Origin: Escherichia phage fDHCT2
Sequence record: OR427838.1
Direction: 5' to 3' (one strand)
DNA: 64,000 nucleotides
Below the pieces are notes generated by a model. The model ran no database searches. It saw only the letters and a program-made list of their open reading frames with translations, and had not been told where the DNA came from. The position numbers and the translations under genes were made by a program. Positions 1 to 64,000 of this stretch are shown piece by piece; positions within the stretch are counted from its first letter, which is position 1, and each line of letters begins with the position of its first letter.

Positions 1-147
1 AGACAGTATATTATTATACGAACGAGTTAAAGCAGATTTTAAAACTGAATAACTGTCCGGAAATTTACCATGCTCTTTATAATAAGCTAGAGTAAGTTCG
101 CGGACTGCCTTATCGGCAGCCTCTACATATTCTTTACGCTTTGCCAT
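1..147 (-). CDS. hypothetical protein, 3' end beyond window (starts [15 protein letters not shown])
   Basis: Open frame on minus strand from ATG at 147-145 to window edge; not in supplied track (truncated). Confidence 0.3.
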
Positions 148-355
148 TTTCGTCTCGCTCAAATCGGTGTTTACAATGACGGCATTTGTACTGAAGCGGA
201 TTGTGTCGCCAACAAGTCAATTGGACCTGTTCAGTTCCACATTCAGGACAGTTTGGAACATTCTTAGAAGCTCGTTCGCGACGTTCTACAATTTTAATAA
301 TTTGATTCCAATCAGGAATAGTTTGGTCGATATCATCGGCTAATTGGTATTTCAT
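134..355 (-). CDS. small Cys-rich zinc-ribbon-like protein (CPECG...CRHCKH)
   Basis: 73-aa ORF; two CxxC pairs; tight packing with neighbours. Confidence 0.5.
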
Positions 356-1422
356 TTCAACAGCTCCAGAGCTTGTTCAAGACGGTCTAAACGATTGGTA
401 GACTCTTCCCAAAGTTTCTTGGCGGCGGTATATTGCCCGGTCAGTTTTTTGTTAATAGCAAGGGCATCTTTATATGCTTTTTCTAAGGCAACGACTTCCG
501 GTAACTTGGATTTAGTAATTGGTGTAGGGGCCATGATAGGGCTGTTCAAGTCGTTAATCAAGTCTTCTAATGTAGCAGGCTCTTTATCAGTGTTCACAAT
601 TTCCTCACATTTTTCTTGGTAAATTTCAGCATCAGTTTTTGGAACGGGGCATTTGATTTCGCGAACTGTTACCAAAACTTCATATCCTTTCCAGCCTAAG
701 TGGTGTTTAACTTCTTGGGTCTCATATTTCTCTACTGTATCCATCAAAGCTAAGGCTTGTTCGATAGTATTCAAGGTATCGTAAGCAATATCTTGATACT
801 TTACAACTTCCGCATCATCTTTAGGTTTCCTATTAGGTGACCAAATAACAGAAATAATAGCTTTTCCTTTATAACTATTTGTTTTAATCATGCAATTAGC
901 CATCGGGTGAATAGTACGACAATCACCGGAAACTATAGTTTTAGAGGCCGCTTTGAGAATTAATGCAGAGTTAGCCTTGAATTCGGTAACCCAACGTTGC
1001 GGAAATAAACTACTAGGGTCCATACCTTTAATTTTGATATAACTTTTTATGGTATCACCAAACCATTTGTAGCTAACAGCATGGCTAGAACCCGGATATT
1101 TCTCTTTACCGAACTCAGAAAGGATGTCCTTATTGACCAGTCGAGAAAGCAGTCGAGAACCTTTAAATGTATCTACGATATCAGGAATAAACAAACGACC
1201 CGCTATCTTTTCGATTTCAGCTTTGAAACAGCGCGATAATGCATCATCAATTTGGTCGACCCATTTATTGATATTAGAAACTATTACCACATATGGGGTT
1301 AATGGAGGGGTATTGGCAGTGATATACGTAGTAAAGGCATTGATGTATTCAGTACGGGTCATGATATTCTCCTCAGCAGTTGATAAAAGGATTATACTCC
1401 ATCCGTCCTTGGATGTAAACAT
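352..1422 (-). CDS. hypothetical early protein (356 aa)
   Basis: Long ORF; start overlaps stop of upstream gene (TAATG at 1420-1424). Confidence 0.6.
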   Translation of the reverse strand: MFTSKDGWSIILLSTAEENIMTRTEYINAFTTYITANTPPLTPYVVIVSNINKWVDQIDDALSRCFKAEIEKIAGRLFIPDIVDTFKGSRLLSRLVNKDILSEFGKEKYPGSSHAVSYKWFGDTIKSYIKIKGMDPSSLFPQRWVTEFKANSALILKAASKTIVSGDCRTIHPMANCMIKTNSYKGKAIISVIWSPNRKPKDDAEVVKYQDIAYDTLNTIEQALALMDTVEKYETQEVKHHLGWKGYEVLVTVREIKCPVPKTDAEIYQEKCEEIVNTDKEPATLEDLINDLNSPIMAPTPITKSKLPEVVALEKAYKDALAINKKLTGQYTAAKKLWEESTNRLDRLEQALELLK

Positions 1423-2315
1423 TATTTTAGAGCTAATACTGCCGCGCGAAGCTTGTCACGCTGGATTTCCATATTCTTGATGCGAATCAATACGTCTTGA
1501 ATACTCTTTTTCTCATCTTCGATCTGACCATTTAAACGGTGGATTGATTCCTGGAGGTGGTCCTCATGATACTTCTCGATAGGTTTCATCGTAGGGTTAG
1601 TAACAACCAAAGAATTATCAGGTTTAATTTTCCAATGATACGGTTCTGAATTGAATGGACTCGGCACAGCCGTGGTTTTGAATTTGTCATAAGTAGCATA
1701 CTGGCCTACAGGCCCATATGACGCGGTGGAGATTCGACGTTCCATTTGTGGGTCCTTTTGTTGTGGTTGATAAGGCGCATAAGACAAAAGATATTCACGA
1801 GTTAGTTTAACATTAAAATACACTGCATCAGGCCGCCCGGAACAATCAGCATATTCATCTGTTGTAACCTTATATGATTCTACTGCCTTAATACGAGTCA
1901 TTGCCTCTCTGAATAAGGTTTCGAATGCTTCACGAAGGGCCTTATTGCCTTTTGAGGTGGGACGGAAACGAACTTGAATACCGTCAGGCAGAATATTAAT
2001 GACCAGGTTACGAGCCGTAAAATTAATATTTTTGATATTAACAGGAACCGTAGAAATACGTCCTGCAGTAGCCAAGAGGTCTTTAATATTAGCTCGTAAT
2101 GTCGCGCCAAATAAATGAGCTGGGCTACGGCAATAATCGTTCAAAGAACTAATATAAGTTCCTTTACGGCCTACGCCGTAAGTGTAGTTACCATTACGAA
2201 TCTGACCAAAGTCTGCTAACCGGTCAATAGCGATACGACGAGTAGTGTCATGGTCGTATATAGAGTATTCTTTACGCGTTTTAATGTTCATATTAAAGTC
2301 CAAATAATTTTTCAT
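1422..2315 (-). CDS. hypothetical early protein (297 aa)
   Basis: Long ORF, C-terminal coiled-coil-like segment. Confidence 0.6.
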   Translation of the reverse strand: MKNYLDFNMNIKTRKEYSIYDHDTTRRIAIDRLADFGQIRNGNYTYGVGRKGTYISSLNDYCRSPAHLFGATLRANIKDLLATAGRISTVPVNIKNINFTARNLVINILPDGIQVRFRPTSKGNKALREAFETLFREAMTRIKAVESYKVTTDEYADCSGRPDAVYFNVKLTREYLLSYAPYQPQQKDPQMERRISTASYGPVGQYATYDKFKTTAVPSPFNSEPYHWKIKPDNSLVVTNPTMKPIEKYHEDHLQESIHRLNGQIEDEKKSIQDVLIRIKNMEIQRDKLRAAVLALK

Positions 2316-2493
2316 AGAGTTTAGCTAAAGGCCAAGTCACAATAGAAACTATTCCAAATAAAGCAAGCACCGGCCAAATAAAGGTAGCGAATACTGCTTC
2401 GCCACCTGAGCTAATTTCCATATGTTTGCGGCCAATCAGAACAGTAATGAATCCTAATGCAAGGTACAGAAGAATAAAACCTGCGATTTCCAT
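2293..2493 (-). CDS. small membrane protein (two hydrophobic helices)
   Basis: 66-aa ORF, strongly hydrophobic. Confidence 0.5.
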   Translation of the reverse strand: MEIAGFILLYLALGFITVLIGRKHMEISSGGEAVFATFIWPVLALFGIVSIVTWPLAKLYEKLFGL

Positions 2494-2495
2494 AA

Positions 2496-3335
2496 TTAAT
2501 CCTTAAGAAGATTTAGGATATCGATATATTTCTGACGTTCGGCCTTAGCTTTAGCATTCAGACCAGAGAGTCGGAAAATCTCATCATCTTGTTGCTGAAT
2601 TGTAACATTCAAGCAAGTAAGCAAATTGCTAAAATACTCGATTTGAGCTTGATGTTTCTCATTGCTGCGCACTGGTACAGGTTCTGGTTTAGGAGCTTCT
2701 GGGTGCTCTTCAGCCAGGTCTTTAATTTTATAAAGTTTAATACGCTGACCTGCTCCAGTTTCGGCATCACCAAAACTAAGAACACCGCGGCATTCCAGTA
2801 CAGACAACGCCAAACGAAGATGGAATTTCCAGTTTTCGTATTGACATCCACTAAAAGAAGAAATACTGTATTCACCTTCATTTTGACCTTTAATAACATT
2901 AAATAGTTTATAATCTAAAGAATTATTGGTTTTAAATGTCATTTGTTTATCAAGACCTTTTGCAAGTCGAGCACCAAGAGCCAGTAGACGTCGTTGGTTG
3001 GCATGAAGGTCTTGAACAACTTCGTCAAATGACATCACCGGGATTAAACGACCATAAAGGTCGTAGCCTTTGTTATAATTTTTAAGAATAATTTTGGCAT
3101 TAGCACGAGACAACATACCCGTTTTACGAAGAGTTTTCATGACTCGGTCTTCTAACGTAAACGAACCTTTAGTCTTGTCAAAGATTTTAGTGAAGTCATC
3201 TTTAACAGTACAAACGTTGAACTTGTCCCACATCATATATAGAACCTTTTCAACTACTTCTTTAGAACTCGGAATACGACCAAATTTAACAACTTTTTTA
3301 ACTTCAGAACGAATTTGATTAATTGCCTGTGACAT
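2496..3335 (-). CDS. hypothetical early/middle protein (279 aa)
   Basis: ORF with GAGGAAA SD upstream; MotA-box/TATAAT promoter at 3361-3400. Confidence 0.6.
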   Translation of the reverse strand: MSQAINQIRSEVKKVVKFGRIPSSKEVVEKVLYMMWDKFNVCTVKDDFTKIFDKTKGSFTLEDRVMKTLRKTGMLSRANAKIILKNYNKGYDLYGRLIPVMSFDEVVQDLHANQRRLLALGARLAKGLDKQMTFKTNNSLDYKLFNVIKGQNEGEYSISSFSGCQYENWKFHLRLALSVLECRGVLSFGDAETGAGQRIKLYKIKDLAEEHPEAPKPEPVPVRSNEKHQAQIEYFSNLLTCLNVTIQQQDDEIFRLSGLNAKAKAERQKYIDILNLLKD

Positions 3336-3360
3336 AATAATTTCCTCAGTAAGTAATTAA

Positions 3361-3400
3361 GAACCTAGAACCATTATACCATCCTTGGTATAAAGCGTTT
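3361..3400 (-). promoter_or_regulatory. middle-type promoter (MotA-box-like CGCTTTA, -10 TATAAT)
   Basis: Minus strand: CGCTTTA-12nt-TATAAT-GGTTCTAGGTTC upstream of ORF 2496-3335. Confidence 0.45.
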
Positions 3401-3923
3401 ATGCGAGAACCGTCTTTAAACGCTCTTCAAATTTCTGAAGCAGAGCTTGGCGTTCAGCTCGTTGTGATTTGTACTGCTCGATACGACCTGAAGTGAGGGC
3501 GTACTGTTCGTTTACTGATTCCCGCATGAATTCAGGAATCTCTTTACAAGCTTTGATTTCGTCAAACTTATCAATAACAGCTTGTTGTTCAGCAATCAGA
3601 TTATCGAAATAAGCGATATCAGATTTAACGTTTGCCAGGTCGGATTCAGTAGGCATTAAACGTTTGTTACGTTCAGCTTGATAAGCTTGATTGTTTTCAC
3701 GACTCCAGTGAAGAGTACGTTTTTTGTTAGTGTTTTTATAGAGCTCTACAATACCAACTGAATCGATGACTGCAATCCAGTTCCAATGGCTTTTGTAAAT
3801 CTCTCCTCCAGATACGGTAATCTCATTACCACAAGCAACATCGTTAAAGAACTTGCTTTGTTTTTCAGATTTGAAATTACCGTTGTTGAAATTAATCAGT
3901 GAAAAAATATCTTTAGCGTTCAT
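3399..3923 (-). CDS. hypothetical early protein (174 aa)
   Basis: ORF with GGAGG SD and early promoter at 3950-3978. Confidence 0.6.
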   Translation of the reverse strand: MNAKDIFSLINFNNGNFKSEKQSKFFNDVACGNEITVSGGEIYKSHWNWIAVIDSVGIVELYKNTNKKRTLHWSRENNQAYQAERNKRLMPTESDLANVKSDIAYFDNLIAEQQAVIDKFDEIKACKEIPEFMRESVNEQYALTSGRIEQYKSQRAERQALLQKFEERLKTVLA

Positions 3924-3949
3924 GATAACCTCCAGTAGTTGATAGGTCT

Positions 3950-3978
3950 ATAGTATCATTTCTACTGGAGATGTAAAC
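3950..3978 (-). promoter_or_regulatory. early promoter (sigma70-like; -35 GTTTAC, -10 TACTAT)
   Basis: Minus-strand GTTTAC-17nt-TACTAT followed by conserved TAGACCTATCAA and GGAGG SD. Confidence 0.65.
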
Positions 3979-3980
3979 AA

Positions 3981-4322
3981 CTAATAAAAACTTTTTTCAC
4001 CTGCTTGCCCACTAAACCATGCGGATTGAGTGTTCTCTTTCCGTTGGTGTTTAATACGAATAAGGTATTCGTTCCTGATGGCGCAGAGTTCATCTCTGAA
4101 GTCGACTGCCAACTTAACCTGCTTACGGTCTAGATTTATTAAGGCCTGGGTCTTCGCGGCCAAGGCCAGTCTCTTGTAGTCTCCTTCTTCACAATCGGTT
4201 TTGTAAACCTTCTCGGCGAATTGGTGTTTAAATTCATTATCATAGTCTTCAATAGACTGTTTCATGGCATTAGAGTATTTCAACTCTGCTTTTATAAGGT
4301 CATAACTAAATTGTTCGAACAT
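3981..4322 (-). CDS. hypothetical protein (113 aa)
   Basis: ORF in compact minus-strand gene array. Confidence 0.5.
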   Translation of the reverse strand: MFEQFSYDLIKAELKYSNAMKQSIEDYDNEFKHQFAEKVYKTDCEEGDYKRLALAAKTQALINLDRKQVKLAVDFRDELCAIRNEYLIRIKHQRKENTQSAWFSGQAGEKSFY

Positions 4323-4332
4323 AATTTCACCT

Positions 4333-5313
4333 TTATTTCAGAAGTGTAACTTCAGCGATTTCGCTCCAGTCATTTTTATCGGTGGCAATGAAGTCCGCCA
4401 GATAAAGAGCCGTACGTAATGATACGTTACGAAGACGAGATACATTGGCCTTCATCCATGCTAGAGCTTGATAAGTCTCAGCATCAGTCAGACCTCGGTT
4501 TTGCATCATATCAGTGGACAGGATAACGTCTTCAACACGAACCATAATCTCTTCATTCGAGTGAACTCCGAGGTCTAAGTAAACTGAACGAGATACTAAA
4601 GCCTGGAGGTGTGGAGCAAGTTTAGTGCCACGTTCTAATTCACGGTCAATATCAACGTTGGTGATGAACACGATGGTGCCTTCATATTCGAATTCTTTAT
4701 CGATATTTTTATCATCGAGGTAAGAACTTGAAGTGCTCCAGCACACCTTACGTTTTTCACCGGTATCCAATGCCGCTTTTAACAGGTTCAGGATATCCAT
4801 ATCAGAGAATACATCGACATCATCGATAAGAAGAACACTATTAGGGCCGCGGTTATTCCAAAGCTGCTCGTAAAGACCGATTCCACTAATCTTTCCGTTG
4901 ATTGATTTATATTCGATAGTTTCATTTTCGTGGGCATTCTGTAATGCTTTATCCAAAGAATACGTTTTACCAATACCTGCGGCACCAGAGATGATAAGGG
5001 AACGAATTTTACCATCGATGATTCCGTTAGTCATCATGTTCATTACTTTAAAACGTTTGTTGATGCGGTGTTTCATTTCTTCAGCGGATTCAGTAACCAC
5101 TACAGGAGCTTCAGCACCTTCCATTTCAACATCACATTTGAACACCCATATACCACGTTCAACACCATCAATCTGTACGAATACCTTACCATCACCGAGG
5201 TGAGCTTCGGATTCATGAATTTTGTTAGGGAACCAGGTTTTACCTGAACTCATGAACGTACCAGAGATTTCATTACCGCGATAGATACCTTTGTTGATTT
5301 TGATAGTTAACAT
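4333..5313 (-). CDS. P-loop NTPase (Walker A GAAGIGKTYS, Walker B LLIDDVD)
   Basis: ORF trimmed to ATG 5313 (MLTIKINKG) with GGAG SD and early promoter 5351-5379; Walker motifs read from translation. Confidence 0.6.
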   Translation of the reverse strand: MLTIKINKGIYRGNEISGTFMSSGKTWFPNKIHESEAHLGDGKVFVQIDGVERGIWVFKCDVEMEGAEAPVVVTESAEEMKHRINKRFKVMNMMTNGIIDGKIRSLIISGAAGIGKTYSLDKALQNAHENETIEYKSINGKISGIGLYEQLWNNRGPNSVLLIDDVDVFSDMDILNLLKAALDTGEKRKVCWSTSSSYLDDKNIDKEFEYEGTIVFITNVDIDRELERGTKLAPHLQALVSRSVYLDLGVHSNEEIMVRVEDVILSTDMMQNRGLTDAETYQALAWMKANVSRLRNVSLRTALYLADFIATDKNDWSEIAEVTLLK

Positions 5314-5350
5314 TATATTCTCCGTTTCACTCAGTAGATTTGATAGGTCC

Positions 5351-5379
5351 ATAATAACATGCTCTACGAGGTTGTAAAC
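5351..5379 (-). promoter_or_regulatory. early promoter (-35 GTTTAC, -10 TATTAT)
   Basis: Same architecture as other early promoters in window. Confidence 0.6.
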
Positions 5380-5394
5380 ACTTTTTTGCACTAA

Positions 5395-5420
5395 ACCCAA
5401 AAAAGGACCCCGAAGGGTCC
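5395..5420 (-). terminator. rho-independent terminator (GGACCCTTCGGGGTCC + U-run on minus strand)
   Basis: GC hairpin with UUCG loop followed by T-run in transcript sense. Confidence 0.6.
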
Positions 5421-5644
5421 TAAATTGCGCTCCAATAATTATGGAAGCGGATATTATTGATAGCCCAGTTAATACAACGTCTTATCTGCTTAGTCGTAGG
5501 CTTGCATACGTACTTGAAATTGATTCTTCTACCGGTTTCTCTACAAACTACTTCAAGATACCAACGACAGGTTTTATGAGGTCTTCCATATGACAGGAAA
5601 ACCTTGATTTCTTCTTTAACGGTAATAAGAGTTGTGGTTGTCAA
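5420..5644 (-). CDS. small Cys-rich protein (74 aa)
   Basis: ORF between NTase gene and terminator hairpin; weak. Confidence 0.35.
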   Translation of the reverse strand: MTTTTLITVKEEIKVFLSYGRPHKTCRWYLEVVCRETGRRINFKYVCKPTTKQIRRCINWAINNIRFHNYWSAI

Positions 5645-6626
5645 GATACACCTCTTCGACGAACTTGTCCCAGAACTTCATGTCCACCTTCGCAGGCATA
5701 CCGTTCTTAGCAGCCCAGATGGCATTAGTTTCGACTTCATCAACTATAGCTTCAAGTTCAGCCTGCACATCTTTAAAAGCATGTAACCCCTGTTTGATTT
5801 CAAGGATAAATGGCGCAGTACGTAAAGGGTATTGAAGGTCACCAGTTTGATAGATTTCCTTCAACTGGTATCCGGCCCTATAAGCATGACTCAGAGCTTT
5901 CCAGTCAATACCTTCATTGGCTTCTGCCTTACGAGCACGTTCACCATATTCGGCGTCAAGCTTATTCAGAGATTGCTTGAGCTCGATTAATGACAAAGTA
6001 GTCTGATATTTACGTCCGAGAACAGTATAGAACGTTTGTGGGCCTGTTTTCTCATGGTTATGGAATACCCATTCACAGAATTCGTTTTCAGGGAGTCGAT
6101 GTTTGATATCTTCTACCTTAGTGCGACGTTGTTTAGTGGAACCATCTTCTTGATAATCGACCCACTGTTCAGGAATCTGGTTAACAATTGCCAGTACACC
6201 ACGTAAAGCGGCCAGACGAGAACCTTTAACACCATATTTAGAAGCTTGCTTACGGACGTACCCTAAATAGGCTTTCATGTTGGTTGTATAGAAACGCGAA
6301 CGGTTGTCTTGGATAAATTTCCATACGTCAGGTAAATCAGATTTAACCACCATTTCAGGTGGGGTGTGGAGCATATCCAGAGCAACGGTTTCGCCATCAG
6401 CAGCCAGTTTAAAGAAATATTTCAGGCTATAAAGCTCATGGTCAACATCATCTTTAGTGTTTTTGGAAGCAGTGTTATTCGTGTTCAGGTTGGTATGGTT
6501 CATAGCCGTACCTAACAGAATATCACGCGGATGTGGAACAAAGATTTCTTTAAAATCGATATCAGATTCCGGAGTACTTGTTCCATAAAGGTGGCTACCG
6601 AAGTAGCCTTTCATAACTGTTCTCAT
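5616..6626 (-). CDS. nucleotidyltransferase-fold protein (GSHLYGTSTPESDIDF motif)
   Basis: Pol-beta-type NTase signature GS-x9-DxD near N-terminus; start ATG 6626 overlaps upstream stop as ATGA. Confidence 0.6.
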   Translation of the reverse strand: MRTVMKGYFGSHLYGTSTPESDIDFKEIFVPHPRDILLGTAMNHTNLNTNNTASKNTKDDVDHELYSLKYFFKLAADGETVALDMLHTPPEMVVKSDLPDVWKFIQDNRSRFYTTNMKAYLGYVRKQASKYGVKGSRLAALRGVLAIVNQIPEQWVDYQEDGSTKQRRTKVEDIKHRLPENEFCEWVFHNHEKTGPQTFYTVLGRKYQTTLSLIELKQSLNKLDAEYGERARKAEANEGIDWKALSHAYRAGYQLKEIYQTGDLQYPLRTAPFILEIKQGLHAFKDVQAELEAIVDEVETNAIWAAKNGMPAKVDMKFWDKFVEEVYLDNHNSYYR

Positions 6627-7075
6627 TCTTTGTTCTCGAAGTGGATTACAGGACACATCTTAGATTTACGAGCTTTAATGTATTGAATAACGATATTTTC
6701 TTTAGTTTCTCGGCCTTCACGCTCAGCTTGAATACGTTGCCATTCCTTTTCTTCTCTACGGGCATCATACCATGCGTGTAAATTCATCGCACCAAATGCC
6801 AAACCAATGGATAGCGCAATAATAAGAGCTATTGCAATCAACCCTAAAACAAACCCTAGACTCAACAGAACAGGAGTACTTAATACAAAGAAATGCTCTA
6901 ATACACCAGCTCCTGCAACAGTTAATCCAAAAAGCGTACTACCTGCAACAACAGCACAAGCAAAACAAGCCCAAATCATTTTCCAGAAATATGCACATAA
7001 AGAGTGTGGTCGAGAATGGCTGTCATAAAAATGGTCGTGTAATTTAACGTGCCAAGAGTTTGAATTGATAATCAT
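6623..7075 (-). CDS. integral membrane protein (150 aa)
   Basis: Long hydrophobic stretches followed by basic C-terminus. Confidence 0.55.
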   Translation of the reverse strand: MIINSNSWHVKLHDHFYDSHSRPHSLCAYFWKMIWACFACAVVAGSTLFGLTVAGAGVLEHFFVLSTPVLLSLGFVLGLIAIALIIALSIGLAFGAMNLHAWYDARREEKEWQRIQAEREGRETKENIVIQYIKARKSKMCPVIHFENKE

Positions 7076-7085
7076 AATATTTTCC

Positions 7086-7646
7086 TTAAGAGTTCATAGT
7101 TGGGATAACAGAGTTCAGATAAGAGACTAAAACTTTTAGCTCGTCTTTAGTAAATACAACTTCACTTTCACCGTCATGTCTTTGGACAATGGACAACAAA
7201 TCACGACCCTGATGTTGATACACGGATAATTCGGTATCATAATCCAGTTCTTCTTCATCACCTTCAAATGTTTCACTAGAACGAATTACAGCATCTTGTC
7301 CAGGGACTTTCCATTCAACTTCTGGCTTGCATTCTTCCTGGAAGAGTTTGAAAATACATTTAAAGAAATTACTAGAATCGCTAATGCTTAGGCATTCCGT
7401 ATCAGTTTCGATATTAAACCCGTTGTCATGGTTATAAATCTGGGCCCACATATCATCATTAATATCAAATACACCTCTAAAACTACCATTAAGATATTCG
7501 TGTTTGTCCAAAACCTTTAAATCGTAAAGTGGTTTGATATCTTGGATAGTCAGTACGATTTTATCGTCTTCTTGTGAAAGCACAATTGCATTATCAACTA
7601 CTTCAGCGGTCAGGTCACCAAACAGCCCAGATGTTTCAATAATCAT
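7086..7646 (-). CDS. acidic hypothetical protein (186 aa)
   Basis: ORF, D/E-rich. Confidence 0.55.
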   Translation of the reverse strand: MIIETSGLFGDLTAEVVDNAIVLSQEDDKIVLTIQDIKPLYDLKVLDKHEYLNGSFRGVFDINDDMWAQIYNHDNGFNIETDTECLSISDSSNFFKCIFKLFQEECKPEVEWKVPGQDAVIRSSETFEGDEEELDYDTELSVYQHQGRDLLSIVQRHDGESEVVFTKDELKVLVSYLNSVIPTMNS

Positions 7647-7656
7647 TTTCCGTTCC

Positions 7657-7839
7657 TCATTTCACATTTTGTTTAATAAAATTTAACAACTCTTTAAGAG
7701 CTTCATCTTCTTCTTTAGAAAGCCTGCTGCATTCACTAGCTGGGTAATCATTGCAAAACGCAGTTTCAAATCTAGCAACTGTACCTGCATAGGCCTCGAT
7801 AAGCTCTTCAAGCTTTAAATGTTTTTCTTCGGTTTTCAT
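7657..7839 (-). CDS. small hypothetical protein
   Basis: 60-aa ORF in array. Confidence 0.4.
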   Translation of the reverse strand: MKTEEKHLKLEELIEAYAGTVARFETAFCNDYPASECSRLSKEEDEALKELLNFIKQNVK

Positions 7840-7842
7840 AAA

Positions 7843-8109
7843 TCACCGGTTATGTTTTAAAATACTATAAAGCTCTTCGACCTGGCTCGCATTCAGACAA
7901 ATCATATCATTTTCTTGTTGGAGCGTAATTCCACCTTTTTCTTCCCAATCTTTAACAAAGATGTCATCGTCAGATTCTTCAACATCTGCCAAGAGGACAA
8001 TAATACCGTCTTCAGAATTACCACTTGGGTCGTATAACATTACAGTTTCCTCGCTAACCATGAAAAGAATAAACCAATTAAAACAGGCCCTATAAGCATT
8101 GTTAACCAA
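7843..8109 (-). CDS. small acidic hypothetical protein
   Basis: 88-aa ORF; true start may be internal. Confidence 0.4.
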   Translation of the reverse strand: MVNNAYRACFNWFILFMVSEETVMLYDPSGNSEDGIIVLLADVEESDDDIFVKDWEEKGGITLQQENDMICLNASQVEELYSILKHNR

Positions 8110-8159
8110 GCCCAGGGTTCTAAGTAATAAATCATCTCATACTCCTGTGCCATCAGCCA

Positions 8160-8342
8160 TTATGCTTTCAACTCATTAAGATACTCAACCAATGCAGCTT
8201 TAGAATTAGCCAAATCTCGTTTACACTGCTCTATTCCGGAATATGAATAGCCTTCACAATATTCAACGGCCAGGTCATTGGATGCGTTTTCAATGTGCTG
8301 GGCGAGTTTAAGGATTTGTTCAATCTGTTCAGTAGTTAACAT
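8160..8342 (-). CDS. small hypothetical protein
   Basis: 60-aa ORF. Confidence 0.4.
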   Translation of the reverse strand: MLTTEQIEQILKLAQHIENASNDLAVEYCEGYSYSGIEQCKRDLANSKAALVEYLNELKA

Positions 8343-8346
8343 AATA

Positions 8347-8583
8347 TCACCAGTATTTGTTGATAGTAGAAATTAATTCTTGGGCTTGGGTGGTTTTCAG
8401 TTTACATCCACAACCCTTTAATGTGTCTTTAAGGAGCCACGGTTCCTTGAGCTCGCCCTTTTCTAGACGAATTCTGTATCCTCGATAATCAGCGAAGATA
8501 CTTCGGTCGTCGAATATCTTAATCTCAAGGATACGACCGTTGATTTCATATTCTAATGAAACCGTAGTACTTGTAAGTTTCAC
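8347..8583 (-). CDS. small hypothetical protein (GTG start)
   Basis: 78-aa ORF with GGAG SD and early promoter 8612-8640. Confidence 0.5.
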   Translation of the reverse strand: MKLTSTTVSLEYEINGRILEIKIFDDRSIFADYRGYRIRLEKGELKEPWLLKDTLKGCGCKLKTTQAQELISTINKYW

Positions 8584-8611
8584 ACCGTTCTCCTCATTAG
8601 TTGATAGGTCT

Positions 8612-8640
8612 ATAGTATCACGTTCCTAGAGGATGTAAAT
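8612..8640 (-). promoter_or_regulatory. early promoter (-35 ATTTAC, -10 TACTAT)
   Basis: Conserved module upstream of ORF 8347-8583. Confidence 0.6.
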
Positions 8641-8649
8641 ACCTAAACG

Positions 8650-8676
8650 AAAAAAGGTCCCACCGAAGTGAGACCT
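8650..8676 (-). terminator. rho-independent terminator after rI.-1
   Basis: Hairpin GGTCTCACTTCGGTGGGACC + U-run on minus strand. Confidence 0.6.
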
Positions 8677-8680
8677 TTGA

Positions 8681-9064
8681 TTATTCTAACGTTAACAAAT
8701 ATTTAGTCTGGTAAAAGACCCCAGTGATATCGTCCAAAGTCGACTGGATGGCCTTAGGAAGGGTAACATAGATTTTATCAGATGCTTTAAGAAGCTCGTC
8801 AAGGAAATCTACAGGGTCCTTAGGCAAGTCTGAAGCAGACGGTAATGATGCTTTATATTCTTTGCCACTGAATCCAAGATATTGCTCACTAAATTGGTCC
8901 AGCGGTCCTTGAACTTCTACATAATAGAAGTCATACGCTTTGTGTCTTGCATAGCTTTTGGTTTCTAAATGGGCTGACTTAAAATAGGCTAAAGAAACCA
9001 GTAGCCAACCAATATAAGAATCCACTTCAGACCCTCGACCGGGTACGAAATCATTGAACTTCAT
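8681..9064 (-). CDS. rI.-1-like protein (127 aa)
   Basis: Position immediately before rI as in T4; terminator hairpin follows at 8650-8676. Confidence 0.5.
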   Translation of the reverse strand: MKFNDFVPGRGSEVDSYIGWLLVSLAYFKSAHLETKSYARHKAYDFYYVEVQGPLDQFSEQYLGFSGKEYKASLPSASDLPKDPVDFLDELLKASDKIYVTLPKAIQSTLDDITGVFYQTKYLLTLE

Positions 9065-9344
9065 CTTCCACCTTCATTAGTTTTGCATAACGCTCTCCGA
9101 TGGCACGACCCTCAATTGAGCACGCTTCTATAGTCCGACAACTTGATATCTTCCAAGAAGCCGTAACATAGGCCCAATAGTCTTCGGAGGCCTTTATGCT
9201 AGGTCTACTCATTTGCGCATAAACAGGCATCGCACTACTAGCAAATGCATCCATCAATTTATCGTGAGTATTATTTGCTAGTGAAACTGTAGGGCTTAAA
9301 CATCCTGCCATAAGGATACAAGCCGCTGTACGGAAAATATCCAT
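9051..9344 (-). CDS. rI: lysis inhibition regulator RI-like (97 aa, N-terminal signal/anchor)
   Basis: Size, hydrophobic N-terminus, C-terminal similarity to recalled T4 RI, position next to tk. Confidence 0.6.
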   Translation of the reverse strand: MDIFRTAACILMAGCLSPTVSLANNTHDKLMDAFASSAMPVYAQMSRPSIKASEDYWAYVTASWKISSCRTIEACSIEGRAIGERYAKLMKVEDEVQ

Positions 9345-9436
9345 ACAAAAGTCCTTTGTTGTTTTATACTATTTGCCTTTCGGCCTTAACCGATAGCGAT
9401 TACCAAAAGCTAAAGCTCTACGGTTAGTATTATTAT

Positions 9437-9715
9437 TTATAGCTTTTTAAGCTTACGACAATAAGAATAGAACACGTCGTTAAAATTATGCTCAACCCAA
9501 TTCCTCTGTATAGGCGAGGTAATGGAAAGCATATAATGGGCTTTAATTAAATCCATCCCATTTTTATTAGGACATTCTTTATTATTAGCATTATACGTCG
9601 CCGCTACAACCTCTATCTCTCTTTTGTAAGCCACATCATCCATGATAGGCGAAAGAACAATATAAGAAATAGCCACAGCGAACGCTAGAATTAAAATCTT
9701 TGAATTTAGGTCCAT
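9437..9715 (-). CDS. small membrane/secreted protein (rI.1 position)
   Basis: 92-aa ORF with hydrophobic N-terminus. Confidence 0.5.
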   Translation of the reverse strand: MDLNSKILILAFAVAISYIVLSPIMDDVAYKREIEVVAATYNANNKECPNKNGMDLIKAHYMLSITSPIQRNWVEHNFNDVFYSYCRKLKKL

Positions 9716-9722
9716 AGTACCC

Positions 9723-10295
9723 TCAACTCGTTATTTCTATCCAGTGCTTCCTGCACAATGACACGTAAGAATCGTTGCCACCTATAGAAACTTGGGCTCC
9801 GTCCTTAATTGCGACACCATCTTGGACCCTAGCAGTCATAGTAGCTTTACGGCCGCAATGGCACACACCTTTGTACTCAACGAGTTTATCTGCCGTAGCG
9901 AGTAATTCAGCAGAACCAGGAAACAGTTTACCCTGAAAATCAGTTCTTAGCCCATAGCACATAACTGGAACATTATAATTGTCTACTATCTTTGCCAGTT
10001 GTTTTATCTGTGCAGGTTCTAAGAACTGCGCTTCATCCACAAATACACAGTGGATATCTTTTTGAGATTCAGCCCAACGATAGAACTCGTATAGGTCCAT
10101 ATCCGGAGTCACTGCATTAGCCTCTTGACTAATCCCTATACGAGACGAAATGGTATGGCTTGATTCTCTATTGTCTATCGCAGGCTTTAAAAGGAGCACG
10201 CCCATACCACGTTCTTTGTAGTTATGAGCTGCCGTTAGCAATGAAGCGGTCTTACCTGAGTTCATTGCCGCATAGTGAAACATCAAACTTGCCAT
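9723..10295 (-). CDS. tk: thymidine kinase
   Basis: P-loop NSGKTASLL, VFVDEAQF, C-terminal CxCG zinc motif; typical Tk length (190 aa). Confidence 0.9.
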   Translation of the reverse strand: MASLMFHYAAMNSGKTASLLTAAHNYKERGMGVLLLKPAIDNRESSHTISSRIGISQEANAVTPDMDLYEFYRWAESQKDIHCVFVDEAQFLEPAQIKQLAKIVDNYNVPVMCYGLRTDFQGKLFPGSAELLATADKLVEYKGVCHCGRKATMTARVQDGVAIKDGAQVSIGGNDSYVSLCRKHWIEITS

Positions 10296-10304
10296 ATCAC
10301 CTTC

Positions 10305-10511
10305 TTAAAGCGTATTCACATAAGCAATTAATTCGTTTTCTTTCTCATCAAATCTATTAGCAAATTCTTCCAGATGTTCGGCATCTATCGGGCCATATTC
10401 ATCGTAAAAAGCGTTTGCTTCTGTATGCTCATCCAAAAGCTCATGGATAAGCTCAAACAATTTATCTTTCTGTTCTTTACTCAGACTCATAACCATTGCA
10501 CCTTTAAGCAA
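10305..10511 (-). CDS. small acidic hypothetical protein
   Basis: 68-aa ORF. Confidence 0.45.
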   Translation of the reverse strand: MLKGAMVMSLSKEQKDKLFELIHELLDEHTEANAFYDEYGPIDAEHLEEFANRFDEKENELIAYVNTL

Positions 10512-10699
10512 TATTCTTCTACATGCTGTTTACGTTTATTTTTATCTATAAAAGTATATTCAACATATTCACCGATATACCATTTATCAGTGTTGTGTTG
10601 ACTTTTTATAGGGCATTTAGTTACTCGGGTTTCGGTCCAGCGCCGAATAATTTCAGCTTTATTTTTAGGGTCAAATGGATGCGGGTAATGTGCTTTCAT
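10487..10699 (-). CDS. small hypothetical protein
   Basis: 70-aa ORF. Confidence 0.4.
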   Translation of the reverse strand: MKAHYPHPFDPKNKAEIIRRWTETRVTKCPIKSQHNTDKWYIGEYVEYTFIDKNKRKQHVEEYCLKVQWL

Positions 10700-11150
10700 A
10701 ATCCACCACTATTAAATCAATATCAGGAGTAAACATGTCGATTAATTTAGAAACCTTGTCCCAATCGCCGCCAGCAATACCACAACCTATGCGCGGAATA
10801 TAAATTCTTGGTTTAAACAAAAGGGTTTCTGCTTGTAGATTTAATTCTATCATACAGTTTACTAAAGCACCGTAATCAAGATTAGGGCCTGGTTCGTATT
10901 GTGTGTATAAATTATAGCACATTGCAAATCCATTAGGCTTATGTTTAAAAGCAATAGACATATCACCCAATTTATCTCGAGAGCCGTATTCGGTAGTAGT
11001 CTTATCAATTTCTAAAATTTTAGGATAAGCCTTAGCCAATTGTCCAGCTACACCTGAACCCATAGTGTGAAAACAATTACACCCATGTGCAATAATATTA
11101 CCTTGGAGAAACAGGGCGACGATATCGCCCTTAATATAATCAATAATCAT
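10671..11150 (-). CDS. macro domain (ADP-ribose binding/processing) protein
   Basis: N-terminal IKGDIVALFLQGNIIAHGCNCFHTMGSGVAGQL resembles macro-domain Gly-rich ADP-ribose pocket. Confidence 0.55.
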   Translation of the reverse strand: MIIDYIKGDIVALFLQGNIIAHGCNCFHTMGSGVAGQLAKAYPKILEIDKTTTEYGSRDKLGDMSIAFKHKPNGFAMCYNLYTQYEPGPNLDYGALVNCMIELNLQAETLLFKPRIYIPRIGCGIAGGDWDKVSKLIDMFTPDIDLIVVDYESTLPASI

Positions 11151-11503
11151 TTAGAGTTTAGCCCTCGATTGTAAGAGTCAACGAGTCTGTCTACCATAGA
11201 CGCGCACATTTCTTTGTACTTTTTATCAGACGGAACACATTCAGTAACGTTTAGACGTTGCTCGTATCTTTTAGAAAGAGTTTTCTCTTTCATTCGGCGA
11301 TGCTCGACGTCGTTCTGTCCATCTTTAAAAGCAGCTGTTATTTTTGAACTGAATTCAATAATACATTCAGTATTACTAGGATGACAATAATCTTTTGCTG
11401 TACGGGTAGCATACTCGACAATTGAATTATTGCTATCATCAACTTGTGACGCTAATACTCCCGGAGCGATCAACATAAGCGCTATAGTCATCTGTTTAAT
11501 CAT
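11147..11503 (-). CDS. small secreted protein (signal peptide, several Cys)
   Basis: 118-aa ORF with N-terminal hydrophobic signal-like segment. Confidence 0.5.
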   Translation of the reverse strand: MIKQMTIALMLIAPGVLASQVDDSNNSIVEYATRTAKDYCHPSNTECIIEFSSKITAAFKDGQNDVEHRRMKEKTLSKRYEQRLNVTECVPSDKKYKEMCASMVDRLVDSYNRGLNSK

Positions 11504-12043
11504 TTAATATACCGCCTCAAACATCTTTTTAGATTTTAGGTAATTGGCCTTTTCTAGAACTTCAGAAGCATATTTACTGCCTGCTTTGACGTCCCAGCCC
11601 GCATTATAAGAAGCAATCGCTTTTCTCAGGTCACCTTTGTGAACACCAATCCAATAAGACAGTTCAATGTAGGCCCAAGAGGCACTGTTCTGTCGTTTTT
11701 GGACCATACGGATTATTTCTTTATCAGACATCTTCCAACCTACCTGTTGAACACGACTTCTTAACGTAGGCAAGTAATTTTGGAACATGCCATAAGCATG
11801 GTGCTTATCTTTATTTAAACCCTGATTAATTCCGGCGGATGATTCCTGCCATAGTAATCCGGCCATGATATATCCTAATCCTTTTTGATTAGGGTTTTCT
11901 TTGAACTTTCCCGACTTTTGGTATTGTTCACCGAAAGCATACGCATAATGTAAATTATCGAGTTGTTCATTACTGAAAGTAGGCTCTACGCTATGGGCAG
12001 ACATACTAACTGTCAATAGTAAAGTGGCTAATACTTTTTTCAT
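11504..12043 (-). CDS. secreted lytic-transglycosylase-like protein
   Basis: Signal peptide; motifs WQESSAG, YGMFQ, SYNAGW suggestive of SLT fold. Confidence 0.45.
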   Translation of the reverse strand: MKKVLATLLLTVSMSAHSVEPTFSNEQLDNLHYAYAFGEQYQKSGKFKENPNQKGLGYIMAGLLWQESSAGINQGLNKDKHHAYGMFQNYLPTLRSRVQQVGWKMSDKEIIRMVQKRQNSASWAYIELSYWIGVHKGDLRKAIASYNAGWDVKAGSKYASEVLEKANYLKSKKMFEAVY

Positions 12044-12055
12044 GAGACCTCATTA

Positions 12056-12514
12056 TTAAAGATAGATTACTTTCGTGCTGGTTTTACCTTCTAAACGTTT
12101 AGAGTTAACAAATGCCATACGACATTTTAATGAATATCCTTTATCAGGATGTTTACGATCTACGGTCATACCTAGCCATAAGGTTTTATCGGTAATTTCG
12201 AGACGCAATGGACGATACACTTTACCAGGGACAATTTCGGATTCTACATCAGGCAGAGGTTCCTGGATTAAGAATTCATGGATTTCTTTAACATGGTTAT
12301 GGAGTTGCTTGAATAAAGCAAAAACGTATTTTTCGTCGATTTCACGTTGGATAGCACGGTCCAACAAGTGATTAGAGTACTTAATAAAGAAAGCTGGGAC
12401 ACCGCTCTTGATGGCGGCTTTTTTGATGGACGCGTTAAGTTCACGAAATTCGGTTTCGAACTGACGACGTAATTTGTTGCGGCGGATGAATACTTCTGAA
12501 TTAATTTCTGACAT
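12056..12514 (-). CDS. regB: RegB endoribonuclease
   Basis: Close match to recalled T4 RegB (EVFIRRNKLRR...YSLKCRMA); start ATG 12514 with GGAG SD; early promoter 12543-12571. Confidence 0.85.
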   Translation of the reverse strand: MSEINSEVFIRRNKLRRQFETEFRELNASIKKAAIKSGVPAFFIKYSNHLLDRAIQREIDEKYVFALFKQLHNHVKEIHEFLIQEPLPDVESEIVPGKVYRPLRLEITDKTLWLGMTVDRKHPDKGYSLKCRMAFVNSKRLEGKTSTKVIYL

Positions 12515-12542
12515 TTTGTAATCTCCTGTAGTTGATAGGTTT

Positions 12543-12571
12543 ATAGTATCATGTCTACAGGAGATGTAAAC
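12543..12571 (-). promoter_or_regulatory. early promoter of regB
   Basis: GTTTAC-17-TACTAT then GGAG SD and regB ATG. Confidence 0.65.
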
Positions 12572-12575
12572 AGCT

Positions 12576-12854
12576 TTAGTACTTTTCTTCCGGTTGGAAC
12601 ACGGAACGACAAGCCCACATACTAGCTTCTTTAAGACGGTCAATTGCATTACGAATCTGGGTAATGCGTTCATGAGCCTGGTCTAGTTCTTGTTCAGAAA
12701 CCTCTTCGGTATCTAAGTTCATATAATAGGTAACATGTTCTTCTTCTAGAGCTTTAAACATCAGCCCTAACCGAACTTCAGCATCTTTAATGGCATTCAC
12801 TTTACCGATTTTATCGTCGGTATGTGGCTTGTAACCTTTGATATCTTCAATCAT
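12576..12854 (-). CDS. hypothetical protein (92 aa)
   Basis: ORF in array. Confidence 0.45.
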   Translation of the reverse strand: MIEDIKGYKPHTDDKIGKVNAIKDAEVRLGLMFKALEEEHVTYYMNLDTEEVSEQELDQAHERITQIRNAIDRLKEASMWACRSVFQPEEKY

Positions 12855-13069
12855 TTCACTTCCTCATCAGATGCAATATCATATTCTACAAAACGAAGGC
12901 CATCGTATCCACCACTAACAGAGATATACGTAGTCGGGTAAACAATTTCTTTACCATTCCATTGGCCGCCGTCCCAACATTCCAAAAAGCCTTGTTCGCC
13001 TTGTTCGTGGAACCAATCAACAAACATCTTCAGAGCTTCATCAGAGCCTTCAATTGCCAATTTAGACAT
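12851..13069 (-). CDS. small acidic hypothetical protein
   Basis: 72-aa ORF, overlapping stops and starts. Confidence 0.45.
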   Translation of the reverse strand: MSKLAIEGSDEALKMFVDWFHEQGEQGFLECWDGGQWNGKEIVYPTTYISVSGGYDGLRFVEYDIASDEEVK

Positions 13070-13358
13070 ATTTCTTCCAGCCAGAAATCATATGAATCTC
13101 TTGGTCGTATGTCAAGAGACTACGAGTTATAATACCCTTACAAGGCCCTGAGATGAACTCGAGAGTGAAGTAAGGAACCTGTTTCATTAATCGGATACTA
13201 GGAGCATGACATCTAAAACGAGAGCCCTTAAAGGGCCCTGACATGAATACATATTCTAATGGATAGAAATAAGCATATTCGAAATTTGCAGTAAGGTCCT
13301 CTCTTCGAACCTTACGTGAGAAATAACAGAACTCAAAAAGTTCTTCATCAGTCATCAT
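13062..13358 (-). CDS. hypothetical protein (98 aa)
   Basis: ORF in array. Confidence 0.45.
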   Translation of the reverse strand: MMTDEELFEFCYFSRKVRREDLTANFEYAYFYPLEYVFMSGPFKGSRFRCHAPSIRLMKQVPYFTLEFISGPCKGIITRSLLTYDQEIHMISGWKKYV

Positions 13359-13882
13359 TGCATTCCTATCACAAAGAACAGCGGCAGAGGTTTAGAACCC
13401 TGGCACATAAATTTGTTAATCATTACCTGGTAAGCTTCATAGAACTTATCCATCGATGGAAGGCGCATTGGCTCTTCGATAATAATCAATAATCGAGTAA
13501 CTGATAGACCACGATACTTATGGAAGTTATCTTCGTCTAAAAATGATCGCACGGTATCATATACAATAAACCCAGGACCTTCTACTTGAAGATGTGGATG
13601 AGCCTTAGAAACCCTTTTTATTACATTACAGATTTCGCGTGACCGGTGCGAAGAACTCGACATAACAATCACATCATTACCCTTGGAAACCCAATCAGCT
13701 GCGAACTGGGCAAGGGCACTTGTTTTACCTGTTTGGCGCCCGCCGTCAAGTCGAAGAGTACCAAACTCTTGCATTCTTGAAGTAGGTTCGTACCAGGTGT
13801 ATTGGTTTGAGTCTAAACGTTCAATGGCGCGTTCAGCGAAGGCGTGCATTAAGGTTAGATAAATGGGAGTTAAAAATTTCAT
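13355..13882 (-). CDS. small P-loop NTPase-like protein (GGRQTGKTS)
   Basis: Walker A-like motif in 175-aa ORF. Confidence 0.5.
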   Translation of the reverse strand: MKFLTPIYLTLMHAFAERAIERLDSNQYTWYEPTSRMQEFGTLRLDGGRQTGKTSALAQFAADWVSKGNDVIVMSSSSHRSREICNVIKRVSKAHPHLQVEGPGFIVYDTVRSFLDEDNFHKYRGLSVTRLLIIIEEPMRLPSMDKFYEAYQVMINKFMCQGSKPLPLFFVIGMQ

Positions 13883-14042
13883 AGTGGTCTCTTAGTTGTG
13901 GGGCCATTCCTTGGCACATAATTCATCCATGTATCCGTATGTAAACCCTTTACCGCACTTGGGCTCGACCTTATTACAGGTAGGGAAAGGTCCATCACTC
14001 AGAGGACGCGACGTTCATGAGGAGAGGGCCGGCTTGCCTTTA

Positions 14043-14342
14043 TTAGAAAGAACCAGAACCTCTAATTGTGTTCTGGCGACCTTTATTTTCCAATTCGGAA
14101 TGGTCGATTTCGTAGGCTTGTGCTACACCAAAAGCCTTTTTAACTTTAGCTAAAGAGCCTTTAGATGTAACAATATTAAAAGTATTACCTTTGGTAAAAT
14201 CAACCAAATCCACTTGTACACCTTGTTTACCGAGGCTTGCTACAATAGCATCAACATATTCTTGGTCTAAGGTGCCTTGGACGCCTATTTGGAATGCTTT
14301 AGGAGCTTTGGCTTCTGTAATAAATTCTTGATAAGTTTTCAT
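14043..14342 (-). CDS. internal-protein-like head protein with capsid targeting sequence ([10 protein letters not shown])
   Basis: N-terminal [11 protein letters not shown] matches the T4 IP capsid-targeting sequence; own promoter 14367-14396. Confidence 0.65.
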   Translation of the reverse strand: MKTYQEFITEAKAPKAFQIGVQGTLDQEYVDAIVASLGKQGVQVDLVDFTKGNTFNIVTSKGSLAKVKKAFGVAQAYEIDHSELENKGRQNTIRGSGSF

Positions 14343-14366
14343 ATTATTCCTTAAGTTGATAGAAGT

Positions 14367-14396
14367 ATTCTACCACGGATTTAATTAAGCGTAAAT
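14367..14396 (-). promoter_or_regulatory. early promoter (-35 ATTTAC, -10 TAGAAT) of IP-like gene
   Basis: Minus-strand hexamers with 18-nt spacer. Confidence 0.5.
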
Positions 14397-14801
14397 AGCC
14401 TTGCCATAGTGTTTGTACCAGGTAGGACGTTGTGCAATTTTTTCATCCAAACGGGCTTGTGAAATAGCGATAGAAGCTTCGTGAGGAACATAATCACCAC
14501 GGAATTCCTGAGGAATATCACTAATGTCCTGGACTGTAGTATCCTTGATATTAAAGCCACGTTTTAAACATTCGGTTATAAGCTCGATTTGACGCTTACG
14601 TAAAAATTCAAGCTTATCGTAAAAGAATGTAACATGGCCTGTACCAAGGATAAAAGTAGGGCTGATTTTAAAATCACGAACGCGTTTACCGTTAGCAACA
14701 TGCTTACGAACTGCACCGAAAACACGTGGTAATTCACGATATTCAGCCATTAAGTGTTGGTCAGCCAATTCAGATACTAAGGTAAGGTTGATACGAGTCA
14801 T
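14385..14801 (-). CDS. denV: endonuclease V (pyrimidine dimer DNA glycosylase)
   Basis: 138-aa protein near-identical to recalled T4 endo V ([28 protein letters not shown]...). Confidence 0.95.
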
Positions 14802-14861
14802 TTTAGTGTTCTCCGTGTTTGTATGAGAACACTATATCACAGCTATCGTAAAAGTAAACTA

Positions 14862-15164
14862 TTATTTACCTTTAATTGCTTTAGCTGCTTCGGTAGCCGC
14901 TTGCTGAAGGTCATCCATAGTCATGCCGAACTTAGAAGCAAAGTTATCAATTTTCTTTTCGACAGAATTCAAAGGCTTGGCCTGTTTACCTTCATTAGCG
15001 CCAGGAAGAGCGAGAATACGCTCTTTGTCAATATAAAGGCTTACAAGTTTCTTACGGTCTTTATCGGACAAATCATGAAATGAATGAGCCTTTTTATTTA
15101 TAGCGGCTTCTAATTTACCCGCAGTTACGCGGGCTTCAGTGATAAATTCTTGATAGGTTTTCAT
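14862..15164 (-). CDS. ipII: internal protein II-like ([13 protein letters not shown])
   Basis: CTS at N-terminus, 100 aa, position between denV and ipIII. Confidence 0.7.
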   Translation of the reverse strand: MKTYQEFITEARVTAGKLEAAINKKAHSFHDLSDKDRKKLVSLYIDKERILALPGANEGKQAKPLNSVEKKIDNFASKFGMTMDDLQQAATEAAKAIKGK

Positions 15165-15205
15165 ATGTTTCCTTTAAATGTAAATAGGCCTAAGTATCGG
15201 CCTTA

Positions 15206-15802
15206 TTAATTACCACGGGCTGCATTAGCAACGGCGTAAGCGTACTGAATATTAGCGTCTTTAAACGTACCTTTAGAGGTATCTATTTCTGCCTTAAAGC
15301 CGCCTTTAGCCATAACATCGGCAAATTCTTTACGGAAAGCCATTGCATCAAGACCTTTCCATGATGATTTGTGCTTGGCAAATTCAAGACCAGCGAAGTT
15401 GACAGCCTTAGCCAATTTATTATCAATAGTCCATTTACCTGCTTTAGGTACAACTACCGGGCCTTTTTGTTTAGAGAACAGTTTTAAATTCCAGCGACGA
15501 AGGTCGCCGTCAGCTTTAACAAAAGCTGCGTCCAAGTTACTAGCAACAACATCCTGAATATGGCCAAATTTAAGCCCATCAGCTTCAATATTTAGGTCGT
15601 TACGCCAGCGAAGTCCTTCCCAGGCGAAAGCTTTAAAGTCAGAAGCTTTTGTAGCTAAATACCGTTCAATAGGAGCTGTTTTAGCGTCAAAACCATTTCC
15701 TGGGTTGTCAACGCCGTTTCCTCGGTAGGTCCACTCATCTTTATTAATGCCTTGGACCTTTCCTACAGAAGCTTCGGCGATAAATTCTTTATACGTTTTC
15801 AT
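15206..15802 (-). CDS. ipIII: internal protein III-like (CTS MKTYKEFIAE)
   Basis: CTS at N-terminus, 198 aa, adjacent to e. Confidence 0.7.
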   Translation of the reverse strand: MKTYKEFIAEASVGKVQGINKDEWTYRGNGVDNPGNGFDAKTAPIERYLATKASDFKAFAWEGLRWRNDLNIEADGLKFGHIQDVVASNLDAAFVKADGDLRRWNLKLFSKQKGPVVVPKAGKWTIDNKLAKAVNFAGLEFAKHKSSWKGLDAMAFRKEFADVMAKGGFKAEIDTSKGTFKDANIQYAYAVANAARGN

Positions 15803-15855
15803 ACGGGTTCCTTAAAGGTAAATATTTTAATTAGTCTGTTCAAGTAACTGTATAT

Positions 15856-15884
15856 ATACTATCACAATTCTAGGAGATGTAAAC
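15856..15884 (-). promoter_or_regulatory. early promoter of ipIII
   Basis: GTTTAC-17-TAGTAT. Confidence 0.55.
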
Positions 15885-15888
15885 TGCT

Positions 15889-16377
15889 TTATCTATAAGC
15901 AGCCCAAGTACCTGTTTTAAATGTTGAAATCACGCGCTTAGCACGATTAGGAGTTTGTTTATACCAACGGGATTGAGCCAGGTTAACTGCGGCATCATCC
16001 CAACGTTTCTGTTGGAGCATACGCAGAGAGTTGGTAAATCCTGCTACACCAGCTTCGCCCATTTGGAAGACCATGTTAATTAAAGCACAACGACGAACTT
16101 CGTCCAGCACATCATAAACAGGTTTCAATTTAGGATTACGCAGAATAGCTCTACGAGCATTATCAACCGACCGGTTAAAGAGTTGTTCTGCTTCAGCCAT
16201 AGTAATACGACCATTACAAACTCGACCCATAAGCTTATCAAGTTCAGCGCGGGCAACATCTTTAGATGGGTTCTTGGTAACTAACTGGCCAATACCAATA
16301 GTCCAATAACCTTCAGTGTCTTTATAAAGATTTAAATCAAGACCTTCGTCTTGACGTAACATATCAAAAATATCCAT
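15889..16377 (-). CDS. e: endolysin, T4 lysozyme family
   Basis: [13 protein letters not shown]...[15 protein letters not shown], about 75% identity to recalled T4 lysozyme. Confidence 0.95.
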
Positions 16378-16407
16378 AATACCTCCTGAGTATAGGAGGT
16401 ATTTATA

Positions 16408-16857
16408 TCAAAAGAGCGAATCTAAAACCTTAAACATCGACGGGCCCATGACATATTTCCATTGTGGACGTTTAATCAAGGCAAAAGCATCGAATTCAGG
16501 AATCGTACGACCATCAGGGAACGTATGGTAAGCTGTACATTTGCAATCCTTGAACTGCTCGTGTTCGACAGGCACAGTATATAAGAACAGGTGTAGATTC
16601 TTATTGCTAGAATATTTGAACTCACCTAGGTCTTTCAGGAATGCAGGATCGTATGCCGTGAATCCAATCTCTTCTTCGGTTTCACGCATTGCGGCTTGAA
16701 TAGGCTCTTCGCCTGGTTCTACATGACCTTTAGGAATGTCCCATTTATGACGCATGTTCTCTGGATTACGAGAGCCTGTTACACGACCCATAACTAGTTC
16801 TTTATCAACGGTCATGAACAAAATACCGGCAGATAGTTCTTTCACTTTCTTACTCAT
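16408..16857 (-). CDS. nudE: Nudix hydrolase
   Basis: Nudix box GHVEPGEEPIQAAMRETEEEIG; start trimmed to ATG 16857 (MSKKVKEL). Confidence 0.8.
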   Translation of the reverse strand: MSKKVKELSAGILFMTVDKELVMGRVTGSRNPENMRHKWDIPKGHVEPGEEPIQAAMRETEEEIGFTAYDPAFLKDLGEFKYSSNKNLHLFLYTVPVEHEQFKDCKCTAYHTFPDGRTIPEFDAFALIKRPQWKYVMGPSMFKVLDSLF

Positions 16858-17086
16858 CGTCTCGTTTCCATGATTGGTTAAAAATATCTTGCATAATAAT
16901 TTGAAGTCTATTTTCTGATGATGGACTTTCACTATCAGACACTTGAAGCATATAGTCACCAATAGGACAGAACATATCCATATCGCTTTCTAAGTCTTCT
17001 TTAATTTTCTCTTCTGATGTTCCGGTGTCATAGGAATACAGATAAGAATCACATGACTCAGATTTAATATAAATTGCAATACTCAT
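16850..17086 (-). CDS. small acidic hypothetical protein
   Basis: 78-aa ORF. Confidence 0.45.
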   Translation of the reverse strand: MSIAIYIKSESCDSYLYSYDTGTSEEKIKEDLESDMDMFCPIGDYMLQVSDSESPSSENRLQIIMQDIFNQSWKRDDE

Positions 17087-17676
17087 TTACGGCATTCCTT
17101 AATAAACTCATTTAAATTATGTTTGTTTTTACCTTCGTCGTAAAGACGTTGTTGACGACGTAAACGCCATGGCATTTCAATAGCCAAGCACCAAATACTT
17201 AAAGCAGCGCCAGCTGTGAAAAGATTCATTAATCCGGCGCCAATAATAGTTCGTTCTAGCGCATCATTCCAGTTAGCATCGATTAAAAATGAACTCAACA
17301 CTAACATTGGAAGTAAAGTAATAAAATACGCTACAACATATCGTCCGAACGTAAGCCATTCAGTATCGATGAGCTTAGCCTTTCCATCTTGGAGACAAAT
17401 ATACTTATCGTCAGTGCGGGTGATTTTCTTTACCGGTTGCCAACCATTTACGATATAACCCATTCTGAACTCCTCAATTAAAAGCTGTTTCATTTCGGCA
17501 GTACAACCTGACCAATCTATTGTACTGGCTGAAATTCCTTCATCACCGTCATCGATATTTCGCCAGGACTTTTTAATAATCATAGTCTCACCACTTGGGA
17601 TAATAATTCCGGCATTTTCCGACCGACGGATGAAGTTTGTATCAATACCCATACAACCAGGTTCATAAAGGGCCAT
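17083..17676 (-). CDS. membrane protein (2 TM helices, basic C-terminal tail)
   Basis: 197-aa ORF, hydrophobic helices, C-terminal NEFIKECRK. Confidence 0.5.
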   Translation of the reverse strand: MALYEPGCMGIDTNFIRRSENAGIIIPSGETMIIKKSWRNIDDGDEGISASTIDWSGCTAEMKQLLIEEFRMGYIVNGWQPVKKITRTDDKYICLQDGKAKLIDTEWLTFGRYVVAYFITLLPMLVLSSFLIDANWNDALERTIIGAGLMNLFTAGAALSIWCLAIEMPWRLRRQQRLYDEGKNKHNLNEFIKECRK

Positions 17677-18362
17677 TACCAGCCCTCCATAGGAAATTCC
17701 AGATATACTTGAGCATTAACGCGGATTTCATTTGTAATCTTTTTAACACGGTCGGTATTACGAGACACACGACCAAACCAGCGCCACCCGTTACTTACTG
17801 CACGAGAACCTGTATGCCATGTTTGCCAATCAAACTGGAGTAACGTGCGGTCAGGAGCATCCCACTTGGTTAATTCATTGGACTCAATTTTTTCCAGAAC
17901 TTCTTTATGCCACTGGCGATAGATAAGTTCGCCTTCAGGAATCTGACTGAACTGTGCAGTTCCGGTTGCAAAATGAGTAGGACACACATCAGCATTAACA
18001 AGACCAAGAATATGTTCAGAATGGTATCGAGGATTATCATAATCAGGTTGCCCTGCGGTAATAAAGTGTTGACCCACCGGAATATCTGGACGTGGTACAT
18101 CATCATGGTGGAAGCCTGGAATTGCAGGGTACCAGCCGGGCATTAACATGTGTACACGGGAATCAAATACGCATTCAACGGCTTTCCACTCATCAGGGAG
18201 ATTAGTAATAAAGCTACGAGTAATAGGACCACCATTTTGTGCAGCAAAATTCAAATCACAGTTAAAGAACATAGGCTCGTTTTTAATATCATCATTAGAA
18301 ATATGACCTGCAAAACCACCTACTGCACGAGCTTTAGAATTAAAAGTTTTTGGACCGTTCAT
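17676..18362 (-). CDS. hypothetical His/Asp-rich protein, possible metal-dependent enzyme
   Basis: 228-aa ORF with FHHDD and further His clusters; function not assignable. Confidence 0.4.
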   Translation of the reverse strand: MNGPKTFNSKARAVGGFAGHISNDDIKNEPMFFNCDLNFAAQNGGPITRSFITNLPDEWKAVECVFDSRVHMLMPGWYPAIPGFHHDDVPRPDIPVGQHFITAGQPDYDNPRYHSEHILGLVNADVCPTHFATGTAQFSQIPEGELIYRQWHKEVLEKIESNELTKWDAPDRTLLQFDWQTWHTGSRAVSNGWRWFGRVSRNTDRVKKITNEIRVNAQVYLEFPMEGW

Positions 18363-18376
18363 AATATTTTCCTCAC

Positions 18377-18589
18377 TTACTTTTTATTGAAAAAGTACAT
18401 TTTACCTTTAGGAGATAAGGATACACGAAGGGCGTTACCAATACCAACTGAACATTTAACCAGGTCAGCAGATTTCAATTCACCAAATGCTTGACGAAGG
18501 TCTCCATCACGAGTGTTAACCATCAGGCATTTAGCACCAGCTGCACGAACTTCGTTTAACATGTTGATTGCTTGGTTAGAAAGTTTCAT
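18377..18589 (-). CDS. small hypothetical protein
   Basis: Trimmed to ATG 18589 (MKLSNQ) because early promoter 18626-18654 lies inside the longer track ORF. Confidence 0.5.
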   Translation of the reverse strand: MKLSNQAINMLNEVRAAGAKCLMVNTRDGDLRQAFGELKSADLVKCSVGIGNALRVSLSPKGKMYFFNKK

Positions 18590-18625
18590 TTTATTCTCCA
18601 TTTCACTCTGTTGTTTTGATAGGTC

Positions 18626-18654
18626 TATAGTATCACACCTATAGACCTTGTACA
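18626..18654 (-). promoter_or_regulatory. early promoter (-35 GTGTAC, -10 TACTAT)
   Basis: Conserved module; lies inside the long track ORF, supporting the shorter gene call. Confidence 0.55.
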
Positions 18655-18667
18655 CTGTTTTGTGCAA

Positions 18668-19627
18668 TTATTTTTCGAAAGGACGAATTAAATGATGGTT
18701 ATCTTGGAAACGCTTGATGTAGTCGTTTTCACCTAAAGTCTTATACATATTCACTACAGCTTGGTAGTTTTCCCAGGCGTACTCGCGGAACCAACCTGAA
18801 GTGATTGAGGTACACACTTTCTCAAGAGCCATATAAAAACTTAATGATGGTGAAATATTGAAGTCATTAGGAACCTGTGAACGTTCTAGTGCCAGGACAC
18901 AAGTTTCTTCATATACACCAGCCAGTTTAATAGCTTCAGGCAAAGCCTCGAACTTCTCACGAGAGGTCATGACTTCAGAACCTTCCTTCATATAAAAGGT
19001 ATATGCAGGGCGTCCAGCCAATGCTACTGCTTCATGAATAGAGTCATGGTCCAGCGTATAAATGGTATCATTAAAGAACGATGATTTGTTTACGTCCAAT
19101 TTAGGGTGAGAATAGCTCAACGTTTCTTTTTGACGTTGCAACATAATTTCCCGGAGTTCTTCGTTCAGGGTGATACCTTTATTACGAAGGTATTTGATGT
19201 GGGACATAGTTTTCAAGAAGAACGGATTATTCTTCAGGAAACGATGAGAGGTTTTGATAGCCAGACAGATATCAGGGGTTGCCCAATAGAAACCAGTAAG
19301 ACGGTCCTTTTTAATATGATTTTCAGCATATTTCAGGAGACGATAACTTGAAGTGAAATCTTCGTCTTGAAGCTCGCCAGTAATTTCTCGTACGTTAGTC
19401 AGAGCACGGACAATATAAGCTTCAAAATAGGTTTCTTTACCATTGTACATACATTTAAAGGCCTGGACATCAGGGTTATCCACAGGAACATGAGCGCCGA
19501 ACATCCGGGCTTTAAAGTGATTCCATGAGCCTTGGTCGGCAATGAAATCCCAATCAGAATTTTCGATATGCTTACTTTCAATCAGACCAGCGTGGTGCAG
19601 TGCACGAGAACCAATAACTAGCATCAT
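18668..19627 (-). CDS. hypothetical protein (319 aa)
   Basis: Long ORF. Confidence 0.55.
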   Translation of the reverse strand: MMLVIGSRALHHAGLIESKHIENSDWDFIADQGSWNHFKARMFGAHVPVDNPDVQAFKCMYNGKETYFEAYIVRALTNVREITGELQDEDFTSSYRLLKYAENHIKKDRLTGFYWATPDICLAIKTSHRFLKNNPFFLKTMSHIKYLRNKGITLNEELREIMLQRQKETLSYSHPKLDVNKSSFFNDTIYTLDHDSIHEAVALAGRPAYTFYMKEGSEVMTSREKFEALPEAIKLAGVYEETCVLALERSQVPNDFNISPSLSFYMALEKVCTSITSGWFREYAWENYQAVVNMYKTLGENDYIKRFQDNHHLIRPFEK

Positions 19628-19829
19628 AATATTTTCCTCATTAATAAAGACGAGTTACTTCATATTTACCCAGTTCAGATTTTTTTGCTTCAATACGCGT
19701 TGCGGCTAGATTAGCAGCCTCTAGTGAAGAAAATTGGACCACTTGGGAAGTATTCTGCCTTACGCCACCTTGTGGGTGAGTAACAAAAACAATAAGAACA
19801 TTATACATAATATTTTCCTCAGAGTAAAC

Positions 19830-20069
19830 TTAAATTTCAGCAACGTAATCGTTATGCAATTCCCACATATCATCAGAATTATTCTTAATGATAGGAATTA
19901 TCTCATTAGAGATTTCTTCTGCATAAGGGTCATTGATACAGTGGGCATCTTCAAAACGAACACCGTAATCAGACTTCTTATAGGCAAAGCCATAAATCTT
20001 TTTAAACTTGGCACGACTAATTCGTACCGGCTCATCAGACTTATCAGACAATGGAGAGTAATACCACAT
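19830..20069 (-). CDS. small hypothetical protein
   Basis: 79-aa ORF with GAGGAG SD. Confidence 0.45.
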   Translation of the reverse strand: MWYYSPLSDKSDEPVRISRAKFKKIYGFAYKKSDYGVRFEDAHCINDPYAEEISNEIIPIIKNNSDDMWELHNDYVAEI

Positions 20070-20112
20070 ATGTTCTCCTCATGTTTGTGTAGGGTAATAG
20101 TAACACAAGTTT

Positions 20113-20463
20113 TTAGAGTTGTACATCACTTCTGCAATATTCTAAAAATAATTTATCGTTGTCTACGGTATCCCAACGACGCCAAGATGGGTTCCAGACC
20201 AAAGCGTTGTCACCACAATCATTGAGCTTAAAATGGTCGTAGTACATAGCTATGCGTCTAGTCTCGTCACCGGAGAACCCTAGTATAGGCTCGCCGTGGG
20301 TATGATACATATGATGGTGCATTGAGAGGTCACATTTATAAAACATCTCACGTTTACCACGGACGAACAAGAAAGCTTGCCCATTCATATAGAATTCTTT
20401 ATCCGTTTTCAAAAGATATTTGAATACCGAATCTTTGTGCATAAGTCCTCCTACCACATCCAT
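20113..20463 (-). CDS. hypothetical His-rich protein
   Basis: 116-aa ORF. Confidence 0.45.
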   Translation of the reverse strand: MDVVGGLMHKDSVFKYLLKTDKEFYMNGQAFLFVRGKREMFYKCDLSMHHHMYHTHGEPILGFSGDETRRIAMYYDHFKLNDCGDNALVWNPSWRRWDTVDNDKLFLEYCRSDVQL

Positions 20464-20472
20464 GTGATTAAA

Positions 20473-20700
20473 TTATTTTCCTAACGAAATACGGGTAGGT
20501 TTTTTACCAAAATAGTCTTCATAAGAACCATCTAAACGACCTGCTTTAGACCGACAATATGAATCGTACTTTTTGTAATAAGTCATCTCAGTATTATAAC
20601 GCGGGTGTCTATCAGCCATAATAATACTTAATGGCCAACCTTTGGCATAATCGCGAAGACTGTTTATTTTACGAATGTATCTTTTCTTTAATTTTAGCAT
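20473..20700 (-). CDS. small basic hypothetical protein
   Basis: 75-aa ORF. Confidence 0.4.
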   Translation of the reverse strand: MLKLKKRYIRKINSLRDYAKGWPLSIIMADRHPRYNTEMTYYKKYDSYCRSKAGRLDGSYEDYFGKKPTRISLGK

Positions 20701-20918
20701 GAGCTCGGATACCAGATTTTACCATCAGAACGAGCAACGAAGGTTCTGCCGGCTTCTTCGCCGTAACAAGAGCTATTCAGCCAATCTTCAAGACGAACTT
20801 CACCATCATAATCATCAAGCTCAACACCAAAATCTTGTGCAGAAGCCATATCTTTTACTTTCTTATACAGCGCAGCCAGTTCAAGAGCAGCTTTTTCTAA
20901 TTCATTAATATCAGACAT
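20694..20918 (-). CDS. paralog-array member 5 (acidic, C-terminal ...WYPSSC)
   Basis: One of five tandem ORFs sharing a C-terminal aromatic-Ser-Ser-x-x-Cys tail. Confidence 0.55.
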   Translation of the reverse strand: MSDINELEKAALELAALYKKVKDMASAQDFGVELDDYDGEVRLEDWLNSSCYGEEAGRTFVARSDGKIWYPSSC

Positions 20919-20927
20919 TTTATTTCC

Positions 20928-21158
20928 TTAGCAAGACATAGAGGAGTTAAACCAGAAACCCTGGCCATCATTGATACCGTAATCACTGCGAATCCAGTCA
21001 TATTCTTCGTATTCTTCGCTAGAAGCCGGAATATAACGCTGGAAACGGTCTGCGGCGTGTAAATTAAAAATTTCGCCGGTTTTATCGGCCAGCTGCTCAC
21101 CTTCACAGATTAGTGCACGGATTTGGTCTTCGATTTCTTTAACAGTTTTAGAAGTCAT
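20928..21158 (-). CDS. paralog-array member 4 (C-terminal ...FWFNSSMSC)
   Basis: Tandem paralog with shared C-terminal motif. Confidence 0.55.
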   Translation of the reverse strand: MTSKTVKEIEDQIRALICEGEQLADKTGEIFNLHAADRFQRYIPASSEEYEEYDWIRSDYGINDGQGFWFNSSMSC

Positions 21159-21167
21159 TTTATTACC

Positions 21168-21365
21168 TTAGCATTCGTAAGAGGAGGACACCCAAGAGGT
21201 ACCACTAATTGTAATACAACCATTATAAAGCGTGATATGACGTTCCAGGTCACGAACACCGTCGATATAGATATCAGCTTCTTCGCGTTCTTCTTTACAA
21301 ATCTGGATAACGTTTTCAATAGCTGCGGCTGCAGTACGGATTGCACAATCTAGTTCACGAGACAT
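21168..21365 (-). CDS. paralog-array member 3 (C-terminal ...SWVSSSYEC)
   Basis: Tandem paralog with shared C-terminal motif. Confidence 0.55.
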   Translation of the reverse strand: MSRELDCAIRTAAAAIENVIQICKEEREEADIYIDGVRDLERHITLYNGCITISGTSWVSSSYEC

Positions 21366-21374
21366 AATAATTCC

Positions 21375-21656
21375 TTAACATTCAGAAGAAGAGGATACCC
21401 ATCCACCATTTTCTAGGCTGGTAGTGTAATCATGTTGGTTTACAATAGCGTACTGAGCTTCACCGTATTCTTCCCAGTGGGCCAGGTCAGCTTTCAAGGC
21501 GCCAGGAGAATAATAGTCACCGCCCATACCGCGAGCAGGGTATATATTAAAATGAGTCTCATATTTGTTGGCAATTTCCTCGGCACGACGAATAGCTTTA
21601 TGGATATCATTTACTGCAGCAGCCAGCTCTTTATTTTTACGGTAATCATTCATCAT
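21375..21656 (-). CDS. paralog-array member 2 (C-terminal ...GGWVSSSSEC)
   Basis: Tandem paralog with shared C-terminal motif. Confidence 0.55.
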   Translation of the reverse strand: MMNDYRKNKELAAAVNDIHKAIRRAEEIANKYETHFNIYPARGMGGDYYSPGALKADLAHWEEYGEAQYAIVNQHDYTTSLENGGWVSSSSEC

Positions 21657-21665
21657 AGCGTTTCC

Positions 21666-21956
21666 TTAGCACATTGCCGAAGAGGAGACCCAAGCACCAA
21701 CTGTAACGACGCCATTTTCAACTTCACCACCATTGTTTTCAATTTCATCTTTAAACCACTGGGAGCATTCATAACCAACAGGGTAGTATGTACGTCCTGA
21801 GCCATAATCACCTGTTCCGAATTGAATACCGTACTTATCGGCAATAGCTTCACATTTGGATTCGATGGTATCCACTTTATTCAGAAGAGCATAGATAGCC
21901 TTTTCTGCAGATTTCTCGTCATTGTATTCAGGGATTTCAATTTCAATTTTATTCAT
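21666..21956 (-). CDS. paralog-array member 1 (C-terminal ...GAWVSSSAMC)
   Basis: Tandem paralog with shared C-terminal motif. Confidence 0.55.
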   Translation of the reverse strand: MNKIEIEIPEYNDEKSAEKAIYALLNKVDTIESKCEAIADKYGIQFGTGDYGSGRTYYPVGYECSQWFKDEIENNGGEVENGVVTVGAWVSSSAMC

Positions 21957-22303
21957 GATTTACATTCCTTAATAAAGGTTTCAAGGTCATTACGTTTGGT
22001 TTGTTTTACATACTCATTATAATTAGCCATCTCTAAAGCATATCTCTTTTTACGTGGCTTGTTTATCCTATTGGTGTTGATAATATCCAAGACCAGAGGG
22101 ATAAAGTATCCTATTAAAGCTGGAACCCAAATCCAGGCAAGGTTCAATTCAAATAGGTTTTGTGTCGTATCATTAACGACTCCACCAGCAATTAGTCCAA
22201 CAAATCCGGCAATCGTACCAGTGACAAGTCCAGCGAATAAAGAAATAGCGATATCATAATCTGCTAATGCGTAACCAGGGTCGGTTTTACTAGGCTTATA
22301 CAT
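21953..22303 (-). CDS. membrane protein (2 TM helices, basic tail ...ETFIKECKS)
   Basis: Trimmed to ATG 22303 (MYKPSK); hydrophobic helices. Confidence 0.5.
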   Translation of the reverse strand: MYKPSKTDPGYALADYDIAISLFAGLVTGTIAGFVGLIAGGVVNDTTQNLFELNLAWIWVPALIGYFIPLVLDIINTNRINKPRKKRYALEMANYNEYVKQTKRNDLETFIKECKS

Positions 22304-22832
22304 TTTGGACCTCTTTGGCGTATTCGCGGCATTCAGCAATAAAACGATTAAGCTTACGTTGTTGTTTACGACTTTCTAATGTGTATTCGTTGGCTAAAAT
22401 AATAAGCTCATCTTTATCGTAGTTTTTGATATCCGAATAACTCGGACGGCGGTCGACCATTCCAAATACATCACCATTTTCTAAAGCTACATAGCATACT
22501 AAATGGTAATCATCGTCTGCCATATTAAGAAGCACACAATCAGCGCTCTCGTTTAAAGAATATACTGAATAACGTAGTCCGGCGAATTCCACTCGTTGAA
22601 TAGCCAGATTTACGTCAATAATTTCCAAAGCATCTTCAAAAGAAAGGTCTTCAGCTAAAGCAAAAATAAAAGGTAATTTGGTAGTATCGCCACGGCTAGA
22701 TGTTCTGCTTAAGAAATCGTTTGAATAGCCTAGGTCTTGGCGAATTCTATAAAGAACTGAATTGGTTTCATGGGAAAGACCACTATTTTTAAACCAATCA
22801 ATATTTGATATAAGGTTATCATATAAACTCAT
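22296..22832 (-). CDS. hypothetical protein (178 aa)
   Basis: ORF; C-terminal basic tail ...NRFIAECRE. Confidence 0.5.
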   Translation of the reverse strand: MSLYDNLISNIDWFKNSGLSHETNSVLYRIRQDLGYSNDFLSRTSSRGDTTKLPFIFALAEDLSFEDALEIIDVNLAIQRVEFAGLRYSVYSLNESADCVLLNMADDDYHLVCYVALENGDVFGMVDRRPSYSDIKNYDKDELIILANEYTLESRKQQRKLNRFIAECREYAKEVQNV

Positions 22833-22855
22833 AATATTCTCCTCTCCTCCAAATA

Positions 22856-22873
22856 GGGAGACCGAAGTCTCCC
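22856..22873 (-). terminator. hairpin GGGAGACTTCGGTCTCCC (terminator-like)
   Basis: Same hairpin sequence as the gp23 terminator, in opposite orientation. Confidence 0.45.
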
Positions 22874-22880
22874 GGTAATA

Positions 22881-23474
22881 TTACTTAAGTGAATTAATGT
22901 AGTCTTCGATATCAGCAGAAGTCGTATCCATTCCAACTTGTGGGCCTTTAAACGTTTCTACACGCATCAGAGTATCTTCAATATCAATCTTAGTCAGTGC
23001 AGCGATTTCAACAACGTCATCGGCAGTAGCAATACCCAGGGCAGCCATATTACGAGTTTCACGAATGTACTCAAGCTTAACCGCTAGTTCCTGGCGAGAG
23101 TCATCAAGTTCCTTGACCTTAAGCTTAATTTCATTACGCATTTCAACATAATCATCGGCTTTCTTACGAAGTTGAGTAGCCGTACGACGATAAAGGAGGC
23201 CAAGTTTAGCATGCACCTGAACATCAGCACCTTCTTTAATCAGTTTACGAATTTCACGTTCTTTAGAACTAGCCAGTTGGTCCTTTTCGTTAGCGAGTTC
23301 ACGAATACGTTTTTCTTCATTCACGGACTTAACATGAGCAGTCTGGAGTTCAGTGATTTTATCAATCAGAGTAGAAGCCGCTTTGGTGTATTGGTCTTCG
23401 ATTGACAGGTTCTGAGACATTGCTGTACCCAGTTTAGAACGGATGAATTCAACGATTTTCTTTAAAGTGTTCAT
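22881..23474 (-). CDS. coiled-coil hypothetical protein (197 aa)
   Basis: ORF with AAGGAA SD and consensus early promoter 23518-23547. Confidence 0.55.
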
Positions 23475-23517
23475 AGTATTTCCTTCAGTTGGTTAACGTT
23501 TTGTAATCCATGAGGAC

Positions 23518-23547
23518 ATTATACCCTGTCCTCTGAGGGATGTAAAC
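23518..23547 (-). promoter_or_regulatory. early promoter (-35 GTTTAC, extended -10 GGTATAAT)
   Basis: Near-consensus sigma70 elements on minus strand. Confidence 0.65.
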
Positions 23548-23549
23548 AT

Positions 23550-23948
23550 TTATTTCATTTTTGCGAGGCAAATTTCATTGGCTTCCCATTGAGCTTGCTT
23601 AATAATAGCTTTGGATACAGGAGCCCTTTGGCCATAAGTTTTTGACGTTGAGAGAACAATACATTTGTTTGCTTCATTATGCCAGCCCCATGATTTTTCG
23701 CCATGGGTGCCTTTAACTACAGCTGACACCTCAACAGAGCAACCACCATCAGAAATCTTGGTTTCGACAATCCATTCATTTCTCTCAGCAGCTTCAAGTT
23801 CCAATCTAGTTTTTTCTTCATACATCGCGGCCCAATCAGTTTTTGCCAAGTTGAAAGTAAGAGCTTTCTCTAATTCTTTGGCATATTTTTGTTGTTCAGG
23901 TGTTAATGAATTATACAACTCTTGCATTTCTTTATCTTCGATATTCAT
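23550..23948 (-). CDS. hypothetical protein (132 aa)
   Basis: ORF. Confidence 0.5.
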   Translation of the reverse strand: MNIEDKEMQELYNSLTPEQQKYAKELEKALTFNLAKTDWAAMYEEKTRLELEAAERNEWIVETKISDGGCSVEVSAVVKGTHGEKSWGWHNEANKCIVLSTSKTYGQRAPVSKAIIKQAQWEANEICLAKMK

Positions 23949-24006
23949 TATGATCTCCTCAAATTATGGGCTCATAATATCTTAATCATGGGCCCATGTA
24001 AACGTT

Positions 24007-24270
24007 TTATTTCATATTATTGAAATAATCTTCCGCATCAAAATCGTTATCATGATAAACTTTGGTAGACAATTTAACATAACCTTCGGCGGCGAACATA
24101 TTAACCACAACCTTTACAGTATACCATTGTCCATCATCATTACCCATTACTGCATAGGTTTCAAATATGGGATGGTCATCACCGATAACTTTAATATCGT
24201 TAACTGTAGCACCAAATTCTTCAGGAACGCATTTCATAAAGAAATTAAACAATTCACCATAATTATCCAT
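24007..24270 (-). CDS. small acidic hypothetical protein
   Basis: Trimmed to ATG 24270 (MDNYGELF) with GAAGGAG SD; early promoter 24306-24334. Confidence 0.5.
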   Translation of the reverse strand: MDNYGELFNFFMKCVPEEFGATVNDIKVIGDDHPIFETYAVMGNDDGQWYTVKVVVNMFAAEGYVKLSTKVYHDNDFDAEDYFNNMK

Positions 24271-24305
24271 TTTACTCTCCTTCACACTGTTGTTTTGATA
24301 GGTCT

Positions 24306-24334
24306 ATAGTATCATGTTCTACGAAAGAGTAAAC
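24306..24334 (-). promoter_or_regulatory. early promoter
   Basis: GTTTAC-17-TACTAT plus conserved downstream block. Confidence 0.6.
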
Positions 24335-24357
24335 ATCTTTTTTAAACTTTTTAGAAA

Positions 24358-24386
24358 CAAAAAAGGCCCAACCTTTCGGAAGGGCC
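24358..24386 (-). terminator. terminator hairpin (GGCCCTTCCGAAAGGTTGGGCC + U-run)
   Basis: Hairpin plus T-run in minus-strand sense. Confidence 0.55.
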
Positions 24387-24476
24387 TAGAATCAGTTCTT
24401 GTAGAACCGGAATGGGTTTATGTGGAAGGCTAACATAGCTTTTATTTTAAAAGTTTCATATATTTCTCTAAGTTAA

Positions 24477-24499
24477 CCAAAAAAGCCCCAGACGGGGCT
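24477..24499 (-). terminator. rho-independent terminator after IP-like gene 24504-24968
   Basis: AGCCCCGTCTGGGGCT + UUUUUU on minus strand, directly after stop. Confidence 0.7.
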
Positions 24500-24503
24500 T
24501 TCG

Positions 24504-24968
24504 TTATTTGATTTGTTTAGCAGACCAGATACGGTCTTTGATGATTTTCTGAATATCTTCAACATACTCTAAGTCGTGAGCATGCGGATTATCTTTGAAG
24601 CTATGTGCTCGTGCCAGTTTCTGGCCTTCTGTTTTGATTACTAAAAGCTCTTTAAGAATTGCTTCATACTTAGAAATGATTCCTTTAGCGATATTTTTTT
24701 CTTGAGCGGCTTTAGGGTCCGCTTTTGACGCAGGTGCTTTACCTGTAGCTTTCTGGAACAATTCACCTGATGCAGCTAGGCTTTTAAAAACTCGGCTAAC
24801 AGTATTAGCATTAGTAAAACCTTCGGCTTTAAAATCTTTAATAAAACGGAAACGTTCTTCATCAGAGGCGTCTTTGTAAGAATATTTACCTGCTTGAATT
24901 GCTGCAATCGCGGCGGCTTTTACATCTGAACTAGATTGTTCGGTCAAAAATTCATTGTAAGTTTTCAT
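24504..24968 (-). CDS. internal-protein-like head protein with CTS (MKTYNEFLTE), 154 aa
   Basis: N-terminal CTS; gene flanked by hairpin terminators at 24477-24499 and 25009-25037. Confidence 0.65.
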   Translation of the reverse strand: MKTYNEFLTEQSSSDVKAAAIAAIQAGKYSYKDASDEERFRFIKDFKAEGFTNANTVSRVFKSLAASGELFQKATGKAPASKADPKAAQEKNIAKGIISKYEAILKELLVIKTEGQKLARAHSFKDNPHAHDLEYVEDIQKIIKDRIWSAKQIK

Positions 24969-25008
24969 TATTATTTCCTAAGTTAATTAACTTATCTATT
25001 TATTATGC

Positions 25009-25037
25009 CAAAAAGCCCCAACCTTTCGGAAGGGGCT
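25009..25037 (-). terminator. terminator hairpin (AGCCCCTTCCGAAAGGTTGGGGCT + U-run)
   Basis: Near-identical to hairpin at 24358-24386. Confidence 0.55.
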
Positions 25038-25130
25038 ATGCCTTGCGGTAACCTTGTCGGGGTTCCACCTGCTAGGCAAGTGTTTGTACGAAACGCCAGG
25101 ATTCGAACCCGGTTATTAAGCAGTTGACGC
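25036..25130 (-). ncRNA. tRNA-like element or small stable RNA (T-arm CCGGG-TTCGAAT-CCTGG present, no complete cloverleaf found)
   Basis: Canonical T-loop on minus strand in a noncoding stretch next to the tRNAs; acceptor pairing not found by hand. Confidence 0.3.
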
Positions 25131-25418
25131 TACTCAATATTTTTAAAAGGCCATATCTCGACCATATCCGAACGTTCCGTCAAAAACGCTACTCGGCTTA
25201 CGGCAAAGATATTTCCTCGAATCGATAATTAGGTGCGCCGTTTCTGCTGTGATGTAAGGGGACATTAACAGATCGTAAAGATTTGTTAATGCCAGTCCTT
25301 ACTCAGGGAACATCAGTCCGACGACTTACCGGTAGCGACCCGGTTTCTTGTTTGTTGCGCCGGTGAATGCTGGTAATCAGTCTTCATACGACGGCTTGAC
25401 TATATAATAGTCTTCATT

Positions 25419-25493
25419 TGGTATCCCGCCCTGGGATCGAACCAGGACCGCAAACTTAGAAGGATCGTATGCTATCCATTACACCAGCGGGAC
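25419..25493 (-). tRNA. tRNA-Arg (anticodon UCU), CCA encoded
   Basis: Manual fold: acceptor GTCCCGC/GCGGGAT, D-loop AATGGATA, anticodon loop CTTCTAA, T-arm CCTGG-TTCGATC-CCAGG, 3' ACCA. Confidence 0.75.
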
Positions 25494-25498
25494 ATAGT

Positions 25499-25575
25499 TG
25501 GTGACCCGGACCAGATTTGAACTGGTAACCTTTCCCTTATGAGGGGACTGCTGCTAACCATTGAGCTACAGGGCC
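25499..25575 (-). tRNA. tRNA with anticodon CAU (Met or lysidine-modified Ile), CCA encoded
   Basis: Manual fold: acceptor GGCCCTG, D-loop AATGGTTAG, anticodon loop CTCATAA, T-arm ACCAG-TTCAAAT-CTGGT, 3' ACCA; one acceptor mismatch. Confidence 0.65.
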
Positions 25576-25580
25576 TTAAT

Positions 25581-25847
25581 TTAAATTACAAATCCAGCAG
25601 GGGCATTATCATCTTTAGCCATGTGCTGAATTGTATGATAAGTCATTTCTTCAGGAGCAACCAGATAAGCCGCAACGTTAACTAGTGGAATTATTTTTGG
25701 TTTAGCGAACGTGCTATCAGAAATTGCCATAAAGGGCTCGCCGTCGGTCTCAACTTCGCCAAATTGGCACTCGTAAGAAATAGAACAACGTTTGGTGGTG
25801 GTTGTCTTGGTTTTAGGGTCATAAAAAGCTAATTTTAATACTAACAT
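25581..25847 (-). CDS. hypothetical protein (88 aa) immediately upstream of the tRNAs
   Basis: ORF ending 5 nt before the tRNA 5' end. Confidence 0.45.
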   Translation of the reverse strand: MLVLKLAFYDPKTKTTTTKRCSISYECQFGEVETDGEPFMAISDSTFAKPKIIPLVNVAAYLVAPEEMTYHTIQHMAKDDNAPAGFVI

Positions 25848-26025
25848 AATACCTCAAATAAAATTAAGTAAAGTAAGTTTGATTAATAGACCTTGTCTAT
25901 TATGAAAGGCTCTTTGAGGGAAGAACCTTTGGTAATAGAGGGTTACTTAATAATGTTAGAGTAATAATATCACATTACTCTTAAAGCATATTACTATTTT
26001 TAGGAATAGTCTGGTCAAATTTGAT

Positions 26026-26316
26026 TCATTGTGGCCACATATTAATGTAATCAAGTTTAATAGAAGCAATCTTCAAAGGATTTTTAAAGATGTCGTATTC
26101 GACCAATCCATTTTCAGTTGCAGTATAAAAAGTAAAATTAACAGAATTATAACGATGACTGTTAACTTTGAGTTTAACGTCGCTTGAACTACGGCCAATA
26201 TTAACCTGTTGAACATCAAGCACGGCATCTTTGCCAAAGTTGCGAATCAGTAGCTCTGCTGCAACCTGGTCCGAATTATAGCCATTCTCTGGATTAGTAA
26301 CTTTAACGTATAGCAT
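26026..26316 (-). CDS. hypothetical protein (96 aa)
   Basis: ORF. Confidence 0.45.
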   Translation of the reverse strand: MLYVKVTNPENGYNSDQVAAELLIRNFGKDAVLDVQQVNIGRSSSDVKLKVNSHRYNSVNFTFYTATENGLVEYDIFKNPLKIASIKLDYINMWPQ

Positions 26317-26697
26317 TTAACCCTCGTCTACAATAGTGTGGGTATTGGCATTAACAATCTGCCACCAGTCAAAACGATTGGAACCATAACAAGGCTTATT
26401 CTCGTTTTCTTTAATGATATCGCGCAGTTCATCTTCAGTCGCTGCCTTTGCGATTAAGTCAGCATAACCGCCACGAGGATAATAGTTATCACCGGCAAAG
26501 AGCAAAAAGTTTGTTTTGATATTCTTGAATTCTTCAAGAGTAATAACTGTTCCGCCAGGTTGAACAATATCTATATAACTATATCCTAATTTCTGTGCTT
26601 CATTTACCGCTTCGAGCAGGGTGTCGTGTGCCCACCCAATTTGGCAATCTGGTTTTTCAGATGGATTTGCTTGATAATCCGCATACACTTTATACAT
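26317..26697 (-). CDS. hypothetical protein (126 aa)
   Basis: Trimmed to ATG 26697 (MYKVYADYQ). Confidence 0.5.
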   Translation of the reverse strand: MYKVYADYQANPSEKPDCQIGWAHDTLLEAVNEAQKLGYSYIDIVQPGGTVITLEEFKNIKTNFLLFAGDNYYPRGGYADLIAKAATEDELRDIIKENENKPCYGSNRFDWWQIVNANTHTIVDEG

Positions 26698-26698
26698 T

Positions 26699-26884
26699 TT
26701 ACTCACCTTTAGAGATTTTATCCATAACGAAAGAAATTGAACCAATTAAGAATGCCACTACTAAAGAAATTATATTCTCGGAAGTTGAAAGCATATCGAG
26801 CATGAATCCTGCAAACATACTAAAGCCGAAAGCAGTAACAGCGGCCAGTGCAGTAACATTTCTAATTAATTCACAACGTTTCAT
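26699..26884 (-). CDS. small membrane protein
   Basis: Trimmed to ATG 26884 (MKRCEL) with GGAG SD; early promoter 26921-26950. Confidence 0.5.
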   Translation of the reverse strand: MKRCELIRNVTALAAVTAFGFSMFAGFMLDMLSTSENIISLVVAFLIGSISFVMDKISKGE

Positions 26885-26920
26885 TTTATTCTCCAATCAC
26901 TCATTTGTTTTGATAGGGCT

Positions 26921-26950
26921 ATAGTATCACCACTAAAGCCCGTTGTAAAC
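26921..26950 (-). promoter_or_regulatory. early promoter
   Basis: GTTTAC-18-TACTAT plus conserved downstream block. Confidence 0.55.
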
Positions 26951-26952
26951 AC

Positions 26953-27899
<947 letters not shown>

Positions 27900-27907
<8 letters not shown>

Positions 27908-28661
27908 TTTTATTTCCTAATAATTTATCAATAGTAGTGTATAGTTCAGAAAGAGTGCCGTTATTTTCAACAACAACGTCACCAGGTAAAATTGGTAGAC
28001 CCGCTTCAGTGATGTGCGAGTCTTGTACTTGACCGGTTTCAGCGCGAACTACATGAATAATCGTAGCACCCATCGCTCTGAGCGAATCAATTTCGTGTGT
28101 TTGACGAACATCAGGTACGACATAGTATTTCGCATCAGAGTATATTTTATCAAAATAGTCTAAAGCGAACAACTTAACCCAATACATCTTATCAAATTGG
28201 TTAACAATAATATCAGTCCCAAGGGTCTGCATGAGACGACGTACTGACCAATTGTTATTTTTATTTATTACTTCAAACAGTTGGTCTTTTGTTTCTTCAG
28301 ACAGATACTGGACCGGGGTAAGACCATAATGATATGCGGTACGAACATCCATTCCTGGAATAGGAAGGATATTATTCAGTTTGACAATAGCATTTTCAAA
28401 GATATCAATCACATCATATGGTTTTAAAGGAAGGATTTCTTCACGGTCGTAACCGATACCTTCAAAACAGTTAAAATCGAGTTTAGGCATATAACTACGG
28501 TCGAATACAGGGTCATCAGAGATGTATTCATAGGCTTCAGCCAGATACTTTTTAATAGGACCTGCTAGCTGAAATTTTACCGAATCCATATTTTCGATTA
28601 CATAGTTAGCAACGGTATCCTTACCGCTACGTTTGATTCCTACAATTGATATTAGTTTCAT
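27900..28661 (-). CDS. 1: deoxynucleoside monophosphate kinase
   Basis: P-loop GIKRSGKDT, 253 aa, T4 synteny 57A-1-3-2-4. Confidence 0.8.
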
Positions 28662-29251
28662 TATTTTCTCATAGATGGATGCATAGACATACGAGCCACA
28701 CGTTGTTCGGCATACGAATCAATTTGTGGACGACCTGTAACTATTGTACCATCTATTTCTACAGCAAACGATTTGAAGTTGAATGTTGCTGTAGCGATTA
28801 TCGCAGGGTCAGAATCTTCTTTATACGAGTACTGGATTTCCGAGAGGTCAGAGGGCCAACCACCATAGTAATGAATGCTCATTACGATTTTCTGTTTGTT
28901 GTTATCAAGGATGTGGAGCGTAATTGCTTCAGGTAAGCCTTTAGGATGCCAGGCTTCTGAATCATGGGTTACGTAGTTGTTTAATGATAACATCCACTTA
29001 TAAACGTCAAGCCATGATTTCAATTCTTTGTCCACAAGAAAGTTCACGACCAATGGGTCGAATTCTACAGTAGAACCTGGCAGCTTAGCACGATGTATGC
29101 CCTGGGTCGATCCTGGGACGTCTGAGATCGGAATATGGATACCAGGTAGTGTTACATCTTGTACGTTCAATTTGAATGACTGTGTCATTCCTGAGTCACT
29201 AACCTCTAAGATAAAGTTAGTGGTGTTAGTTTGGTTAAATAAACCGTTCAT
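28661..29251 (-). CDS. 3: gp3 tail completion / sheath stabiliser
   Basis: Trimmed to ATG 29251 (MNGLFNQ); synteny between genes 1 and 2. Confidence 0.65.
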   Translation of the reverse strand: MNGLFNQTNTTNFILEVSDSGMTQSFKLNVQDVTLPGIHIPISDVPGSTQGIHRAKLPGSTVEFDPLVVNFLVDKELKSWLDVYKWMLSLNNYVTHDSEAWHPKGLPEAITLHILDNNKQKIVMSIHYYGGWPSDLSEIQYSYKEDSDPAIIATATFNFKSFAVEIDGTIVTGRPQIDSYAEQRVARMSMHPSMRK

Positions 29252-29333
29252 AAGGTTCCTATATTGCTTAAGTCCCGGACAGTGTATAATGGTCCTAGGT
29301 CTGTTCCATTCAATAACTGGCTGGGATAATAGA

Positions 29334-30170
29334 TTATGAATTCTTCCATACTTTCTGAGCTGAGTAACGCTTACCTTTAGACATAAATTGCTGAAGTGGA
29401 AGCATGACCACATTAGCCCAATCAGCAGGTTTTATCTCTACTAAAGGGCCCTTGATATTTCCAGGGATATAAGCCTTAATCATCACGTCTGCACCAGCGA
29501 ATCCTTTTACCTTACTCCAATCGATTTTTAATTTAGTCGAGTTAGTAATGATAGGCGTACTCGCGTATTGCTTCAGCAATTCTTCCAGAAATTGTTGACG
29601 TGCTTTAGGTGGAATATAGTGTAAGTTCAGTCCGTACATTAAATTATGCTTACCTAACCCAAGATAAATGATTAAAGGATATTTGTCCCAGTATGGTAGG
29701 GTATCCTTGTGCTTGGCGTCATAGATATAAGCATAAAGCTTACCAGGAGATGGTTTAGATACCTGGTGTCCACGAATTCCTTTCTTTAATGTTTCTGTAA
29801 ACCATTTAGCTGATTTATTGTTTACAGCGGCGCCTTCGTTAGCAATCTTATCACGAATACTCTTTCTAAAACTATTCACCAAAATTAATTGACGTTCGGC
29901 TTTGGTTAATTTATTGCCAGGTTTATTCTGAAGTTTTTCAACCTGTACAGCAGTTTTAATTCGACTCGAGTATCGAGACATCGCAGATGTAAAGCTAGAA
30001 TACTTAATGCCTTTATCTTCAGCGAATTTCTTAGCCGAGACACCTTTAGCCTTAGCCTTGGCATATTCAACGCCTAAAGTTATCCATTGTTGTTCTGAAC
30101 GAGTAGGCTTGGAACCTTTTGTGGTTTCAGTAGCCTCATTGATGTAGGAAAATATACTCATCCTTTCCAT
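29334..30170 (-). CDS. 2: gp2 DNA end-protector protein
   Basis: 278 aa, basic; synteny. Confidence 0.7.
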
Positions 30171-30607
30171 CCTAATTTTTTCAGTGAATGTTCGGTAATC
30201 AATCTAAAGGTGATACCCATTTTATCTGCTGTAGCTTTAGCTGCTTTCCACTTATCAGTATTAACAGACCAAGTATAGTGTTCGTTGATATATCTCTTTT
30301 TAGCAGCCGTAGTCATTTTAACAGGCACCGCAGGAGCATGGGTTTCTTTAAAAGGTTTGACTTCAAAAAAGAATTGTTGGCCTGTATCAAATTTAACCCA
30401 GAAGTCCATAAAATATCGTCTTTTCTTTCCTTCAGCATTGCAAAAGTAAGGAATGACCACCTCTTCTGAATTCCACTGGACTACATTAGGATGGTTGTCA
30501 AGCCAACGCATAAACCATGCTTCCCAAGAGGAACGATATTGGATTTTCTTCCAATCACCTTTATATTTTTGTAAGTTTGTAGGTTTAAATTTCCCTGAGT
30601 AAGCCAT
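30158..30607 (-). CDS. 4: gp4 head completion protein
   Basis: 149 aa (T4 gp4 150 aa), synteny, divergent late promoter at 30634-30641. Confidence 0.7.
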
Positions 30608-30618
30608 AGTTGCCTCCT

Positions 30619-30626
30619 TATAAATA
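30619..30626 (+). promoter_or_regulatory. late promoter TATAAATA (genes 53-5...)
   Basis: Exact T4 late promoter octamer 28 nt upstream of gp53 ATG. Confidence 0.7.
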
Positions 30627-30633
30627 TTAATAT

Positions 30634-30641
30634 TATTTATA
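30634..30641 (-). promoter_or_regulatory. late promoter TATAAATA (divergent, genes 4-2-3)
   Basis: Exact octamer on minus strand 27 nt upstream of gp4 ATG. Confidence 0.65.
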
Positions 30642-30653
30642 CTCGGAGGCCCT

Positions 30654-31256
30654 ATGCTCTTCTCATTTTTCGATCCTATCGATTACGAATCAAAAACAGT
30701 CAAGCCGGATTCGGGCTCATTAACAAATGCCGATGTACTGAGCGTGCCGATGACTGATATATTTAGAAATTATAAAGAATATTTTGATAAAGTGGCTAAA
30801 AACTATACACTAAAGACTTATTATATCAACGGGGCCCCACGCCCTGAAGAATTAGCCCATCAACTTTATGGTAATGTCCAATTATATTGGGTTTTATTGA
30901 TGTGTAATAATGTATACGACCCTTATTACGGCTGGATTACAGGCCAAGAAGTCGCATATCAAGCGGCAATCCAAAGATATTCTACTGCAGGTGGCAATCA
31001 AGTTCTTTATCATGTTAATGAAAAGGGTGAGAAATTCTGGAATCTTGTTAATACTCCAGAAAACCCATATACTTGGTATGATAAAGGTGATACAGAAAAA
31101 CGTTATCCTCAATATGAGGGCCCTTTGGCTGCAGTAGATATTTACGAGGATGCTATTCGTAAAAATGAATATAAGCGCGAAATAAAGATTGTAGACCCTA
31201 ATGATATTGAGTCCTTTATTTCTGCCCTTATTCGCGAAATGGAGAAAGCCCTCTAA
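30654..31256 (+). CDS. 53: gp53 baseplate wedge protein
   Basis: 200 aa, directly upstream of gene 5, late promoter at 30619-30626. Confidence 0.7.
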   Translation: MLFSFFDPIDYESKTVKPDSGSLTNADVLSVPMTDIFRNYKEYFDKVAKNYTLKTYYINGAPRPEELAHQLYGNVQLYWVLLMCNNVYDPYYGWITGQEVAYQAAIQRYSTAGGNQVLYHVNEKGEKFWNLVNTPENPYTWYDKGDTEKRYPQYEGPLAAVDIYEDAIRKNEYKREIKIVDPNDIESFISALIREMEKAL

Positions 31257-33043
31257 TGATTAACATGTCTGATAATGTAAGTTGGTTCGTCGGTGTAGTT
31301 GAAGACCGAATGGACCCGCTCAAACAAGGCCGAGTACGTGTACGCGTATGGGGTATGCATCCCTATGAAAAGGTACAAGGCCCTGTAAAAGGTCTTCGTA
31401 CAGAAGATTTACCATGGATGTCGGTATTAATGCCTACATCTTCGGCCTCTGTTTCAGGTATACAAACCGCTATGACCGGTATGGTCCCAGGTACACAAGT
31501 TTATGGCCACTTTCTTGATAAGTGGAAATTAAACGGACTTGTCCTCGGTACATACGGTTCTGCATCAAAACAAAAAGCAAACCCTAATGAAGGTTTTAGC
31601 GACCCAACAGGCCAATATCCACTTTATTTAGGTAACGATGCCGCTGCACTAAACCGAGGTGGTGAAGTTGGATATGATGCCACTTCTAACGTAATCCAGG
31701 ATTCTAACCTAGATTTAGGTATTAATCCTGACGGTTTAGATTTAAGTCAAGTCAAGCCTGACGATAATCCTAATTTCACAATAGAAAACATGCTTCACCG
31801 TGATGAAGGGCTTCGACTGAAGGTATATTGGGACACCGAAGGTTATCCTACTATCGGTATAGGTCACCTTATTACGCCACAACCTATTAGAGATATGAAC
31901 CAAATAAACAAAATATTGTCTAAACAAATAGGTCGAGAAGTTAAAGGTAACCCTGGTGCAATATCAATGGACGAGGCTTCTAAATTATTCCAAGAAGACC
32001 TTAAAAAAGTCCAAAGCGATATAGGTCGACATAGTGTTGTGGGTCCGGTTTACAATAAAGAAAACCGTTCAAGACAAATGGCTCTTGAAAACATGGCTTT
32101 CCAAATGGGTTTAGGTGGGCTTGCTAAATTCCGTGGTATGCTCAGTGCTATGCTAATAGGCGATTATAAAAAGGCATTTGAGGAAGCTCGTAATTCAGTG
32201 TGGTTCAACCAAACTAAGGGCCGTGCATCAAGGGTATCAATGATTATCCTTACAGGTAACATGGAATCATACGGTATTATGGCCCCTAAAGAAAGGTCAT
32301 TTAAAGGGCGTTCGTATAGAATGATTCAAACTTTTGCCGCACCTGCAAATTCAGACCCAGCCGACCCATGGACCCCAGAAGATACAAGGATTCTGTTTAA
32401 AGAGCCAGAATCAAGTTACAAGGGCGAATATCCTTACGTGCAGACAATGCAAACTGAAGGTGGGCATATCCAAGAATTCGATAACACCCCAGGGCAAGAA
32501 CGTTATCGTTTAATCCATCCTACAGGTAGTTATGAAGAAGTTGCTCCTGATGGCCGCAAAACTTCTAAGACGGTAGCCGATGGTTATTATATGACCCAAG
32601 GCGATTCTAATACTTATGTCGGCGGTAATAATAAAGTCAACATAGGCGGTGATGAAACATATTATAATATGGCTAACGTTCGCCGTCAGACCGACGGAAA
32701 CGAAAGCATTCATATTCGAGGGAATGAAACCAAAACTGTAGAAGGTAATGGAACTCTGCTTGTTAAAGGAAATGTTAAAATAGTTATTATGGGTACTGCT
32801 GATATAACTGTTGAACAAGAAGCATATATTACGGTTGAAAAAGATACAACAGTTAATGTCAACCAGAATGCAGATATAAGCGTTAAACAAAAGGCCACAA
32901 TCAATGCTCAAAATATGGATGTAAATGTCGAACAAGATTTAAATTTTGCAGCGACGAACATTAATTTAAACGCATCAAATACTGTGCATATGGATGGCGG
33001 TTCATTAGCTAAAGTATCTGGTGGCAACGTACAGGTCGGTTAA
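31256..33043 (+). CDS. 5: gp5 baseplate central spike with lysozyme domain
   Basis: Internal lysozyme motif LHRDEGLRLKVYWDTEGYPTIGIGHL and C-terminal beta-helix repeats. Confidence 0.9.
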   Translation: MINMSDNVSWFVGVVEDRMDPLKQGRVRVRVWGMHPYEKVQGPVKGLRTEDLPWMSVLMPTSSASVSGIQTAMTGMVPGTQVYGHFLDKWKLNGLVLGTYGSASKQKANPNEGFSDPTGQYPLYLGNDAAALNRGGEVGYDATSNVIQDSNLDLGINPDGLDLSQVKPDDNPNFTIENMLHRDEGLRLKVYWDTEGYPTIGIGHLITPQPIRDMNQINKILSKQIGREVKGNPGAISMDEASKLFQEDLKKVQSDIGRHSVVGPVYNKENRSRQMALENMAFQMGLGGLAKFRGMLSAMLIGDYKKAFEEARNSVWFNQTKGRASRVSMIILTGNMESYGIMAPKERSFKGRSYRMIQTFAAPANSDPADPWTPEDTRILFKEPESSYKGEYPYVQTMQTEGGHIQEFDNTPGQERYRLIHPTGSYEEVAPDGRKTSKTVADGYYMTQGDSNTYVGGNNKVNIGGDETYYNMANVRRQTDGNESIHIRGNETKTVEGNGTLLVKGNVKIVIMGTADITVEQEAYITVEKDTTVNVNQNADISVKQKATINAQNMDVNVEQDLNFAATNINLNASNTVHMDGGSLAKVSGGNVQVG

Positions 33044-33044
33044 T

Positions 33045-35108
33045 ATGAATTACTACGATAAAGTTGATGAAGTGGTAGGGACTGTAACAAGTCCCTGTGA
33101 TGACGCAGTAGGACCTGGTGAATATCGCCGGGTTAAATGGGAATTATATAACCCAACAGGTGCTTTTATTCAACCCGGGAATGGCGTTGAATGGGATACC
33201 GAGATTATTCCACTAGCTACACATTTATACACACAAAATCCATTTGGTAATAAGTCCGAAACTTTTCCTGCACCTCCCCCGCCGGAAGATGGAACAAGTC
33301 AAGGTATCTGGTGTGCTAAACTCGGAATATTCTTTATTACGCAATTGGATTTAGAAAATTATGTAGAATCGATTGGTGCAACTCTTTTGCCCGGTAATGA
33401 TTGGTACGGCGCTGATTTATCAAAATCTGTATTGTATAAAACATCTATTGAATATGATATGTATCGCATCGAAAACTGTGGCGGTGTATGGACGTCACAA
33501 GGCCCCAGAATGGACCCCAGGACGATGATTGCAGTTACGGCTGATTATCATATGTATGTCAACTTTAACGGCCTTGGTGACTCCCGCAGGGCTTATTTGA
33601 AGTACTATGAGACAAAACCTTGTACTTATGTTGGACTGGTATTAAATCTAGATGTTGATATGAGTATCCCAGGAACTCCGATTCCAGGACCGGTATCCAT
33701 CGGGTCTTTACCACCAGAAATAACCGGGCGAGCCAGGGCAATAAGCTGTGTTCCTTTTACAGCGGAATTCCCTTACAACGGATTGACCAATGCGATTATG
33801 GCTTCATGGAATACATCTAGGAATTCATTCAAATTATATTGGGATATGCTCCCTGGATGGCCATCATCTGGTGGAACCGATTGGGAAAAATTCTTCGATT
33901 CCGGTTATAGTAAGCTATCGGTCGCAATGGAAGAGCTAGGCAACTCAGCTGTTGCTATGTGTCAATATGTTCAGCAAATGGCTTTTCTTGCATTTAAAGA
34001 TGCCATATCACAGGTCTTGGATATTGTTGGTGGTGGGTGGGACTTACTTAAAAGCTTTTTACCCTCGATTACTATTATGGGCATGACTATTGACCTGGAA
34101 GACCTCTGCACTTCAGGTGATGGTGTACAGAAATTAAAAGAAGCATGGAAAAACTTTAATTTAGAAGAAACCATCCAATCGATTTATTCTGCCATTGGGT
34201 CGGCATACGATTATTCGGTTGAACGCGTCAAGATGTATTCGCGTGACCTTATTGATGCAATTACAGATTTGTATGACTGGGCCTGGTCTCAATTGCTTAT
34301 GGCTGGTGTTGCATTATCAAAACTGTGTGTAGACCTCGCTCAAATATGGAGTATGCCTCCTATAGTTCCGAACCCAGTTTGGAGCGTTATTACTGCGGTC
34401 AAGGAAATGATGAAGCAAGTTAAACCACTGGACATGATAATGAGCGGTAACTTTCCAGGATTCACAGCATCAGATGTTTATCAAATGGTTATGGAAAAGG
34501 TAGACCAGAAAATAGACGAAGCTTATGCAATGATTGAGGCTCTTAAAACCCAGGCACTCAATCTGTGGAATGAGATTAAGCTCAAAAAGCAAGAAGTACA
34601 AAAACAAGCTATTGAATTTAAACAATATCTTTCAGGAATGTACGAAAAAGTTACAGACGAGCTAACTGCTCAGAAGGAAGCCGCATTAGCACAAGCTGAA
34701 GCTGCACTTGAACTTTTAAAGAATAAATATAAACAGATTAAGAACTCTATTACCGAAAGTCAAACCTCCGTTTCTGATGTATTAGATATGGCTTTAGAAG
34801 AATTCAAAAAACTTCCTATTGTGGCTCAAATGGAAGAACTTCTCGGTATGCTCGGAGCTACTGTAGATGATATCATGGTTATATACGAGAACTCAGTAAC
34901 TAAAGCAAAATCTTTATATCACGAATTTACTGATGGTTCCAGGTCAATGAAAGACTTGTGCAAATCAATGTATAACCAAATATCAACATTATCCTTAAGT
35001 AAGGTGGTACAATGGATTAATAAGATGCTGGGAATATTCGGTTTAACGATTGCATTTCCATCCCTTTCCATTTGCATACCTTGTTTAGAATCTCCTACTA
35101 GGAATTAA
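33045..35108 (+). CDS. large hypothetical protein (687 aa) between gene 5 and gene 6
   Basis: ATG 2 nt after gp5 stop, ends 1 nt before gp6 ATG; Pro-rich N-terminal region, coiled-coil, hydrophobic Cys-containing C-terminus. Confidence 0.7.
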   Translation: MNYYDKVDEVVGTVTSPCDDAVGPGEYRRVKWELYNPTGAFIQPGNGVEWDTEIIPLATHLYTQNPFGNKSETFPAPPPPEDGTSQGIWCAKLGIFFITQLDLENYVESIGATLLPGNDWYGADLSKSVLYKTSIEYDMYRIENCGGVWTSQGPRMDPRTMIAVTADYHMYVNFNGLGDSRRAYLKYYETKPCTYVGLVLNLDVDMSIPGTPIPGPVSIGSLPPEITGRARAISCVPFTAEFPYNGLTNAIMASWNTSRNSFKLYWDMLPGWPSSGGTDWEKFFDSGYSKLSVAMEELGNSAVAMCQYVQQMAFLAFKDAISQVLDIVGGGWDLLKSFLPSITIMGMTIDLEDLCTSGDGVQKLKEAWKNFNLEETIQSIYSAIGSAYDYSVERVKMYSRDLIDAITDLYDWAWSQLLMAGVALSKLCVDLAQIWSMPPIVPNPVWSVITAVKEMMKQVKPLDMIMSGNFPGFTASDVYQMVMEKVDQKIDEAYAMIEALKTQALNLWNEIKLKKQEVQKQAIEFKQYLSGMYEKVTDELTAQKEAALAQAEAALELLKNKYKQIKNSITESQTSVSDVLDMALEEFKKLPIVAQMEELLGMLGATVDDIMVIYENSVTKAKSLYHEFTDGSRSMKDLCKSMYNQISTLSLSKVVQWINKMLGIFGLTIAFPSLSICIPCLESPTRN

Positions 35109-35109
35109 A

Positions 35110-37068
35110 ATGGCTACTCCTACGAATTACCAATTAACAAGAACCGTTAACGCTATCCCAAAAGTATTTGTGGGAGCTACGTTTGAAGAAATTAAAAAGA
35201 ATATTATAGACTGGCTTTCTAGCCAGGACGAATTTAAGGATTATGATTTCGTTGGTTCTCGAATGAATATCCTTATTGATATGCTTGCTTATAATACCCT
35301 TTATATGCAGCAATTTGCTAACACCGCTTTATACGAATCTTTTATAGGAACTGCAAACCTTCGTTCTTCGGTTGTCCAGGCTGCACAAGATAATGGATAT
35401 CTTCCTAGTTCTAAATCCGCGGCAAAAACTTCCGTAATGCTTACGTGTACTCAGGCCCTTAATGAAAAGAATATTCGTATTCCACGTGGTACTAAATTCT
35501 TGGCTTATGCTCGTGATACTTCAGCCGATCCATATGCCTTTGTGACCACTGATAACGTTATTGCAGTGCGTGACGTTAATAACCAGTACTGGCCCATTGT
35601 TTCTCTGGCTCAAGGACGTATTATTCGTACCGAACTTAAATACGACCCTAAAACTCCTATTCTTATTCGTGACCCGGATATTGATAGACAAGAAGTTAAA
35701 CTTTATGTTGATGGGGCAGAATGGATTAACTGGACCGATAAATCAATGGTTCACGCTGGTAGCACCTCGACAATTTACTATATGCGCGAAACCGTAGATG
35801 GTAATACTGAATTCTTCTTTGGTGAGGGTGAAGCCGAGAAATCTGTTGCAGGCGGAGTATTAGAAGCTAATTATATCGGCGGTCTAAAACCTGTTAAAGA
35901 TTCTACCATTGTTATAGAGTACCTTCGTACAGACGGTGAAGTTGCAAACGGTGCAGTTGACTTCAGTTATGCTGACTCCTTGGCTTATATTACTGTAGAA
36001 AAAATTACTGAAAACTATAACGACGACCCCGATTATGTGGGTGCTGACGGTGGTGGTGACCCTGAAGATATTGAACGTATTCGCGAATTAGCCGTAGTTA
36101 AGCGTGAAGCCCAGATGCGTGCTGTAACAGGAACCGACTATGATACATTCGTATCTGAACGTTTTGGCTCTATTGTACAAGCAGTACAAACCTTTACAGA
36201 CCCAAATAAACCAGGTTATGCTTTTGTCACCATTAAACCTAAATCAGGGCTATATTTGACAGCCGTCCAACGTGAAGACATCCAAGACTACCTAAAAGAA
36301 TTTAACTTAGCCCCTATTACCGCTTCTGTTATTTCTCCTGATTATTTGTTCTTAAAGCATAAAATTAAGGTATCATATGCCTTGAATAAATTACAGGAAT
36401 CTGAACAGTGGCTATCGGCTCAAATTCTTTCTCAGATAGACCGCTATTATATTAACGAAGTAGAAATTTTTAACCACGGATTCGCTAAGTCAAAAATGCT
36501 GACTTATATTGATAATGCTGACCATAGTATTTTAGGCTCCTCTGCTACCATAACAATGGTTCGTGAGGTATTGAACTTTTTCAAAACCCCTGAATCAGGT
36601 ATTAAATACTATAATCAATACACCAACCGTTCTGTGGTTTCTAGTGAATTTGAGTTTGTCCCTACTATCGTTTCTGAAGACAGTCCGGCGTATAATGTCA
36701 GAATTGCCGCTACAGATAAAGACGAACGTGGTGATGGTAAAATGGTTATTGGTCCTTTCCGACCAGGAGATGTAATTGAAAACCAATATATTAAACCATA
36801 TACAGGAAATGACTTTGATAAAATGCCTGCTCCTGCAGACCAATCCGTTTATTACGTTATAGGTGAAATTGATTATTATTCAGATTTCATTTTCTGGGAC
36901 ATTGCGGCTATCGGTTTAACGTCCGATCGTTTTGAAGTTCAATCTATAGAACTTTATGCGGGACCTGACCAAGACAACATCTTTACAAAAGACGGTTCGT
37001 TAATCGTATTTGAAGATGACCTCCGCCCTCAATACACGACCATTGAATTAGAACCTATTACAATATAA
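35110..37068 (+). CDS. 6: gp6 baseplate wedge protein
   Basis: 652 aa (T4 660), synteny. Confidence 0.8.
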   Translation: MATPTNYQLTRTVNAIPKVFVGATFEEIKKNIIDWLSSQDEFKDYDFVGSRMNILIDMLAYNTLYMQQFANTALYESFIGTANLRSSVVQAAQDNGYLPSSKSAAKTSVMLTCTQALNEKNIRIPRGTKFLAYARDTSADPYAFVTTDNVIAVRDVNNQYWPIVSLAQGRIIRTELKYDPKTPILIRDPDIDRQEVKLYVDGAEWINWTDKSMVHAGSTSTIYYMRETVDGNTEFFFGEGEAEKSVAGGVLEANYIGGLKPVKDSTIVIEYLRTDGEVANGAVDFSYADSLAYITVEKITENYNDDPDYVGADGGGDPEDIERIRELAVVKREAQMRAVTGTDYDTFVSERFGSIVQAVQTFTDPNKPGYAFVTIKPKSGLYLTAVQREDIQDYLKEFNLAPITASVISPDYLFLKHKIKVSYALNKLQESEQWLSAQILSQIDRYYINEVEIFNHGFAKSKMLTYIDNADHSILGSSATITMVREVLNFFKTPESGIKYYNQYTNRSVVSSEFEFVPTIVSEDSPAYNVRIAATDKDERGDGKMVIGPFRPGDVIENQYIKPYTGNDFDKMPAPADQSVYYVIGEIDYYSDFIFWDIAAIGLTSDRFEVQSIELYAGPDQDNIFTKDGSLIVFEDDLRPQYTTIELEPITI

Positions 37069-37096
37069 GCCTCTTAGGAGGCTTTGAGGAGATTTA

Positions 37097-40000
37097 ATGT
37101 CTGTGCAAGCGCCTTCCGTTACTAGTTTGAGAATTGATAAACTCTCGGCTAACCATGTAAGTATTCTTTGGGATGACGTAGGCGCCAATTTCTATTATTT
37201 CGTAGAACTGGCCCAAACCAAGGATGCGGGTGAATCTATACCCGATGATAAGTTATTTTGGAGAAATTTAGGTTACACCCCGAACAATAACTGGTTCGAA
37301 GAAAGATTTATTTCTCCTAATTCGTTTTATAAAATGCGTGTCGCTGTAGCTGCTCAAGGATTTGAACAATCTGAATGGGTTTATACAGAAGAATTCGAGA
37401 CATTTTCTACTAACGCATATACCTTCGAGCATATGCGTGAATTTACTTTATCCAATAAATTCATTGAAGAAAAATTTACCAAAAATAACCAGAGTTACGT
37501 GGATTTTAATAGTGACGCTATTATGGCCTCTATGATGTCCGAAGATTTTACTTGGACTCCGGCATATTCACACCTTTCTTCAATTTCTAATTATGTATTA
37601 AAGGCTGACCGCTTCCATGAGATTCAAGGAAGTATCCAAGCTGTTTGTAAAGACCCTAATCGTTCTATTTTAATGGAGCTTGGTGGTGTACTTTACCTTT
37701 TAGAAAGATTCCAGAACACAGCTAAGGTATCTAACGACAAAGCTCAAAACTGGCACTATATTCGTTTGTTTAATGACCGAGTAGGTAATCCAGTTTCACG
37801 TACGGCTCATTATCAAACAGACACCACAACTTATGTTTTAGGTTATGACCGTATATTTTACGGACGTAAATCGAGCGATATCAGATGGTCTGCTGATGAT
37901 GTACGTTTTAGCTCACAAGACGTGACATTTGCTAAAATTGGTAGTGATATCGACCTTGATTTTGAAATTGAAATTTTTGGTTCTTATGCACGTTTACCAT
38001 TAGCTATTTCTACTATCTCAGAAGCTATGTGTGCTTCGGACGATTTTATTTACGTTGCAGCCCGTGATAGAGTTTACAAAGCAAAAACTACTGACGCCCC
38101 TATTGACACCGACCCAGGTTCTCCTACTTACGGTGAGAAAATATTTGAAAGCGGATATTCGACTATAACCGGTAACCCTAAAGCAGTTTGTTATAAATTA
38201 GATTCAATCCAAGGAAATACCTTTGCCTTAATTACAGGTGAAGTTAAAGAAGAAAGAATGGACCCTACTAAAGAAGAAAACGTGGTTGATTCTGAATCTA
38301 AAGGTGTTTATTGGTTGGATGCCGAAACCGATACATGGACCAGAGTATTTGGTAACACTGAAGAAGAGAGACGTCGTATTGAGCACGGGTACACTAGCAT
38401 GTCTACCGATGGCGAAGAAATATTCTTTAGCTCAAGTAACTTCAAATATGAAGTAGAAGTTGATAACGAATTACCTTTAGAATACCCTATTGTGGCCTCA
38501 GCGGTAAAATATGTTAAGGACGAACAGTGGATTCACGATAAACATTATCTGATGATGAGCTTTAGAGCTAACAGTAAGTCAGATTTTAAAGAATTCAAAC
38601 CTGGTCGAATGGCCTATTATGCTGAACCATTCTTTAGTTGGTCTAGACGCGACGGGACCCGTTCTTGGATTACCACAAGTAATCATGCAATGGTTGTTTA
38701 TAACGATGCCTTATACCAGAAAATTATTGATTTAAACAGTGGTTCTTCTCCTGAACGTATTATTCATGAAATTTGGGATAAAGGCTTTTGTACTGTAACA
38801 TGCCCTAACATTGAATTCAGTGGATTTAAAAAATATTCCTCGGGTATCATGATTCACAAATCATCAGGTGAATTGGTTGGATATTTCGAGTTCGACTACC
38901 GAGTTCGAGATGAAGTTAGAATAATTTGGAAGCCTAAAGAAATAATGTTTACGGCTGAACTCCAAAACCAAGAGCATGAAATTCCATGGACCCCTAAAGA
39001 GGAAACTGGTGAACAAGACCCTGATTTGCGTCCTTTATTGGTTAAAATGGTTCCCGATAGTTATTTGCTTCAAGATTCTAACTTTGAAAAATTCTGCGAA
39101 TATTATCTCCAGTTTATTAGTGATGGCTCCGGTACCCATTATAATAATCTATTAAATCTTATTCGTAACCAATATCCTAGAGAAGAAGATGCATGGGAAT
39201 ACTTATGGTCTGAAATCTATAAACGCAATATCTATTTGTCTAAAGAAAAACGCGACGAAGTAGTTCGTTTCTTCCAAGCAAGACAATCGGATTTCTGGTC
39301 TACAAAAGGTACCGAAGCTTCATATAAATTCCTGTTTAAATTACTTTATAACGAAGATGTTGAAATTGACATCGAGTCCAAGAACTCGATTGAATATGAT
39401 ATCATCGTAGAATCTGACAATATCAGTGAAGATATCGTGGGCCAAACGATTTATACTCCTACAGGAAGAAGTAATGTTACTTATATAGAACGAAATTACA
39501 AAGAGGGTAAATTGCAATGGCGTTTAACCATTCACAATCTTTTAGGCCGTTTTATAGTAGGACAAGAGATTAAATCTGAACGCACCTCATTTAAAGGTAT
39601 GATAGTGCAGGGTGTACGCGGTAAAGAATTGTTAAGTAACAATATCGATTATATTAACCGTAACCGTTCTTATTATGTTATGACTATTAAATCCAACCTC
39701 CCTACTTCTCGATACCGTAATGACGTGTTGAGATTTGTCCACCCTGTAGGATTTGGCTTTATAGGGATTACGTTGCTTTCTATGTTTGTTAACGTTGGTT
39801 TGACATTAAAGCACACGGAAACCATTATTAATATACTTAAGAACTATAAGTGGGACTCAGGTCTTCCATCCGAGTGGTACGATAGAGTTGCTGTAATCGG
39901 ATTTGATGGTAATATAGAAAGAGACCCTAGAACAGGACTTCCGGTTTATAACGTTGGGCCTAAAGCAGGCGAACCGTTCCCTATTCCTAATGATTATGAT

Positions 40001-40189
40001 GCAGAAAATGATTTCTCTGTATTCCAAGGTCAATTACCTCATGAACGTATTAAAAAGCATAGTCCTTTATTTGACCAAAGTGCAGTAACATTTTCAAAAT
40101 GGCGCGCTTTAGTTGACGATAGGCTTAAAGCTGATATTGGAAACCCTAGAGACCCGCAAGACCCAACTCAGGTAAAAATTGATGATTAA
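37097..40189 (+). CDS. 7: gp7 baseplate wedge protein
   Basis: 1030 aa (T4 1032), synteny. Confidence 0.85.
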   Translation: MSVQAPSVTSLRIDKLSANHVSILWDDVGANFYYFVELAQTKDAGESIPDDKLFWRNLGYTPNNNWFEERFISPNSFYKMRVAVAAQGFEQSEWVYTEEFETFSTNAYTFEHMREFTLSNKFIEEKFTKNNQSYVDFNSDAIMASMMSEDFTWTPAYSHLSSISNYVLKADRFHEIQGSIQAVCKDPNRSILMELGGVLYLLERFQNTAKVSNDKAQNWHYIRLFNDRVGNPVSRTAHYQTDTTTYVLGYDRIFYGRKSSDIRWSADDVRFSSQDVTFAKIGSDIDLDFEIEIFGSYARLPLAISTISEAMCASDDFIYVAARDRVYKAKTTDAPIDTDPGSPTYGEKIFESGYSTITGNPKAVCYKLDSIQGNTFALITGEVKEERMDPTKEENVVDSESKGVYWLDAETDTWTRVFGNTEEERRRIEHGYTSMSTDGEEIFFSSSNFKYEVEVDNELPLEYPIVASAVKYVKDEQWIHDKHYLMMSFRANSKSDFKEFKPGRMAYYAEPFFSWSRRDGTRSWITTSNHAMVVYNDALYQKIIDLNSGSSPERIIHEIWDKGFCTVTCPNIEFSGFKKYSSGIMIHKSSGELVGYFEFDYRVRDEVRIIWKPKEIMFTAELQNQEHEIPWTPKEETGEQDPDLRPLLVKMVPDSYLLQDSNFEKFCEYYLQFISDGSGTHYNNLLNLIRNQYPREEDAWEYLWSEIYKRNIYLSKEKRDEVVRFFQARQSDFWSTKGTEASYKFLFKLLYNEDVEIDIESKNSIEYDIIVESDNISEDIVGQTIYTPTGRSNVTYIERNYKEGKLQWRLTIHNLLGRFIVGQEIKSERTSFKGMIVQGVRGKELLSNNIDYINRNRSYYVMTIKSNLPTSRYRNDVLRFVHPVGFGFIGITLLSMFVNVGLTLKHTETIINILKNYKWDSGLPSEWYDRVAVIGFDGNIERDPRTGLPVYNVGPKAGEPFPIPNDYDAENDFSVFQGQLPHERIKKHSPLFDQSAVTFSKWRALVDDRLKADIGNPRDPQDPTQVKIDD

Positions 40190-41186
40190 TTCAACAGTAA
40201 TATATCGTTCTATTGTTACTTCTAAATTTAGAACGGAAAAGATGTACAACTTTTACAGAACAATCGGTGATGGTGAAGACCAGAACACGATGTATGTATC
40301 TTTCGGGAGAGCCCAACCATGGGCTCCTAACGAAAACGACCCAGGCTTTGCTCCACCTTATCCTGTAGATGATTCTGAGGGCGTAGAAGACGTCTGGACA
40401 AACATGATGGGTTGTGTTAAGGTTTATAAGAGTATGCTGGATTGTGTTGTTCCTCGCAAAGACTGGGGCGATACCTCTTATCCTAACCCTTTCACTTTCC
40501 AAATCGGTGAAATTGTAGTGGCGAATAGTCAACCTCAAAACCGTACTGATGTTGGTGCAGGTTGGATGGTTTATCGTTGTGTAGACGTGCCTGAATCAGG
40601 AGCATGTTCTATTTTGTCCCTTGATAATAAAACCGAGTGTATTAAACTTGGCGGTAAATGGACTGCTAATGTTCCTTCAGTTAAAGCTCCAGCAGGACAA
40701 GGCGATACGGAAGGTATGGTAGACACTGGTGATGGTTACCTTTGGGAATACCTTTATGAGATTCCACCTGATGTAAGTATCAACCGTTGTACTAATGAAT
40801 ATATTGTAGTTCCATGGCCAGAAGAAATTGCTGAAGACCCTGAACGTTGGGGATACGAAAACAACTTAACTTGGCAGCAAGACGATTATGGTTTAATTTA
40901 TCGTATTAAAGGCAATACTATTCGTTTTAAAGCATTCTTAGATTCGGTTTACTTCCCTGAATTTAGTCTGCCTGGTAACAAAGGGTTTAGACAGCTTTCG
41001 ATAATTTCTAACCCGTTAGAAGCTAAAGCTCACCCATCCGATCCGATCATTAAAGCCGAAAAAGAGTACTACGATGTTATAGACCTCTCCCACCATTCAG
41101 GTGAAATGATTTATATGGAAAACCGTCCTCCGGTTATTCGTTCCATGGACCAAACAGAAGAAATTAACATTATCTTCGAATTCTAA
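40182..41186 (+). CDS. 8: gp8 baseplate wedge protein
   Basis: 334 aa; close match to recalled T4 gp8 (VIYRSIVTSKFRTEKM...MIYMENRPP). Confidence 0.9.
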   Translation: MINSTVIYRSIVTSKFRTEKMYNFYRTIGDGEDQNTMYVSFGRAQPWAPNENDPGFAPPYPVDDSEGVEDVWTNMMGCVKVYKSMLDCVVPRKDWGDTSYPNPFTFQIGEIVVANSQPQNRTDVGAGWMVYRCVDVPESGACSILSLDNKTECIKLGGKWTANVPSVKAPAGQGDTEGMVDTGDGYLWEYLYEIPPDVSINRCTNEYIVVPWPEEIAEDPERWGYENNLTWQQDDYGLIYRIKGNTIRFKAFLDSVYFPEFSLPGNKGFRQLSIISNPLEAKAHPSDPIIKAEKEYYDVIDLSHHSGEMIYMENRPPVIRSMDQTEEINIIFEF

Positions 41187-41189
41187 TAA

Positions 41190-41207
41190 GGGCCGCAAGG
41201 CCCTTTC
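41190..41207 (+). terminator. hairpin GGGCCGCAAGGCCC after gene 8
   Basis: GNRA-loop hairpin followed by TTTC; weak U-tract. Confidence 0.45.
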
Positions 41208-41212
41208 GGGGG

Positions 41213-41220
41213 TATAAATA
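41213..41220 (+). promoter_or_regulatory. late promoter TATAAATA (gene 9)
   Basis: Octamer upstream of gp9. Confidence 0.7.
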
Positions 41221-41246
41221 CAGTATATCAATAATGAGGCATACCT

Positions 41247-42107
41247 ATGATTAAGCAAACTGGTAAGTTACTAATTGACGTCGGTGAGATTGGTAATGCT
41301 AGCACCGGCGACATTCTTTATGACGGTGGCGTTAAACTGAACACCGACTTAAACAACATCTATAATACTTTTGGTGACCAACGTAAAACAGCCCTTACGG
41401 GTGAAACCACCGGTCAAAAATTACATGCCACTGGATACTATCAAAAATTCGGCGATACCGACCAAGCGGGTTCTGTTGATTTAGGCTCTTTGGTGGATGT
41501 CGATGCTTCTACCGGTTCTATAGTTTTAACAACCGTAAAAGGAGCTGTAGGTGAAGGTATTGAAATAATTAACTCTAATGGAAGTATTTCAGCTACTAAC
41601 TATCTTGAAATCCGTATATTGGATTCGTTTTTGAACCATCCTACATCAGCCTTAAGAATAGTAACTCCTTATACTCGAGTTCTTTTATGGTGTGTAAGCG
41701 ATATAAACGGTATAGCTGTATGGGATTATTCTATTGAGAGCATGTTTGGTGACAAACGAGTACCATTAAATAGAACATATAACATTTCCAACGTACCTAG
41801 AGATATACCGGTGGTTTATTCAGGTCAATATTCTTTAGTTAAGCTTTTGGTTACGGCAGTAAATGCCAATGAAACCGTTTATAAAGCTTCTGAATATCTT
41901 TTGTTTATGGATAACCAAGCTAAAAAAATATATTCCACGGAATATGCTGTTATCCGTCGTGGACAAGCCACTGATGAAGACGAAATTTACAATCTCGATT
42001 TTAAATTTGATGCATCCAACTATATAGTGGCTACGGCATCATCTGAAACCCCTATGAGATTAGCAATTAAAGTCGTAGATACCCAAACTATTGGAGTCCC
42101 AGTATAA
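41247..42107 (+). CDS. 9: gp9 baseplate wedge / long tail fibre socket
   Basis: Match to recalled T4 gp9 (LIDTGEIGNASTGDIL...), 286 aa. Confidence 0.9.
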   Translation: MIKQTGKLLIDVGEIGNASTGDILYDGGVKLNTDLNNIYNTFGDQRKTALTGETTGQKLHATGYYQKFGDTDQAGSVDLGSLVDVDASTGSIVLTTVKGAVGEGIEIINSNGSISATNYLEIRILDSFLNHPTSALRIVTPYTRVLLWCVSDINGIAVWDYSIESMFGDKRVPLNRTYNISNVPRDIPVVYSGQYSLVKLLVTAVNANETVYKASEYLLFMDNQAKKIYSTEYAVIRRGQATDEDEIYNLDFKFDASNYIVATASSETPMRLAIKVVDTQTIGVPV

Positions 42108-43918
42108 TGAAACAAGAATTAAAAATCGGCCAGGCCGTTGATGATGGCTCCGGAGATTACCTGCGCGCAGGTGGTCTAAAAATCAATAATAACTTTAATG
42201 AGTTATACTATCAATTAGGTGACGGAGATAATCCTCACGCTGCTGGTGCCTGGAAACAATATTCTACTGCAGACGGTCCTTTACTTAATGCTGTTATGGG
42301 TCATAGCTATACATTGAATACCCAAGGTGGAAGGATTAACGTTCAACTTCCTAAAGGCACTCCATCAGAATATAACTTTGTAATTCGTTTACGTGACGTT
42401 TATTCTTCTTGGCAAGCTAACCCTGTGACTATTATACCAGCCCCAGGTGATACAATTAAAGGTTCCGCTGTACAGGTTGAAATAGCTCGTAATTTTGCCG
42501 ACCTTGAACTTGTTTACTGTGCCCCGGGACGTTGGGAATATGTTGAGAACAAGCAAGTTAACCGTATTCCAAATAACGACCTCGCTACTGTAGCAACTAA
42601 ACAGTTTATTGCTACTGAAGGTCAAACTGATTTCTTGGATATTTTCCCAGGCCTAACCTATAATATTTCAAGTCTTAGCGTTATCCAACGTGGTAACACC
42701 TTGTTCTACGGTGTGGATGATATATTTGATGAAGCTACTTCTGAGTTTGGTAGCCCAGGTACAAACCCAGGCGAATTGGTTGAATTGAACGGTAAAGATA
42801 TCCGTTTGAAATATCCTTGTGAAGCCGGCGATACGGTAATTATTAAATCGTATAACGATGGATTGGCCCAATGGCGCAGTTCTTATAATCGTCGTGATAT
42901 TACTATTTTAGATACGACCCTTACCCATGAAACCACAGTTAACGGTTCTAAAGTAGTATTAGACCTTTCTACCGTACAGACTATTACATCAGCAGAATTA
43001 AATGTTTCTCCTACAAGCCCTATTAACCCTAATGCTTGTCAGGTAATGCTTAATAGTACTTTATTGCACCAAGCTGGTACTGCCGGATTCCCTGCTTTCT
43101 ATTGTGAAGGTGTTGATACGGATGATGCAGGCCTTTGTGCAGATTCAGGTGGGGTATGGACCCAATCTAAATCCGATTATATTTTGAATATTGCAGATGA
43201 CGATAAAATCGAGTCATTTGAATTTGGACGTAAACTGGAACATGGTGATATCCTTACTGTAATTTGGTATAACAATGATATTGGTACCACTATGACTATT
43301 GATGAGATTTTAGATACCACAAATGATATCTATATTTCTCAAGGTCCTTCAGTATCTTTAACCGGTCGGGTTCGTATTACTGATGTGGATAATCCATTTT
43401 CTCCTAACTTTGAACCTGTAGCAGAATCTGAAGTTTCTATTAATACGGCAGCAGTGATGTTTGATTTGTTCCACCCTATTGGAACGATTTATGAGAACAC
43501 CGTGAACCCTAATAACCCTGCAACTTATATGGGTATGGGTAGCTGGAAAAGACTGTCTGATAGTTTCCTTGTAGGTTGGTCTCCGGACGCCGATTCATTG
43601 TTCAATGCGAACAATAACGATTTAGATTCTGGCGGTGCTCCTAAATCTACTGCAGGTGGTACGGGTGGTTCTCATAATATTTCCATTAAATATGAAAACG
43701 TTCCTGAACTTAATACAGATGACAAGGTATTAGTTGCCGATGATAACGGCCCTATTGTTATTGGCGGATGTTTGGTAGACCCGGATGCCCAAGGCCCGGC
43801 TTATACAAAATATCGTGAAGATAAAGCTACGATAAACAAACAGCAATCTACAACGCCTATTCCTATTGGCACTTTGCCTCCATATACAACCGTTTATCGC
43901 TGGGTGAGGATTGCGTAA
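42107..43918 (+). CDS. 10: gp10 baseplate wedge protein
   Basis: 603 aa (T4 602), synteny. Confidence 0.85.
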   Translation: MKQELKIGQAVDDGSGDYLRAGGLKINNNFNELYYQLGDGDNPHAAGAWKQYSTADGPLLNAVMGHSYTLNTQGGRINVQLPKGTPSEYNFVIRLRDVYSSWQANPVTIIPAPGDTIKGSAVQVEIARNFADLELVYCAPGRWEYVENKQVNRIPNNDLATVATKQFIATEGQTDFLDIFPGLTYNISSLSVIQRGNTLFYGVDDIFDEATSEFGSPGTNPGELVELNGKDIRLKYPCEAGDTVIIKSYNDGLAQWRSSYNRRDITILDTTLTHETTVNGSKVVLDLSTVQTITSAELNVSPTSPINPNACQVMLNSTLLHQAGTAGFPAFYCEGVDTDDAGLCADSGGVWTQSKSDYILNIADDDKIESFEFGRKLEHGDILTVIWYNNDIGTTMTIDEILDTTNDIYISQGPSVSLTGRVRITDVDNPFSPNFEPVAESEVSINTAAVMFDLFHPIGTIYENTVNPNNPATYMGMGSWKRLSDSFLVGWSPDADSLFNANNNDLDSGGAPKSTAGGTGGSHNISIKYENVPELNTDDKVLVADDNGPIVIGGCLVDPDAQGPAYTKYREDKATINKQQSTTPIPIGTLPPYTTVYRWVRIA

Positions 43919-44583
43919 TGACTTTAACAGAAATGAAAAGCGGGTTAAAATCCCGCCTTGCCGACTTTTTAGAATTTTCTTTTACAACTAATCAACCTGC
44001 CGCAGTGGCAGGTCAACGCCCTATTGGTGGTCCATCGGCAAACCAAACCCAAAAAGGTGTTTATTACCCTACGGTCCAAAGTGCTATTGATGATATTGCT
44101 TTCCGTGCAGAACTTCCTGTCAATGCAGTGGTAACTACTACTGAAAACAGGGCACCTGGCTTTATTCAACAATCAGATAAATTAACTTTCTCCGGCTCCA
44201 TTTCTTCTGGTGGCGAATTAGGCGATACGGTTATTATTAAGGTATTCGGTTTGCCTGTTGAAGTTATTGTGGGTGATTCTTCGGTCCTGGTTGCTTCTAA
44301 AGTTAACGATGCTTTTATAAGCGCTATTGCCGATAGTTATATTTTGGCAGAAACGTCTATCGACCCTCTAGACCAGTCTACTTTAAACATTAAATATAAC
44401 GACTACCAAAACCATATTTTTGAGCCATTTAAACAAGCAGGATGCACCATTTCTCAGACTATAGTTCAACAGCCTCGCGCAGGTTATGGATACTGGGAAT
44501 ATTTAGGTTCTACTACAGAATCTATGACAGGTGGAACCGTAAATGGAACAACAACCTTATATCACTATAAGCGAGTAAGTTAA
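43918..44583 (+). CDS. 11: gp11 baseplate wedge / short tail fibre attachment
   Basis: 221 aa (T4 219), synteny. Confidence 0.85.
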   Translation: MTLTEMKSGLKSRLADFLEFSFTTNQPAAVAGQRPIGGPSANQTQKGVYYPTVQSAIDDIAFRAELPVNAVVTTTENRAPGFIQQSDKLTFSGSISSGGELGDTVIIKVFGLPVEVIVGDSSVLVASKVNDAFISAIADSYILAETSIDPLDQSTLNIKYNDYQNHIFEPFKQAGCTISQTIVQQPRAGYGYWEYLGSTTESMTGGTVNGTTTLYHYKRVS

Positions 44584-46115
44584 TGTCTACAAATACACTA
44601 AAACACATAAGTGATAAATCAGAATTTAAAACATTCGACCCTACCGGGTCGAATTTTGACCCCTCTATTACTAATGTCCAGGATGCATTGGCGTCTATTT
44701 CCGCTATAGGTGTTACAGGTAATATACCTTCGGCTTCTGAAACAGAACAGGGTATTATTAGATTAGCGACCCAACAAGAAGTTATTGATGGCACCGATAC
44801 TTTCTCTGCAGTAACTCCGGCCACTTTAAAAGGCCGTTTAGATATTCCTACTCAAGCAACAGAAACTTATGTAGGTATCACCCGTTATGCCACTAATGGT
44901 GAAGCCATTGCTGGAACAGAAACCCAGGCTGCAATCGTAGCATCGTCTTTGAAAGCTACTATAGATTATACATTCACCAATCGTTTAGCCACAGAGAACA
45001 CTACAGGCGTACTCAAGATTTCAACCCTGCCGGCCGCTCTAGCAGGTACAGATGATACGACGGCAATGACACCGCTGAAAACCGCCCAGGCAATTGGCGC
45101 TGCTACATCGGCATTACCGACTTATGCCAGTGCTACTCAAACTACTGAAGGTATTGTTAGAATCGCAACAAATGCTGAAGTGGCAAATGGCACATTGACT
45201 AATGGTGTGGCAATTTCTCCTTCTGGGTTAAAATCTTTAACTTCTACCCAAGGACGGGCAGGTATTATTAGATTAGCCACTCCACAAGAAGCTTCTGCTG
45301 GCAGTGATTCTAATATAGCTTTATCTCCTTCAACTCTTCTTTCTCGTACTGGTACTACCGGAAGAGTGGGCGTTGTTAAATTAACAACTACGGTCGGTTC
45401 TGGTGATGGAAGCACTGCATTGGCATATAATGCTAACGTTATTTCTACCACAGGCGGCACCATTAATGGTACTTTAAACGTTAACGGTACTTTACGTCGC
45501 AATGGGCGCGATGTTGTTACTATCGACCAATTAAAAGATTCTGTCCCTATCGGTACTATTGTTATGTGGGGTGGCCAGATTAATAATATCCCTGCAGGTT
45601 GGGCCGTTTGTGATGGCGGTAACTCTGGTGAACAAGGATTCCGAAATGTAGTTGGTAGTAAATGGGGTTCAACTGGAGCACGTCCTGACTTCCGTGGATT
45701 ATATCCTAGAGGTGCAAACCAGACTAACGACGGTGGATTAAGAGAATGGGATGCCAACGTTAGAATTAGAGATGCCAAAGGTAATGATGCCAAAGGTAAA
45801 CCTAAATTAGGCGTGGGTTGTGGTTCATATGGCCATGGTACTGTACAAGCCCAGCAGCTTCGTTTCCATAAACACGCTGGTGGTTTTGGCGAACACGACA
45901 ACGCAGGTGCATTTGGTAATACCGTTCGTTCCAACTTTGCCGGTACTCGTAAAGGGCTGGACTGGGATAACCGTTCCTACTTTACAAACGAAGGATATGA
46001 AATTGACGGTTCTGGTTCACGAGATTCAAGAACTACTCTAAACAGTGAAGGGTTGGTTGGTAACGAAAACCGTCCTTGGACTATGTCCATCCTATTCATT
46101 ATTAAAGTTGCTTAA
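44583..46115 (+). CDS. 12: gp12 short tail fibre
   Basis: 510 aa, repeat-rich N-terminal half, synteny. Confidence 0.85.
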   Translation: MSTNTLKHISDKSEFKTFDPTGSNFDPSITNVQDALASISAIGVTGNIPSASETEQGIIRLATQQEVIDGTDTFSAVTPATLKGRLDIPTQATETYVGITRYATNGEAIAGTETQAAIVASSLKATIDYTFTNRLATENTTGVLKISTLPAALAGTDDTTAMTPLKTAQAIGAATSALPTYASATQTTEGIVRIATNAEVANGTLTNGVAISPSGLKSLTSTQGRAGIIRLATPQEASAGSDSNIALSPSTLLSRTGTTGRVGVVKLTTTVGSGDGSTALAYNANVISTTGGTINGTLNVNGTLRRNGRDVVTIDQLKDSVPIGTIVMWGGQINNIPAGWAVCDGGNSGEQGFRNVVGSKWGSTGARPDFRGLYPRGANQTNDGGLREWDANVRIRDAKGNDAKGKPKLGVGCGSYGHGTVQAQQLRFHKHAGGFGEHDNAGAFGNTVRSNFAGTRKGLDWDNRSYFTNEGYEIDGSGSRDSRTTLNSEGLVGNENRPWTMSILFIIKVA

Positions 46116-46124
46116 GGAAATAAA

Positions 46125-47672
46125 ATGATTGACAAACTGAGTATTAAAGAACTTCCGTTTGTCGATGGTGTACCCGATGCATCCCAAGAGCGTATCCGTT
46201 GGATACGCAATGGAGAATGTATTGAAGGAGCCACGACTAAATACGGTCACGACGGTAATTTGAATGCCCCTGCTTTAGGAGTACAAACCAACGTAGTTAG
46301 ATTAGAAGAAAACAGTATAGCTTCTAAAGACAAAATTAACGAGCTTGTGGATAACGTTAATTTGATTAATGAAGCCCTAGATATTTCTACTGATACGGGC
46401 GTTATTCAGCAAATTGAAAAGAACCGAGTTGATATACTGGCTGTGGATGCAAAGGCTTCCGAAACTAAACAAGAATTAGGTGACTTAACCGTTAATTTTA
46501 ATTTTTTAGAAGAAGATGTAGGTTATTACGACCCGTCTTTAGATGGCCCATATCTCACCGTCAGAGAAAATATAAATCTTCTTAAATCTGAAATTGGTCA
46601 TTATGCGAACCAGGATATAAACAGCCAACCGCTTCCTCCAGGTGAAACTTCTGAAGCCACCGGCATGAAACGACGCATTATGGATAATACCAGTGCTATT
46701 GTCGACCATTCACAACGTATAGATACCCTTGAAAAGAATTACGAAGATTCCGATGTAGGGCAGCTCGGGCTTAAGATTAACGAAATTCGTGAAGAACTAG
46801 GTCCTCATATCGATACCGTAGGTAAACAACCAACGTATACCAGGATTTCTACTCTTGAAACTGCTGCTGTAAGCTTTAACGAATCAATAGATTCTATCAA
46901 AACCAGTATAGGTTTTAATAAAGGCCCTATTGATACAAGAGTAACCACGCTGGAAACTAAAACTTCCACTTTAGAAAACACTGTTAATAACGGTTTGACC
47001 CCTAGAGTTACTGCAGTGGAAACCGCTATCGGCGAGGCAGGTACCCCTACTTCTATTAATGGTAGATTAGGTGGCTTACGTACTGATGTTAATGAACTAA
47101 AAACTATAGTAGGTGCCAGTTCGTCTGAAGGGCTTCGTTTCCAGGTTTCTGATATTGACCGTAAAATTGGCGCCGATGTAAGTCCGGCTGCAGGAACAAT
47201 TAATAAACGTTTGAATGACCTTACGACTCAAGGTAATACTTCGGCCTCAACTATTCAGGATTTACAGGCTGAAATTGGTAATAACCAAACCGGTATTAAA
47301 GGTTCTATTCTTAAAATTACCAACCAAATTGAAGGAACAAACCCTAACGGTAGCACTGTAGAAGAACGAGGGTTAATAAACTCTGTTAAAGGCCTTGAAG
47401 CTCAAATGCCTACTAAATTGGGCGATGCCCCTGCTGATGGTAAATTGTACGGGCGTAAAGATGCTGCATGGGCTGAAATCCTTGGTGGCACTACAGAAAT
47501 TGATACGGTCAAAGCTTCTTTATTGGAGGCTGAAGGTAAAATCACTGCACTAGAAACTGAGTTGGCTAAACGCCCTCCTGTTGCTCCTGCGGCTGATGGA
47601 CTCCCGTATGTTCTGGTTGATAACGCATGGGTGCTATTGTCAGATTTTGTGACTTTAAACCCGGCACCATAA
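46125..47672 (+). CDS. wac: fibritin (whisker antigen control)
   Basis: 515-aa coiled-coil-repeat protein between 12 and 13; strong terminator after stop. Confidence 0.8.
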   Translation: MIDKLSIKELPFVDGVPDASQERIRWIRNGECIEGATTKYGHDGNLNAPALGVQTNVVRLEENSIASKDKINELVDNVNLINEALDISTDTGVIQQIEKNRVDILAVDAKASETKQELGDLTVNFNFLEEDVGYYDPSLDGPYLTVRENINLLKSEIGHYANQDINSQPLPPGETSEATGMKRRIMDNTSAIVDHSQRIDTLEKNYEDSDVGQLGLKINEIREELGPHIDTVGKQPTYTRISTLETAAVSFNESIDSIKTSIGFNKGPIDTRVTTLETKTSTLENTVNNGLTPRVTAVETAIGEAGTPTSINGRLGGLRTDVNELKTIVGASSSEGLRFQVSDIDRKIGADVSPAAGTINKRLNDLTTQGNTSASTIQDLQAEIGNNQTGIKGSILKITNQIEGTNPNGSTVEERGLINSVKGLEAQMPTKLGDAPADGKLYGRKDAAWAEILGGTTEIDTVKASLLEAEGKITALETELAKRPPVAPAADGLPYVLVDNAWVLLSDFVTLNPAP

Positions 47673-47677
47673 TAAAA

Positions 47678-47695
47678 GGGCTTCGGCCCTTTTTT
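47678..47695 (+). terminator. rho-independent terminator after wac (GGGCTTCGGCCC + TTTTTT)
   Basis: UUCG-loop GC hairpin plus T6. Confidence 0.8.
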
Positions 47696-47697
47696 GC

Positions 47698-47705
47698 TAT
47701 AAATA
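47698..47705 (+). promoter_or_regulatory. late promoter TATAAATA (gene 13)
   Basis: Octamer directly after wac terminator. Confidence 0.7.
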
Positions 47706-47726
47706 CGGTTATTAGAGGAATAAAAC

Positions 47727-48659
47727 ATGGCAAGCGAATCATTTAACCCTAAGCAACTCAAGGACGCTATTCTGCGCCGCCTGGGTGCACCGATTACAAA
47801 TATTGAAGTAACTACAGACCAAGTATACGATTGCATCCAGCGCGCTCTAGAGCTCTACGGTGAATACCATTATAACGGGTATAACAAAGGTTATCAGGCT
47901 TTTTATATCGGCCATGACGATGAAGAAAAATTCCGTAATGGTGTATTTGACCTTAAAGGCCGTAATATATTTGCGGTGACACAAATTTTGAGAACCAATG
48001 TAGGTTCTTTAACATCTATGGATGGGCAAGCAACTTATCCATGGTTTACTGATTTTGTATTAGGCTTAGCTGGTATTAATGGTGGGCTTGGGTCTTCATG
48101 TAACAGTTTTGGACCTAATGCCTTCGGCGCCGACCTTGGTTATTTTACCCAACTAATGCAATATCGTTCTATGATGCAGGACCTTTTGGTTCCACTACCT
48201 GATTATTGGTATAACGATGCCACTGAACAGTTGAAGGTAATGGGTAACTTTGTTAAAGGCGATTTTATTGTAATCGAAGTTTATACTCGTTCTTTTAATG
48301 GAGTCGATTCTATGGTAGGAAACACCGTAGGCTATGGTTATGCTTCGGCTTGTGGTGAAAACGAATGGAGCCCAGGTGCTATTTGGGATAACCCGGCGCG
48401 TCGTATTTCCGGTATGCGTGTAGGCGAGGACCTTGGTCTTCAAGACGGTGCATATAATAACCGTTGGGTTAAAGATTATGCCACGGCATTGGTTAAAGAA
48501 GTCAATGGCAATATTCTAGCCAAACACCAAGGCATGCAACTTGCAGGTGGAACCACCGTAGATGGTATTCGATTGATTGAAGAAGCTCGTTTAGAAAAAG
48601 AACGACTTCGCGAAGAATTGGATTTGCTCGACCCACCAACACCTATTTTAATTGGATAA
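47727..48659 (+). CDS. 13: gp13 neck protein
   Basis: 310 aa (T4 309), synteny, late promoter 47698-47705. Confidence 0.85.
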
Positions 48660-48661
48660 TT

Positions 48662-49435
48662 ATGGCTACTTTCGATTCGAGTTTATTCGCTAAGCTAGAA
48701 GATAATACTGGCTATGCTAACACGAACGAAACTGAAATAATGAACCCTTTCGTCAACTTTTATCGCCATGAGAATACCCAAACCTTGGCTGATGCTTTAG
48801 TTGCTGAGTCTATTCAGATGCGTGGTATTGAGCTTTATTATATACCACGTGAATATGTTAAACCGGACCAGCTATTTGGCGAAGACCTTCAGAACAAATT
48901 TACTAAAGCCTGGAAGTTTGCAGGATATTTGGATTCCTTTGAAGGTTATTCCGGTGACAATACTTATTTCAGTAAGTTCGGTATGATGGTTAATGATGAA
49001 GTAACAATCACAATTAACCCTAACCTTTTTAAACATCAATGCAATGGCACTGAACCTGTTTCAGGCGACTTGATTTATTTCCCAATGGACAACAGCCTAT
49101 TCGAAATTAACTGGGTTCAACCTTACGACCCGTTCTATCAAGTGGGTGCTAACGTCCAGCGTCGAATCACTGCTACCAAGTTCATTTACAATGGTGAAGA
49201 ACTTCGTCCTGAATTACAGAGAAATGAAGGTATTAATATTCCTGAGTTTAGTGAGCTTGATTTAATGCCTATTAAGAATATCGACGGATTGGCTGACGTC
49301 TCCGACATTCAATATGAAGAGGTCAATGAGATTAATTCTGAAGCGACGGAATTCGTACATCCTTATGTTGTGATTAATGGACGAGGAGAGGATGCTCCTC
49401 CTACAGCATTTGATGATGCTTTTTTAGATGATTAA
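48662..49435 (+). CDS. 14: gp14 neck protein
   Basis: 257 aa (T4 256), synteny. Confidence 0.85.
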
Positions 49436-49473
49436 ATAATACATGGCGCATGGTGCGCCATTTAGGAGGTTTG

Positions 49474-50336
49474 ATGTTTGGACATTGGTATAATAGTTCG
49501 CTACGTCGCTATATTGTTTTGATGGGTGATTTATTTTCCCATGTTCAAGTAGCACGTCAAAGAGAAGATACAGGACTTAAATTTATTAAGGTTCCTATTA
49601 CATATGCTTCTAAAGAAAGATTTATGGCTAACTTAGGTAAATGGACGGCAGTACAGAATATTCCAAACCCTAATATGACAGCTAAAGAACGGGCCGAACA
49701 AAAAGCTAAAGTGGAAACAGTTCTTCCGCGTATGAACCTCCAAATGGTTGATATGCTTTACAACTCACAATATAAAACGGCCCTTCAAAACAGAACACAA
49801 ATTCAATTTGAGAATGGCGACCCACGTAAGCGTGTCAGCCAATATTCTCCTACTCCGGTTAAAATGATTTTCGAACTGGGTATTTACACTAGAACCCAAG
49901 ATGATATGTTCCAAATTGTAGAACAGATTATGCCTTATTTCCAACCTCACTTCAATACAACTATCACTGAACTCTATACAAACGAAATTAAATTTGACCG
50001 TGATATCCGTATTGTGTTCCAATCTATAGCAATGGATGAACAATTAGAAGGTGATACCACTTCTAGACGTCGCTTAGAGTGGTCTATGATGTTTGAGGTT
50101 AATGGTTGGTTATATCCTCCTGTGAAGGAAATGGAAGGCGAAATTAAAACCATTTATCTTGATTTCTTTGCCAACTCAAAGGAACTCGCTCCTGAAGGTA
50201 ATTTCGAATCGGTTGATAGCGAAGTGGTTCCTAGAGGTGTAGAAGAAAAAGAATGGGATGGAAGTTCTGTTCAAACATATTCACAAGATATTCCAGTGCC
50301 TGTCGAGCCAGCGCCTCCAGCACCAAGGAGAAACCC

Positions 50337-50340
<4 letters not shown>
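49474..50340 (+). CDS. 15: gp15 tail sheath stabiliser / tail completion
   Basis: Trimmed to ATG 49474 ([13 protein letters not shown]) with AGGAGG SD; matches recalled T4 gp15 N-terminus. Confidence 0.85.
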
Positions 50341-52650
<2,310 letters not shown>

Positions 52651-52679
52651 ACAATAAAGCATAACCAAGAGGATTCAAA

Positions 52680-54662
52680 ATGTCTTTATTATCACCGGGC
52701 ATTGAGCTCAAAGAAACGTCCGTACAGAGTACTGTCGTTCGTAACGCAACGGGTCGTGCAGCGCTGGTTGGTAAATTCCAGTGGGGCCCTGCTTTCCAGG
52801 TAACTCAAATTACTAACGAAGTTGAACTGGTGGATTTGTTTGGAGGTCCTAACAACGAAGTGGCAGATTATTTTATGTCTGGTATGAACTTCCTCCAATA
52901 TGGTAACGACCTTCGTACTGTTCGTGTTGTTAACCGTGAATTCGCTAAAAACGCATCTCCTGTTGCAGGCAATATCGAAACCACTATTACTACGGCTGGT
53001 TCTAACTATGCAGTAGGCGATAAAATTAATATCAAGCACAACCAAACTGTTGTTGAATCTGAAGGTCGTGTGACTTCTGTAGATACGGATGGTAAAATTC
53101 TTTCCGTGTTTATCCCATCAGCAAAAATTATTGCTTATGCACGTTCTTTAAACCAGTATCCTACCCTGGGCCCGGCTTGGACGGCTGAAGTTACTTCCGC
53201 TTCTTCTGGTGTTTCCGGTACTATTACCGTAGGTAAAATTGTTACGGATTCAGGTATTCTTTTAACTGAAGCAGAGAACAGTGAAGAAGCTATTACTTCC
53301 CTGGAATTCCAAGCATCTCTTAAGAAATTTGCTATGCCAGGCGTAGTTGCTCTTTATCCAGGCGAAATTGGTTCCACCTTAGAAGTAGAAATCGTTTCCA
53401 AAGCCGCTTATGATGTTGGTTCTTCTAAAATGCTGGATATTTATCCGGGCGGTGGTTCTCGTGCTTCTATTGCCAAGGCGGTATTTAATTACGGGCCACA
53501 AACAGATGACCAATACGCGATTATTGTTCGTCGTGATGGCGCTATCGTAGAATCTGTCGTACTTTCTACCAAAGAAGGTGAAAAAGACGTTTACGGTAAT
53601 AACATTTATCTTGACGACTATTTCGCTAAAGGTACTTCTAACTATATTTTTGCTACCTCTTTGAACTGGCCTAAAGGCTTCAGCGGTATCATTAATCTGA
53701 TGGGTGGTGTATCTGCTAACGATAAGGTTACTGCGAGTGATTTGATGCAGGGTTGGGATTTGTTCGCCGACCGTGAAGCACTCCATATTAACCTTTTGAT
53801 TGCCGGGGCCGTTGCCGGTGAAGGTGATGAAGTTGCTTCTACCGTCCAGAAACACGTTGTTAGTATTGCTGATGAACGTCAGGATTGCTTAGCATTTATT
53901 TCTCCTCCTAAAGGACTGTTGGTTAACGTTCCATTGACTCGTGCAGTAGATAATCTTATCGACTGGCGTACCGGTGCAGGTACTTTCGATACCAACAACA
54001 TGAACATTAGCACCACTTATGCTGCTATTGACGGTAACTATAAATATCAGTATGACAAATATAATGACGTAAACCGTTGGGTGCCTCTGGCCGCTGATAT
54101 GGCTGGTTTGTGTGCGCGTACAGATGATGTTTCTCAGCCTTGGATGTCTCCGGCCGGTTATAACCGTGGTCAGATTCTTAACGTTCTGAAATTGGCAATT
54201 GAACCTCGTCAAGCTCAACGCGACCGCATGTACCAAGAAGCTATTAACCCGGTTGTTGGTTTTGCTGGTGGCGATGGTTTCGTATTGTTTGGTGATAAGA
54301 CTGCAACTAAAGTTCCATCTCCGATGGACCATATTAACGTTCGCCGTCTGTTCAATATGCTTAAGAAAAATATCGGTGATGCCTCTAAATATAAACTGTT
54401 TGAATTGAACGATAACTTCACTCGTTCAAGCTTCCGTATGGAAGTTTCTCAGTACTTAGATGGTATTAAGGCACTTGGTGGGATTTATGAAGGACGCGTG
54501 GTTTGTGATACTACAGTGAACACCCCTGCGGTTATCGACCGTAATGAGTTTATTGCTAATATCTACGTTAAACCGTCGAGATCGATAAATTACATAACTT
54601 TAAATTTCGTTGCAACGAGCACTGGTGCTGATTTTGATGAATTGATTGGACCTTTAGTATAA
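52680..54662 (+). CDS. 18: tail sheath protein
   Basis: 660 aa (T4 659), late promoter 52643-52650. Confidence 0.9.
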   Translation: MSLLSPGIELKETSVQSTVVRNATGRAALVGKFQWGPAFQVTQITNEVELVDLFGGPNNEVADYFMSGMNFLQYGNDLRTVRVVNREFAKNASPVAGNIETTITTAGSNYAVGDKINIKHNQTVVESEGRVTSVDTDGKILSVFIPSAKIIAYARSLNQYPTLGPAWTAEVTSASSGVSGTITVGKIVTDSGILLTEAENSEEAITSLEFQASLKKFAMPGVVALYPGEIGSTLEVEIVSKAAYDVGSSKMLDIYPGGGSRASIAKAVFNYGPQTDDQYAIIVRRDGAIVESVVLSTKEGEKDVYGNNIYLDDYFAKGTSNYIFATSLNWPKGFSGIINLMGGVSANDKVTASDLMQGWDLFADREALHINLLIAGAVAGEGDEVASTVQKHVVSIADERQDCLAFISPPKGLLVNVPLTRAVDNLIDWRTGAGTFDTNNMNISTTYAAIDGNYKYQYDKYNDVNRWVPLAADMAGLCARTDDVSQPWMSPAGYNRGQILNVLKLAIEPRQAQRDRMYQEAINPVVGFAGGDGFVLFGDKTATKVPSPMDHINVRRLFNMLKKNIGDASKYKLFELNDNFTRSSFRMEVSQYLDGIKALGGIYEGRVVCDTTVNTPAVIDRNEFIANIYVKPSRSINYITLNFVATSTGADFDELIGPLV

Positions 54663-54787
54663 TCTATTATCCCAGGCTGTAATATAAAGAACCTAAAACC
54701 ATTATACCATGAGTTTGGTTACAGCGTACATCACGTAGAATTGCGCCTGGGATTGATTAACTATCAGGAATATGATTTATCAACTGT

Positions 54788-54795
54788 TATAAATA
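54788..54795 (+). promoter_or_regulatory. late promoter TATAAATA (gene 19)
   Basis: Octamer upstream of gp19. Confidence 0.65.
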
Positions 54796-54835
54796 AATTA
54801 ATCAGAACGTTCCTGGTGTGTCCAGGAACTGACTT

Positions 54836-55339
54836 ATGAGGCATCCCATGGAGTTGACAGATATCACTCGTGCATTTGAGTCAGGTGACTTTGCACGCCC
54901 TAACCTTTTCGAAGTGGAAATTCCATTTCTCGGTAAAAACTTTAGCTTTAAATGTAAAGCAGCACCTATGCCGGCAGGCATTGTAGAAAAAGTACCGGTT
55001 GGCTACATGAACCGTAAAATTAACGTAGCTGGTGACCGTACGTTTGATGATTGGACAATTACCATTTATAACGATGATGCACATGACACCCGTCAAGCAA
55101 TTGTCGATTGGCAGAATCTCTGTCATGGTATGACCAATGAAATTACCGGTGCAGCACCTGCAGAATATAAGAAACAAGCAGTAGTTCGCCAGTTCCATCG
55201 TGACGGCAAGACTGTGACCAAAGAAGTTACAATTTACGGCTTATGGCCTACTAACGTTGGTGAAGTCCAGATGGATTGGGATTCGAACAACGAAGTTGAA
55301 ACGTTTGAAAGTACGTTCGCTATCGATTGGTGGGAATGA
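54836..55339 (+). CDS. 19: tail tube protein
   Basis: Match to recalled T4 gp19 (TRAFESGDFARPNLF...); start may be ATG 54848. Confidence 0.9.
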   Translation: MRHPMELTDITRAFESGDFARPNLFEVEIPFLGKNFSFKCKAAPMPAGIVEKVPVGYMNRKINVAGDRTFDDWTITIYNDDAHDTRQAIVDWQNLCHGMTNEITGAAPAEYKKQAVVRQFHRDGKTVTKEVTIYGLWPTNVGEVQMDWDSNNEVETFESTFAIDWWE

Positions 55340-55340
55340 G

Positions 55341-55348
55341 TATAAATA
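55341..55348 (+). promoter_or_regulatory. late promoter TATAAATA (gene 20), followed by 5' UTR hairpin GGAGCTTCGGCTCC
   Basis: Octamer plus UUCG-loop hairpin at 55361-55374. Confidence 0.7.
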
Positions 55349-55396
55349 GAATTATCAAGGAGCTTCGGCTCCTTATCCCATTCATCGGAGACTCTA

Positions 55397-56971
55397 ATGG
55401 CAAACTTTAATACAATATTAAGTTTTCTTAAGCCTTGGGCTAAAGAAGATGAACAAGAATATAAGCAACAAATTAATAACAATTTAGAGTCTGTCACCGC
55501 ACCTAAGCTTGATGATGGCGCTCGCGAAATTGAGACACAAGAGCAAAATATTCCTTATAATGCTCTTATGCAACAGATGTTTGGTAGTAATGAGCCTGAA
55601 GTTAAAAATACCAGGGAACTTATTGATACCTACCGTAATTTAATGAACAACTATGAAGTCGACAACGCTGTACAGGAAATTGTGTCTGACGCTATTGTCT
55701 ATGAGGATGATAAAGAAGTAGTTGCATTGAATTTAGACGGGACAGAATTTAGTCAAGCAATTAAAGATAAAATCTTGGCCGAATTCAGTGAAGTTTTAAA
55801 CCTTTTAAATTTCCAACGTAAAGGCACTGACCATTTCCAACGCTGGTATGTAGACTCAAGAATTTTCTTTCATAAAATTATAAACCCTAAAAAAATGAAA
55901 GATGGCGTACAAGAGCTTCGTCGCTTAGACCCACGCCAAGTCCAATATATTCGAGAAATCGTTACACGTATGGAAGATGGTGTTAAAGTTGTAGACGGAT
56001 ATCGCGAGTTTTTCGTTTATGATACAGGCCATGAAAGTTATTGCGCTGATGGACGCATTTATTCGGCCGGGACTAAAGTTAAAATTCCTCGTGCTGCAGT
56101 GGTTTATGCACATTCTGGATTATTAGATTGTTGTGGTAAAAACATCATTGGCTATTTGCAACGTGCTATTAAGCCTGCAAACCAGCTTAAATTGATGGAA
56201 GATGCAATGGTCATCTACCGTATTACCCGTGCTCCTGACCGTCGTGTGTTTTATATCGATACAGGTAATATGCCTTCACGTAAGGCTGCAGCACAAATGC
56301 AACATATCATGAACACGATGAAAAACCGTGTTGTGTATGATGCTTCGACAGGTAAAATTAAAAACCAACAACACAATATGTCCATGACTGAAGACTATTG
56401 GTTGCAACGTCGTGATGGTAAAGCGGTAACAGAAGTTGATACAATGCCAGGTGCTACTGGTATGAGTGATATGGATGACGTTCTTTATTTCCGCACAGCA
56501 CTTTACCGTGCGTTGCGTGTTCCTGAATCACGTATCCCTAGCGAGTCTAATTCTGGTGTTATGTTTGATGCCGGTACAGCAATCACTCGTGACGAATTAA
56601 AATTCTCTAAATGGATTCGTCAACTACAAAACAAATTTGAAGAAATTTTCCTAGACCCTTTAAAAACAAACCTCATTCTTAAAAAGATTATTACAGAAGA
56701 TGAGTGGGAAAAGGAAATAAATAATATTAAAGTTACGTTTAACCGTGATAGCTATTTCAGTGAAATGAAAGATGCTGAAATCATGGAACGCAGAATCAAT
56801 ATGCTAACGATGGCTGAACCATTTATTGGTAAGTACATTTCACATCAAACGGCTATGAAAGATTTCCTCCAAATGACTGACGAAGAAATTAATCAAGAAG
56901 CTAAGCAAATTGAAGAAGAGTCTAAAGAGGCTCGTTTCCAAAACCCAGATGAAGAAGAAGAGGATTTCTAA
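55397..56971 (+). CDS. 20: portal protein
   Basis: 524 aa, identical to T4 gp20 length; synteny. Confidence 0.9.
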
Positions 56972-57219
56972 TGGAAGATTTAATCGAAGCTATTAAATCA
57001 AACGACCTCGTAGCAGTTCGTAAAGCAGCAGCCCCGCTTATCGAATCTCGAGTAACCGCTTTGATTGAAGCCCGTAAAGCAGAAATTGCTCGCTCCGTTA
57101 TGATTGAAGGCGAAGAAGCTGACGAAGATGACGAAGACGACGAAAAATCCGATAAAGCAGATAAGAAAGACAAAAAAGAATCTGACGATGCGGATGATGA
57201 CGACGAGGACGACGAATAA
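56971..57219 (+). CDS. 67: prohead core protein gp67 (acidic C-terminus)
   Basis: 82 aa with poly-D/E tail; synteny. Confidence 0.8.
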
Positions 57220-57647
57220 TGTTCCTTATCCCTGATGATTACGAATTAACTCTAGAAAGTGTAGAGGCCAAAATTCCAGAAGCACAGGGACGTTTTGCTG
57301 CTCTTTCTGAAGCGCTCGAGAAAAGCGATATAAATAATCTTGTAGAGAACATGATTGCTGAAGGCGATATCGAATGTGCTATCGCTCTTGGTTCTTTAAA
57401 TGAATCAATGCCTCTTAACGAATTTATCGTTAAACACGTTTCCTCTAAAGGTGAGCTTACTCGTACTAAAGATATTAAAACCCGTCAACGTAACGCATTC
57501 CAAACGACCGGTTTATCTAAAGCAAAGCGCCGTCAGATTGCTCGCAAAGCATCTAAAACCAAACGTGCTAATCCATCTACTCAAGTGCGTGCTGAACGTA
57601 AGCGTAAGAAAGCCCGTTCTAAACGTAAAGCTTTTGGACTTAACTAA
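57219..57647 (+). CDS. 68: prohead core protein gp68
   Basis: 142 aa (T4 141), synteny. Confidence 0.8.
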
Positions 57648-58282
57648 TGAAACCTGAATTGCTCATCGAACATTGGGGACAACCAGGTGAAATTATCGAT
57701 GGGGTTCCTATGTTGGAATCTCATGATGGAAAAAATTCTGGGCTTGCTCCCGGCCTTTATATAGAAGGCATTTTCATGCAAGCAGAGGTAGTTAACCGTA
57801 ATAAGCGCCTTTACCCAAAACCTATTTTGGAAAAAGCCGTTGCCGATTATATGGCTGAACAGGTTGCTACTAAACAAGCTTTAGGAGAATTAAACCATCC
57901 ACCTCGTGCTAACGTTGACCCTATGCAAGCTGCTATCATTATTGAAGATATGTGGTGGAAAGGTAATGATGTTTATGGACGTGCACGTATCATCGAAGGT
58001 GACCATGGCCCGGGTGATAAACTAGCCGCAAATATTCGAGCGGGTTGGGTTCCTGGTGTTAGTTCTCGTGGTCTTGGTTCTTTAACCGAAACCAACAAAG
58101 GATATAAGCGTGTAAACGAAGGTTATAAATTAACCGTCGGTGTTGATGCAGTATGGGGACCATCTGCTCCTGATGCTTATGTAACTCCAAAGCAAATTAC
58201 AGAATCACAAACGGTAGAAACCGATACCAGTGCCGATGACGCCTTTATGGCTCTCGCAGAGGCCATGAAAAAAGCGTTATAA
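57647..58282 (+). CDS. 21: prohead protease
   Basis: 211 aa (T4 212), synteny. Confidence 0.85.
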   Translation: MKPELLIEHWGQPGEIIDGVPMLESHDGKNSGLAPGLYIEGIFMQAEVVNRNKRLYPKPILEKAVADYMAEQVATKQALGELNHPPRANVDPMQAAIIIEDMWWKGNDVYGRARIIEGDHGPGDKLAANIRAGWVPGVSSRGLGSLTETNKGYKRVNEGYKLTVGVDAVWGPSAPDAYVTPKQITESQTVETDTSADDAFMALAEAMKKAL

Positions 58283-58285
58283 ATA
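58278..58285 (+). promoter_or_regulatory. late promoter TATAAATA (genes 22-23)
   Basis: Octamer upstream of gp22. Confidence 0.7.
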
Positions 58286-58312
58286 TTATTATCTAAACAA
58301 CAGGACTACAAA

Positions 58313-59128
58313 ATGCTTAAAGAACAACTGATCGCCGAAGCACAGAATATTGATGCTTCCGTTGCTCTTGACAGTATTTTCGAATCAGTTAATATTTCTC
58401 CGGAAGCAAAAGAAACTTTCGGCACTGTATTCGAAGCTACCGTCAAGCAACACGCCGTAAAACTGGCTGAATCTCACATCGCTAAAATCGCTGAAAAAGC
58501 GGAAGAAGAAGTCGAGAAAAATAAAGAAGAAGCTGAAGAAAAAGCCGATAAGAAAATCCAAGAAGCTGCCGGTCGTTTCCTTGACCACGTTGCTAAAGAA
58601 TGGATGGCTGAAAACCAGCTGGCTGTTGATAAAGGTATTAAAGCCGAACTGTTCGAATCCATGTTGATGGGTATGAAAGAACTGTTTGTTGAACACAATG
58701 TGGTTGTTCCAGAAGAAGCAGTAGATGTTGTTGCTGAAATGGAAGAAGAACTCCAAGAGCAGAAAGATGAAACCGCTCGTCTGTTCGAAGAAGTTGGTAA
58801 GCGCGATGCGTATATTAATTACGTACAGCGTGAAGTTGCTGTTACGGAAGCAACTAAAGACCTGACTGAATCTCAAAAAGAAAAAGTTAGTTCTCTGGTA
58901 GAAGGCATGGATTATTCCGATGCATTCGGTAAAAAAATTGGCGCTATTGTTGAAATGGTTAAAGGTCAGTCTGACGTTGAAAACCCAATCACTGAAGCCG
59001 CTATAAATAAAAATGTAGACGATGCTGCGGCACTGAATTACATTTCAGAAGCAGTTGAAGAAAAAGGCGCTAAGCCTACCCTGTCCTTCGCGGACCTGTC
59101 TGCAATCGCAGCATCACGAATTTCTTAA
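58313..59128 (+). CDS. 22: prohead core scaffold protein
   Basis: 271-aa acidic coiled-coil protein; late promoter 58278-58285. Confidence 0.85.
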   Translation: MLKEQLIAEAQNIDASVALDSIFESVNISPEAKETFGTVFEATVKQHAVKLAESHIAKIAEKAEEEVEKNKEEAEEKADKKIQEAAGRFLDHVAKEWMAENQLAVDKGIKAELFESMLMGMKELFVEHNVVVPEEAVDVVAEMEEELQEQKDETARLFEEVGKRDAYINYVQREVAVTEATKDLTESQKEKVSSLVEGMDYSDAFGKKIGAIVEMVKGQSDVENPITEAAINKNVDDAAALNYISEAVEEKGAKPTLSFADLSAIAASRIS

Positions 59129-59149
59129 TTTAATAAGGTTATACAACAC

Positions 59150-60709
59150 ATGAAAAAGAATGCATTAGTTCAAAAATGGTCCGCTCTGCTGGAAAACGAA
59201 GCCCTTCCTGAAATCGTGGGTGCTTCTAAACAAGCTATCATCGCTAAAATTTTCGAAAACCAGGAACAAGACATCCTGACTGCTCCGGAATACCGTGATG
59301 AAAAAATCTCTGAAGCATTTGGTTCTTTCCTGACCGAAGCTGAAATTGGTGGTGACCACGGTTATGATGCTACCAATATCGCAGCTGGCCAGACTTCTGG
59401 TGCTGTAACTCAGATTGGGCCGGCAGTAATGGGTATGGTTCGTCGTGCTATTCCTCATCTGATTGCTTTTGATATTTGTGGTGTTCAGCCTCTGAATAAC
59501 CCTACCGGCCAGGTATTTGCCCTTCGTGCAGTTTACGGTAAAGACCCTATCGCTGCTGGCGCTAAAGAAGCTTTCCATCCGATGTATTCTCCGGACGCTA
59601 TGTTCTCTGGTCAGGGTGCTGCTAAATCTTTCGAAGCACTGGCCGCAAGCAAAGTTCTGGAAGTTGGTAAAATTTATTCCCACTTCTTCGAAGCTACCGG
59701 TGCTGCACACTTCCAGGCTGTTGAAGCTGTAACCGTTGATGCTGCTGCTACCGATGCCGCTAAACTGGATGCTGCTGTTACCGCTTTGATTGAAGCTGGT
59801 AAGTTGGCTGAATTGGCTGAAGGTATGGCTACTTCTATCGCTGAACTTCAGGAAGGCTTTAACGGTTCCCAGGATAACCCATGGAACGAAATGGGCTTCC
59901 GCATCGACAAACAAGTTATCGAAGCTAAATCCCGTCAGCTGAAAGCAAGCTACTCTATCGAACTGGCACAGGACCTTCGTGCAGTACACGGTATGGATGC
60001 AGATGCTGAACTGTCCGGTATCCTTGCTACCGAAATTATGCTCGAAATCAACCGTGAAGTTATCGATTGGATTAACTACTCTGCACAGGTCGGTAAATCT
60101 GGTATGACCAACACCGTTGGCGCTAAAGCTGGTGTGTTTGACTTCCAGGACCCGATTGATATCCGTGGTGCTCGTTGGGCCGGTGAGAGCTTTAAAGCCC
60201 TTCTGTTCCAGATTGATAAAGAAGCAGCCGAAATCGCTCGTCAGACCGGTCGTGGTGCTGGTAACTTCATCATCGCTTCCCGTAACGTAGTTAACGTACT
60301 GGCTGCAGTTGATACTTCTGTAAGTTATGCAGCTCAAGGTCTGGGTCAAGGTTTCAACGTTGACACAACCAAAGCAGTATTTGCCGGTGTTCTTGGCGGT
60401 AAATATCGCGTTTACATCGACCAGTATGCACGTTCCGATTACTTCACCATCGGTTATAAAGGCGCTAACGAAATGGACGCAGGTATCTACTATGCTCCGT
60501 ACGTTGCACTGACCCCACTGCGTGGTTCCGATCCGAAGAACTTCCAACCGGTAATGGGCTTCAAAACTCGTTACGGTATCGGTATTAACCCGTTCGCTGA
60601 CCCGTCTGCACAGGCTCCTACCAAACGTATTCAGAGCGGTATGCCTGACATCGTTAACAGCCTTGGTCTGAATGGTTACTTTAGACGTGTCTACGTTAAG
60701 GGAATTTAA
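59150..60709 (+). CDS. 23: major capsid protein
   Basis: Strong match to recalled T4 gp23 (SKQAIIAKIFENQE...GGDHGY...NIAAGQTSGAVTQIGPAVMGMVRRAIP). Confidence 0.95.
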   Translation: MKKNALVQKWSALLENEALPEIVGASKQAIIAKIFENQEQDILTAPEYRDEKISEAFGSFLTEAEIGGDHGYDATNIAAGQTSGAVTQIGPAVMGMVRRAIPHLIAFDICGVQPLNNPTGQVFALRAVYGKDPIAAGAKEAFHPMYSPDAMFSGQGAAKSFEALAASKVLEVGKIYSHFFEATGAAHFQAVEAVTVDAAATDAAKLDAAVTALIEAGKLAELAEGMATSIAELQEGFNGSQDNPWNEMGFRIDKQVIEAKSRQLKASYSIELAQDLRAVHGMDADAELSGILATEIMLEINREVIDWINYSAQVGKSGMTNTVGAKAGVFDFQDPIDIRGARWAGESFKALLFQIDKEAAEIARQTGRGAGNFIIASRNVVNVLAAVDTSVSYAAQGLGQGFNVDTTKAVFAGVLGGKYRVYIDQYARSDYFTIGYKGANEMDAGIYYAPYVALTPLRGSDPKNFQPVMGFKTRYGIGINPFADPSAQAPTKRIQSGMPDIVNSLGLNGYFRRVYVKGI

Positions 60710-60740
60710 TAACATAGGTTATTAATTCTTAAAATTATTT

Positions 60741-60770
60741 GGGAGACTTCGGTCTCCCATTCTTGTTTCT
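60741..60770 (+). terminator. terminator after gene 23 (GGGAGACTTCGGTCTCCC)
   Basis: Hairpin followed by T-rich tract. Confidence 0.65.
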
Positions 60771-60773
60771 GTA

Positions 60774-61040
60774 CTATGCAATCTTAACTCGGCGGTTGAT
60801 GATATCACGGAAGTCAATACGATTTTCTTGGATTTTCAGCCAGTTACCAAATTTGTCTTTGGTATGGGTAGAATATTCGCCGTTCCACCAGAAGTCAGTT
60901 TCATAAGCCAGAGCTTCGTATTTCTTAACCAATGCATTAACTGCATTACCGTTAGGATTGGTACCGAATTTTTCTACCAGAGTTTTGATATCTTTGTCAA
61001 GGTTAGAAAGCGTGGTACGGATAAAGTTTAATTTGTTCAT
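60774..61040 (-). CDS. small hypothetical protein, antisense-oriented insert between genes 23 and 24
   Basis: Trimmed to ATG 61040 (MNKLNFIRT) with GAGGAG SD and early-type promoter 61070-61100. Confidence 0.5.
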   Translation of the reverse strand: MNKLNFIRTTLSNLDKDIKTLVEKFGTNPNGNAVNALVKKYEALAYETDFWWNGEYSTHTKDKFGNWLKIQENRIDFRDIINRRVKIA

Positions 61041-61069
61041 TTTTAATCTCCTCATGTTTTGATAGGTCT

Positions 61070-61100
61070 ATAGTAACACGACGGCTTTTTGTGTGTAAAC
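61070..61100 (-). promoter_or_regulatory. early-type promoter inside the late region
   Basis: GTTTAC and TACTAT-type hexamers plus conserved TAGACCTATCAA block upstream of ORF 60774-61040. Confidence 0.5.
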
Positions 61101-61106
61101 CACTTT

Positions 61107-61114
61107 TATAAATA
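61107..61114 (+). promoter_or_regulatory. late promoter TATAAATA (gene 24)
   Basis: Octamer upstream of gp24. Confidence 0.7.
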
Positions 61115-61143
61115 AAATTATATTCTCAATAAGGAAAATAGCA

Positions 61144-62424
61144 ATGGCTAAAATTAACGACCTTTTAAAAGAGTCGACCATTACTTCGAGTTCTTCGATT
61201 GGTCGTCCAAATTTAGTAGCTTTAACCAGAGCTACGACCAAACTAGTTTATACCGACCTTGTAGCTCAGCAGCGTACTAACCAACCTTTGGCTGCTCTAT
61301 ACGGTGTCAAATATCTTACAGAAAAAGACGAATTATCTTTCCAGACGGGTGCTACATATTCCGGCGCAGTATCCGCTAAAGACCGTGCCACTATCCCAGT
61401 TTTCACTGCAGGCGCTGTTTATGCTAAAGATGATTTGTTCCAATTTGAAAACGTAGTTTATAAAGCTTTGGTAGCAACCCCATTTGCCGGTGCTACTGGC
61501 GATGAATACGAACAACTTCAAGAAGCTATTGTTAAGTTGACTATCCGTATTATGTCCGAAGCCGCACTGACTGAGCGTTTTGAAGGCCCTCAGGATGTAG
61601 ATATTTCTGAAGCCAAATTCGTAGTTAATAAATGGAACGCTCCAGTTAAATCCCGTAAGTTGAAGAGTACTGTTACTGTAGAATTGGCTCAAGACCTCGA
61701 AGCAAATGGTTTCGATGCCCCTAATTTCTTGGAAGACCTCCTGGCTACTGAAATGGCTGATGAAATCAACAAAGATATTCTTCAGTCCCTGGTTACGGTT
61801 TCCAAGCGTTATAAAGTTGAAGGGTTGTGTGATGATGGCTTAATTGACCTGAGTTATGCTAACTCACCGGAAGCTTCTCGCAAGCTTTATGAATTGGTGT
61901 GTGAAATGGTTTCTCATATCCAGCGCGCAACCTCTTATACGGCAACTTATGTAGTAGCGAGTACTCGTGTAGCTGCTGTTCTGGCTGGTTCCGGATGGTT
62001 AAGACATACCCCACAGAACGACAAATATCTTTCTGCAAGTGCATACGGATTCCTGGAAAACGGTTTGCCTCTGTATTGTGACACCAACACGCCTATTGAT
62101 TATGTTACTGTAGGTGTTAAAGAGGAATTTGGTGGGAAGGAAGCGGTAGGTTCTCTGTTCTATGCACCGTATACCGAAGGATTAGATTTGGCTGACCCGG
62201 AACACGTGGGTACATTTAAAGTGGTCGTTGACCCTGAAAGCCTGCAACCATCTATTGCATTAATGGTTCGATATGCACTGGCTGCTAACCCTTATACGGT
62301 TACTGCTGATGATAAACAAGCCCGTATTATTGATGCGACTAATATGGATTTGATGGCGGGACGTTCTGATATGTCTGTATTGCTTGGTGTGAAACTTCCT
62401 AAAGTTTTGACTGAATTAAATTAA
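61144..62424 (+). CDS. 24: capsid vertex protein
   Basis: 426 aa (T4 427), gp23-like fold expected; late promoter 61107-61114. Confidence 0.9.
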   Translation: MAKINDLLKESTITSSSSIGRPNLVALTRATTKLVYTDLVAQQRTNQPLAALYGVKYLTEKDELSFQTGATYSGAVSAKDRATIPVFTAGAVYAKDDLFQFENVVYKALVATPFAGATGDEYEQLQEAIVKLTIRIMSEAALTERFEGPQDVDISEAKFVVNKWNAPVKSRKLKSTVTVELAQDLEANGFDAPNFLEDLLATEMADEINKDILQSLVTVSKRYKVEGLCDDGLIDLSYANSPEASRKLYELVCEMVSHIQRATSYTATYVVASTRVAAVLAGSGWLRHTPQNDKYLSASAYGFLENGLPLYCDTNTPIDYVTVGVKEEFGGKEAVGSLFYAPYTEGLDLADPEHVGTFKVVVDPESLQPSIALMVRYALAANPYTVTADDKQARIIDATNMDLMAGRSDMSVLLGVKLPKVLTELN

Positions 62425-62425
62425 C

Positions 62426-62452
62426 AAAAAAGGGACCGTGAGGTCCCTTTAT
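62426..62452. terminator. bidirectional terminator between gene 24 and rnlB (GGGACCGTGAGGTCCC flanked by A- and T-runs)
   Basis: Hairpin with U-run in both transcript senses, between convergent genes. Confidence 0.7.
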
Positions 62453-62455
62453 CAT

Positions 62456-63463
62456 TTATTTGGATACTAGTTCAATCCATACTGCTCGTAAGGTATCTTT
62501 TACGCACTCAACGAGCTGCTTTTTAACTTCAACAGGATTTTCGGCATCAGTTAATTCTAATTCTTCGCGGGCTGCTTCTTCCAAAATATCTTGGACTGTC
62601 AGTCCCATCACCTTTCCAAAATCCTTTTTAGATACTTCACCAATCTTACTGATAACGTTGTTAATACGGTTAACAGTCACATAATCAGTGAATTGCCACA
62701 TCAAGTCCATATCGTCTTGGGATAAAACCACTGCAACTTTAATAGGCTTATCAGACTTTTTCTTCTCGCTGAATTTAGAGTTCTTACATTTAATCGCTAC
62801 ACGATTTCCGTTTGGAAGCCAGATAGGAACATCAGGTTTCAGTACAAAGCCTTCGGCGGTGAATACTTTACCTTCTACCTTAGGAATAAAATCTGTTGAG
62901 TTCGCAATAGTTAGGCCAGCATTATCCACTGCAAAATTATAATCAGGAACAACAGAATCAAAATCATTAGGAAGTTTAATAAGGTCTTCAAAGCTACCAG
63001 TGGCCAGACATGGCGCAACCTTAAACTTATGGATAATACAGAAGGCTTCCATCAATGTATCGGATAGAACAGATTCTGAGCCATCTTCCTTAGTAACTCG
63101 GATATCGAACACATAAAAGTCTTTATCACCGTAATCCACATTCTTCTGGATACCCGGCCCAGCGAATTCGCCGTAAATTTGATATGACTGATAATTAATC
63201 GATTCAATTAGATGTTGAACGGATTTAATAGAATCAGCATAATTCTTTAAAACAATTTCATAACCAAAGAAATCTTCAGCAGGGAGGATAGGGCCAGTGC
63301 GCTTGGCGCATGTGACTGCGTCACGTTCTATGATTAGACTAAAGTTGGTCCCATGAATCTTCTCACGTGCCACCCATTCACCACCAGTCAAACCGTTAGT
63401 ACGGAGTTTTTCGATAAACTTACTGTTGTAGTGGTTTTCGAGACTGCTATATTTCTTGAACAT
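62456..63463 (-). CDS. rnlB: RNA ligase 2
   Basis: Match to recalled T4 Rnl2 N-terminus ([20 protein letters not shown]...KIHGTNFS), 335 aa. Confidence 0.9.
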
Positions 63464-63537
63464 AAATCACCATAATAAATATAATTAAATAGAAGAGCTA
63501 GTAGTCTTCTGTCACCAAGCCAAATGGTTTAACGGAA

Positions 63538-63582
63538 GGACCTAGACCCATTATATCACACCTAAATTTAAAGCATATTACT
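63538..63582 (-). promoter_or_regulatory. middle promoter (MotA box ATGCTTTAAA, -10 TATAAT) for rnlB
   Basis: Minus strand ATGCTTTAAA-13nt-TATAAT-GGGTCTAGGTCC. Confidence 0.55.
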
Positions 63583-63826
63583 TTGAACCAGAACGCGCTT
63601 TGCGCCGAACCTTGTTGTTCAATCTTTTACGATAAACAACCTTTTCTTTCGCTTTAAATTTGGCCTTGGCTTGTTCTACATCAACCCATGCTTTGGCCAT
63701 ATCCTTAGCGGTCCCGCCCATTTTTTTAGCAATTTCTATAAAATTCAACCCGGATTCGTGTAAAAAATGTACTTTAACCTTGTCCATAACAATTCTCTCG
63801 TTGAGTTGGTAAACCCATCTTAACAT
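63578..63826 (-). CDS. small basic hypothetical protein (24.2/24.3 position)
   Basis: 82-aa ORF; MotA-box middle promoter overlaps its 3' end. Confidence 0.45.
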   Translation of the reverse strand: MLRWVYQLNERIVMDKVKVHFLHESGLNFIEIAKKMGGTAKDMAKAWVDVEQAKAKFKAKEKVVYRKRLNNKVRRKARSGSK

Positions 63827-63859
63827 AGGATTTTTAACTTGTAAACAGGAATTTTGTAC

Positions 63860-63886
63860 TTTAATGCAAAATGGGCCTTGCGGCCC
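63860..63886 (-). terminator. terminator-like hairpin GGGCCGCAAGGCCC + U-rich tract
   Basis: Hairpin followed by AUUUUGCAUU on minus strand. Confidence 0.45.
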
Positions 63887-64000
63887 ATAATTAGTAAACG
63901 TAATCGTATATAATACCAGCTTCTAAAGCGGTGCGATGAATAATTCGACCATTACGAGATTCTTGTACATCAACCTCTGGATAGTCGGTAATCATTTTTT

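Follow-up and report, generated by a model that had tools for sequence, protein, structure and literature searches.

By its position and sequence, we identify the minus-strand open reading frame at 10671..11150 of Escherichia phage fDHCT2 (OR427838.1) as the orthologue of T4 tk.4, recently renamed adfM; the coordinates refer to the window, that is, to the whole stretch of 64,000 nucleotides that was analysed. We believe that its product, the Dhakavirus allele of Tk.4/AdfM, is a pre-replicative stand-alone glycohydrolase that would strip DarT2-installed ADP-ribose from thymidines of single-stranded DNA by means of a Gln/Asn active site of the SCO6735 type, and we put the probability of this reading at about 0.7. 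Both the enzyme activity and the protection against DarTG2 are what we infer for the fDHCT2 allele. The gene has long been annotated as tk.4, which the initial annotation of this DNA did not recognise, and the orthologue already has an anti-DarTG2 role; in this respect the function is already known. What is added here is the assignment of a lysine-free active site, the separation from PhiKZ AdfM and the pattern of allele-cassette exchange.

The frame starts with ATG and has the 159 codons that the initial annotation had given, the stop codon being included in the coordinates. The N-terminus of the translation is MIIDYIKGDIVALFLQGNIIAHGCNCFHTMGSGVAGQL, and the stretch that had been cited as a macro-domain signature, IKGDIVALFLQGNIIAHGCNCFHTMGSGVAGQL, is found at residues 6-38. 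A profile search, which had been suggested as a check, bears this signature out: the Pfam Macro profile (PF01661) matches the protein over profile positions 2-117 of 118 with E=1.3e-7 and 32.1 bits, above the gathering threshold of 22 bits. The protein also matches PHROG 335 (E=2.6e-71); it has 787 homologues at E<=1e-3 in a collection of 5.8 billion proteins, and tblastn with the protein matches 2768 phage records. The frame is a real gene, a chance reading frame being excluded, and its product belongs to the macro superfamily.

Over 2.1 kb around the gene, the sequence shares 96% identity with Escherichia phages dhaeg and JS98 (Dhakavirus, Tevenvirinae), and on these sequence grounds the window is assigned to a Dhakavirus, that is, a JS98-like T-even phage. 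The JS98 counterpart is annotated as tk.4, "phosphatase; contains A1pp phosphatase motif", and lies between tk.3 and vs, after which come vs.1 and regB; the order tk.3-tk.4-vs-vs.1-regB is the same in fDHCT2, JS98 and T4. Synteny with the T4 pre-replicative region makes the label "early region", which the initial annotation had used, consistent with the position of the gene in the leftward tk-vs-regB block. T4 Tk.4 (NP_049723) aligns with the fDHCT2 protein at 57% identity over 155 of 155 residues without gaps (E=2e-69). The two have in common the vs/tk.3 locus, the length class, PHROG 335 and the invariant H22, N25, Q84, G122 and G124. They differ in length (155 residues in T4 and 159 in fDHCT2), in allele class and in 43% of residues, mostly past residue 50.

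The start of tk.4 overlaps the stop of vs in the tetranucleotide ATGA (11147..11150, minus strand), and the same 4-nt overlap is present in JS98 and T4. Considering this overlap and the residue-for-residue N-terminal alignment with T4 Tk.4, the frame and the start are well supported. A GAGGG is found on the minus strand 11 nt upstream of the start (11166..11162), and translational coupling of tk.4 to vs appears likely from the layout. At the other end, tk.4 overlaps the start of the tk.3 homologue by 29 nt (10671..10699, minus strand), which is also the 3' border of the exchanged allele cassette described below; the tk.3 homologue itself is a DUF7202 protein (Pfam, 2.5e-37). Since both of its ends overlap neighbouring genes, tk.4 belongs to a tightly packed string transcribed leftward. 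The upstream vs (11147..11503, minus strand), which encodes the modifier of valyl-tRNA synthetase, shares no more than 47% identity with T4 Vs. In T4, vs is the most depleted gene in minimal medium (bioRxiv 10.1101/2025.11.20.689424). Because tk.4 is probably coupled to vs in translation, possible polar effects in knockouts are worth considering.

The anti-DarTG2 role of the T4 gene is known from genetics. A T4 transposon library grown on a DarTG2 host gave one significant hit, tk.4, and T4 became sensitive to DarTG2 when the gene was cleanly deleted, after which it was renamed adfM, anti-DarT factor Macrodomain; the removal of ADP-ribose from DNA by T4 AdfM was inferred there from structural similarity only (bioRxiv 10.1101/2025.11.20.689424). 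T2 and T4 without adfN are still resistant to DarTG2 (PMC11825919), which is consistent with the tk.4 phenotype. The suggestion in the initial annotation that the protein counters a host ADP-ribosylating defence agrees with this reported role of the orthologue. Against our reading it should be said that the T4 allele, the one with the DarTG2 phenotype, is just 57% identical to the fDHCT2 allele.

Structure prediction, through which the macrodomain assignment could have failed, gave a confident macrodomain fold, with ADP-ribosyl hydrolases as the closest PDB entries. The AlphaFold2 model, built from 77 homologues, has a mean pLDDT of 94.2 and a pTM of 0.89, with disorder confined to the last four residues; it is a three-layer alpha/beta/alpha fold with a central mixed sheet and superimposes on solved macrodomains. 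Its structural neighbours are BT1257 (score 18.1), the M. tuberculosis DarG macrodomain (17.3), yeast Poa1p (17.1), human TARG1 (16.6) and Thermosipho DarTG (16.5), followed by the coronavirus X domain (13.5) as the next class. Foldseek returns the same set, with human TARG1/OARD1 as the best match. In a search of the PDB with a profile of the Tk.4 family, the proteins found at E<=1e-3 are solely BT1257 (3e-19), TARG1 (2e-16), SCO6735 (3e-15), Poa1p (4e-15) and DarG (2e-12). The protein is a stand-alone macrodomain of the ALC1-like class (TARG1/DarG/SCO6735/Poa1p), to which it is nearer in both sequence and structure than to the MacroD-type, viral X-domain, PARG or macroH2A classes.

Poa1p, an ADP-ribose-1''-phosphate phosphatase, is thus among the close matches in sequence as well as structure, and by sequence the 159-aa protein is about equally near Poa1p and SCO6735, which counts against our reading. 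The substrate range of ALC1-like macrodomains is broad and takes in protein Glu/Asp-ADPr, O-acetyl-ADPr as well as nucleic-acid phosphate-ADPr, and the primary substrate of Tk.4 could be other than thymidine-ADPr. One may ask if the historical name "A1pp phosphatase" is literally correct, i.e., if the protein is a Poa1p-like phosphatase or an O-acetyl-ADP-ribose deacetylase that clears NAD-derived by-products of RNA repair or sirtuins. We consider this unlikely. The T4 knockout phenotype is specific to DarTG2 and would be left unexplained; the NCBIfam model for the deacetylase, with its cut-off of 291 bits, gives 15.6; and both activities often occur as side reactions in macrodomains. Nor does T-even infection have an obvious source of the phosphatase substrate, since ADP-ribose-1''-phosphate comes from 2'-phosphotransferase steps of the Tpt1/KptA type and the tRNA-repair route of T4 (Pnkp/Rnl) is without them.

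The conservation of the active site is counted in favour of our reading. In an alignment of 77-78 homologues, 14 positions are invariant (H22, G23, N25, C26, G33, A35, L61, N80, Y82, Q84, P119, G122, G124 and W130), and this set is unchanged whether or not T4 is included. The codons of H22-G23-C24-N25 lie at 11076..11087 (minus strand), H22, G23 and N25 being invariant; their equivalence to H24, V25 and N27 of SCO6735 was read from HMMER alignments. Asn25 is the counterpart of SCO6735 Asn27 and of PhiKZ AdfM Asn23. In SCO6735, this conserved macrodomain asparagine puts both the distal ribose and the catalytic residue in position (PMC9411070), and the N23A mutant of PhiKZ AdfM has reduced activity (PMC13309987). 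The GxG loop after strand 2, which lines the ADP-ribose cleft, is encoded by the codons of G31-S32-G33 (11052..11060, minus strand; G33 invariant, G31 conserved in at least 90%). Here "tmgsg" of Tk.4 aligns with "gwgkg" of SCO6735, so that Ser32 stands at the DNA-positioning Lys34.

The codon of the invariant Gln84 is at 10899..10901 (minus strand), and the residue occupies the position of TARG1 Lys84 and DarG Lys80, which are catalytic, and of SCO6735 Gln85. LYTQ84 pairs without gaps with LITK84 of TARG1, both in hhalign (98.5% probability) and in the alignment from the hmmsearch of the PDB with the family profile; the corresponding glutamine of a close homologue aligns with DarG Lys80 and SCO6735 Gln85, and in the profile alignment Gln84 pairs with the glutamine of NMIGQ in BT1257. 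Pairwise HMMER against BT1257 places a loop gap before NLYTQ and leaves Gln84 unpaired; the profile alignment was used instead, and hhalign to TARG1 agrees with it. The phosphate-binding loop G122-C-G124-I-A126-G-G128 (codons at 10767..10787, minus strand) has G122 and G124 at the positions of SCO6735 G126 and G128. In this region P119, G122 and G124 are invariant and A126, G127 and G128 are conserved in at least 90% of the 77 homologues. A126 aligns with the catalytic Asp125 of TARG1 in both hhalign and the profile alignment.

SCO6735, itself a stand-alone macrodomain, takes DarT-installed ADP-ribose off thymidine and does so more rapidly than DarG or TARG1; Q85A is inactive, N27S almost inactive and G128E impaired; the proposed mechanism involves an activated water without a lysine, while Lys34 and Lys89 position the DNA (PMC9411070). 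A mobile loop five residues longer than in DarG and TARG1 is a mark of the SCO6735/BT1257 subclass (PMC9411070). Like SCO6735 (PDB 5E3B) and BT1257 (2FG1/2AFC), the fDHCT2 protein has the catalytic set, Q84, N25, G122 and G124 standing for SCO6735 Q85, N27, G126 and G128. Its mobile loop after the glutamine differs, being 5-6 residues shorter and of TARG1 length: 8 residues separate Q84 from Y93, where SCO6735/BT1257 have 13-14, with a gap of 6 to BT1257 and of 0 to TARG1 in the profile alignment. The DNA-positioning Lys34 and Lys89 are replaced by Ser32 and Gly88. Judged by these alignments, the protein has the catalytic residues of the SCO6735/BT1257 subclass and has neither its long loop nor its lysines, and the Tk.4 family is lysine-free like SCO6735 and short-looped like TARG1. 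Considering that the two lysines and the long mobile loop are absent, the recognition of DNA may differ from that of SCO6735, a point against our reading.

A mainly non-catalytic role has to be weighed against these residues. SCO6735 Q85A, DarG K80A and TARG1 K84A, although catalytically dead, remain able to inhibit DarT in vitro (PMC9411070), and the protein might act as a stoichiometric DarT2-binding inhibitor or soak up molecules that contain ADP-ribose; the exchange of two divergent allele classes among phages would suit co-evolution with a protein partner. Nevertheless, the C-terminal DarT-binding domain of DarG is absent from the 159-aa protein, and the residues that SCO6735 needs for hydrolysis are all invariant in the Tk.4 family, as one would expect of an enzyme, although some of them also serve ligand binding. 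We hold such a role to be very improbable.

DarG and TARG1 differ from the fDHCT2 protein in their catalytic residues. The DarG of DarTG2 (PDB 5M3I, 5M31/5M3E, 7OMU) has the catalytic Lys80 where fDHCT2 has Gln84. The assignment to DarG proper was rejected: the corresponding model (NCBIfam NF048014, PADLOC DarG) gives 27.3 bits against an equivalog cut-off of 250 and is matched only at positions 1-142 of 338, the 159-aa protein being without the C-terminal DarT-binding domain; the neighbours of tk.4 are vs and tk.3, with no darT adjoining. Near two distant homologues, in a Pelagimonas chromosome and in another phage contig, neither DarT nor another ADP-ribosyltransferase was found (2 neighbourhoods). 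The catalytic loop of human TARG1/OARD1 (PDB 4J5S) is equally long and aligns without gaps, but the Lys84/Asp125 dyad of TARG1 is replaced by Gln84/Ala126. The fDHCT2 protein probably follows the lysine-free catalysis of SCO6735, unlike the lysine-dependent chemistry of DarG and TARG1.

The comparison with gp104 of PhiKZ, the "AdfM" of chimalliviruses, requires clarification. It is likewise a phage-encoded orphan macrodomain acting against DarTG2, and it removes ADP-ribose from a DarT2-modified TNTC oligonucleotide in vitro (PMC13309987). It differs in being imported into the phage nucleus (PMC13309987) and in keeping the DarG-type lysine (FPTK in the translated published sequence), where fDHCT2 has Gln84. 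As close kin it was rejected: BLASTP gives 8e-4 over 33 residues, hhalign gives 96% with 24% identity, and the catalytic residue is another one. To judge from these comparisons, Tk.4 and PhiKZ gp104 are different lineages of the same class, and their common name denotes function, not close kinship.

We propose the following course of events. Tk.4 would be made before or during DNA replication, being co-transcribed and probably translationally coupled with vs. It would bind the ADP-ribose that host DarT2 puts on the thymidine of single-stranded TNTC motifs as the phage DNA replicates; Gln84, held by Asn25, would orient the distal ribose, and the G122/G124 loop would hold the diphosphate. Hydrolysis of the ribose-thymine bond would free the ADP-ribose and leave the DNA replicable again, and the abortive defence by DarTG2 would fail. 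A minor observation concerns the NUDIX hydrolase encoded at 16411..16962 on the minus strand (Pfam 1.3e-14), which a comparison of gene positions with JS98 marks as the counterpart of NudE/e.1. For T4 NudE, hydrolysis of ADP-ribose has been reported. It is a speculation that the NudE counterpart serves as a sink for the ADP-ribose freed by Tk.4.

The same fold could serve the reversal of ADP-ribosylation on protein or RNA, not DNA. TARG1 and SCO6735, which are close structural relatives, also de-modify proteins, and T-even phages encode three ADP-ribosyltransferases of their own, Alt, ModA and ModB, whose control had been offered by the initial annotation as a second possible role. The latter proposal has become less likely: these transferases modify arginine, arginine-ADPr is removed by enzymes of the ARH/DraG type, and this linkage lies outside the known chemistry of ALC1-like macrodomains; to our knowledge, its cleavage is not reported for any macrodomain of the TARG1/DarG class. 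Another variant is the countering of toxins such as the mRNA modification of the CmdTAC type. CmdTAC blocks even wild-type T4 with its tk.4 (PMC11618068), and we conclude for this reason that Tk.4 does not neutralise this system. Moreover, T4 tk.4 is dispensable on plain K-12 and depleted only with DarTG2 (bioRxiv 10.1101/2025.11.20.689424). On the whole, we regard protein or RNA reversal as improbable and retain the removal of ADP-ribose from thymidine as the preferred reading.

DarTG systems stop phages via ADP-ribosylation of phage DNA. Orphan phage erasers, AdfN against DarTG1 and AdfM against DarTG2, account for the resistance of T-even phages, and with its JS98-type adfM allele fDHCT2 is predicted to be resistant to DarTG2, which is relevant to host-range prediction and the design of phage therapy. 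The apparent independence of T-even AdfM from a catalytic lysine such as that of DarG affects the mechanistic reading of the T4 result. The suitable catalytically dead controls for the T-even enzyme are Q84A or N25A instead of a lysine mutant.

As concerns expression, a candidate sigma-70-type (early) promoter, TTGACA-17-TATGAT, is found on the minus strand at 13115..13087, upstream of vs.x-regB-vs.1-vs-tk.4; it agrees with the consensus in 11 of 12 positions and is the best promoter match in the region 9500-14500. A scan of this region found no terminator-like site on the minus strand between the candidate and tk.4. Promoter-like sites in the region number 14 against 15.7 expected from shuffles, and a dedicated tk.4 promoter is without statistical support; we treat the candidate at 13087..13115 as a lead only. 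The search of the 64-kb window for MotA boxes found none directly upstream of tk.4, while in the window as a whole MotA-box-like motifs are enriched (16 against 5.8 expected; none of 100 shuffles reached 16). One such middle-promoter motif, TGCTTTAGTAAACTGTATGATAGAAT, falls within tk.4 itself (10844..10869, minus strand) and could be a candidate driver of the tk.3-tk genes downstream.

The distribution of tblastn identities of tk.4 across phage records is bimodal. The Tequatrovirus vB_VIPECOOM03 (OQ721911) was compared with T4 and fDHCT2: its regB, vs.1, vs, tk.3 and tk are 94-99% identical to T4 at the amino acid level and 47-77% identical to fDHCT2, whereas its tk.4 is 57% identical to T4 and 94% identical to fDHCT2. 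Sliding nucleotide identity of vB_VIPECOOM03 to T4 and fDHCT2 switches sharply at about 11110 and about 10700-10650, i.e., at the borders of tk.4. In 314 phage records the 159-aa allele occurs over its full length, and many of these records are Tequatroviruses (ime09, RB9, Sf24 among them); in T2, T4, RB18 and RB68 the match is confined to the first 150 nt. The same search brought up roughly 560 tk.4 loci of Tevenvirinae. These identities indicate that tk.4 has at least two allele classes, 57% identical, which are traded as gene-sized cassettes between Dhakavirus and Tequatrovirus, and the conserved 5' third of the gene is likely the crossover site. In Tequatroviruses that otherwise share 94-99% identity with T4, the 159-aa allele stands at the locus of the T4-type one, and this replacement speaks for functional equivalence of the two.

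It is tempting to go further and to view the tk.4/adfM locus as a diversifying anti-defence hot spot, with alleles that possibly differ in specificity for DarT2 variants or ADP-ribose linkages, and the T-even enzyme as a third subtype of DNA-ADP-ribose erasers (lysine-free and with a short loop of the TARG1 type), mechanistically distinct from PhiKZ AdfM and DarG; this extension is doubtful at present, although less so than the alternatives considered above. The cassette-like exchange of alleles as such presents a small and testable case of how an anti-defence locus evolves by modules. Another swapped patch, smaller than that of tk.4, was observed at 10250..10480, where fDHCT2 and vB_VIPECOOM03 are about 85% identical in nucleotides and vB_VIPECOOM03 and T4 about 50%, the flanks showing the opposite. 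The open reading frame in this patch (10305..10511, minus strand) is tk.2-like and matches Pfam DUF7438.

Several other genes of the window may be mentioned. The anti-CBASS nuclease Acb1 (gene 57B) is encoded at 27225..27677 on the minus strand (Pfam PF23474, 8.4e-59) and is a second anti-defence gene in the window. The nrdC.11 homologue (5619..6656, minus strand) matches Pfam RlaP (2.3e-11), the RNA repair pathway DNA polymerase beta family nucleotidyltransferase. In the same Pfam search, the adjoining nrdC.10 homologue (4336..5400, minus strand) gave weak AAA/STAND-NTPase matches below the Pfam thresholds.

Follow-up and report, generated by a model that had tools for sequence, protein, structure and literature searches.

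Among the described systems closest to the locus considered here are those in which a Pol-beta-type transferase acts with a specific protein that offers a hydroxyl acceptor, as with GlnD and PII, MntA and HepT, and GlnE and glutamine synthetase. The phage module that we describe, an array of small acidic proteins with a shared C-terminal tail and a downstream enzyme, may follow a similar plan, and by analogy with GlnD in particular its enzyme may join a transferase to a second, helical hydrolase domain. However, the acceptors in those systems are tyrosines in loops and the partners come from single genes, whereas the phage module presents a C-terminal Ser-Ser…Cys and arrays of paralogs, and Pfam searches detected no sequence or profile similarity between the two. 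A further likeness is offered by CitX and MdcG with their partners CitD and MdcC, in that a transferase assigned to the nucleotidyltransferase superfamily attaches a nucleotide-derived prosthetic group to a serine of a small acidic carrier of about 100 amino acids. These systems differ in that they serve bacterial metabolism, have one carrier per enzyme and place the serine near the N-terminus; their companion genes (CitG and the lyase subunits) are absent from the phage module, and no homology was found.

In gene order, MenA-MenT and AbiEi-AbiEii are also similar: one or more small upstream genes are followed, on the same strand and often with overlap, by a gene for a nucleotidyltransferase-like enzyme. 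In contrast to these, the phage module is found in lytic phage genomes only, has several diverged paralogs upstream of the enzyme that share an invariant tail, and gives no DUF1814, MenT or PADLOC match. Likewise, prochlorosin-type RiPP loci combine tandem short paralogs, a Ser/Cys-rich C-terminal end and one adjoining conserved enzyme, but the RiPP cores are variable, whereas the phage proteins have a conserved tail and are predicted to be folded domains rather than leader-core peptides. RiPP precursors were rejected on the grounds that conservation is strongest in the tail, that the predicted fold is confident, and that Pfam searches of the neighbouring genes in the window (the whole 64,000-nucleotide stretch of Escherichia phage fDHCT2 DNA analysed, record OR427838.1) and at two other loci (L155 and L157) revealed no LanB/C/M, lanthipeptide, YcaO or radical-SAM enzyme nearby. 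Ubiquitin-like and sulfur carriers (ThiS, MoaD, Ubl) have a beta-grasp fold and a C-terminal Gly-Gly that is activated by an E1-like enzyme; this candidate was also rejected, as the phage tail ends in Cys and lacks Gly-Gly, no fold match was found and no E1-like gene lies nearby. Finally, Ocr, Arn, ArdA and the T4 internal-protein sets are similarly small and acidic, and their genes also lie in variable accessory parts of T4-type genomes, but they possess neither an invariant C-terminal Cys motif nor a dedicated enzyme partner, and no fold or sequence similarity to families of these types was detected in the small proteins.

The array and its C-terminal tail

The array comprises five open reading frames on the minus strand, each with an ATG start and a TAA stop, as the first-pass annotation had described. 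Paralog A (21666-21956, 96 amino acids) is of the 'GDYGSGRTYYP' type and ends in GAWVSSSAMC, with the tail WVSSSAMC at 21669-21692. It is followed by paralog B (21375-21656, 93 amino acids), of the 'GMGGDYYSP' type and ending in GGWVSSSSEC (tail WVSSSSEC, 21378-21401), and by paralog C (21168-21365, 65 amino acids), a short type without the YG-G-G-Y loop that ends in SWVSSSYEC (tail WVSSSYEC, 21171-21194). Paralog D (20928-21158, 76 amino acids) is a hypervariable protein of the 'YIPASS' type, ending in FWFNSSMSC (tail WFNSSMSC, 20931-20954), and paralog E (20694-20918, 74 amino acids) is a double-motif type ending in IWYPSSC (WYPSSC, 20697-20714). The second motif of paralog E, an internal W-L-N-S-S-C at 20766-20783, had previously been overlooked; the double motif is also present in ESCO13, in Klebsiella phage F48 and in metagenomic members, and the occurrence of the motif twice in one protein is as expected of a short recognised element.

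The five proteins are acidic (pI 4.27-5.23) and their bodies divergent (15-31% identity among them), both in agreement with the earlier description, and despite this divergence the bodies are homologous (pairwise BLAST E-values of 6e-6 for A and B, 2e-5 for A and D, and 7e-5 for B and D). The spacers, previously given as 7-9 nucleotides, measure exactly 9 nucleotides at every junction. Within the span that holds the four junctions (20919-21668, minus strand), each reads TG(C/T)-TAA-GG(A/T)A-N5-ATG, and at all four the stop codon and the ribosome-binding site overlap. Judged from this overlap, the array genes appear to be translationally coupled.

All five proteins end in W-x-x-S-S, zero to two further residues, and a Cys immediately before the stop; the invariant columns of their alignment are W, S, S and C, and no other residue is invariant when 50 diverse family members are aligned. 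Ends of the form W..SS.{0,3}C are found in 6 of the 752 six-frame ORFs of at least 35 amino acids in the window, against 0.008 expected from composition, and five of these six are the adjacent array genes. A conserved 'A-E-x-I-A-D-E-x-G-x-x-F' helix end accompanies the tail in the family. The suggestion that the terminal Cys-containing motif is under constraint in the paralogs is well founded, and the constraint acts at the protein level because all six Ser codons are in use at both invariant Ser positions among 186 distinct tails from other phages. In the same set the tail Cys is encoded by TGC in 127 and by TGT in 59, the stop may be TAA, TGA or TAG, and a ribosome-binding-like sequence follows the tail in only 117 of the 186; the W and S-S positions lie 9-24 nucleotides 5' of the stop codon. 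This variety of six Ser, two Cys and three stop codons refutes a constraint on the nucleotides only, which the first-pass annotation had raised.

The small proteins belong to a large, uncharacterised and phage-exclusive family of 217 representatives, nearly all of 70-140 amino acids, in which the profile match almost always reaches the last residue. The phrog_899 HMM matches A (9e-24), B (6e-20), D (5e-15) and E (4e-10); paralog C is assigned to phrog_4882 (2e-36) and is matched by the family HMM at E=5e-4. Both PHROG families are listed as 'unknown function'. Pfam, NCBIfam and PADLOC gave no match for the five proteins or for the 50 diverse members, the five proteins and the enzyme remained without a PADLOC match at E up to 1, and PDB sequences searched with the family profile returned noise only. 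Family, structure and literature searches revealed no characterised function for the family, so that the earlier proviso that one might already be known falls away; the literature search returned nothing relevant on phrog_899 or on DUF7275/DUF7277 (PF23940/PF23942).

Paralog B has tblastn matches in 297 phage records, and RB69-like phages and Klebsiella phage F48 have orthologs of paralog C. Because orthologs of every type (A, B, C, D and the double-motif E) are found in Mosigvirus, in Klebsiella Marfavirus and even in the rV5-like Phapecoctavirus, the duplication is ancient: of the tandem duplication and diversification first proposed, the paralogy stands but the local diversification does not. 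Arrays recur in unrelated phages, with 2-6 diverged paralogs per single enzyme. In Dhakavirus and relatives, dN/dS values of 0.07-0.23 show that purifying selection acts on A, B, C and E. Paralog D alone is hypervariable, being 50-82% identical among relatives whose enzymes are 83-98% identical.

The AlphaFold2 model of paralog A (pLDDT 89.9) contains a helix at residues 14-42 and a beta meander, with the tail forming a strand (88-91) and a short helical turn that pack in the fold at a pLDDT of about 78. The tail is thus predicted to belong to the fold rather than to form a floppy degron. The long N-terminal helix is extended in some members into coiled-coil-like segments, and no fold match was found for the combination of long helix and beta meander.

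The downstream enzyme and its linkage to the array

Downstream of the array on the minus strand lies a gene for a 319-amino-acid protein (18668-19627) consisting of DUF7277 (residues 2-101, Pfam E-value 1.8e-26) and DUF7275 (residues 120-305, 3.5e-77). Its homologs are 300-320 amino acids long, and over 26 diverse homologs the residues G6, S7, D25, D27, E69, H128, R129, H174, D193, H194, D195, H198, E240, E241, C243 and C272 are invariant. In the AlphaFold2 model (pLDDT 88.6) the N-terminal domain has the order beta-alpha-beta-alpha-beta-beta-beta, with G6-S7, an h-G-[GS] motif, where strand 2-5 meets helix 6-12, and with carboxylates at the start of strand 26-31 (D25-x-D27) and in strand 64-73 (E69). 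A G-S, a D-x-D and a carboxylate on a later strand form the established catalytic pattern of Pol-beta nucleotidyltransferases. Because the invariant residues and the predicted order of strands and helices fit this pattern, the N-terminal domain is probably a nucleotidyltransferase of this type, although the spacing from G-S to D-x-D is 17 residues compared with the classic 9-13.

Some GenBank records name homologs 'putative nucleotidyltransferase'. Pfam, NCBIfam and PDB profiles gave no nucleotidyltransferase match to the enzyme (Pfam returns DUF7277 and DUF7275 only), phmmer and profile searches of the PDB returned a single spurious match to PsaB on the segment GWFREYAWEN, and hhalign against approximate sequences of E. 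coli Cca and AadA returned nothing. The C-terminal domain consists entirely of helices and contains many invariant polar residues; when compared with HD phosphohydrolases, it has invariant H128, H174, D193-H194-D195, H198 and E240/E241 in this all-helical setting and gives no HD match in Pfam. The enzyme is essentially phage-only, being present in 733 phage records, whereas a set of 185,579 species genomes yielded 5 MAG contigs with it, and at 45-60% identity across phage families it is among the most conserved accessory proteins there.

The linkage of array to enzyme, which the first-pass annotation had not mentioned, is near-obligate, oriented and seen from both directions. Of about 58 IMG/VR loci chosen by the small protein (gathered with an alignment narrower than the 50-sequence one), 56 have the enzyme gene immediately downstream in the same orientation, and the next commonest neighbour family is found at only 15 loci. 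Conversely, among 80 loci chosen by the enzyme, 70 have a match to the small-family HMM upstream on the same strand and another 5 have divergent upstream ORFs with the tail, that is, 70-75 of 80. Independent Logan contigs carry 3 and 5-6 tail-bearing genes followed directly by a DUF7277+DUF7275 gene, and in the rV5-like phage ESCO13 tail-bearing genes likewise precede such a gene. The linkage spans T4-like phages, rV5-like phages and 300-390 kb jumbo phage contigs, in which the other neighbours differ. It has exceptions, in that no small partner can be recognised for short distant enzyme homologs from Streptomyces, Gordonia and Vibrio phages or for one enzyme lineage (loci L123, L124, L127 and L138).

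In the window, four small minus-strand ORFs (20473-20700, 20113-20463, 19830-20069 and 19641-19808, spanning 19641-20700) lie between array and enzyme and fall in PHROG families of their own. Because the last small-family gene ends 1-100 nucleotides before the enzyme gene in many other phages, these ORFs are lineage-specific insertions outside the conserved module. The other edge of the cassette is marked by an e.4-like membrane protein (phrog_2330; 21953-22339, minus strand), the end of which overlaps the start of paralog A by 4 nucleotides (ATGA) and whose SP18 ortholog is annotated e.4. In T4, e.4, e.3 and e.2 are contiguous, and the syntenic site has neither array nor enzyme. Upstream of the gene run, the best sigma-70-like promoter match (23518-23546, minus strand; TTTACA-17-TATAAT, 11/12) is a match to consensus only, and the regional total of such matches is not above shuffled expectation.

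Interpreting the array

The explanation towards which we lean, with somewhat less than even confidence, is that the array consists of ancient, phage-exclusive paralogs, small acidic folded proteins that work with the downstream DUF7277+DUF7275 enzyme. That the small proteins and the enzyme are functional partners at all is about an even call, and covalent modification of the tail is a tentative proposal that we hold to be on the doubtful side. Doubtful to a greater degree is the full scheme, in which the enzyme derivatises the Ser-Ser/Cys tails and each modified paralog acts on a different host target. Nonetheless, of the three roles that the first-pass annotation had offered for the tail (modification, targeting or degradation), a modification signal is the most likely because of the near-obligate linkage to the enzyme. 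In such a scheme, the W-x-x-S-S…C tail and the 'A-E-x-I-A-D-E-x-G-x-x-F' helix end would be recognised by the enzyme, which would most likely transfer a nucleotide-derived group to the hydroxyl of a tail Ser or to the Cys thiol. If the enzyme does modify the tails, the paralogs would act as a set of modified carriers or effectors, with the variable acidic bodies providing different specificities; this would be a phage-exclusive carrier/effector system without a cellular counterpart, found across T4-like, rV5-like and jumbo phages. Against this explanation, five paralogs per enzyme are unlike the known pairs of nucleotidyltransferase and partner, four unrelated ORFs part the array from the enzyme in the window, and some enzyme lineages have no small partner.

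The linkage alone is compatible with small proteins that are substrates, regulators or merely co-expressed, and it is worth considering the second of these. The small proteins could be antitoxin-like regulators whose tails bind the enzyme non-covalently, keeping it inactive or steering it to different targets in the manner of the antitoxins of MenT and AbiEii, with host RNA, for example tRNA 3' ends, as the enzyme's substrate. We think this unlikely, although an order in which small acidic genes precede the enzyme gene on one strand, in many cases with overlap or coupling, is that of antitoxin and toxin, the tail is predicted to be structured, and in several phages tRNA genes and RNA-repair-like ORFs (polynucleotide kinase and RNA ligase, mostly recognised by eye) lie nearby. 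An array of 2-6 diverged paralogs per enzyme is atypical of antitoxins, an invariant Ser-Ser…Cys exceeds what simple binding usually needs, no MenT, AbiEii, DUF1814 or PADLOC match was found, and an antitoxin is of no obvious use to a lytic phage.

If instead the enzyme is a mere syntenic neighbour, the paralogs may be independent host-takeover or anti-defence decoys, in line with the role that the first-pass annotation had put forward, each binding a different host protein or nucleic-acid-binding defence factor, and the W-S-S-C tail may serve folding, oligomerisation or metal binding. The location of the array is in keeping with this, as it belongs to an accessory region of early type that lies on the minus strand between e.2 and e.4, with the anti-CBASS gene Acb1 5 kb away; so are the acidity of the proteins (pI 4.3-5.2), the hypervariability of paralog D among near-identical phages, and the long N-terminal helix with its coiled-coil-like extensions, which suggest oligomers. 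However, synteny alone cannot account for a linkage kept across T4-like, rV5-like and jumbo phages, purifying selection acts on four of the five paralogs, and the small proteins have no sequence or fold similarity to characterised anti-defence proteins or known DNA mimics, such that we regard independent decoys as improbable.

A role of the tail as a degradation or targeting signal (a protease degron, capsid packaging or export) is highly improbable. Degrons of the ClpXP and Tsp types do lie at the extreme C-terminus, where the conserved motif is found, but the tail is predicted to be packed in the fold, the motif is also internal in E-type members, and sequence inspection of the five proteins found no signal peptide, hydrophobic segment or shared N-terminal T4 capsid-targeting sequence; the linkage to the enzyme would also be left unexplained. 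The idea that the likeness of the tails reflects an overlapping stop/ribosome-binding signal, or that the ORFs are not genes, has in its favour the sequence and fixed spacer common to the four junctions, but it is refuted by the codon usage and patchy ribosome-binding-like sequences of the 186 tails, the dN/dS values, the confident AlphaFold model and the family-wide length and profile coverage, and we give it virtually no credence.

Significance for phage biology

These observations suggest that the array and the enzyme form an undescribed two-part phage system. Both halves are catalogued solely as 'unknown function', in two PHROG families and two Pfam DUFs, and their linkage joins two anonymous families into one hypothesis, that of an enzyme with tail-marked partner proteins. 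The enzyme is present in more than 700 sequenced phages, including many phages of E. coli, Klebsiella, Acinetobacter and Aeromonas that are considered for therapy. If the tail is covalently modified, lytic phages would have a post-translational chemistry of a new kind, and W-x-x-S-S…C could be used to look for further substrates. If the small proteins instead regulate a transferase directed at RNA, the module would represent a new means of host shutoff or RNA repair. Either outcome would provide several genes in each of hundreds of phage genomes with an annotation.

The tail-bearing paralogs

The five adjacent small genes, referred to here as A to E, were reproduced over the span and with the Cys-ending tails given in the first-pass annotation, all on the minus strand: A at 21666–21956 (96 aa, ending GAWVSSSAMC), B at 21375–21656 (93 aa, GGWVSSSSEC), C at 21168–21365 (65 aa, SWVSSSYEC), D at 20928–21158 (76 aa, FWFNSSMSC) and E at 20694–20918 (74 aa, IWYPSSC). 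They run head to tail, each with an ATG start and a TAA stop, and their predicted pI of 4.27–5.23 bears out their description as acidic. The close packing also holds, but the spacing of 7–9 nt does not; all spacers are 9 nt long and have the form TAA-GG(A/T)A-N5-ATG, such that the stop codon of each array gene overlaps the ribosome-binding site of the next. At its edges the array overlaps its neighbors: paralog A shares 4 nt with the e.4-like gene upstream, and paralog E shares 7 nt with the next gene. The phage is a T4-like virus of the JS98/Dhakavirus type, and the 2 kb around the array are 87–93% identical to Dhakavirus and Gaprivervirus genomes.

Of the 752 ORFs (six frames, 35 aa or longer) in the window, six end in W..SS.{0,3}C, against 0.008 expected, and five of the six are A–E. 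The sixth, a 35-aa stop-to-stop ORF (30911–31018, plus strand) lying out of frame inside a 200-aa ORF (30654–31256) and ending CRWQSSSLSC, is basic and has no match to the family HMM; its end is probably due to chance, even though so few were expected. Two mechanically set ORF starts probably lie further upstream than the true ones: that of the e.4-like ORF (21953–22339, minus), in which the PHROG match starts at residue 13 and an ATG at M13 is likelier than the listed TTG, and that of a 116-aa ORF (20113–20463, minus), in which the match starts at residue 8. About 5 kb from the array, within the same minus-strand early region, the gene at the 57B position (27222–27677, minus) encodes the Acb1 anti-CBASS phosphodiesterase (Pfam PF23474, 8e-59).

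The proposed paralogy is supported by alignments of 5, 21 and 50 members, in each of which exactly four columns, W, S, S and C, are invariant. The bodies of A–E are 15–31% identical, with homology still detectable (A–B 6e-6, A–D 2e-5, B–D 7e-5); the profile matches are to phrog_899 for A, B, D and E and to phrog_4882 for C, both families being listed with "unknown function". In a set of 186 different tails from other phages, each of the two invariant Ser positions is encoded by all six Ser codons (TCN and AGY), the Cys codon is TGC in 127 and TGT in 59, and the stop is TAA, TGA or TAG. A constraint on the nucleotide sequence only, which the first-pass annotation had named as a possible refutation, is therefore rejected, and the tail is conserved as protein. 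A ribosome-binding-like sequence follows the tail in just 117 of the 186. The register is constant, with Ser at +3 and +4 from the Trp and the Cys at +7 in 168 tails, +5 in 10, +8 in 7 and +6 in 1.

Among Dhakavirus and Gaprivervirus orthologs, dN/dS is 0.15 for A, 0.23 for B, 0.10 for C and 0.07 for E. For paralog D gapped matches make dN/dS invalid, and an identity table was used in its place: D is 50–82% identical where C and E are 94–100% and the downstream enzyme described below 83–98%, which marks D, as judged from these identities, as the lone hypervariable or mosaic member of a conserved array.

Age, spread and predicted fold

When 1.84 billion representatives were searched exhaustively with the profile (E≤0.001), 217 family members were returned, nearly all 70–140 aa long and almost all aligned to the profile up to the last residue; the feature is real and far broader than the window implies. 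Members share a long N-terminal helix closing with A-E-x-I-A-D-E-x-G-x-x-F-x-F, a Y-G-(M/S)-G-G-x-Y-(Y)-P loop, a variable acidic stretch with a Trp, and a C-terminal G-x-W-x-S-S-S-x-x-C. An AlphaFold2 model of A (pLDDT 89.9) places a helix at 14–42, a beta meander and a helix at 66–74, followed in the tail by a strand at 88–91 and a short helical turn; the tail is thus predicted to belong to the protein fold.

In other phages, A-, B- and C-type genes lie at the same place in RB69-type Mosigvirus, types A, B, E, D and C in a different order in Klebsiella phage F48, and two or three members adjoining a helicase in Acinetobacter Lazarusvirus. The non-T4-type, rV5-like phage ESCO13 also carries one YGMGG-type, one double-motif E-type and one A-type member, metagenomic viral contigs of 6–390 kb hold one to five adjacent copies, and five or six sit on one Logan contig of 310 kb. 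Paralog E has a second, internal copy of the motif (W46-L-N-S-S-C51; 20766–20783, minus), and this type, with an internal W-x-N-S-S-C-Y-G-E-E and a terminal W-x-P-S-S-C, recurs in the compared loci L148 (2413–2631) and L003 (2005–2268) and is kept from T4-like to rV5-like phages. Tandem duplication with diversification had been suggested; the paralogy stands, but members recur across RB69-type phages, F48, ESCO13 and the metagenomic contigs, and the array is thus a long-standing, maintained set of paralog types rather than a recent local expansion.

An oriented module with a downstream enzyme

When all ORFs from 60 IMG/VR loci retrieved via the small protein were clustered, 56 of about 58 loci had a member of one neighbor family, always just downstream and on the same strand; the runner-up appeared in 15. 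Its ortholog in the window (18668–19627, minus) is a 319-aa protein matching DUF7277 (1.8e-26), DUF7275 (3.5e-77) and phrog_2141, with a dN/dS of 0.11 over the same orthologs. Conversely, 70 of 80 loci retrieved via this enzyme contain at least one small-family HMM match, always upstream on the same strand, and 5 more have divergent tail-bearing ORFs. Four metagenomic loci of one lineage (L123, L124, L127 and L138) have no tail-bearing small gene; there a 177–178-aa ORF occupies the site upstream of the enzyme and could reflect a replacement partner or a loss. The gap from the last small gene to the enzyme gene is 1–100 nt in many loci; in the window, the two are separated by four unrelated small ORFs. 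Two independent Logan contigs show the same layout by precomputed Pfam labels. In phage T4 (64000–74000), e.4, e.3, e.2 and nudE are contiguous; absent from this site is a cassette made up of the array, the enzyme, the four small ORFs that separate them in the window and the two genes that follow the enzyme. Phage records with the enzyme number 733 and comprise T4-like, Phapecoctavirus, Pseudomonas phiPsa-type, Stenotrophomonas, Vibrio, Streptomyces and Gordonia phages; among 185,579 species genomes, just 5 MAG contigs have it. The short, remote homologs of the enzyme (25–33% identity) that actinophages and Vibrio phages encode have no recognizable small partner. Array and enzyme thus form an essentially phage-only, two-part, oriented gene module that encodes one enzyme and several small acidic proteins marked by the tail.

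Pol-beta-type nucleotidyltransferases are marked catalytically by a G-S that closes strand 1, a D-x-D carried by strand 2 and, on one of the later strands, a carboxylate. Across 26 enzyme homologs (down to 45% identity) 71 columns are invariant, including G6, S7, A9, D25, D27 and E69 in the N-terminal domain, and the AlphaFold2 model (pLDDT 88.6) has strand 2–5, helix 6–12, strand 26–31, helix 32–41 and strands 45–47, 54–61 and 64–73; we infer that this domain fits the signature. A few GenBank records of homologs are labeled "putative nucleotidyltransferase", and searches of Pfam, NCBIfam and PDB sequences gave no profile-level match to such enzymes. The C-terminal half is predicted to be all-helical, with invariants that include K125, H128, R129, H174, D193-H194-D195, H198, E240, E241, C243, E248, R249 and C272 and a strikingly conserved K-V-C-T-S-I-T-S-G-W-F-R-E-Y-A-W-E-N, and may hold a second, HD-type active site.

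In jumbo-phage loci (L005–L016), ORFs similar to polynucleotide kinase, RNA ligase and NinI phosphatase turn up repeatedly a few kb or less from the module. Near distant enzyme homologs, an annotated polynucleotide kinase lies 2 kb upstream in Streptomyces phage Circinus and a tRNA cluster 1.2 kb downstream in Gordonia phage Engineer; in another compared locus, L155, HD_4 and PrkA genes lie downstream. Such neighbors may hint at an RNA-related role.

Possible roles and relation to known systems

Whether the small proteins and the enzyme are functional partners of some kind seems to us an even call. Tentatively, the single likeliest mechanism is that the enzyme would recognize the tail and modify it covalently: transferases of the Pol-beta-type fold use hydroxyl acceptors, the sole invariant side chains of the small proteins are a Trp, two Ser and a Cys, and a single protein can have the motif twice. 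The main rival, possible though doubtful, is that the small proteins are antitoxin-like or specificity subunits and RNA is the true substrate; gene order is consistent with this, as are the polynucleotide-kinase-like, RNA-ligase-like and tRNA genes, mostly read by eye, nearby in several phages. Slightly more doubtful is a decoy or anti-defense role, the latter raised in the first-pass annotation, which could suit the effector end of a pathway but leaves the linkage to the enzyme unexplained. That the tail is a degron or targeting signal is quite unlikely, and that its similarity is an artefact extremely so.

By mechanism the module is closest, as an analogy only, to GlnD–PII and MntA–HepT, in which a protein-nucleotidylylating transferase acts on a dedicated target, to CitX/MdcG with CitD/MdcC as small acidic carrier substrates, and to nucleotidyltransferase toxin–antitoxin pairs; RiPP loci with several precursors resemble the module in gene layout only. 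No profile match places the module in any of these classes, and the model of the small protein has no fold match. The candidate acceptor differs from those systems in motif and in position, and whereas they have single partners, the module has paralog arrays and is confined to phages. None of 50 diverse small-family members matches Pfam, and the family has no characterized function, being of "unknown function" in PHROG and "hypothetical protein" in every named database match; no description of it or of the enzyme family was found in the literature. Both families have been catalogued solely as unknowns, and provisionally the module would represent a new kind of system.

Follow-up and report, generated by a model that had tools for sequence, protein, structure and literature searches.

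Duplicated terminator hairpins as probable recombination joints for small accessory-gene cassettes in T4-type phages

Two near-identical hairpins with the predicted form of intrinsic terminators enclose a variable interval downstream of the rnaC homologue of Escherichia phage fDHCT2, and as direct repeats they probably act as recombination joints for small accessory-gene cassettes. The analysis was performed on one stretch of 64,000 nucleotides (64 kb; sequence record OR427838.1), referred to below as the window, whose source is a T4-like Dhakavirus; over the surrounding 2.5 kb, the sequence is 95–97% identical to phages UGJNEcP3, WG01, QL01 and PSD2002. All genes of the region lie on the minus strand, and the features are listed in transcription order in Table 1. 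The locus is a further example of the known T4-type gene shuffling via terminator/promoter motifs and represents no new kind of mechanism. It provides a clean sequence-level case of T4-type phages trading small accessory genes, here for putative anti-defence proteins that would be injected and for a membrane protein with no assigned role, in which a terminator of ~30 nt would double as regulatory signal and recombination joint. With filled and empty alleles at three sites in two genera, it also offers a natural test system for the frequency of such exchanges and the machinery behind them.

Table 1. Features of the variable locus and its flanks, in transcription order (positions in the window)
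Feature	Position	Strand	Details
tRNA-Arg(TCT) and tRNA-Met(CAT)	25419–25575	−	tRNA-Arg 100% identical to T4 tRNA-Arg
rnaD homologue (T4 species 2 RNA)	25232–25348	−	89% identity
rnaC homologue (T4 species 1 RNA)	25087–25225	−	97.8% identity; conserved flank upstream of hairpin B
Hairpin B	about 25010–25038	−	stem GCCCC-UU-CC, loop GAAA, GG-UU-GGGGC, then U5
Late-promoter-like octamer AATAAATA	24997–25004	−	matches 7/8 of T4 TATAAATA; putative function
IP-like gene, 154 aa	24504–24968	−	phrog_2280
Terminator of IP-like gene	about 24479–24501	−	AAAGCCCC-GUCU-GGGGCUUU, then U-run
DUF7338 relic, 68 nt	24392–24459	−	first 17 nt and last ~51 nt of a 184-aa gene
Hairpin A	about 24359–24388	−	stem GGCCC-UU-CC, loop GAAA, GG-UU-GGGCC, then U6
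T4-type early promoter GTTTAC-N17-TACTAT	24306–24334	−	A-rich upstream stretch; directly past hairpin A
T4 e.8 homologue, 87 aa	24007–24270	−	83% nucleotide identity to T4 e.8

A preliminary description of the window had proposed two near-identical hairpin repeats, and it was right on both the likeness and the fold. The direct repeat spans 29 nt (24360–24388 and 25010–25038) with 27/29 positions identical (93%), and the two differences together make one compensatory swap of a stem pair between G–C and C–G (GGCCC..GGGCC in copy A, GCCCC..GGGGC in copy B). At this pair, G–C was found in 9/16 and C–G in 6/16 distinct hairpin variants. The 18-nt core CCCAACCTTTCGGAAGGG is present in the 64 kb window in exactly two exact copies (24367–24384 and 25017–25034), compared with a chance expectation of 0.02 matches, and no further copy was found in the whole window at up to three mismatches. 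The longest unbroken identity between copies A and B is 31 nt in MX01-type phages and only 18 nt in the window, so that exchange in the latter may be rare.

The preliminary description had missed that the hairpins act on the minus strand. When this strand was folded, GC-rich hairpins directly followed by a run of U5–6 were obtained at the 3′ ends of transcription units past rnaC, past the IP-like gene and past the DUF7338 relic; the two repeat copies gave −16.0 and −18.2 kcal/mol (z about −2.4 to −2.6), and the remaining one −15.4 kcal/mol. By these models A and B are predicted to have the form of intrinsic terminators, with GC stem, GAAA loop and U-run, and they would presumably terminate transcription in vivo; the homologous hairpins in SA21RB carry the annotation rho-independent terminator. 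They share a GC-rich stem, a GNRA (GAAA) tetraloop and a U-run with intrinsic terminators in general, including that of T4 rnaC, and differ in that their sequence is duplicated at cassette borders. A further difference is a tandem U·U (T·T/A·A) mismatch in the Dhakavirus, Mosigvirus and Gaprivervirus versions, at a place where T4 and SA21RB are paired; it was retained in 13 of the 16 distinct variants, across three genera. A literature search for the T4 rnaC terminator found nothing, and with Rfam at a permissive threshold only two tRNAs were matched, the hairpins and the rnaC and rnaD homologues giving no match.

Hairpin B is the predicted terminator of the tRNA–rnaD–rnaC unit and, judged by sequence comparison, the upstream border of the variable interval. 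Its T4 counterpart, located about 50 nt past rnaC, agrees in position and is homologous in sequence; the hairpin is kept beside rnaC in T4, T2, T6 and RB14, and the homology of the window to those phages ends at the hairpin edge. Hairpin A is likewise the predicted terminator of the now-deleted DUF7338 gene and appears to form the downstream border, with the e.8 homologue as the first conserved gene beyond. The tRNA cluster that had been pointed out near the repeats is present as a tRNA-Arg and a tRNA-Met gene; the rnaC and rnaD homologues, which had been overlooked, lie between it and hairpin B. Between rnaD and tRNA-Arg there are an extra ~70 nt (25349–25418) that T4 lacks. Close relatives differ in the cluster: in IME341 an endonuclease gene separates tRNA-Arg from tRNA-Met (locus L004, 3303–3962), JS10 (locus L006, 3360–3592) and IME08 have an additional tRNA-Asn, and rnaC is mostly gone in JS10, MX01 and IME08.

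The interval between the repeats had been taken to hold a single gene. It encloses the IP-like gene, the separate terminator hairpin of that gene, which had been recognized and is real, and the relic of a deleted 184-aa gene, which had been missed. Intact, the latter gene encodes a membrane protein (Pfam DUF7338, E = 6e-63; phrog_2143) and is found in UGJNEcP3, QL01, JS10, MX01 and JS98. The relic was formed by a 487-bp internal deletion common to the window, PSD2002 and IME341, with a microhomology of merely 2–4 nt, and now reads M-K-L-L-K-stop. The 90-nt gap that separates hairpin A from the terminator of the IP-like gene is a dead gene and not a regulatory region, a caution for annotators. 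That the hairpins bracket the IP-like gene alone was ruled out by UGJNEcP3, which carries the 184-aa gene intact. Nucleotide matches of 72–76% to the middle of the DUF7338 gene were also obtained in many Felixounavirus (FelixO1-like) phages (e.g. MN850587.1 and NC_031939.1), which indicates that the gene circulates beyond the T4-like family; in some records it is labelled 'holin'.

The 154-aa open reading frame with an internal-protein (IP)-like leader was confirmed. Its N-terminus, MKTYNEFLTE, aligns with the leaders of the window's own ipI-like protein, of T4 IpI, of the SA21RB homologue and of other IP-like genes. The leader of T4 internal proteins ends in a prohead-protease site (L/I-x-E), and MKTYNEFLTE resembles a capsid-targeting leader with an L-x-E protease site. 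Residues 1–44 gave a weak match to phrog_7857 'internal virion protein' (E = 6.8e-4); a Pfam search with the protein gave no match, and phrog_2280, to which it belongs, is a PHROGs family of unknown function. The conserved capsid-targeting sequence is all that T-even internal proteins share (PMC3012670). The label 'IP-like' is reasonable but unproven; late expression, packaging into the head and processing would be expected of an internal protein.

Its counterparts in UGJNEcP3, PSD2002 and IME341 are 98–99% identical to it and that in the Tequatrovirus SA21RB about 78%; in SA21RB a perfect-stem form of the hairpin flanks the homologue and a second gene with an MKTY leader comes next. Its borders differ in kind. 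On the 5′ side are hairpin B, the late-promoter-like octamer, placed only 40 nt ahead of the ATG, and the conserved leader; the exact TATAAATA occupies the octamer position in PSD2002, QL01, JS98 and C6. On the 3′ side there is a different terminator, unrelated to hairpins A and B save for a common CCAAAAAGCCCCA stretch.

For comparison with relatives, the sequence modules were mapped onto their rnaC-to-e.8 loci, and six contents were distinguished within Dhakavirus. In state 0 (empty; ABTNLS3 and FB, with T4 similar), a single hairpin is followed by the early promoter. State 1 (MX01, JS10) consists of hairpin, TATAAATA, DUF7338, hairpin and early promoter, and state 2 (C6, IME08) of hairpin, TATAAATA and a different IP-like gene of 205 aa with a UUCG-loop terminator. 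State 3 (JS98, KIT01, NC-G) has hairpin, DUF7338, hairpin and the 205-aa gene. State 4 (UGJNEcP3, QL01, ABTNLsp5, vB_EcoM_005) has hairpin, IP-like 154-aa gene with its own terminator, DUF7338 and hairpin; state 5 (window, PSD2002, IME341) is like state 4 with DUF7338 gutted. A literature search for the rnaC–e.8 locus in JS98/JS10 phages found nothing.

State 1 differs from state 0, and state 3 from state 2, by the DUF7338 gene plus one hairpin (623 nt). In ABTNLS3 and FB the whole inter-repeat segment is absent. Against the window, ABTNLS3 gave one BLAST segment running leftward from about 24387–24388 and one running rightward from 25010, and on ABTNLS3 the two share precisely the 28 nt of the hairpin. 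Its single hairpin is a hybrid, flanked on the rnaC side as copy B is and on the side of the e.8 promoter as copy A is; FB is arranged likewise. The same was found in another genus at another locus. In the Mosigvirus phage LF82-16, rI is followed by a hairpin, TATAAATA, a DUF7338 homologue, a second hairpin, an early promoter and mobD.2a; in RB69, one hairpin and an early promoter lie between rI and mobD.2a. The BLAST segments of the two overlap by the 29-nt hairpin at the rI/mobD.2a junction. The 623-nt unit is present or absent in three contexts, two in Dhakavirus and one in Mosigvirus, and the hairpin duplication goes with DUF7338, where the IP-like gene had been supposed. In the Gaprivervirus UPEC01 the DUF7338 gene has a hairpin upstream only. 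The proposal of a recombination-delimited cassette thus survives as regards the varying contents and the single hybrid hairpins of ABTNLS3 and FB, with the unit itself wrongly drawn.

The upstream border was also surveyed more widely. The hairpin-B region matched 804 phage records, from which a spread sample of 60 was scored: 29 were colinear, 19 ended their homology at query 154–161, the edge of hairpin B (T4, T2, T6 and RB14 among them, with rnaC as the feature under the match), and eight ended it at query 90–97, the end of the conserved IP leader. A near-identical 'head' comprising hairpin, late promoter, 5′UTR and ATGAAA precedes three different genes, namely DUF7338 (JS10, MX01, KIT01), the IP-like 154-aa gene (QL01, PSD2002) and the 205-aa gene (C6, JS98). 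A triple hairpin in phage 04086, in which hairpin B occurs twice, each time with ~115 nt from the start of the IP-like gene and at a distance of 209 bp (locus L003, 3507–3735), was considered as a tandem duplication and rejected, the NNN at its joint making it a probable assembly artefact.

From the repeats and their folds, and from where the joints and hybrid hairpins of relatives lie, the following scheme is proposed. Copy B would end transcription of the tRNA–rnaD–rnaC unit; copy A would have ended that of DUF7338, and sits directly ahead of the e.8 early promoter. Direct repeats of 29–31 nt would supply homology for the phage's own recombination/replication machinery, the exchanges being by homologous recombination and not by a dedicated enzyme. 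An exchange between the two copies would delete the interval and leave one hybrid hairpin, possibly with release of a small circle as an intermediate. By the reverse exchange, a cassette could be inserted at any resident copy of the hairpin. The window would then be a compound, partly decayed product of such exchanges. The 487-bp deletion in DUF7338 and the 3′ joint of the IP-like gene lie off the hairpins, so that other mechanisms also act at the locus; the downstream side of the 205-aa gene is a further joint away from them.

These off-hairpin joints would suit an account, which we consider unlikely, in which the hairpins are terminators and nothing else, alike by descent or by convergence on a stable GAAA-loop design, with joints placed there by selection and the hairpin passive. 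Selection for intact transcription units could alone enrich joints in intergenic hairpins. Such an account would also accommodate a core that recurs in some 23 unrelated lineages of viruses as a hairpin flanked by an A-run, and a further Dhakavirus copy in a stable context. It fits poorly with four independent comparisons of filled and empty alleles (three sites, two genera), in which the joints lie inside the 28–31 nt repeat and have hybrid flanks, and with the finding that each DUF7338 insertion compared adds exactly one hairpin copy. The other terminators in the window are moreover unrelated in sequence to hairpins A and B. The preliminary description had itself suggested comparing the locus across related genomes and had named ordinary terminators with no link to gene content as the outcome that would speak against a cassette. 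The comparison indicated that the hairpins are, by their form, ordinary intrinsic terminators as well, hairpin B being the conserved putative rnaC terminator of T-even phages, but that they are linked to differences in the contents of the interval.

The further copy just mentioned has the form of a plain terminator and lies in Dhakavirus genomes where uvsW.1 and uvsY.-2 converge, in a stable context outside the window (locus L062, 4240–4270, in QL01; likewise L029, L032, L056 and L065). The hairpin is thus not always tied to variation. In IMG/VR, the mismatched 18-mer CCCAACCTTTCGGAAGGG was found in 63 stretches of viral contigs, which represent some 23 lineages unrelated to each other, and nearly every copy had an A-run 5′ of it (loci L009–L071 and L079–L094, together with the perfect-stem versions).

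The imperfect stem might instead mark a structure-specific site, comparable to an integron attC, at which a dedicated enzyme of phage or host would cut or exchange the DNA; the DUF7338 cassette would then be a mobile element that targets the hairpin. Retention of the tandem U·U mismatch in most variants would agree with this, as would the 63 stretches with the imperfect core against 10 and six with the two perfect-stem versions, a count that is confounded by oversampled lineages and from which no enrichment is claimed. In a degenerate control scan no AA/AA case was present among the matches listed. It was also once suggested that a targeted pathway underlies T4 deletions at GGGC/GCCC inverted repeats (Mosig 1998, as cited in PMC2839356). 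We regard this explanation as very improbable, since no gene for a recombinase, integrase or transposase lies within the cassette or next to it and ~30 nt of plain homology suffices in a recombination-proficient T4-type phage. That the hairpin is more than passive homology, namely a structure-specific insertion site with a conserved tandem mismatch, and that the DUF7338 cassette hops between terminators (rnaC, rI) of different T-even genera is a long shot; if true, lytic phages would have something like an integron cassette system, though with no integrase dedicated to it. By analogy, integron attC arrays would share with the locus the promoterless or simple single-gene cassettes, the imperfect hairpin repeats and a possible circle; the locus differs from them in that an integrase is missing, in that the repeats are near-identical in sequence and not in structure alone, and in that every cassette comes with a promoter and a terminator of its own.

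SegB-like homing endonucleases from the tRNA region are another conceivable source of the variation, through double-strand-break repair with co-conversion of the flanks and with the hairpins as bystanders. T4 segB is located there, IME341 and LHE83 carry an endonuclease gene in the tRNA cluster a few hundred bases away, and such enzymes are a second source of plasticity according to Comeau 2014 (PMC4122927). The probability of this reading was nevertheless judged to be very small: no endonuclease gene is present in this region of the window, co-conversion yields graded tracts and not indels bounded by a duplicated 29-nt repeat, and an indel bounded in the same way by the hairpin is also found in Mosigvirus, at rI.

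Recombination between repeated terminators, the preferred explanation, has close precedent in the PeSLs (promoter-early stem-loops) of T4-type phages, in which a terminator-like stem-loop stands immediately ahead of an early promoter. RB49 ORF192 lies between two PeSLs where phi1 has a single chimeric PeSL, and circles were detected by inverse PCR (Arbiol, Comeau and Krisch 2010, PMC2839356). The model was extended to T4/PST and KVP40/nt-1 with IP loci named explicitly, and the PST/T4 PeSL promoter consensus was given as TTTACW-N17-TAYWAT (PMC4122927). In the window, the stem-loop of hairpin A (24365–24386) ends 30 nt before the −35 hexamer of a promoter (aaaaagtttaaaaaagatGTTTACT-N17-TACTAT, 24334–24306) that fits this consensus, and a Shine–Dalgarno sequence and start codon follow downstream (GAAGGAGAGTAAAATG of e.8); hairpin B has a stem-loop too. 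As in the published cases, repeated elements flank indel ORFs in a hyperplastic region and a single chimeric element occupies the empty site (window, MX01 and KIT01 against ABTNLS3, FB, C6 and IME08; LF82-16 against RB69).

There are two differences from a PeSL. The homology between A and B is limited to the stem-loop and U-run (about 29–31 nt), whereas the published PeSL crossovers were mapped in the promoter-to-ATG part. Copy B precedes a late-promoter-like element of the TATAAATA type and not an early promoter, and for this reason only copy A is a strict PeSL. PeSLs are present in many copies per genome, concentrated in hyperplastic regions. The early-promoter part itself recurs at seven other places in the window and at 7–10 places per relative genome; this particular hairpin occurs in two copies in the window and in 2–3 per genome. 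Eleven matches to TTTACW-N16–18-TAYWAT were counted on the minus strand of the window, and two more composites of PeSL layout, with unrelated UUCG-loop hairpins, lie at ~8640–8700 and ~5380–5440 (−).

The classical T4 IP sites are those of ipI (beside 57B) and of ipII/ipIII (beside e); the site described here, in contrast, lies between rnaC and e.8. It otherwise resembles the T-even IP loci as they are cited from Repoila et al. (1994), in which diverse genes share only an MKTY-EF-x-E leader and genes are swapped between relatives at sites bounded by conserved regulatory sequence. The homology of some relatives to the window stops exactly at the leader end, and PeSL-like elements have been noted at T-even IP loci (PMC2839356, PMC4122927).

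Elsewhere in the window, four tandem paralogous ORFs of 76, 65, 93 and 96 aa were observed at 20928–21956 (−). They belong to phrog_899 and phrog_4882, of unknown function, and all four have an invariant C-terminal W-x-x-S-S-x-x-C.

Follow-up and report, generated by a model that had tools for sequence, protein, structure and literature searches.

The stretch at 24969-25580 of Escherichia phage fDHCT2 (OR427838.1) almost certainly forms the far end of a tRNA operon of the T4 type, one that would be processed to the stable RNAs C and D. To judge from the sequence comparisons below, its structured part is made up of orthologs of these two T4 RNAs, as is ordinary for this phage group. The feature is already known from T4-type phages and is annotated in the T4 reference; the species 1 and species 2 RNAs (C and D) of the T4 tRNA operon have been known and sequenced since the 1970s. 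The analysis was carried out on a window of 64,000 nucleotides (64 kb), the whole stretch of DNA considered here. The proposed order of the operon is tRNA-Ile(CAU), tRNA-Arg(UCU), an RNA D-like remnant, RNA D, RNA C, a trailer and an intrinsic terminator, with the following features.

25964..25988, minus strand: candidate T4 middle (MotA-type) promoter, TGCTTTA, 12 nt, TATTAT
25499..25575, minus strand: tRNA with anticodon CAU, CCA encoded; called by ARAGORN ('Met', cat) and by Rfam (50.9 bits)
25419..25493, minus strand: tRNA-Arg (UCU), CCA encoded; called by ARAGORN and by Rfam (48.8 bits)
25354..25415 (about 25349-25418), minus strand: clade-specific insert ('mini-D') of 62-70 nt with two hairpins
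25232..25347, minus strand: ortholog of RNA D (T4 species 2 RNA, rnaD); 5' boundary uncertain owing to the insert
25226..25231, minus strand: spacer of 6 nt between RNA D and RNA C
25087..25225, minus strand: ortholog of RNA C (T4 species 1 RNA, rnaC), predicted tRNA-like four-way junction
25038..25086, minus strand: conserved 3' trailer that separates RNA C from the terminator; aligns to T4, folding z-score -2.2
25010..25037, minus strand: intrinsic terminator at the end of the operon, with the hairpin AGCCCC..GAAA..GGGGCU and a U run behind it, -16 kcal/mol
24968: start codon of the next gene downstream, directly past the 24969-25580 stretch

All elements of the array lie on the minus strand, a placement that was absent from an earlier description of this DNA made without database searches (the sequence-only reading). 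tRNA genes were searched for with ARAGORN in the whole 64-kb window and with the Rfam tRNA model (RF00005). ARAGORN returned exactly two tRNAs, both on the minus strand, and Rfam agreed. These are the same two, an Arg-UCU and a CAU tRNA, that the sequence-only reading had folded by hand, and the contrast it drew with the eight tRNAs of T4 holds against the T4 annotation. No further tRNA was detected in 25036-25418 by ARAGORN or Rfam, even at E<=10; neither program matched a complete cloverleaf with an anticodon arm there, and both flanking tRNAs qualify as such. A check of the tRNAscan/ARAGORN and Infernal type, which had been proposed for this region, thus gave no extra intact tRNAs that would explain it (ARAGORN, Rfam). 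An Rfam scan of 24900-25700 at E<=10 yielded nothing real beyond the two tRNAs; weak matches to SNORD20, isrK and Plastid-ycf2 were dismissed as chance or tRNA antisense.

The tRNA-Arg is identical to T4 tRNA-Arg at all 75 of 75 nt. The CAU tRNA shows one difference to the T4 tRNA-Ile gene in the 74-nt body and, unlike the T4 gene, encodes its CCA end. By this comparison it is the ortholog of T4 tRNA-Ile, an AUA reader, and a lysidine-modified CAU anticodon, as implied by the tRNA-Ile class, is predicted from orthology to the T4 gene. The two retained tRNAs would therefore decode AUA and AGA. Both are rare codons in E. coli, and they occur at 9.7 (AUA) and 7.8 (AGA) per thousand codons in the long ORFs of the window.

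The remaining observations on 25036-25418 were borne out as well. The segment had been called non-coding, and there is indeed no credible ORF, only ORFs of 34-40 aa that overlap the stretch. It had been called relatively GC-rich, and its G+C content is 46.0% compared to 39.9% for the window. On the minus strand, 25112..25096 carries the canonical T-arm CCGGG-TTCGAAT-CCTGG, and the direct repeat GAGTAGCGT occurs twice on the same strand (25194..25186 and 25135..25127). The claim that the sequence is structured could also be reproduced, as three segments fold better than their dinucleotide shuffles, with z-scores of -3.4 (25087-25225), -3.5 (25232-25348) and -3.0 (25349-25418).

To identify these segments, 24969-25580 was compared by BLAST with 50,697 phage records, 1059 of which matched. 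The best matches were phages of the Dhakavirus type (UGJNEcP3, 98.9%), whose annotation here is limited to the two tRNAs; the region is also found in Mosigvirus and Gaprivervirus records. Under the match, the T4 records AF158101 and X03016 annotate rnaC, rnaD, species 1/2 RNA, tRNA-Arg and tRNA-Ile. A base-level alignment with T4 was collinear, with order, strand and terminator identical in kind, and the terminator is homologous to the 'pot. terminator' annotated in X03016. Identity to T4 was 136/139 for rnaC and 104/117 (89%) for rnaD. The first of two suggestions made in the sequence-only reading, small stable RNAs analogous to the T4 species 1/2 RNAs, was literally right, as the two segments align as orthologs of rnaD (species 2) and rnaC (species 1). 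The content of the operon differs. The T4 operon, with its subclusters I and II, also has tRNAs for Gln, Leu, Gly, Pro, Ser and Thr together with segB, all of which are absent here, and the Ile and Arg tRNAs, 5 nt apart in fDHCT2, are split by segB in T4. Arrangements resembling that of fDHCT2, without segB and poor in tRNAs, have been described for T2L, RB1 and RB3 (PMC2330249).

With the covariance model R1, RNA C was detected as a single copy in the window (157 bits, E about 1e-37). It is composed of the following parts.

25218..25224, minus strand: 5' strand of P1, CGAUUCG, pairing with 25089-25095 (CGUUUCG) to an acceptor-like stem
25149..25217, minus strand: P2, a long irregular hairpin in the position of a D-arm, apical loop UUGACG (25178-25183)
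25114..25139, minus strand: P3, a hairpin in the position of an anticodon arm, loop CGUCAA (25124-25129), stem of 10 bp
25096..25112, minus strand: T-arm CCGGG-UUCGAAU-CCUGG

For the comparative analysis, 26 distinct RNA C homologs were collected from GenBank and IMG/VR, and another four loci, belonging to three phage lineages, were added later. The genera represented are Tequatrovirus, Dhakavirus, Karamvirus, Kanagawavirus, Moonvirus, Gelderlandvirus and Marfavirus. The structure tested on the MAFFT alignment consisted of P1 (CGRUUCG/CGUUYCG), P2, P3, the T-arm and a pairing between the P2 and P3 loops. In this alignment 92.2% of the cells were paired, compared to 82.4% in shuffles, none of which reached 92.2% (0/500), and to 32-50% in controls with slid partners. 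Sixteen pairs were changed on both sides. All five apical stem pairs of P2 and all eight stem pairs of P3 covary, and the middle pairs of P2 covary in RNAalifold. P1 contains two invariant U.U mismatches; its pair 3/137 is A-U in 10 sequences and G-C in 16, and the other pairs are invariant. The third stem pair of the T-arm is G-C, G-U or U-A across homologs. Further support is provided by RNAalifold, which independently gave the same helices from a model-based alignment (23 of 36 pairs compensatory), and by the single-sequence MFE structure of the window RNA C, which has the same shape and agrees with the constrained fold. These results indicate, on the strength of covariation, that RNA C would fold as a tRNA-shaped four-way junction in which the acceptor-like stem and the T-arm enclose P2 and P3. 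The T-arm that had appeared to be an orphan is the T-arm of RNA C, and the two copies of GAGTAGCGT supply the 5' strands of two of its hairpins.

T4 RNA C (AF158101 70908-71046) has the same strand, the same place as last RNA before the terminator, and the same stem, T-arm and hairpins. Three substitutions separate it from fDHCT2 RNA C: two are wobble-compatible changes in helices (G-C to G-U in the T stem, U-A to U-G in P3), and one falls on a mismatched position in P2. An acceptor stem and a T-arm placed around a non-tRNA insert are presumably shared with the tRNA-like domain of tmRNA and with YrlA. However, neither of these gave a sequence or structure match to the window region in Rfam at E<=10, and T4-group RNA C has no conserved CCA end, resume codon or tag; the RNA C of Marfavirus does encode U-CCA. 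RNAs C and D themselves had no match in Rfam 15, neither in the window (E<=10) nor in three related loci from a T2/T6-type phage (L040), PG7 and MY02 (E<=0.1), and no similarity of either RNA to complete E. coli genomes was found.

We noticed that the P2 loop UUGACG (25183..25178) and the P3 loop CGUCAA (25129..25124) are complementary at six of six positions, and that this holds in all 26 sequences. In the Marfavirus-type clade (6 sequences) both loops are altered together to UUGGCG and CGCCAA, replacing an A-U by a G-C pair. Because this covariation would represent a single evolutionary event, it is suggestive rather than conclusive support for a loop-loop contact. Such a pairing could form within one molecule or between two. 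A BLAST walk outward from the KLB31, MY02 and Gelderlandvirus copies gave no further independent compensatory event in the loops, and the one metagenome scan added only two more RNA C copies of the Marfavirus type.

The RNA D ortholog was found with covariance model R2 at 141 bits, as the sole copy in the window under default filters. Compared to T4 rnaD (AF158101 71053-71171), the 35 nt at the 5' end and the 21 nt at the 3' end are unchanged, the RNA has the same architecture and the gene lies directly upstream of RNA C; the apical domain, however, is another variant than that of T4. These two end segments do not vary within the T4, Dhaka and T2/T6 groups, and the apical domain exists in these groups in at least four unrelated versions. 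RNAalifold revealed a U-A to A-U switch in an inner stem and several compensations higher up. In an alignment combined with the diverged copies described next, which is model-fitted and thus leans toward the structure, 92.5% of the cells were paired compared to 78.1% in shuffles, and 20 pairs were changed on both sides. A covariance model built from T4-, Dhaka- and T2/T6-group sequences also detected diverged full-length copies (19-27 bits) in gaps of the tRNA clusters of Karamvirus, Kanagawavirus and Marfavirus-type genomes. RNA C is not adjacent to these copies, and those of Karamvirus and Marfavirus come after other tRNAs or gaps. The motifs AAGUCGUCG, UCCCUG, CACA and GGCGC are common to the diverged copies, and the first three, which are single-stranded in RNA D, are invariant across genera.

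In T4, RNA D starts 1 nt past tRNA-Arg. fDHCT2 carries the insert of 62-70 nt at this junction and the 5' end may differ; because the insert separates RNA D from tRNA-Arg, this end could not be placed. RNA D thus does not abut tRNA-Arg in fDHCT2, and direct abutment is not a family-wide feature: at the same junction the T2/T6-type phage UFV06 has about 370 nt including an ORF, and C6 has a different tRNA-Arg directly before RNA D. The fDHCT2 insert is absent from T4, where the alignment shows a gap, and occurs in 26 phage records only, all of the Dhakavirus type and at least 98.6% identical. Its relation to RNA D was assessed in several ways. Plain local alignment was not significant (72/500 shuffles score as high), a chained alignment was marginal (14/1000 shuffles), and the RNA D covariance model with default filters gave no second copy in the window. 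When the same model was run unfiltered in a 77-nt search, the insert aligned end to end with 9.5 bits (E=0.002), matching GAA, the 5' hairpin, AAG and the CGUCG/CGGCG stem, and leaving 24 nt for the apical domain. Our tentative reading is that the insert probably arose as a duplicate of RNA D that is now truncated. It is the only local peculiarity of the fDHCT2 region.

RNA C was recognisable in about 770 records and was always located inside a tRNA cluster, in most genera directly after a tRNA and, in the T4 group, after RNA D. In Karamvirus and Gelderlandvirus a tRNA-Gly starts 6-12 nt past RNA C. Three Dhakavirus isolates, IME341, vB_EcoM_005 and C6, have kept RNA D, the trailer and the terminator and precisely lack RNA C. 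RNA C therefore appears dispensable at least in some hosts, and the two RNAs are independent, separate modules in the tRNA clusters of about nine genera. Pattern scans of IMG/VR also produced chance matches (L016, L017, L020, L022, L024, L026, L028-L032, L035 and L049) that were rejected by the RNA C model, and L052, the sole new locus of the fourth scan, was likewise rejected as RNA C.

The candidate middle promoter lies upstream of an 88-aa ORF that abuts the tRNAs; judged by the MotA-box consensus, we take it to be a consensus match only. In T4, RNase P cuts 5' of the tRNAs and of RNA C, and RNase E and exonucleases trim the 3' trailer. In fDHCT2, host RNase P would similarly cut 5' of each tRNA and also of RNA C, because the P1/T-arm minihelix looks like a tRNA, and the 3' trailer would be trimmed by RNase E and exonucleases. 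In T4 a single primary transcript covers the tRNA array and stops after species I RNA (PMC2330249), and by analogy the whole fDHCT2 array would be synthesized as one precursor. RNAs C and D, about 140 and 120 nt long, would then build up as stable species, as the T4 literature suggests. Northern blots and RNA-seq have shown T4 RNAC and RNAD to be late RNAs (PMC9697503). Their function had been stated as unknown in 2010 (PMC3014915) and in 2022 (PMC9697503), and still was in 2025, when a convergent rnaD SNP was reported in a T4-like phage adapting to a new host (PMC12685909).

The second suggestion of the sequence-only reading was that the region holds degenerate tRNAs, that is, functionless relics of the six tRNAs that T4 has and fDHCT2 lacks. 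A canonical T-arm without a cloverleaf would fit such decay, and the 3' 95 nt of RNA C are indeed sometimes called a tRNA by gene finders or annotators in other phages. However, T4 carries all eight tRNAs plus both RNAs at the same place, and its tRNAs that are missing here sit upstream of tRNA-Ile and not in this stretch. RNA C is moreover 98% identical between T4 and fDHCT2 and is recognisable throughout the records listed above, and compensatory substitutions in many phage genera preserve the helices of both RNAs. As such maintenance of helices is not expected of pseudogenes, the pseudogene reading is unsupported and we consider decayed tRNA genes extremely unlikely. Still closer to negligible is the possibility that the stretch encodes small proteins. 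ORFs of 34-40 aa are present and a CDS ('hypothetical protein') is annotated over the homologous region in many GenBank relatives, but these short ORFs are spread over both strands, and the substitutions are paired, RNA-type changes. The 40-aa minus-strand ORF has its start in RNA D, within the variable apical domain, and extends into RNA C; it is therefore impossible where the two RNAs are apart or the apical domain differs. The complementary hexamers could also be explained at the DNA level, with TTGACG/CGTCAA as an inverted repeat, for example the half-sites of a dimeric DNA-binding protein or nuclease, instead of an RNA contact. An inverted repeat in DNA would co-vary as well, and the homing endonuclease SegB is known to target the tRNA region (PMC2330249). 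Yet each hexamer falls exactly in the loop of a hairpin supported by covariation, the half-sites would be about 48 bp apart, and SegB recognises a T-loop motif and not these hexamers (PMC2330249). An origin of the hexamers in DNA recognition thus seems very unlikely.

The alternative with the most weight concerns function. RNAs C and D may have no role in trans and may accumulate as by-products, acting in cis as processing handles and 3' stabilisers of the tRNA operon: they would direct the RNase P and RNase E cuts and shield the upstream tRNAs from 3' exonucleases. The confinement of RNA C to tRNA clusters, its acceptor/T-arm minihelix that suits RNase P, the existence of natural isolates without RNA C, and the fact that no function has been found for RNAs C and D in about 50 years (PMC3014915, PMC9697503) are all consistent with this explanation. 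A processing handle, however, needs just P1 and the T-arm, and yet both 6-nt loops are invariant or co-varying and a long P2 persists although its sequence has turned over completely. RNA D lacks a tRNA-like minihelix, and its motifs AAGUCGUCG, UCCCUG and CACA are nevertheless invariant across genera; the convergent rnaD SNP in host adaptation (PMC12685909) also speaks against by-products. We therefore think a purely cis-acting role rather unlikely, though worth serious consideration. Our best guess, held with low confidence, is a role in trans for RNA C, which as a compact mimic of tRNA would engage a tRNA-binding factor of the host or the phage and would be more than a processing signal, since the invariant or co-varying loops and the single-stranded motifs suggest more than a processing handle. 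A more specific version of the trans-acting mimic, which we put forward as speculation and think distinctly unlikely, would have RNA C, a four-way junction with the acceptor/T-arm face of a tRNA, locked onto itself by pairing between the loop of its enlarged 'D-arm' and that of its 'anticodon arm'. Together with the independently mobile RNA D it would serve in trans during infection, either as a decoy or as a scaffold, for a host factor that binds tRNA. This factor might be a defence nuclease directed at tRNAs, or else an enzyme of processing or modification.

If RNA C is such a self-locked mimic, this would explain its conservation in the tRNA clusters of about nine genera, its loss in some isolates and the host-adaptation SNP in rnaD. 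Beyond the known feature, the analysis adds the RNA D-like insert, covariation models that include the loop-loop pair, and the modular spread of both RNAs. For annotation, the region should read rnaC, rnaD and tRNA-Ile, where most related GenBank records say 'hypothetical protein' or 'tRNA-Met' or leave it blank. Few RNAs that still lack a known function were sequenced as early as RNAs C and D, and the comparative models could seed Rfam families for them.

The window gene for tRNA-Ile(CAU) (25499-25575) encodes the CCA 3' end (GGGTCACCA), whereas the T4 gene (locus L001, 3633-3709) does not (GGGTCATAT). Upstream of the cluster lies an 88-aa ORF (25847..25581), whose stop codon is separated from the first tRNA by 5 nt. 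This ORF is preceded by a consensus match to a T4 middle promoter:

25964-25988, minus strand: candidate MotA-dependent promoter, TGCTTTA-12 nt-TATTAT

Judged by its sequence, this element may drive the transcript containing the tRNAs, RNA D (T4 species 2 RNA) and RNA C (T4 species 1 RNA). Between tRNA-Arg and RNA D, the window carries an insert of 62-70 nt. At the same junction, the T2/T6-type phage UFV06 (L040, 831-1202) has ~370 nt, within which an ORF of 116 aa is predicted. Since both phages have extra sequence there, the junction appears to be a hotspot for insertions.

In the tRNA clusters of Karamvirus, Kanagawavirus and Marfavirus-type genomes, diverged RNA D-like RNAs (21-27 bits) lie in gaps that carry no annotation, distant from RNA C:

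L004, 410-505: diverged RNA D-like copy
L010, 791-886: diverged RNA D-like copy
L005, 1146-1269: diverged RNA D-like copy
L047, 2279-2368: diverged RNA D-like copy

The Karamvirus and Marfavirus-type copies share an extra conserved apical motif, CCCUCA. In Marfavirus, a hairpin-rich element of ~65 nt is also located between tRNA-Met and RNA C (L042, 340-400). About 45 nt of it recur with 84-89% identity in ~135-150-kb phages outside the group (Klebsiella KpS8, Proteus Mydo, Enterobacter FENT2), and the element may be another small RNA.

In many other records rnaC and rnaD are overlaid by 'hypothetical protein' CDSs. In some phages an over-long tRNA (tRNA-Met, tRNA-Phe or tRNA-Lys) has been annotated or predicted over the 95 nt at the 3' end of RNA C, a part that the Rfam tRNA model does not match:

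L004 (PG7), 1554-1648: RNA C 3' part called tRNA
L045 (KKP_3262), 376-471: RNA C 3' part called tRNA
Phage 55 (H243): RNA C 3' part called tRNA

RNA C itself varies. CIP9-type copies (L005, L008, L015) have the T-loop UGCAUGC instead of the canonical UUCGAAU and retain both kissing loops and every other helix. In Marfavirus-type copies (L042, Klebsiella phage MY02, ~534-545; L043, L046-L048, L050, L051) the 3' end reads ...CGUUCCG-U-CCA-A, with discriminator and CCA encoded, while T4-type copies have U-ACA-A at this position. The encoded CCA raises the question of CCA maturation or charging. RNA C is precisely missing in the natural Dhakavirus isolates IME341 (L037), vB_EcoM_005 (L038) and C6 (L039), which still carry RNA D, trailer and terminator; these phages are ready-made deletion variants, usable in functional tests.

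Follow-up and report, generated by a model that had tools for sequence, protein, structure and literature searches.

A conserved, backward-facing promoter of predicted middle type lies after gene 2 in the T4-like phages examined, T4 included, and, as sequence comparison indicates, three genera have a further copy after gene 18. The window, the whole 64,000-nt stretch of Escherichia phage fDHCT2 DNA analysed here, comes from a JS98-like member of Dhakavirus, a T4-like group, and is 96-98% identical to JS98. We lean slightly towards reading its gene 18-19 (sheath-tube) spacer as two ordinary T4-type transcription signals combined, one of them facing backward.

Layout of the gene 18-19 spacer

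The spacer proper covers 54663-54847, its end being set by the gene 19 ATG at 54848. The features read in the sense direction are as follows.

52680-54662, plus strand: gene 18 (tail sheath), from the list of open reading frames and the JS98 gp18 annotation
54660-54662, plus strand: gene 18 stop codon TAA, directly 3' of which the repeated cassette starts
54669-54753, plus strand: stem-loop domain of 85 nt in the late (sense) RNA, enclosing the entire predicted antisense promoter
54690-54720, plus strand: inner hairpin AACCTAAAACC ... GTTTGGTT, in both MFE and centroid structures
54788-54795, plus strand: T4-type late promoter TATAAATA for gene 19, an exact match, with a predicted late start near 54801
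54809-54829, plus strand: hairpin with an 8-bp stem and 5-nt loop, GTTCCTGG (54809-54816) / CCAGGAAC (54822-54829), in the 5' leader of the late gene 19 mRNA
54838-54850, plus strand: gene 19 Shine-Dalgarno GAGG (54838-54841) and start ATG (54848-54850)

The most likely start of gene 19 is ATG 54848, which gives a product of 163 aa, as gp19 is annotated in JS98 and T4. The original prediction began gp19 at 54836 and accordingly gave a 173-nt spacer; the ATG at 54836 is lost through T54837A in 7 of the 15 aligned relatives that cover the position, and the later start is favoured. The late promoter octamer TATAAATA stands 52 nt before ATG 54848, in agreement with the T4 late promoter. It had been overlooked at first, and so had two features described below, the MotA-box-like element and the further antisense copy that follows gene 2. 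The same octamer occurs at 12 sites on the plus strand of the window, at least 8 of them just upstream of late genes. The gene 19 site is conserved in Dhakaviruses, and late promoters precede gene 19 in most relatives.

The hairpin originally described at 54810-54828 is present, with the slightly longer limits given above. Its position downstream of the gene 19 late promoter makes it a 5' leader element and not a read-through attenuator. Hairpins of such size arise in 3.3% of spacer shuffles, so that it is modestly unusual on its own. Variation among relatives is confined to the loop; in ABTNLS3 the loop is inverted and the stem kept. Read on the minus strand, the hairpin runs into a T-rich tail, and it is terminator-like on that strand only. 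Modules of late promoter plus hairpin, with other sequences, occur in L040 and L022. In the gene 19 mRNA the hairpin would come first, followed by the ribosome-binding site and then ATG 54848, and it probably acts as a 5' stabiliser.

The stem-loop domain after gene 18 is bounded by an inverted repeat, ATCCCAGGC (54669-54677) and GCCTGGGAT (54745-54753), whose arms are complementary at 9 of 9 positions and lie 67 nt apart. This is one base longer than the repeat first reported (54670-54677/54745-54752), making 9 bp. Inverted repeats of at least 9 nt appear in 5.7% of spacer shuffles, again modestly unusual taken alone. Folding, a check proposed with the original prediction, returned a structured spacer, with z = -2.0 for the whole plus strand, z = -2.3 for the minus strand, and z = -3.2 for the interval 54660-54760. 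The arms of the inner hairpin flank the antisense -10 element in the MFE and centroid predictions alike. Sense-strand folds give z = -2.4 to -5.5 in 7 of 8 cassette copies tested from five lineages, the exception being the window's gene 2-3 copy (z = -0.3). Spacers of Marfavirus and Gaprivervirus have equivalent stems made of other sequences. Two substitutions in the outer arms, 54752 A>G (7 phages) and 54677 C>T, retain a G.U pair in plus-strand RNA only, and selection may therefore act on the sense-strand structure. RNA started at the predicted antisense promoter cannot form the stems. The late sense transcript, by this model, would fold across the cassette into a stem-loop domain whose outer 9-bp stem and inner stem bracket the -10, and which would mark the 3' side of the gene 18 message.

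Rfam searches with the spacer (E <= 10) and with the whole window (gathering score) returned chance snoRNA-like matches and two tRNAs only, and ARAGORN found neither tRNA nor tmRNA in the spacer. Candidate readings that were rejected include a tRNA remnant, a plus-strand promoter within the 23-nt block discussed below, and a small protein gene, namely a 32-aa TTG open reading frame (54741-54839) that lacks a ribosome-binding site and crosses a variable block.

The predicted antisense promoter and its paralogues

T4 middle promoters carry a MotA box, (a/t)(a/t)(a/t)TGCTTtA, near -30 and 12 +/- 1 bp from the -10; about half of the known examples have a TGn element, and MotA tolerates deviations from the consensus (PMC2988021). 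The minus strand of the spacer carries the following elements.

54720-54726, minus strand: MotA-box-like CGCTGTA, 13 nt upstream of the -10
54701-54709, minus strand: extended -10, TGG-TATAAT (TGn 54709-54707, TATAAT 54706-54701)
54694, minus strand: predicted antisense start, an A 7 nt past the -10 within the conserved GGTTTT-A-GGTTC
54659-54693, minus strand: predicted antisense RNA leader, containing CTGGGATAATAGATTAT (54675-54659)

The TGG-TATAAT at 54709-54701 agrees with the -10 and TGn of a T4-type middle promoter. The MotA-like box agrees with the T4 consensus TGCTTtA in 5 of its 7 positions, the intact GCT core included, and is the weakest of the family. Box and extended -10 are both invariant in 17 Dhakavirus spacers, an observation that carries no statistical weight because spacers within the genus are 94-99% identical, with about 10 variable columns per 95 nt. 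MotA and AsiA are both annotated in JS98, their genes falling outside the 64-kb window. The MotA-type pattern matches the JS98 genome 11 times, against 0.8 in shuffles, and 9 of the 11 matches are on the early/middle strand upstream of genes that include uvsX, nrdC.6 and rnlB. A scan for sigma-70 -35/-10 pairs left the minus-strand site unflagged since it has no -35 element, a result consistent with a MotA-type promoter but uninformative.

The 23-nt block at 54688-54710, which first drew attention to the site, is real. Its copy at 3360-3382 is also sound (22 of 23 positions, with 0 expected by chance), while the copy at about 63536-63558 agrees at only about 18 of 23; the description "near-identical" was an overstatement for this copy, which is absent at three or fewer mismatches. 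The block had been placed downstream of TATAAT elements, whereas the TATAAT lies within it (ATTATA at 54701-54706 on the plus strand). The 18-mer TATAATGGNTNTAGGTNC, comprising the extended -10 and start motif, is exact in all three copies, and a fourth copy occurs at 29285-29302 on the plus strand. Allowing up to two mismatches, it has five matches against 0.13 expected, four of which are the copies just described. The paralogues are listed here.

3361-3397, minus strand: middle-promoter paralogue in normal orientation, 5' of the nrdC.6 homologue (2496-3335); CGCTTTA, 12 nt, TGG-TATAAT-GGTTCTAGGTTC
63538-63575, minus strand: middle-promoter paralogue in normal orientation, 5' of rnlB (62456-63463); TGCTTTA, 13 nt, TATAAT-GGGTCTAGGTCC
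29265-29337, plus strand: paralogous cassette in the gene 2-gene 3 spacer, antisense to late genes; TGCTTAA (29265-29271), 13 nt, TATAAT (29285-29290)
29297, plus strand: predicted start A of the gene 2-3 copy, whose leader reaches the gene 2 stop codon (29334-29336)

The nrdC.6, rnlB and uvsY promoters also contain the -10/start motif, and the experimentally mapped T4 middle promoters PrnlB and PuvsY occupy positions homologous to those of the paralogues. The MotA boxes of the paralogues read CGCTTTA, TGCTTAA and TGCTTTA. The A of CTAGG predicted as the start after gene 18 is found at the equivalent position in the nrdC.6, rnlB and gene 2-3 copies. The likeness among the dispersed copies could reflect recombinational homogenisation and not shared function.

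The gene 2-3 cassette fills its 82-nt spacer and shares with the gene 18 copy the -10, the start region and the leader up to the stop codon. The common leader measures 55 nt, and homology stops at the stop codon. The local alignment score of the two copies is 45, compared with 19 +/- 2.7 in shuffles, and the 17-mer CTGGGATAATAGATTAT is common only to these two copies in searches of JS98 and the window. Conservation of the gene 2-3 cassette extends from T4 to four more lineages. Comparison of Dhakavirus, Gaprivervirus and two more lineages leaves the -10 (ACCATTATA) and the MotA core (AAGCA) without any change, and the flanking stem shows compensatory substitutions across those four lineages. 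T4 has a perfect version at the same place, TAATGCTTTA, 13 nt, TGGTATAAT, and this antisense promoter is the sole close paralogue of PuvsY in the 66 kb of T4 examined. Between gene 1 and rnlB, the compilation of mapped T4 middle promoters contains no entry. In the window, the first 400 nt downstream of the gene 2 copy contain no open reading frame of 25 aa or more; the predicted T4 gene 2-3 antisense RNA has a 45-aa open reading frame, which is unconserved. We take the gene 18 cassette to be a lineage-specific second copy of the cassette that follows gene 2 in every Tevenvirinae lineage examined, T4 included.

The suggestion that a promoter fires antisense into gene 18 thus finds support in sequence comparison: TGG-TATAAT together with a MotA-like box is rare by chance, has paralogues, and has counterparts in other genera. 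We consider it fairly probable that the predicted promoter is active. In the prereplicative phase of infection, transcription by host sigma-70 RNA polymerase, with AsiA remodelling the enzyme and MotA recruiting it, would begin at about A54694, and the TGn element may permit starts independent of MotA. The product would be an untranslated RNA running antisense into the 3' end of gene 18, and the promoter would be off once late transcription takes over. Downstream on the antisense strand, the only terminator-like site is a weak 6-bp candidate (54328-54314) about 365 nt away, and no conserved open reading frame follows the predicted promoter; lacking both, the antisense product has no defined end. 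A survey of literature on antisense and anti-late transcripts and on genome-wide T4 start sites yielded nothing specific to the site.

Distribution among related phages

Seventy-seven gene 18-19 spacers were scanned, and the promoter pattern was found on the minus strand only, never on the plus. It is limited to Dhakavirus, Gaprivervirus and Marfavirus, the three lineages whose spacers are longest (180-204 nt); GenBank contains 50, 34 and 24 phages, respectively, in which these spacers are conserved. Analogous predicted minus-strand promoters occupy the same site in Gaprivervirus and Marfavirus. The Gaprivervirus antisense copies carry the TATAATGGTTCTA of that genus's own PrnlB and PuvsY, and its gene 2-3 copy matches PrnlB/PuvsY further, through TATAATGGTTCTAGACC.

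Most relatives, including T4, have a plain G+C-rich hairpin directly after gene 18. The T4 gene 18-19 spacer, named at the outset as a comparison, follows the same logic as that of the window, with a hairpin after gene 18 and one or more late promoters belonging to gene 19. It differs in length (116 nt), has two TATAAATA sites, and shows no sequence similarity to the Dhakavirus spacer. No minus-strand TATAAT/MotA-box promoter is seen on reading the T4 sequence, which is outside the set of 77 scanned.

T4 origins and alternative readings

Our best guess, by analogy, is that the antisense RNA would be an "anti-late" or origin-type transcript such as those of T4 ori(34) and oriE. The notion of anti-late RNA and the paper on oriE are background to this comparison. 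P34i of T4 ori(34), or oriG, is a MotA-dependent middle-mode promoter (MotA box plus TATAAT) that is antisense to a late structural gene and yields a non-coding RNA, as is predicted of the gene 18 element; the T4 RefSeq record describes the oriG primer RNA as running in the "opposite direction of adjacent gene 34". The P34i sequence AGTGTATAATGGTCCCAG is closely similar to AGTGTATAATGGTCCTAGG of the gene 2-3 copy in the window, and JS98 keeps a P34i homologue of the same TATAATGGTTCC...GGTTCC flavour. P34i differs in lying within the coding sequence of late gene 34, whereas the gene 18 element sits in an intergenic stem-loop and has a weaker MotA box. T4 oriE (repEA/repEB) likewise drives prereplicative transcription antisense to a late gene, its primer RNA being annotated in the T4 record as "complement of gene 5 transcript". 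It carries small antisense open reading frames, in contrast to the absence of a conserved one downstream of the gene 18 antisense promoter; it relies on an early promoter and not a middle one, and has 12-nt iterons (PMC3016281). PuvsY, PrnlB and PnrdC.7 share the architecture of the gene 18 copy and, in this phage, its extended -10/start motif. Ordinary middle promoters such as these face a gene with a ribosome-binding site, while ahead of the gene 18 copy there is only the antisense strand of late genes, for about 24 kb.

If the promoter is active, we are about evenly divided among three possibilities: its RNA would prime or open DNA through an R-loop, it would interfere with transcripts made prematurely from the late region, or it would serve no selected role. 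A specific version, which we regard as quite unlikely, holds that the antisense middle promoters after late genes (after gene 2 in all T4-like phages examined, T4 among them, and after gene 18 in Dhakavirus, Gaprivervirus and Marfavirus) are origin promoters like those of oriF and oriG. Their untranslated RNAs would then form R-loops and prime or open DNA at both ends of the late block, genes 53 to 18. If true, this would couple early replication to late transcription, and would explain why the -10/start region tracks the uvsY (oriF) promoter of each genus. Middle promoters serve two of the T4 replication origins, and an origin of the oriF/oriG type relies on a middle-mode promoter whose transcript primes replication. 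For origin function in T4, an unwinding element must lie downstream and the R-loop must persist (PMC3016281). A+T content over +1 to +60 is 0.68, against 0.60 +/- 0.07 for the genome, 0.70 for T4 oriF and 0.62 for oriG; non-origin promoters are similar, and by A+T and purine content origin promoters are indistinguishable from other promoters, so the measure does not discriminate.

T4 is a reference system for phage transcription and replication, and a review of its replication lists as open questions the determinants of origins and R-loops and the start of early DNA synthesis in late-gene regions (PMC3016281). Antisense promoters of the kind predicted here would, if active, bear on both questions and give the late-gene block an additional class of transcripts, antisense and prereplicative. 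If inactive, they leave the spacer as an ordinary arrangement of hairpin and late promoter.

An unlikely alternative is that the sense-strand structure alone is under selection, as a stem-loop with which the late sheath message would end or by which it would be stabilised, the promoter-like sequence in its loop being an inactive relic or a coincidence. The G+C-rich hairpins after gene 18 in most relatives fit this reading, as do the low z-scores of the cassette copies tested other than the window's gene 2-3 copy, the G.U pairs retained in plus-strand RNA alone, and the covariation of stems between lineages at the gene 2-3 site. A hairpin, however, needs no TATAAT and GCT-core box spaced by 12-13 nt, yet this arrangement is invariant across five lineages while the stems vary. 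It is also missing from the plus strand in 77 of 77 spacers, and in each genus the loop motif matches that genus's bona fide middle promoters. The sense-structure and promoter readings are compatible with each other. Very little credence attaches to the original proposal of a regulatory RNA or attenuator that would act in cis from the spacer, perhaps together with an antisense partner, and set the sheath:tube ratio. It draws on the structured state of the spacer and on the closeness of the hairpin to the gene 19 ribosome-binding site. Against it, the region 54300-55200 has no plus-strand site resembling an intrinsic terminator, and the hairpin lies 3' of the gene 19 late promoter and leaves GAGG and ATG unoccluded in the predicted fold. 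Moreover, no Rfam family matches, the predicted antisense RNA overlaps neither gene 19 nor its leader, and genes 18 and 19 are expressed in most relatives although the cassette is absent there.

It is quite unlikely that the cassette is the footprint of mobile DNA without present function here, whether a spread module like PeSL/PmSL or the relic of a lost reverse gene or homing-endonuclease insertion. The site is an insertion hot spot with a phrog_5104 open reading frame on either side in some phages, the cassette has inverted-repeat ends and a 55-nt paralogue 25 kb away, and it is restricted to some genera; phage nt-1 is known to contain PmSL elements built on Mot promoters (PMC4122927). PeSL/PmSL elements (Arbiol 2010; Comeau 2014) are, like the cassette, short repeated modules of a stem-loop and a sigma-70-type or Mot-type promoter. 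Their stem-loop stands just upstream of the promoter, which faces an open reading frame with a Shine-Dalgarno sequence, and they occur in many copies in hyperplastic regions near indels. The cassette departs from this definition (PMC4122927) in that its stems enclose the promoter and no open reading frame follows; only two copies share the leader, and both lie between core late genes, although insertions flank the site in some phages. The cassette is kept in 50 of 50 matching Dhakavirus records, including those with flanking insertions, and equivalent non-homologous cassettes occupy the same site in Gaprivervirus and Marfavirus. A conserved antisense promoter remains the reading that we prefer.

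As a separate observation, the spacer is a hot spot for insertions in some phages, and these flank the site of the gene 18 cassette. The inserted open reading frames have no match in Pfam and belong to an unnamed PHROGs family (phrog_5104); on our reading they may contain an HNH-like motif. The phrog_5104 open reading frame follows the gene 18 stop directly in QL01 and UP19, and PSD9 and UGJNEcP3 show the same split alignment, as judged from alignment only. In Bp7 and EcoM_005 it immediately precedes gene 19, as it probably does in IME540, whose match ends at the same point.

Spacer limits and the gene 19 leader

The window derives from a JS98-like, T4-type phage of the genus Dhakavirus, with 96-98% identity to about 50 JS98-like phages across 54300-55200. 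It carries two tRNA genes (Arg, Met; 25419-25575) against three annotated in JS98 (Arg, Asn, Met), and a single gene 24 (61144-62424) against tandem 24a/24b copies in JS98 and VR20. Because the tail tube protein gp19 is annotated at 163 aa in both JS98 and T4, the start of gene 19 is placed at ATG 54848; the original prediction had used an ATG at 54836 that is destroyed in many relatives. The gene 18-19 spacer therefore spans 54663-54847 (185 nt), keeping the left edge first proposed but running past the right edge of the earlier 173-nt interval, 54663-54835.

52680-54662: gene 18 (tail sheath)
A54694, minus strand: predicted antisense start
54788-54795, plus strand: T4-type late promoter TATAAATA, exact match
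54838-54841: Shine-Dalgarno GAGG of gene 19, preceding ATG 54848
55397: start of gene 20

The late promoter octamer occurs at 12 plus-strand and 4 minus-strand sites in the window, at least eight of the 12 lying just upstream of late genes. The hairpin predicted ahead of gene 19 is real, with an 8-bp stem (54809-54816/54822-54829); such a hairpin arises in 3.3% of spacer shuffles and alone is not very unusual. The predicted late start lies about 8 nt before the hairpin, which would thus be a structure in the 5' leader of gene 19 mRNA. The predicted fold leaves the ribosome-binding site free, and variation is confined to the loop. Salmonella phage ABTNLS3 (locus L088) has the loop (window 54817-54821) inverted from TGTGT to ACACA over an unchanged stem, as if template switching or recombination had flipped a palindrome. 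Gaprivervirus and lineage L040 have late promoter and hairpin modules of other sequence. Read on the minus strand, the window's hairpin (54809-54829) has a T-rich tail and scored as terminator-like. The proposed role of the spacer as an attenuator, or in sheath/tube stoichiometry, found no support.

A minus-strand middle-promoter-like element and its copies

On the minus strand, the element reads GTACGCTGTA-ACCAAACTCATGG-TATAAT-GGTTTTAGGTTC, with a perfect -10, an extended TGn and, 13 nt upstream of the -10, a box containing the GCT core of the MotA box. T4 middle promoters have the consensus (a/t)3TGCTTtA, 12 +/- 1 bp, TAtaaT, with TGn in about half of those known; MotA tolerates deviations in its box, and the -10 requirement is stringent (PMC2988021). 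The element resembles them in architecture. The MotA-type pattern has 11 matches in the 170.5-kb JS98 genome versus 0.8 in shuffles, nine of them on the early/middle strand before genes such as uvsX, nrdC.6 and rnlB, and middle promoters have been mapped in T4 at several homologous positions (PuvsX, PrnlB, PuvsY, PdsbA, PnrdC.7). JS98 encodes both MotA and AsiA. A further middle-promoter-like site in JS98, 11188-11212 (plus strand, locus L005, outside the window), has TGCTTTA, 12 nt and TATAAT; its neighbors on either side, srd and modA, are both minus-strand genes, so that it is opposite to them.

The -10 lies in a 23-nt block (54688-54710) for which two near-identical copies downstream of TATAAT had been proposed. 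The copy at 3360-3382 holds (22/23 identical, 0 expected by chance), but the one near 63538 matches at only about 18/23, and TATAAT proves to be part of the block rather than upstream of it. All three copies have TATAATGGNTNTAGGTNC in common, on the strand originally given. This motif has five matches at two or fewer mismatches, versus 0.13 expected; the fourth is at 29285-29302 on the plus strand, and the fifth, a two-mismatch match, lies inside a late gene. The fourth belongs to a second antisense copy, which has a counterpart in T4.

29265-29337, plus strand: second antisense copy, lying between the minus-strand late genes 2 and 3
T4 locus L110 1489-1506 (NC_000866 ~75988-76005), plus strand: promoter-like site in the gene 2-3 spacer, antisense to genes 2 and 4

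On the minus strand, the start of gene 3 is ATG 29251 (MNGLFNQ..., 196 aa, as JS98 annotates), so the gene 2-3 spacer is only 82 nt, nearly all of it plus-strand promoter and leader; starts at 29188 or 29413 (a 250-aa ORF) were rejected in favor of the JS98-annotated one. The MotA box of this antisense promoter adjoins the ribosome-binding site of gene 3. The two antisense copies have about 55 nt in common, from the -10 through the late gene's stop codon, and their local alignment scores 45 versus 19 +/- 2.7 in shuffles; their shared 17-mer CTGGGATAATAGATTAT occurs nowhere else in JS98. The two promoters point at one another from either side of the block of genes 53-18, which is about 25 kb long.

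The gene 2-3 cassette (promoter and flanking stem) is found in Dhakavirus, Gaprivervirus and two further lineages. The alignment columns that do not vary are those complementary to the -10 (ACCATTATA) and to the MotA core (AAGCA), and the flanking stem shows compensatory changes, from CCCAGCCAGT/ACTGGCTGGG to CCCGGCCAGT/ACTGGCCGGG, ATCCCAGTTT/AAACTGGGAT or TCAGTGTTAT/ATAACACTGA. In T4, the antisense strand of this spacer reads TAATGCTTTA, 13 nt, TGGTATAATGGGTCTAAGTCC, by sequence a perfect MotA-type promoter, with a -10/start region almost identical to that of the uvsY promoter (oriF), its only close paralogue within 66 kb of T4. The compiled list of mapped middle promoters does not include this site and gives none between P1 and PrnlB; the T4 RefSeq record has no annotation for it either. 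Interest comes mainly from this gene 2 copy, which is present in T4 itself, off the compiled list and easy to test.

Cassettes across genera

We examined 77 sheath-tube spacers from IMG/VR, 3-769 nt long, or 24-204 nt for those in direct contact with gene 18. In most Tevenvirinae the spacer measures about 105-125 nt and has a late promoter near gene 19. Among the 77, the MotA-type pattern appears on the minus strand only and is restricted to the three lineages whose spacers are longest.

Spacers with the MotA-type pattern, with GenBank records in which the spacer is conserved
Dhakavirus: 185 nt; 50 records
Gaprivervirus (VR20/SP18/VR7): ~203 nt; ATGCTTTTA, 12 nt, TATAATGGTTCTACGG; 34 records
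Marfavirus: 180 nt; ATTGCTAAA, 13 nt, TGGTATAAT; 24 records

The three cassettes align with one another at the promoter only, yet each directly follows the gene 18 stop codon and has its own enclosing inverted repeat. In Gaprivervirus, TATAATGGTTCTA is common to the antisense copies and to the genus's own rnlB and uvsY promoters, the match of the gene 2-3 copy extending through TATAATGGTTCTAGACC; Dhakavirus copies likewise match promoters of their own genus.

In the window, the enclosing repeat is the long-range inverted repeat noted originally, confirmed at 9 bp (54669-54677/54745-54753). A repeat of at least 9 nt arises in 5.7% of spacer shuffles and alone is not very unusual; the whole spacer folds at z ~ -2 on either strand. 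In seven of eight folded cassette copies, the sense sequence after the stop codon is predicted to form a stem-loop whose arms bracket the antisense -10 (z = -2.4 to -5.5); the window's gene 2-3 copy has a weaker sense fold (z = -0.3). Because the stems are upstream of the predicted antisense start, only the late sense transcript, or DNA, could form them. Both outer-stem substitutions within Dhakavirus, 54752 A>G (seven phages) and 54677 C>T (one phage), keep a G.U pair in plus-strand RNA only. For these reasons we read the cassette as probably dual, a late-message stem-loop after the gene, its loop carrying a putative reverse promoter. This stem-loop may be likened to the plain hairpins that follow gene 18 in T4 and most relatives.

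Predicted antisense transcription, origin analogues and inserted reading frames

Paralogy, rarity and cross-genus positional conservation support the proposal of a promoter directed antisense into gene 18, and on these sequence grounds the balance tilts toward an active middle promoter there. Downstream, the minus strand showed no conserved ORF and a single terminator-like site, a weak 6-bp candidate; the product would thus be a non-coding RNA antisense to the gene 18 3' end. Its nearest analogues are T4 ori(34)/oriG and oriE, whose primer RNAs the T4 record describes as running in the "opposite direction of adjacent gene 34" and as the "complement of gene 5 transcript", respectively. T4 oriF and oriG both combine a middle-mode promoter with an A+T-rich unwinding element, and early T4 synthesis begins mostly in late-gene regions (PMC3016281). 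A homologue of P34i/oriG is kept inside JS98 gene 34 (152817, minus strand, locus L008; TTTGCTTCT, 12 nt, TATAATGGTTCCATAAGGTTCC). An A+T test did not tell origin promoters apart from others, and we consider it unlikely that the antisense promoter marks an origin. The P34i homologue has the same GGTTC direct-repeat flavor as the 18-19 promoter family. PeSL/PmSL cassettes of T4-like phages, defined by a promoter with a stem-loop upstream and an ORF downstream, located in a hyperplastic region (PMC4122927), were also considered; the 18-19 cassette does not fit that definition.

The gene 18-19 spacer is a hot spot for insertions. In QL01 and UP19, an ORF of about 180-223 aa, of the unnamed PHROG family phrog_5104, directly follows the gene 18 stop, and by alignment PSD9 and UGJNEcP3 are split in the same way. 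In Bp7 and EcoM_005, a relative in that PHROG family sits just before gene 19, replacing the late-promoter/hairpin part; the IME540 match breaks off at the same point (alignment only).

QL01 (L001) 1864-2564: phrog_5104 ORF
UP19 (L002): phrog_5104 ORF
Bp7 (L096) 1190-1861: phrog_5104 ORF
vB_EcoM_005 (L010): phrog_5104 ORF

By eye, an HNH-like DHK...N...N motif is present in the ORF, which in QL01 comes with an early-type promoter of its own, GTTTAC-N17-TATAAT. Beside the QL01-type insert, the last 60 nt of gene 18 fall to 78-84% identity, which looks like a co-conversion tract. At mid-spacer, window 54760-54767 has alternative 8-nt alleles among Dhakaviruses, ACTATCAG versus TTCTTTAG or TTCTCTCA, a block replacement rather than scattered point changes. 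A further inserted ORF lies between genes 19 and 20 in QL01 (L001, 3312-3893); it matches the homing-endonuclease PHROGs phrog_314 and phrog_10820 and, weakly, Pfam SegE_GIY-YIG.
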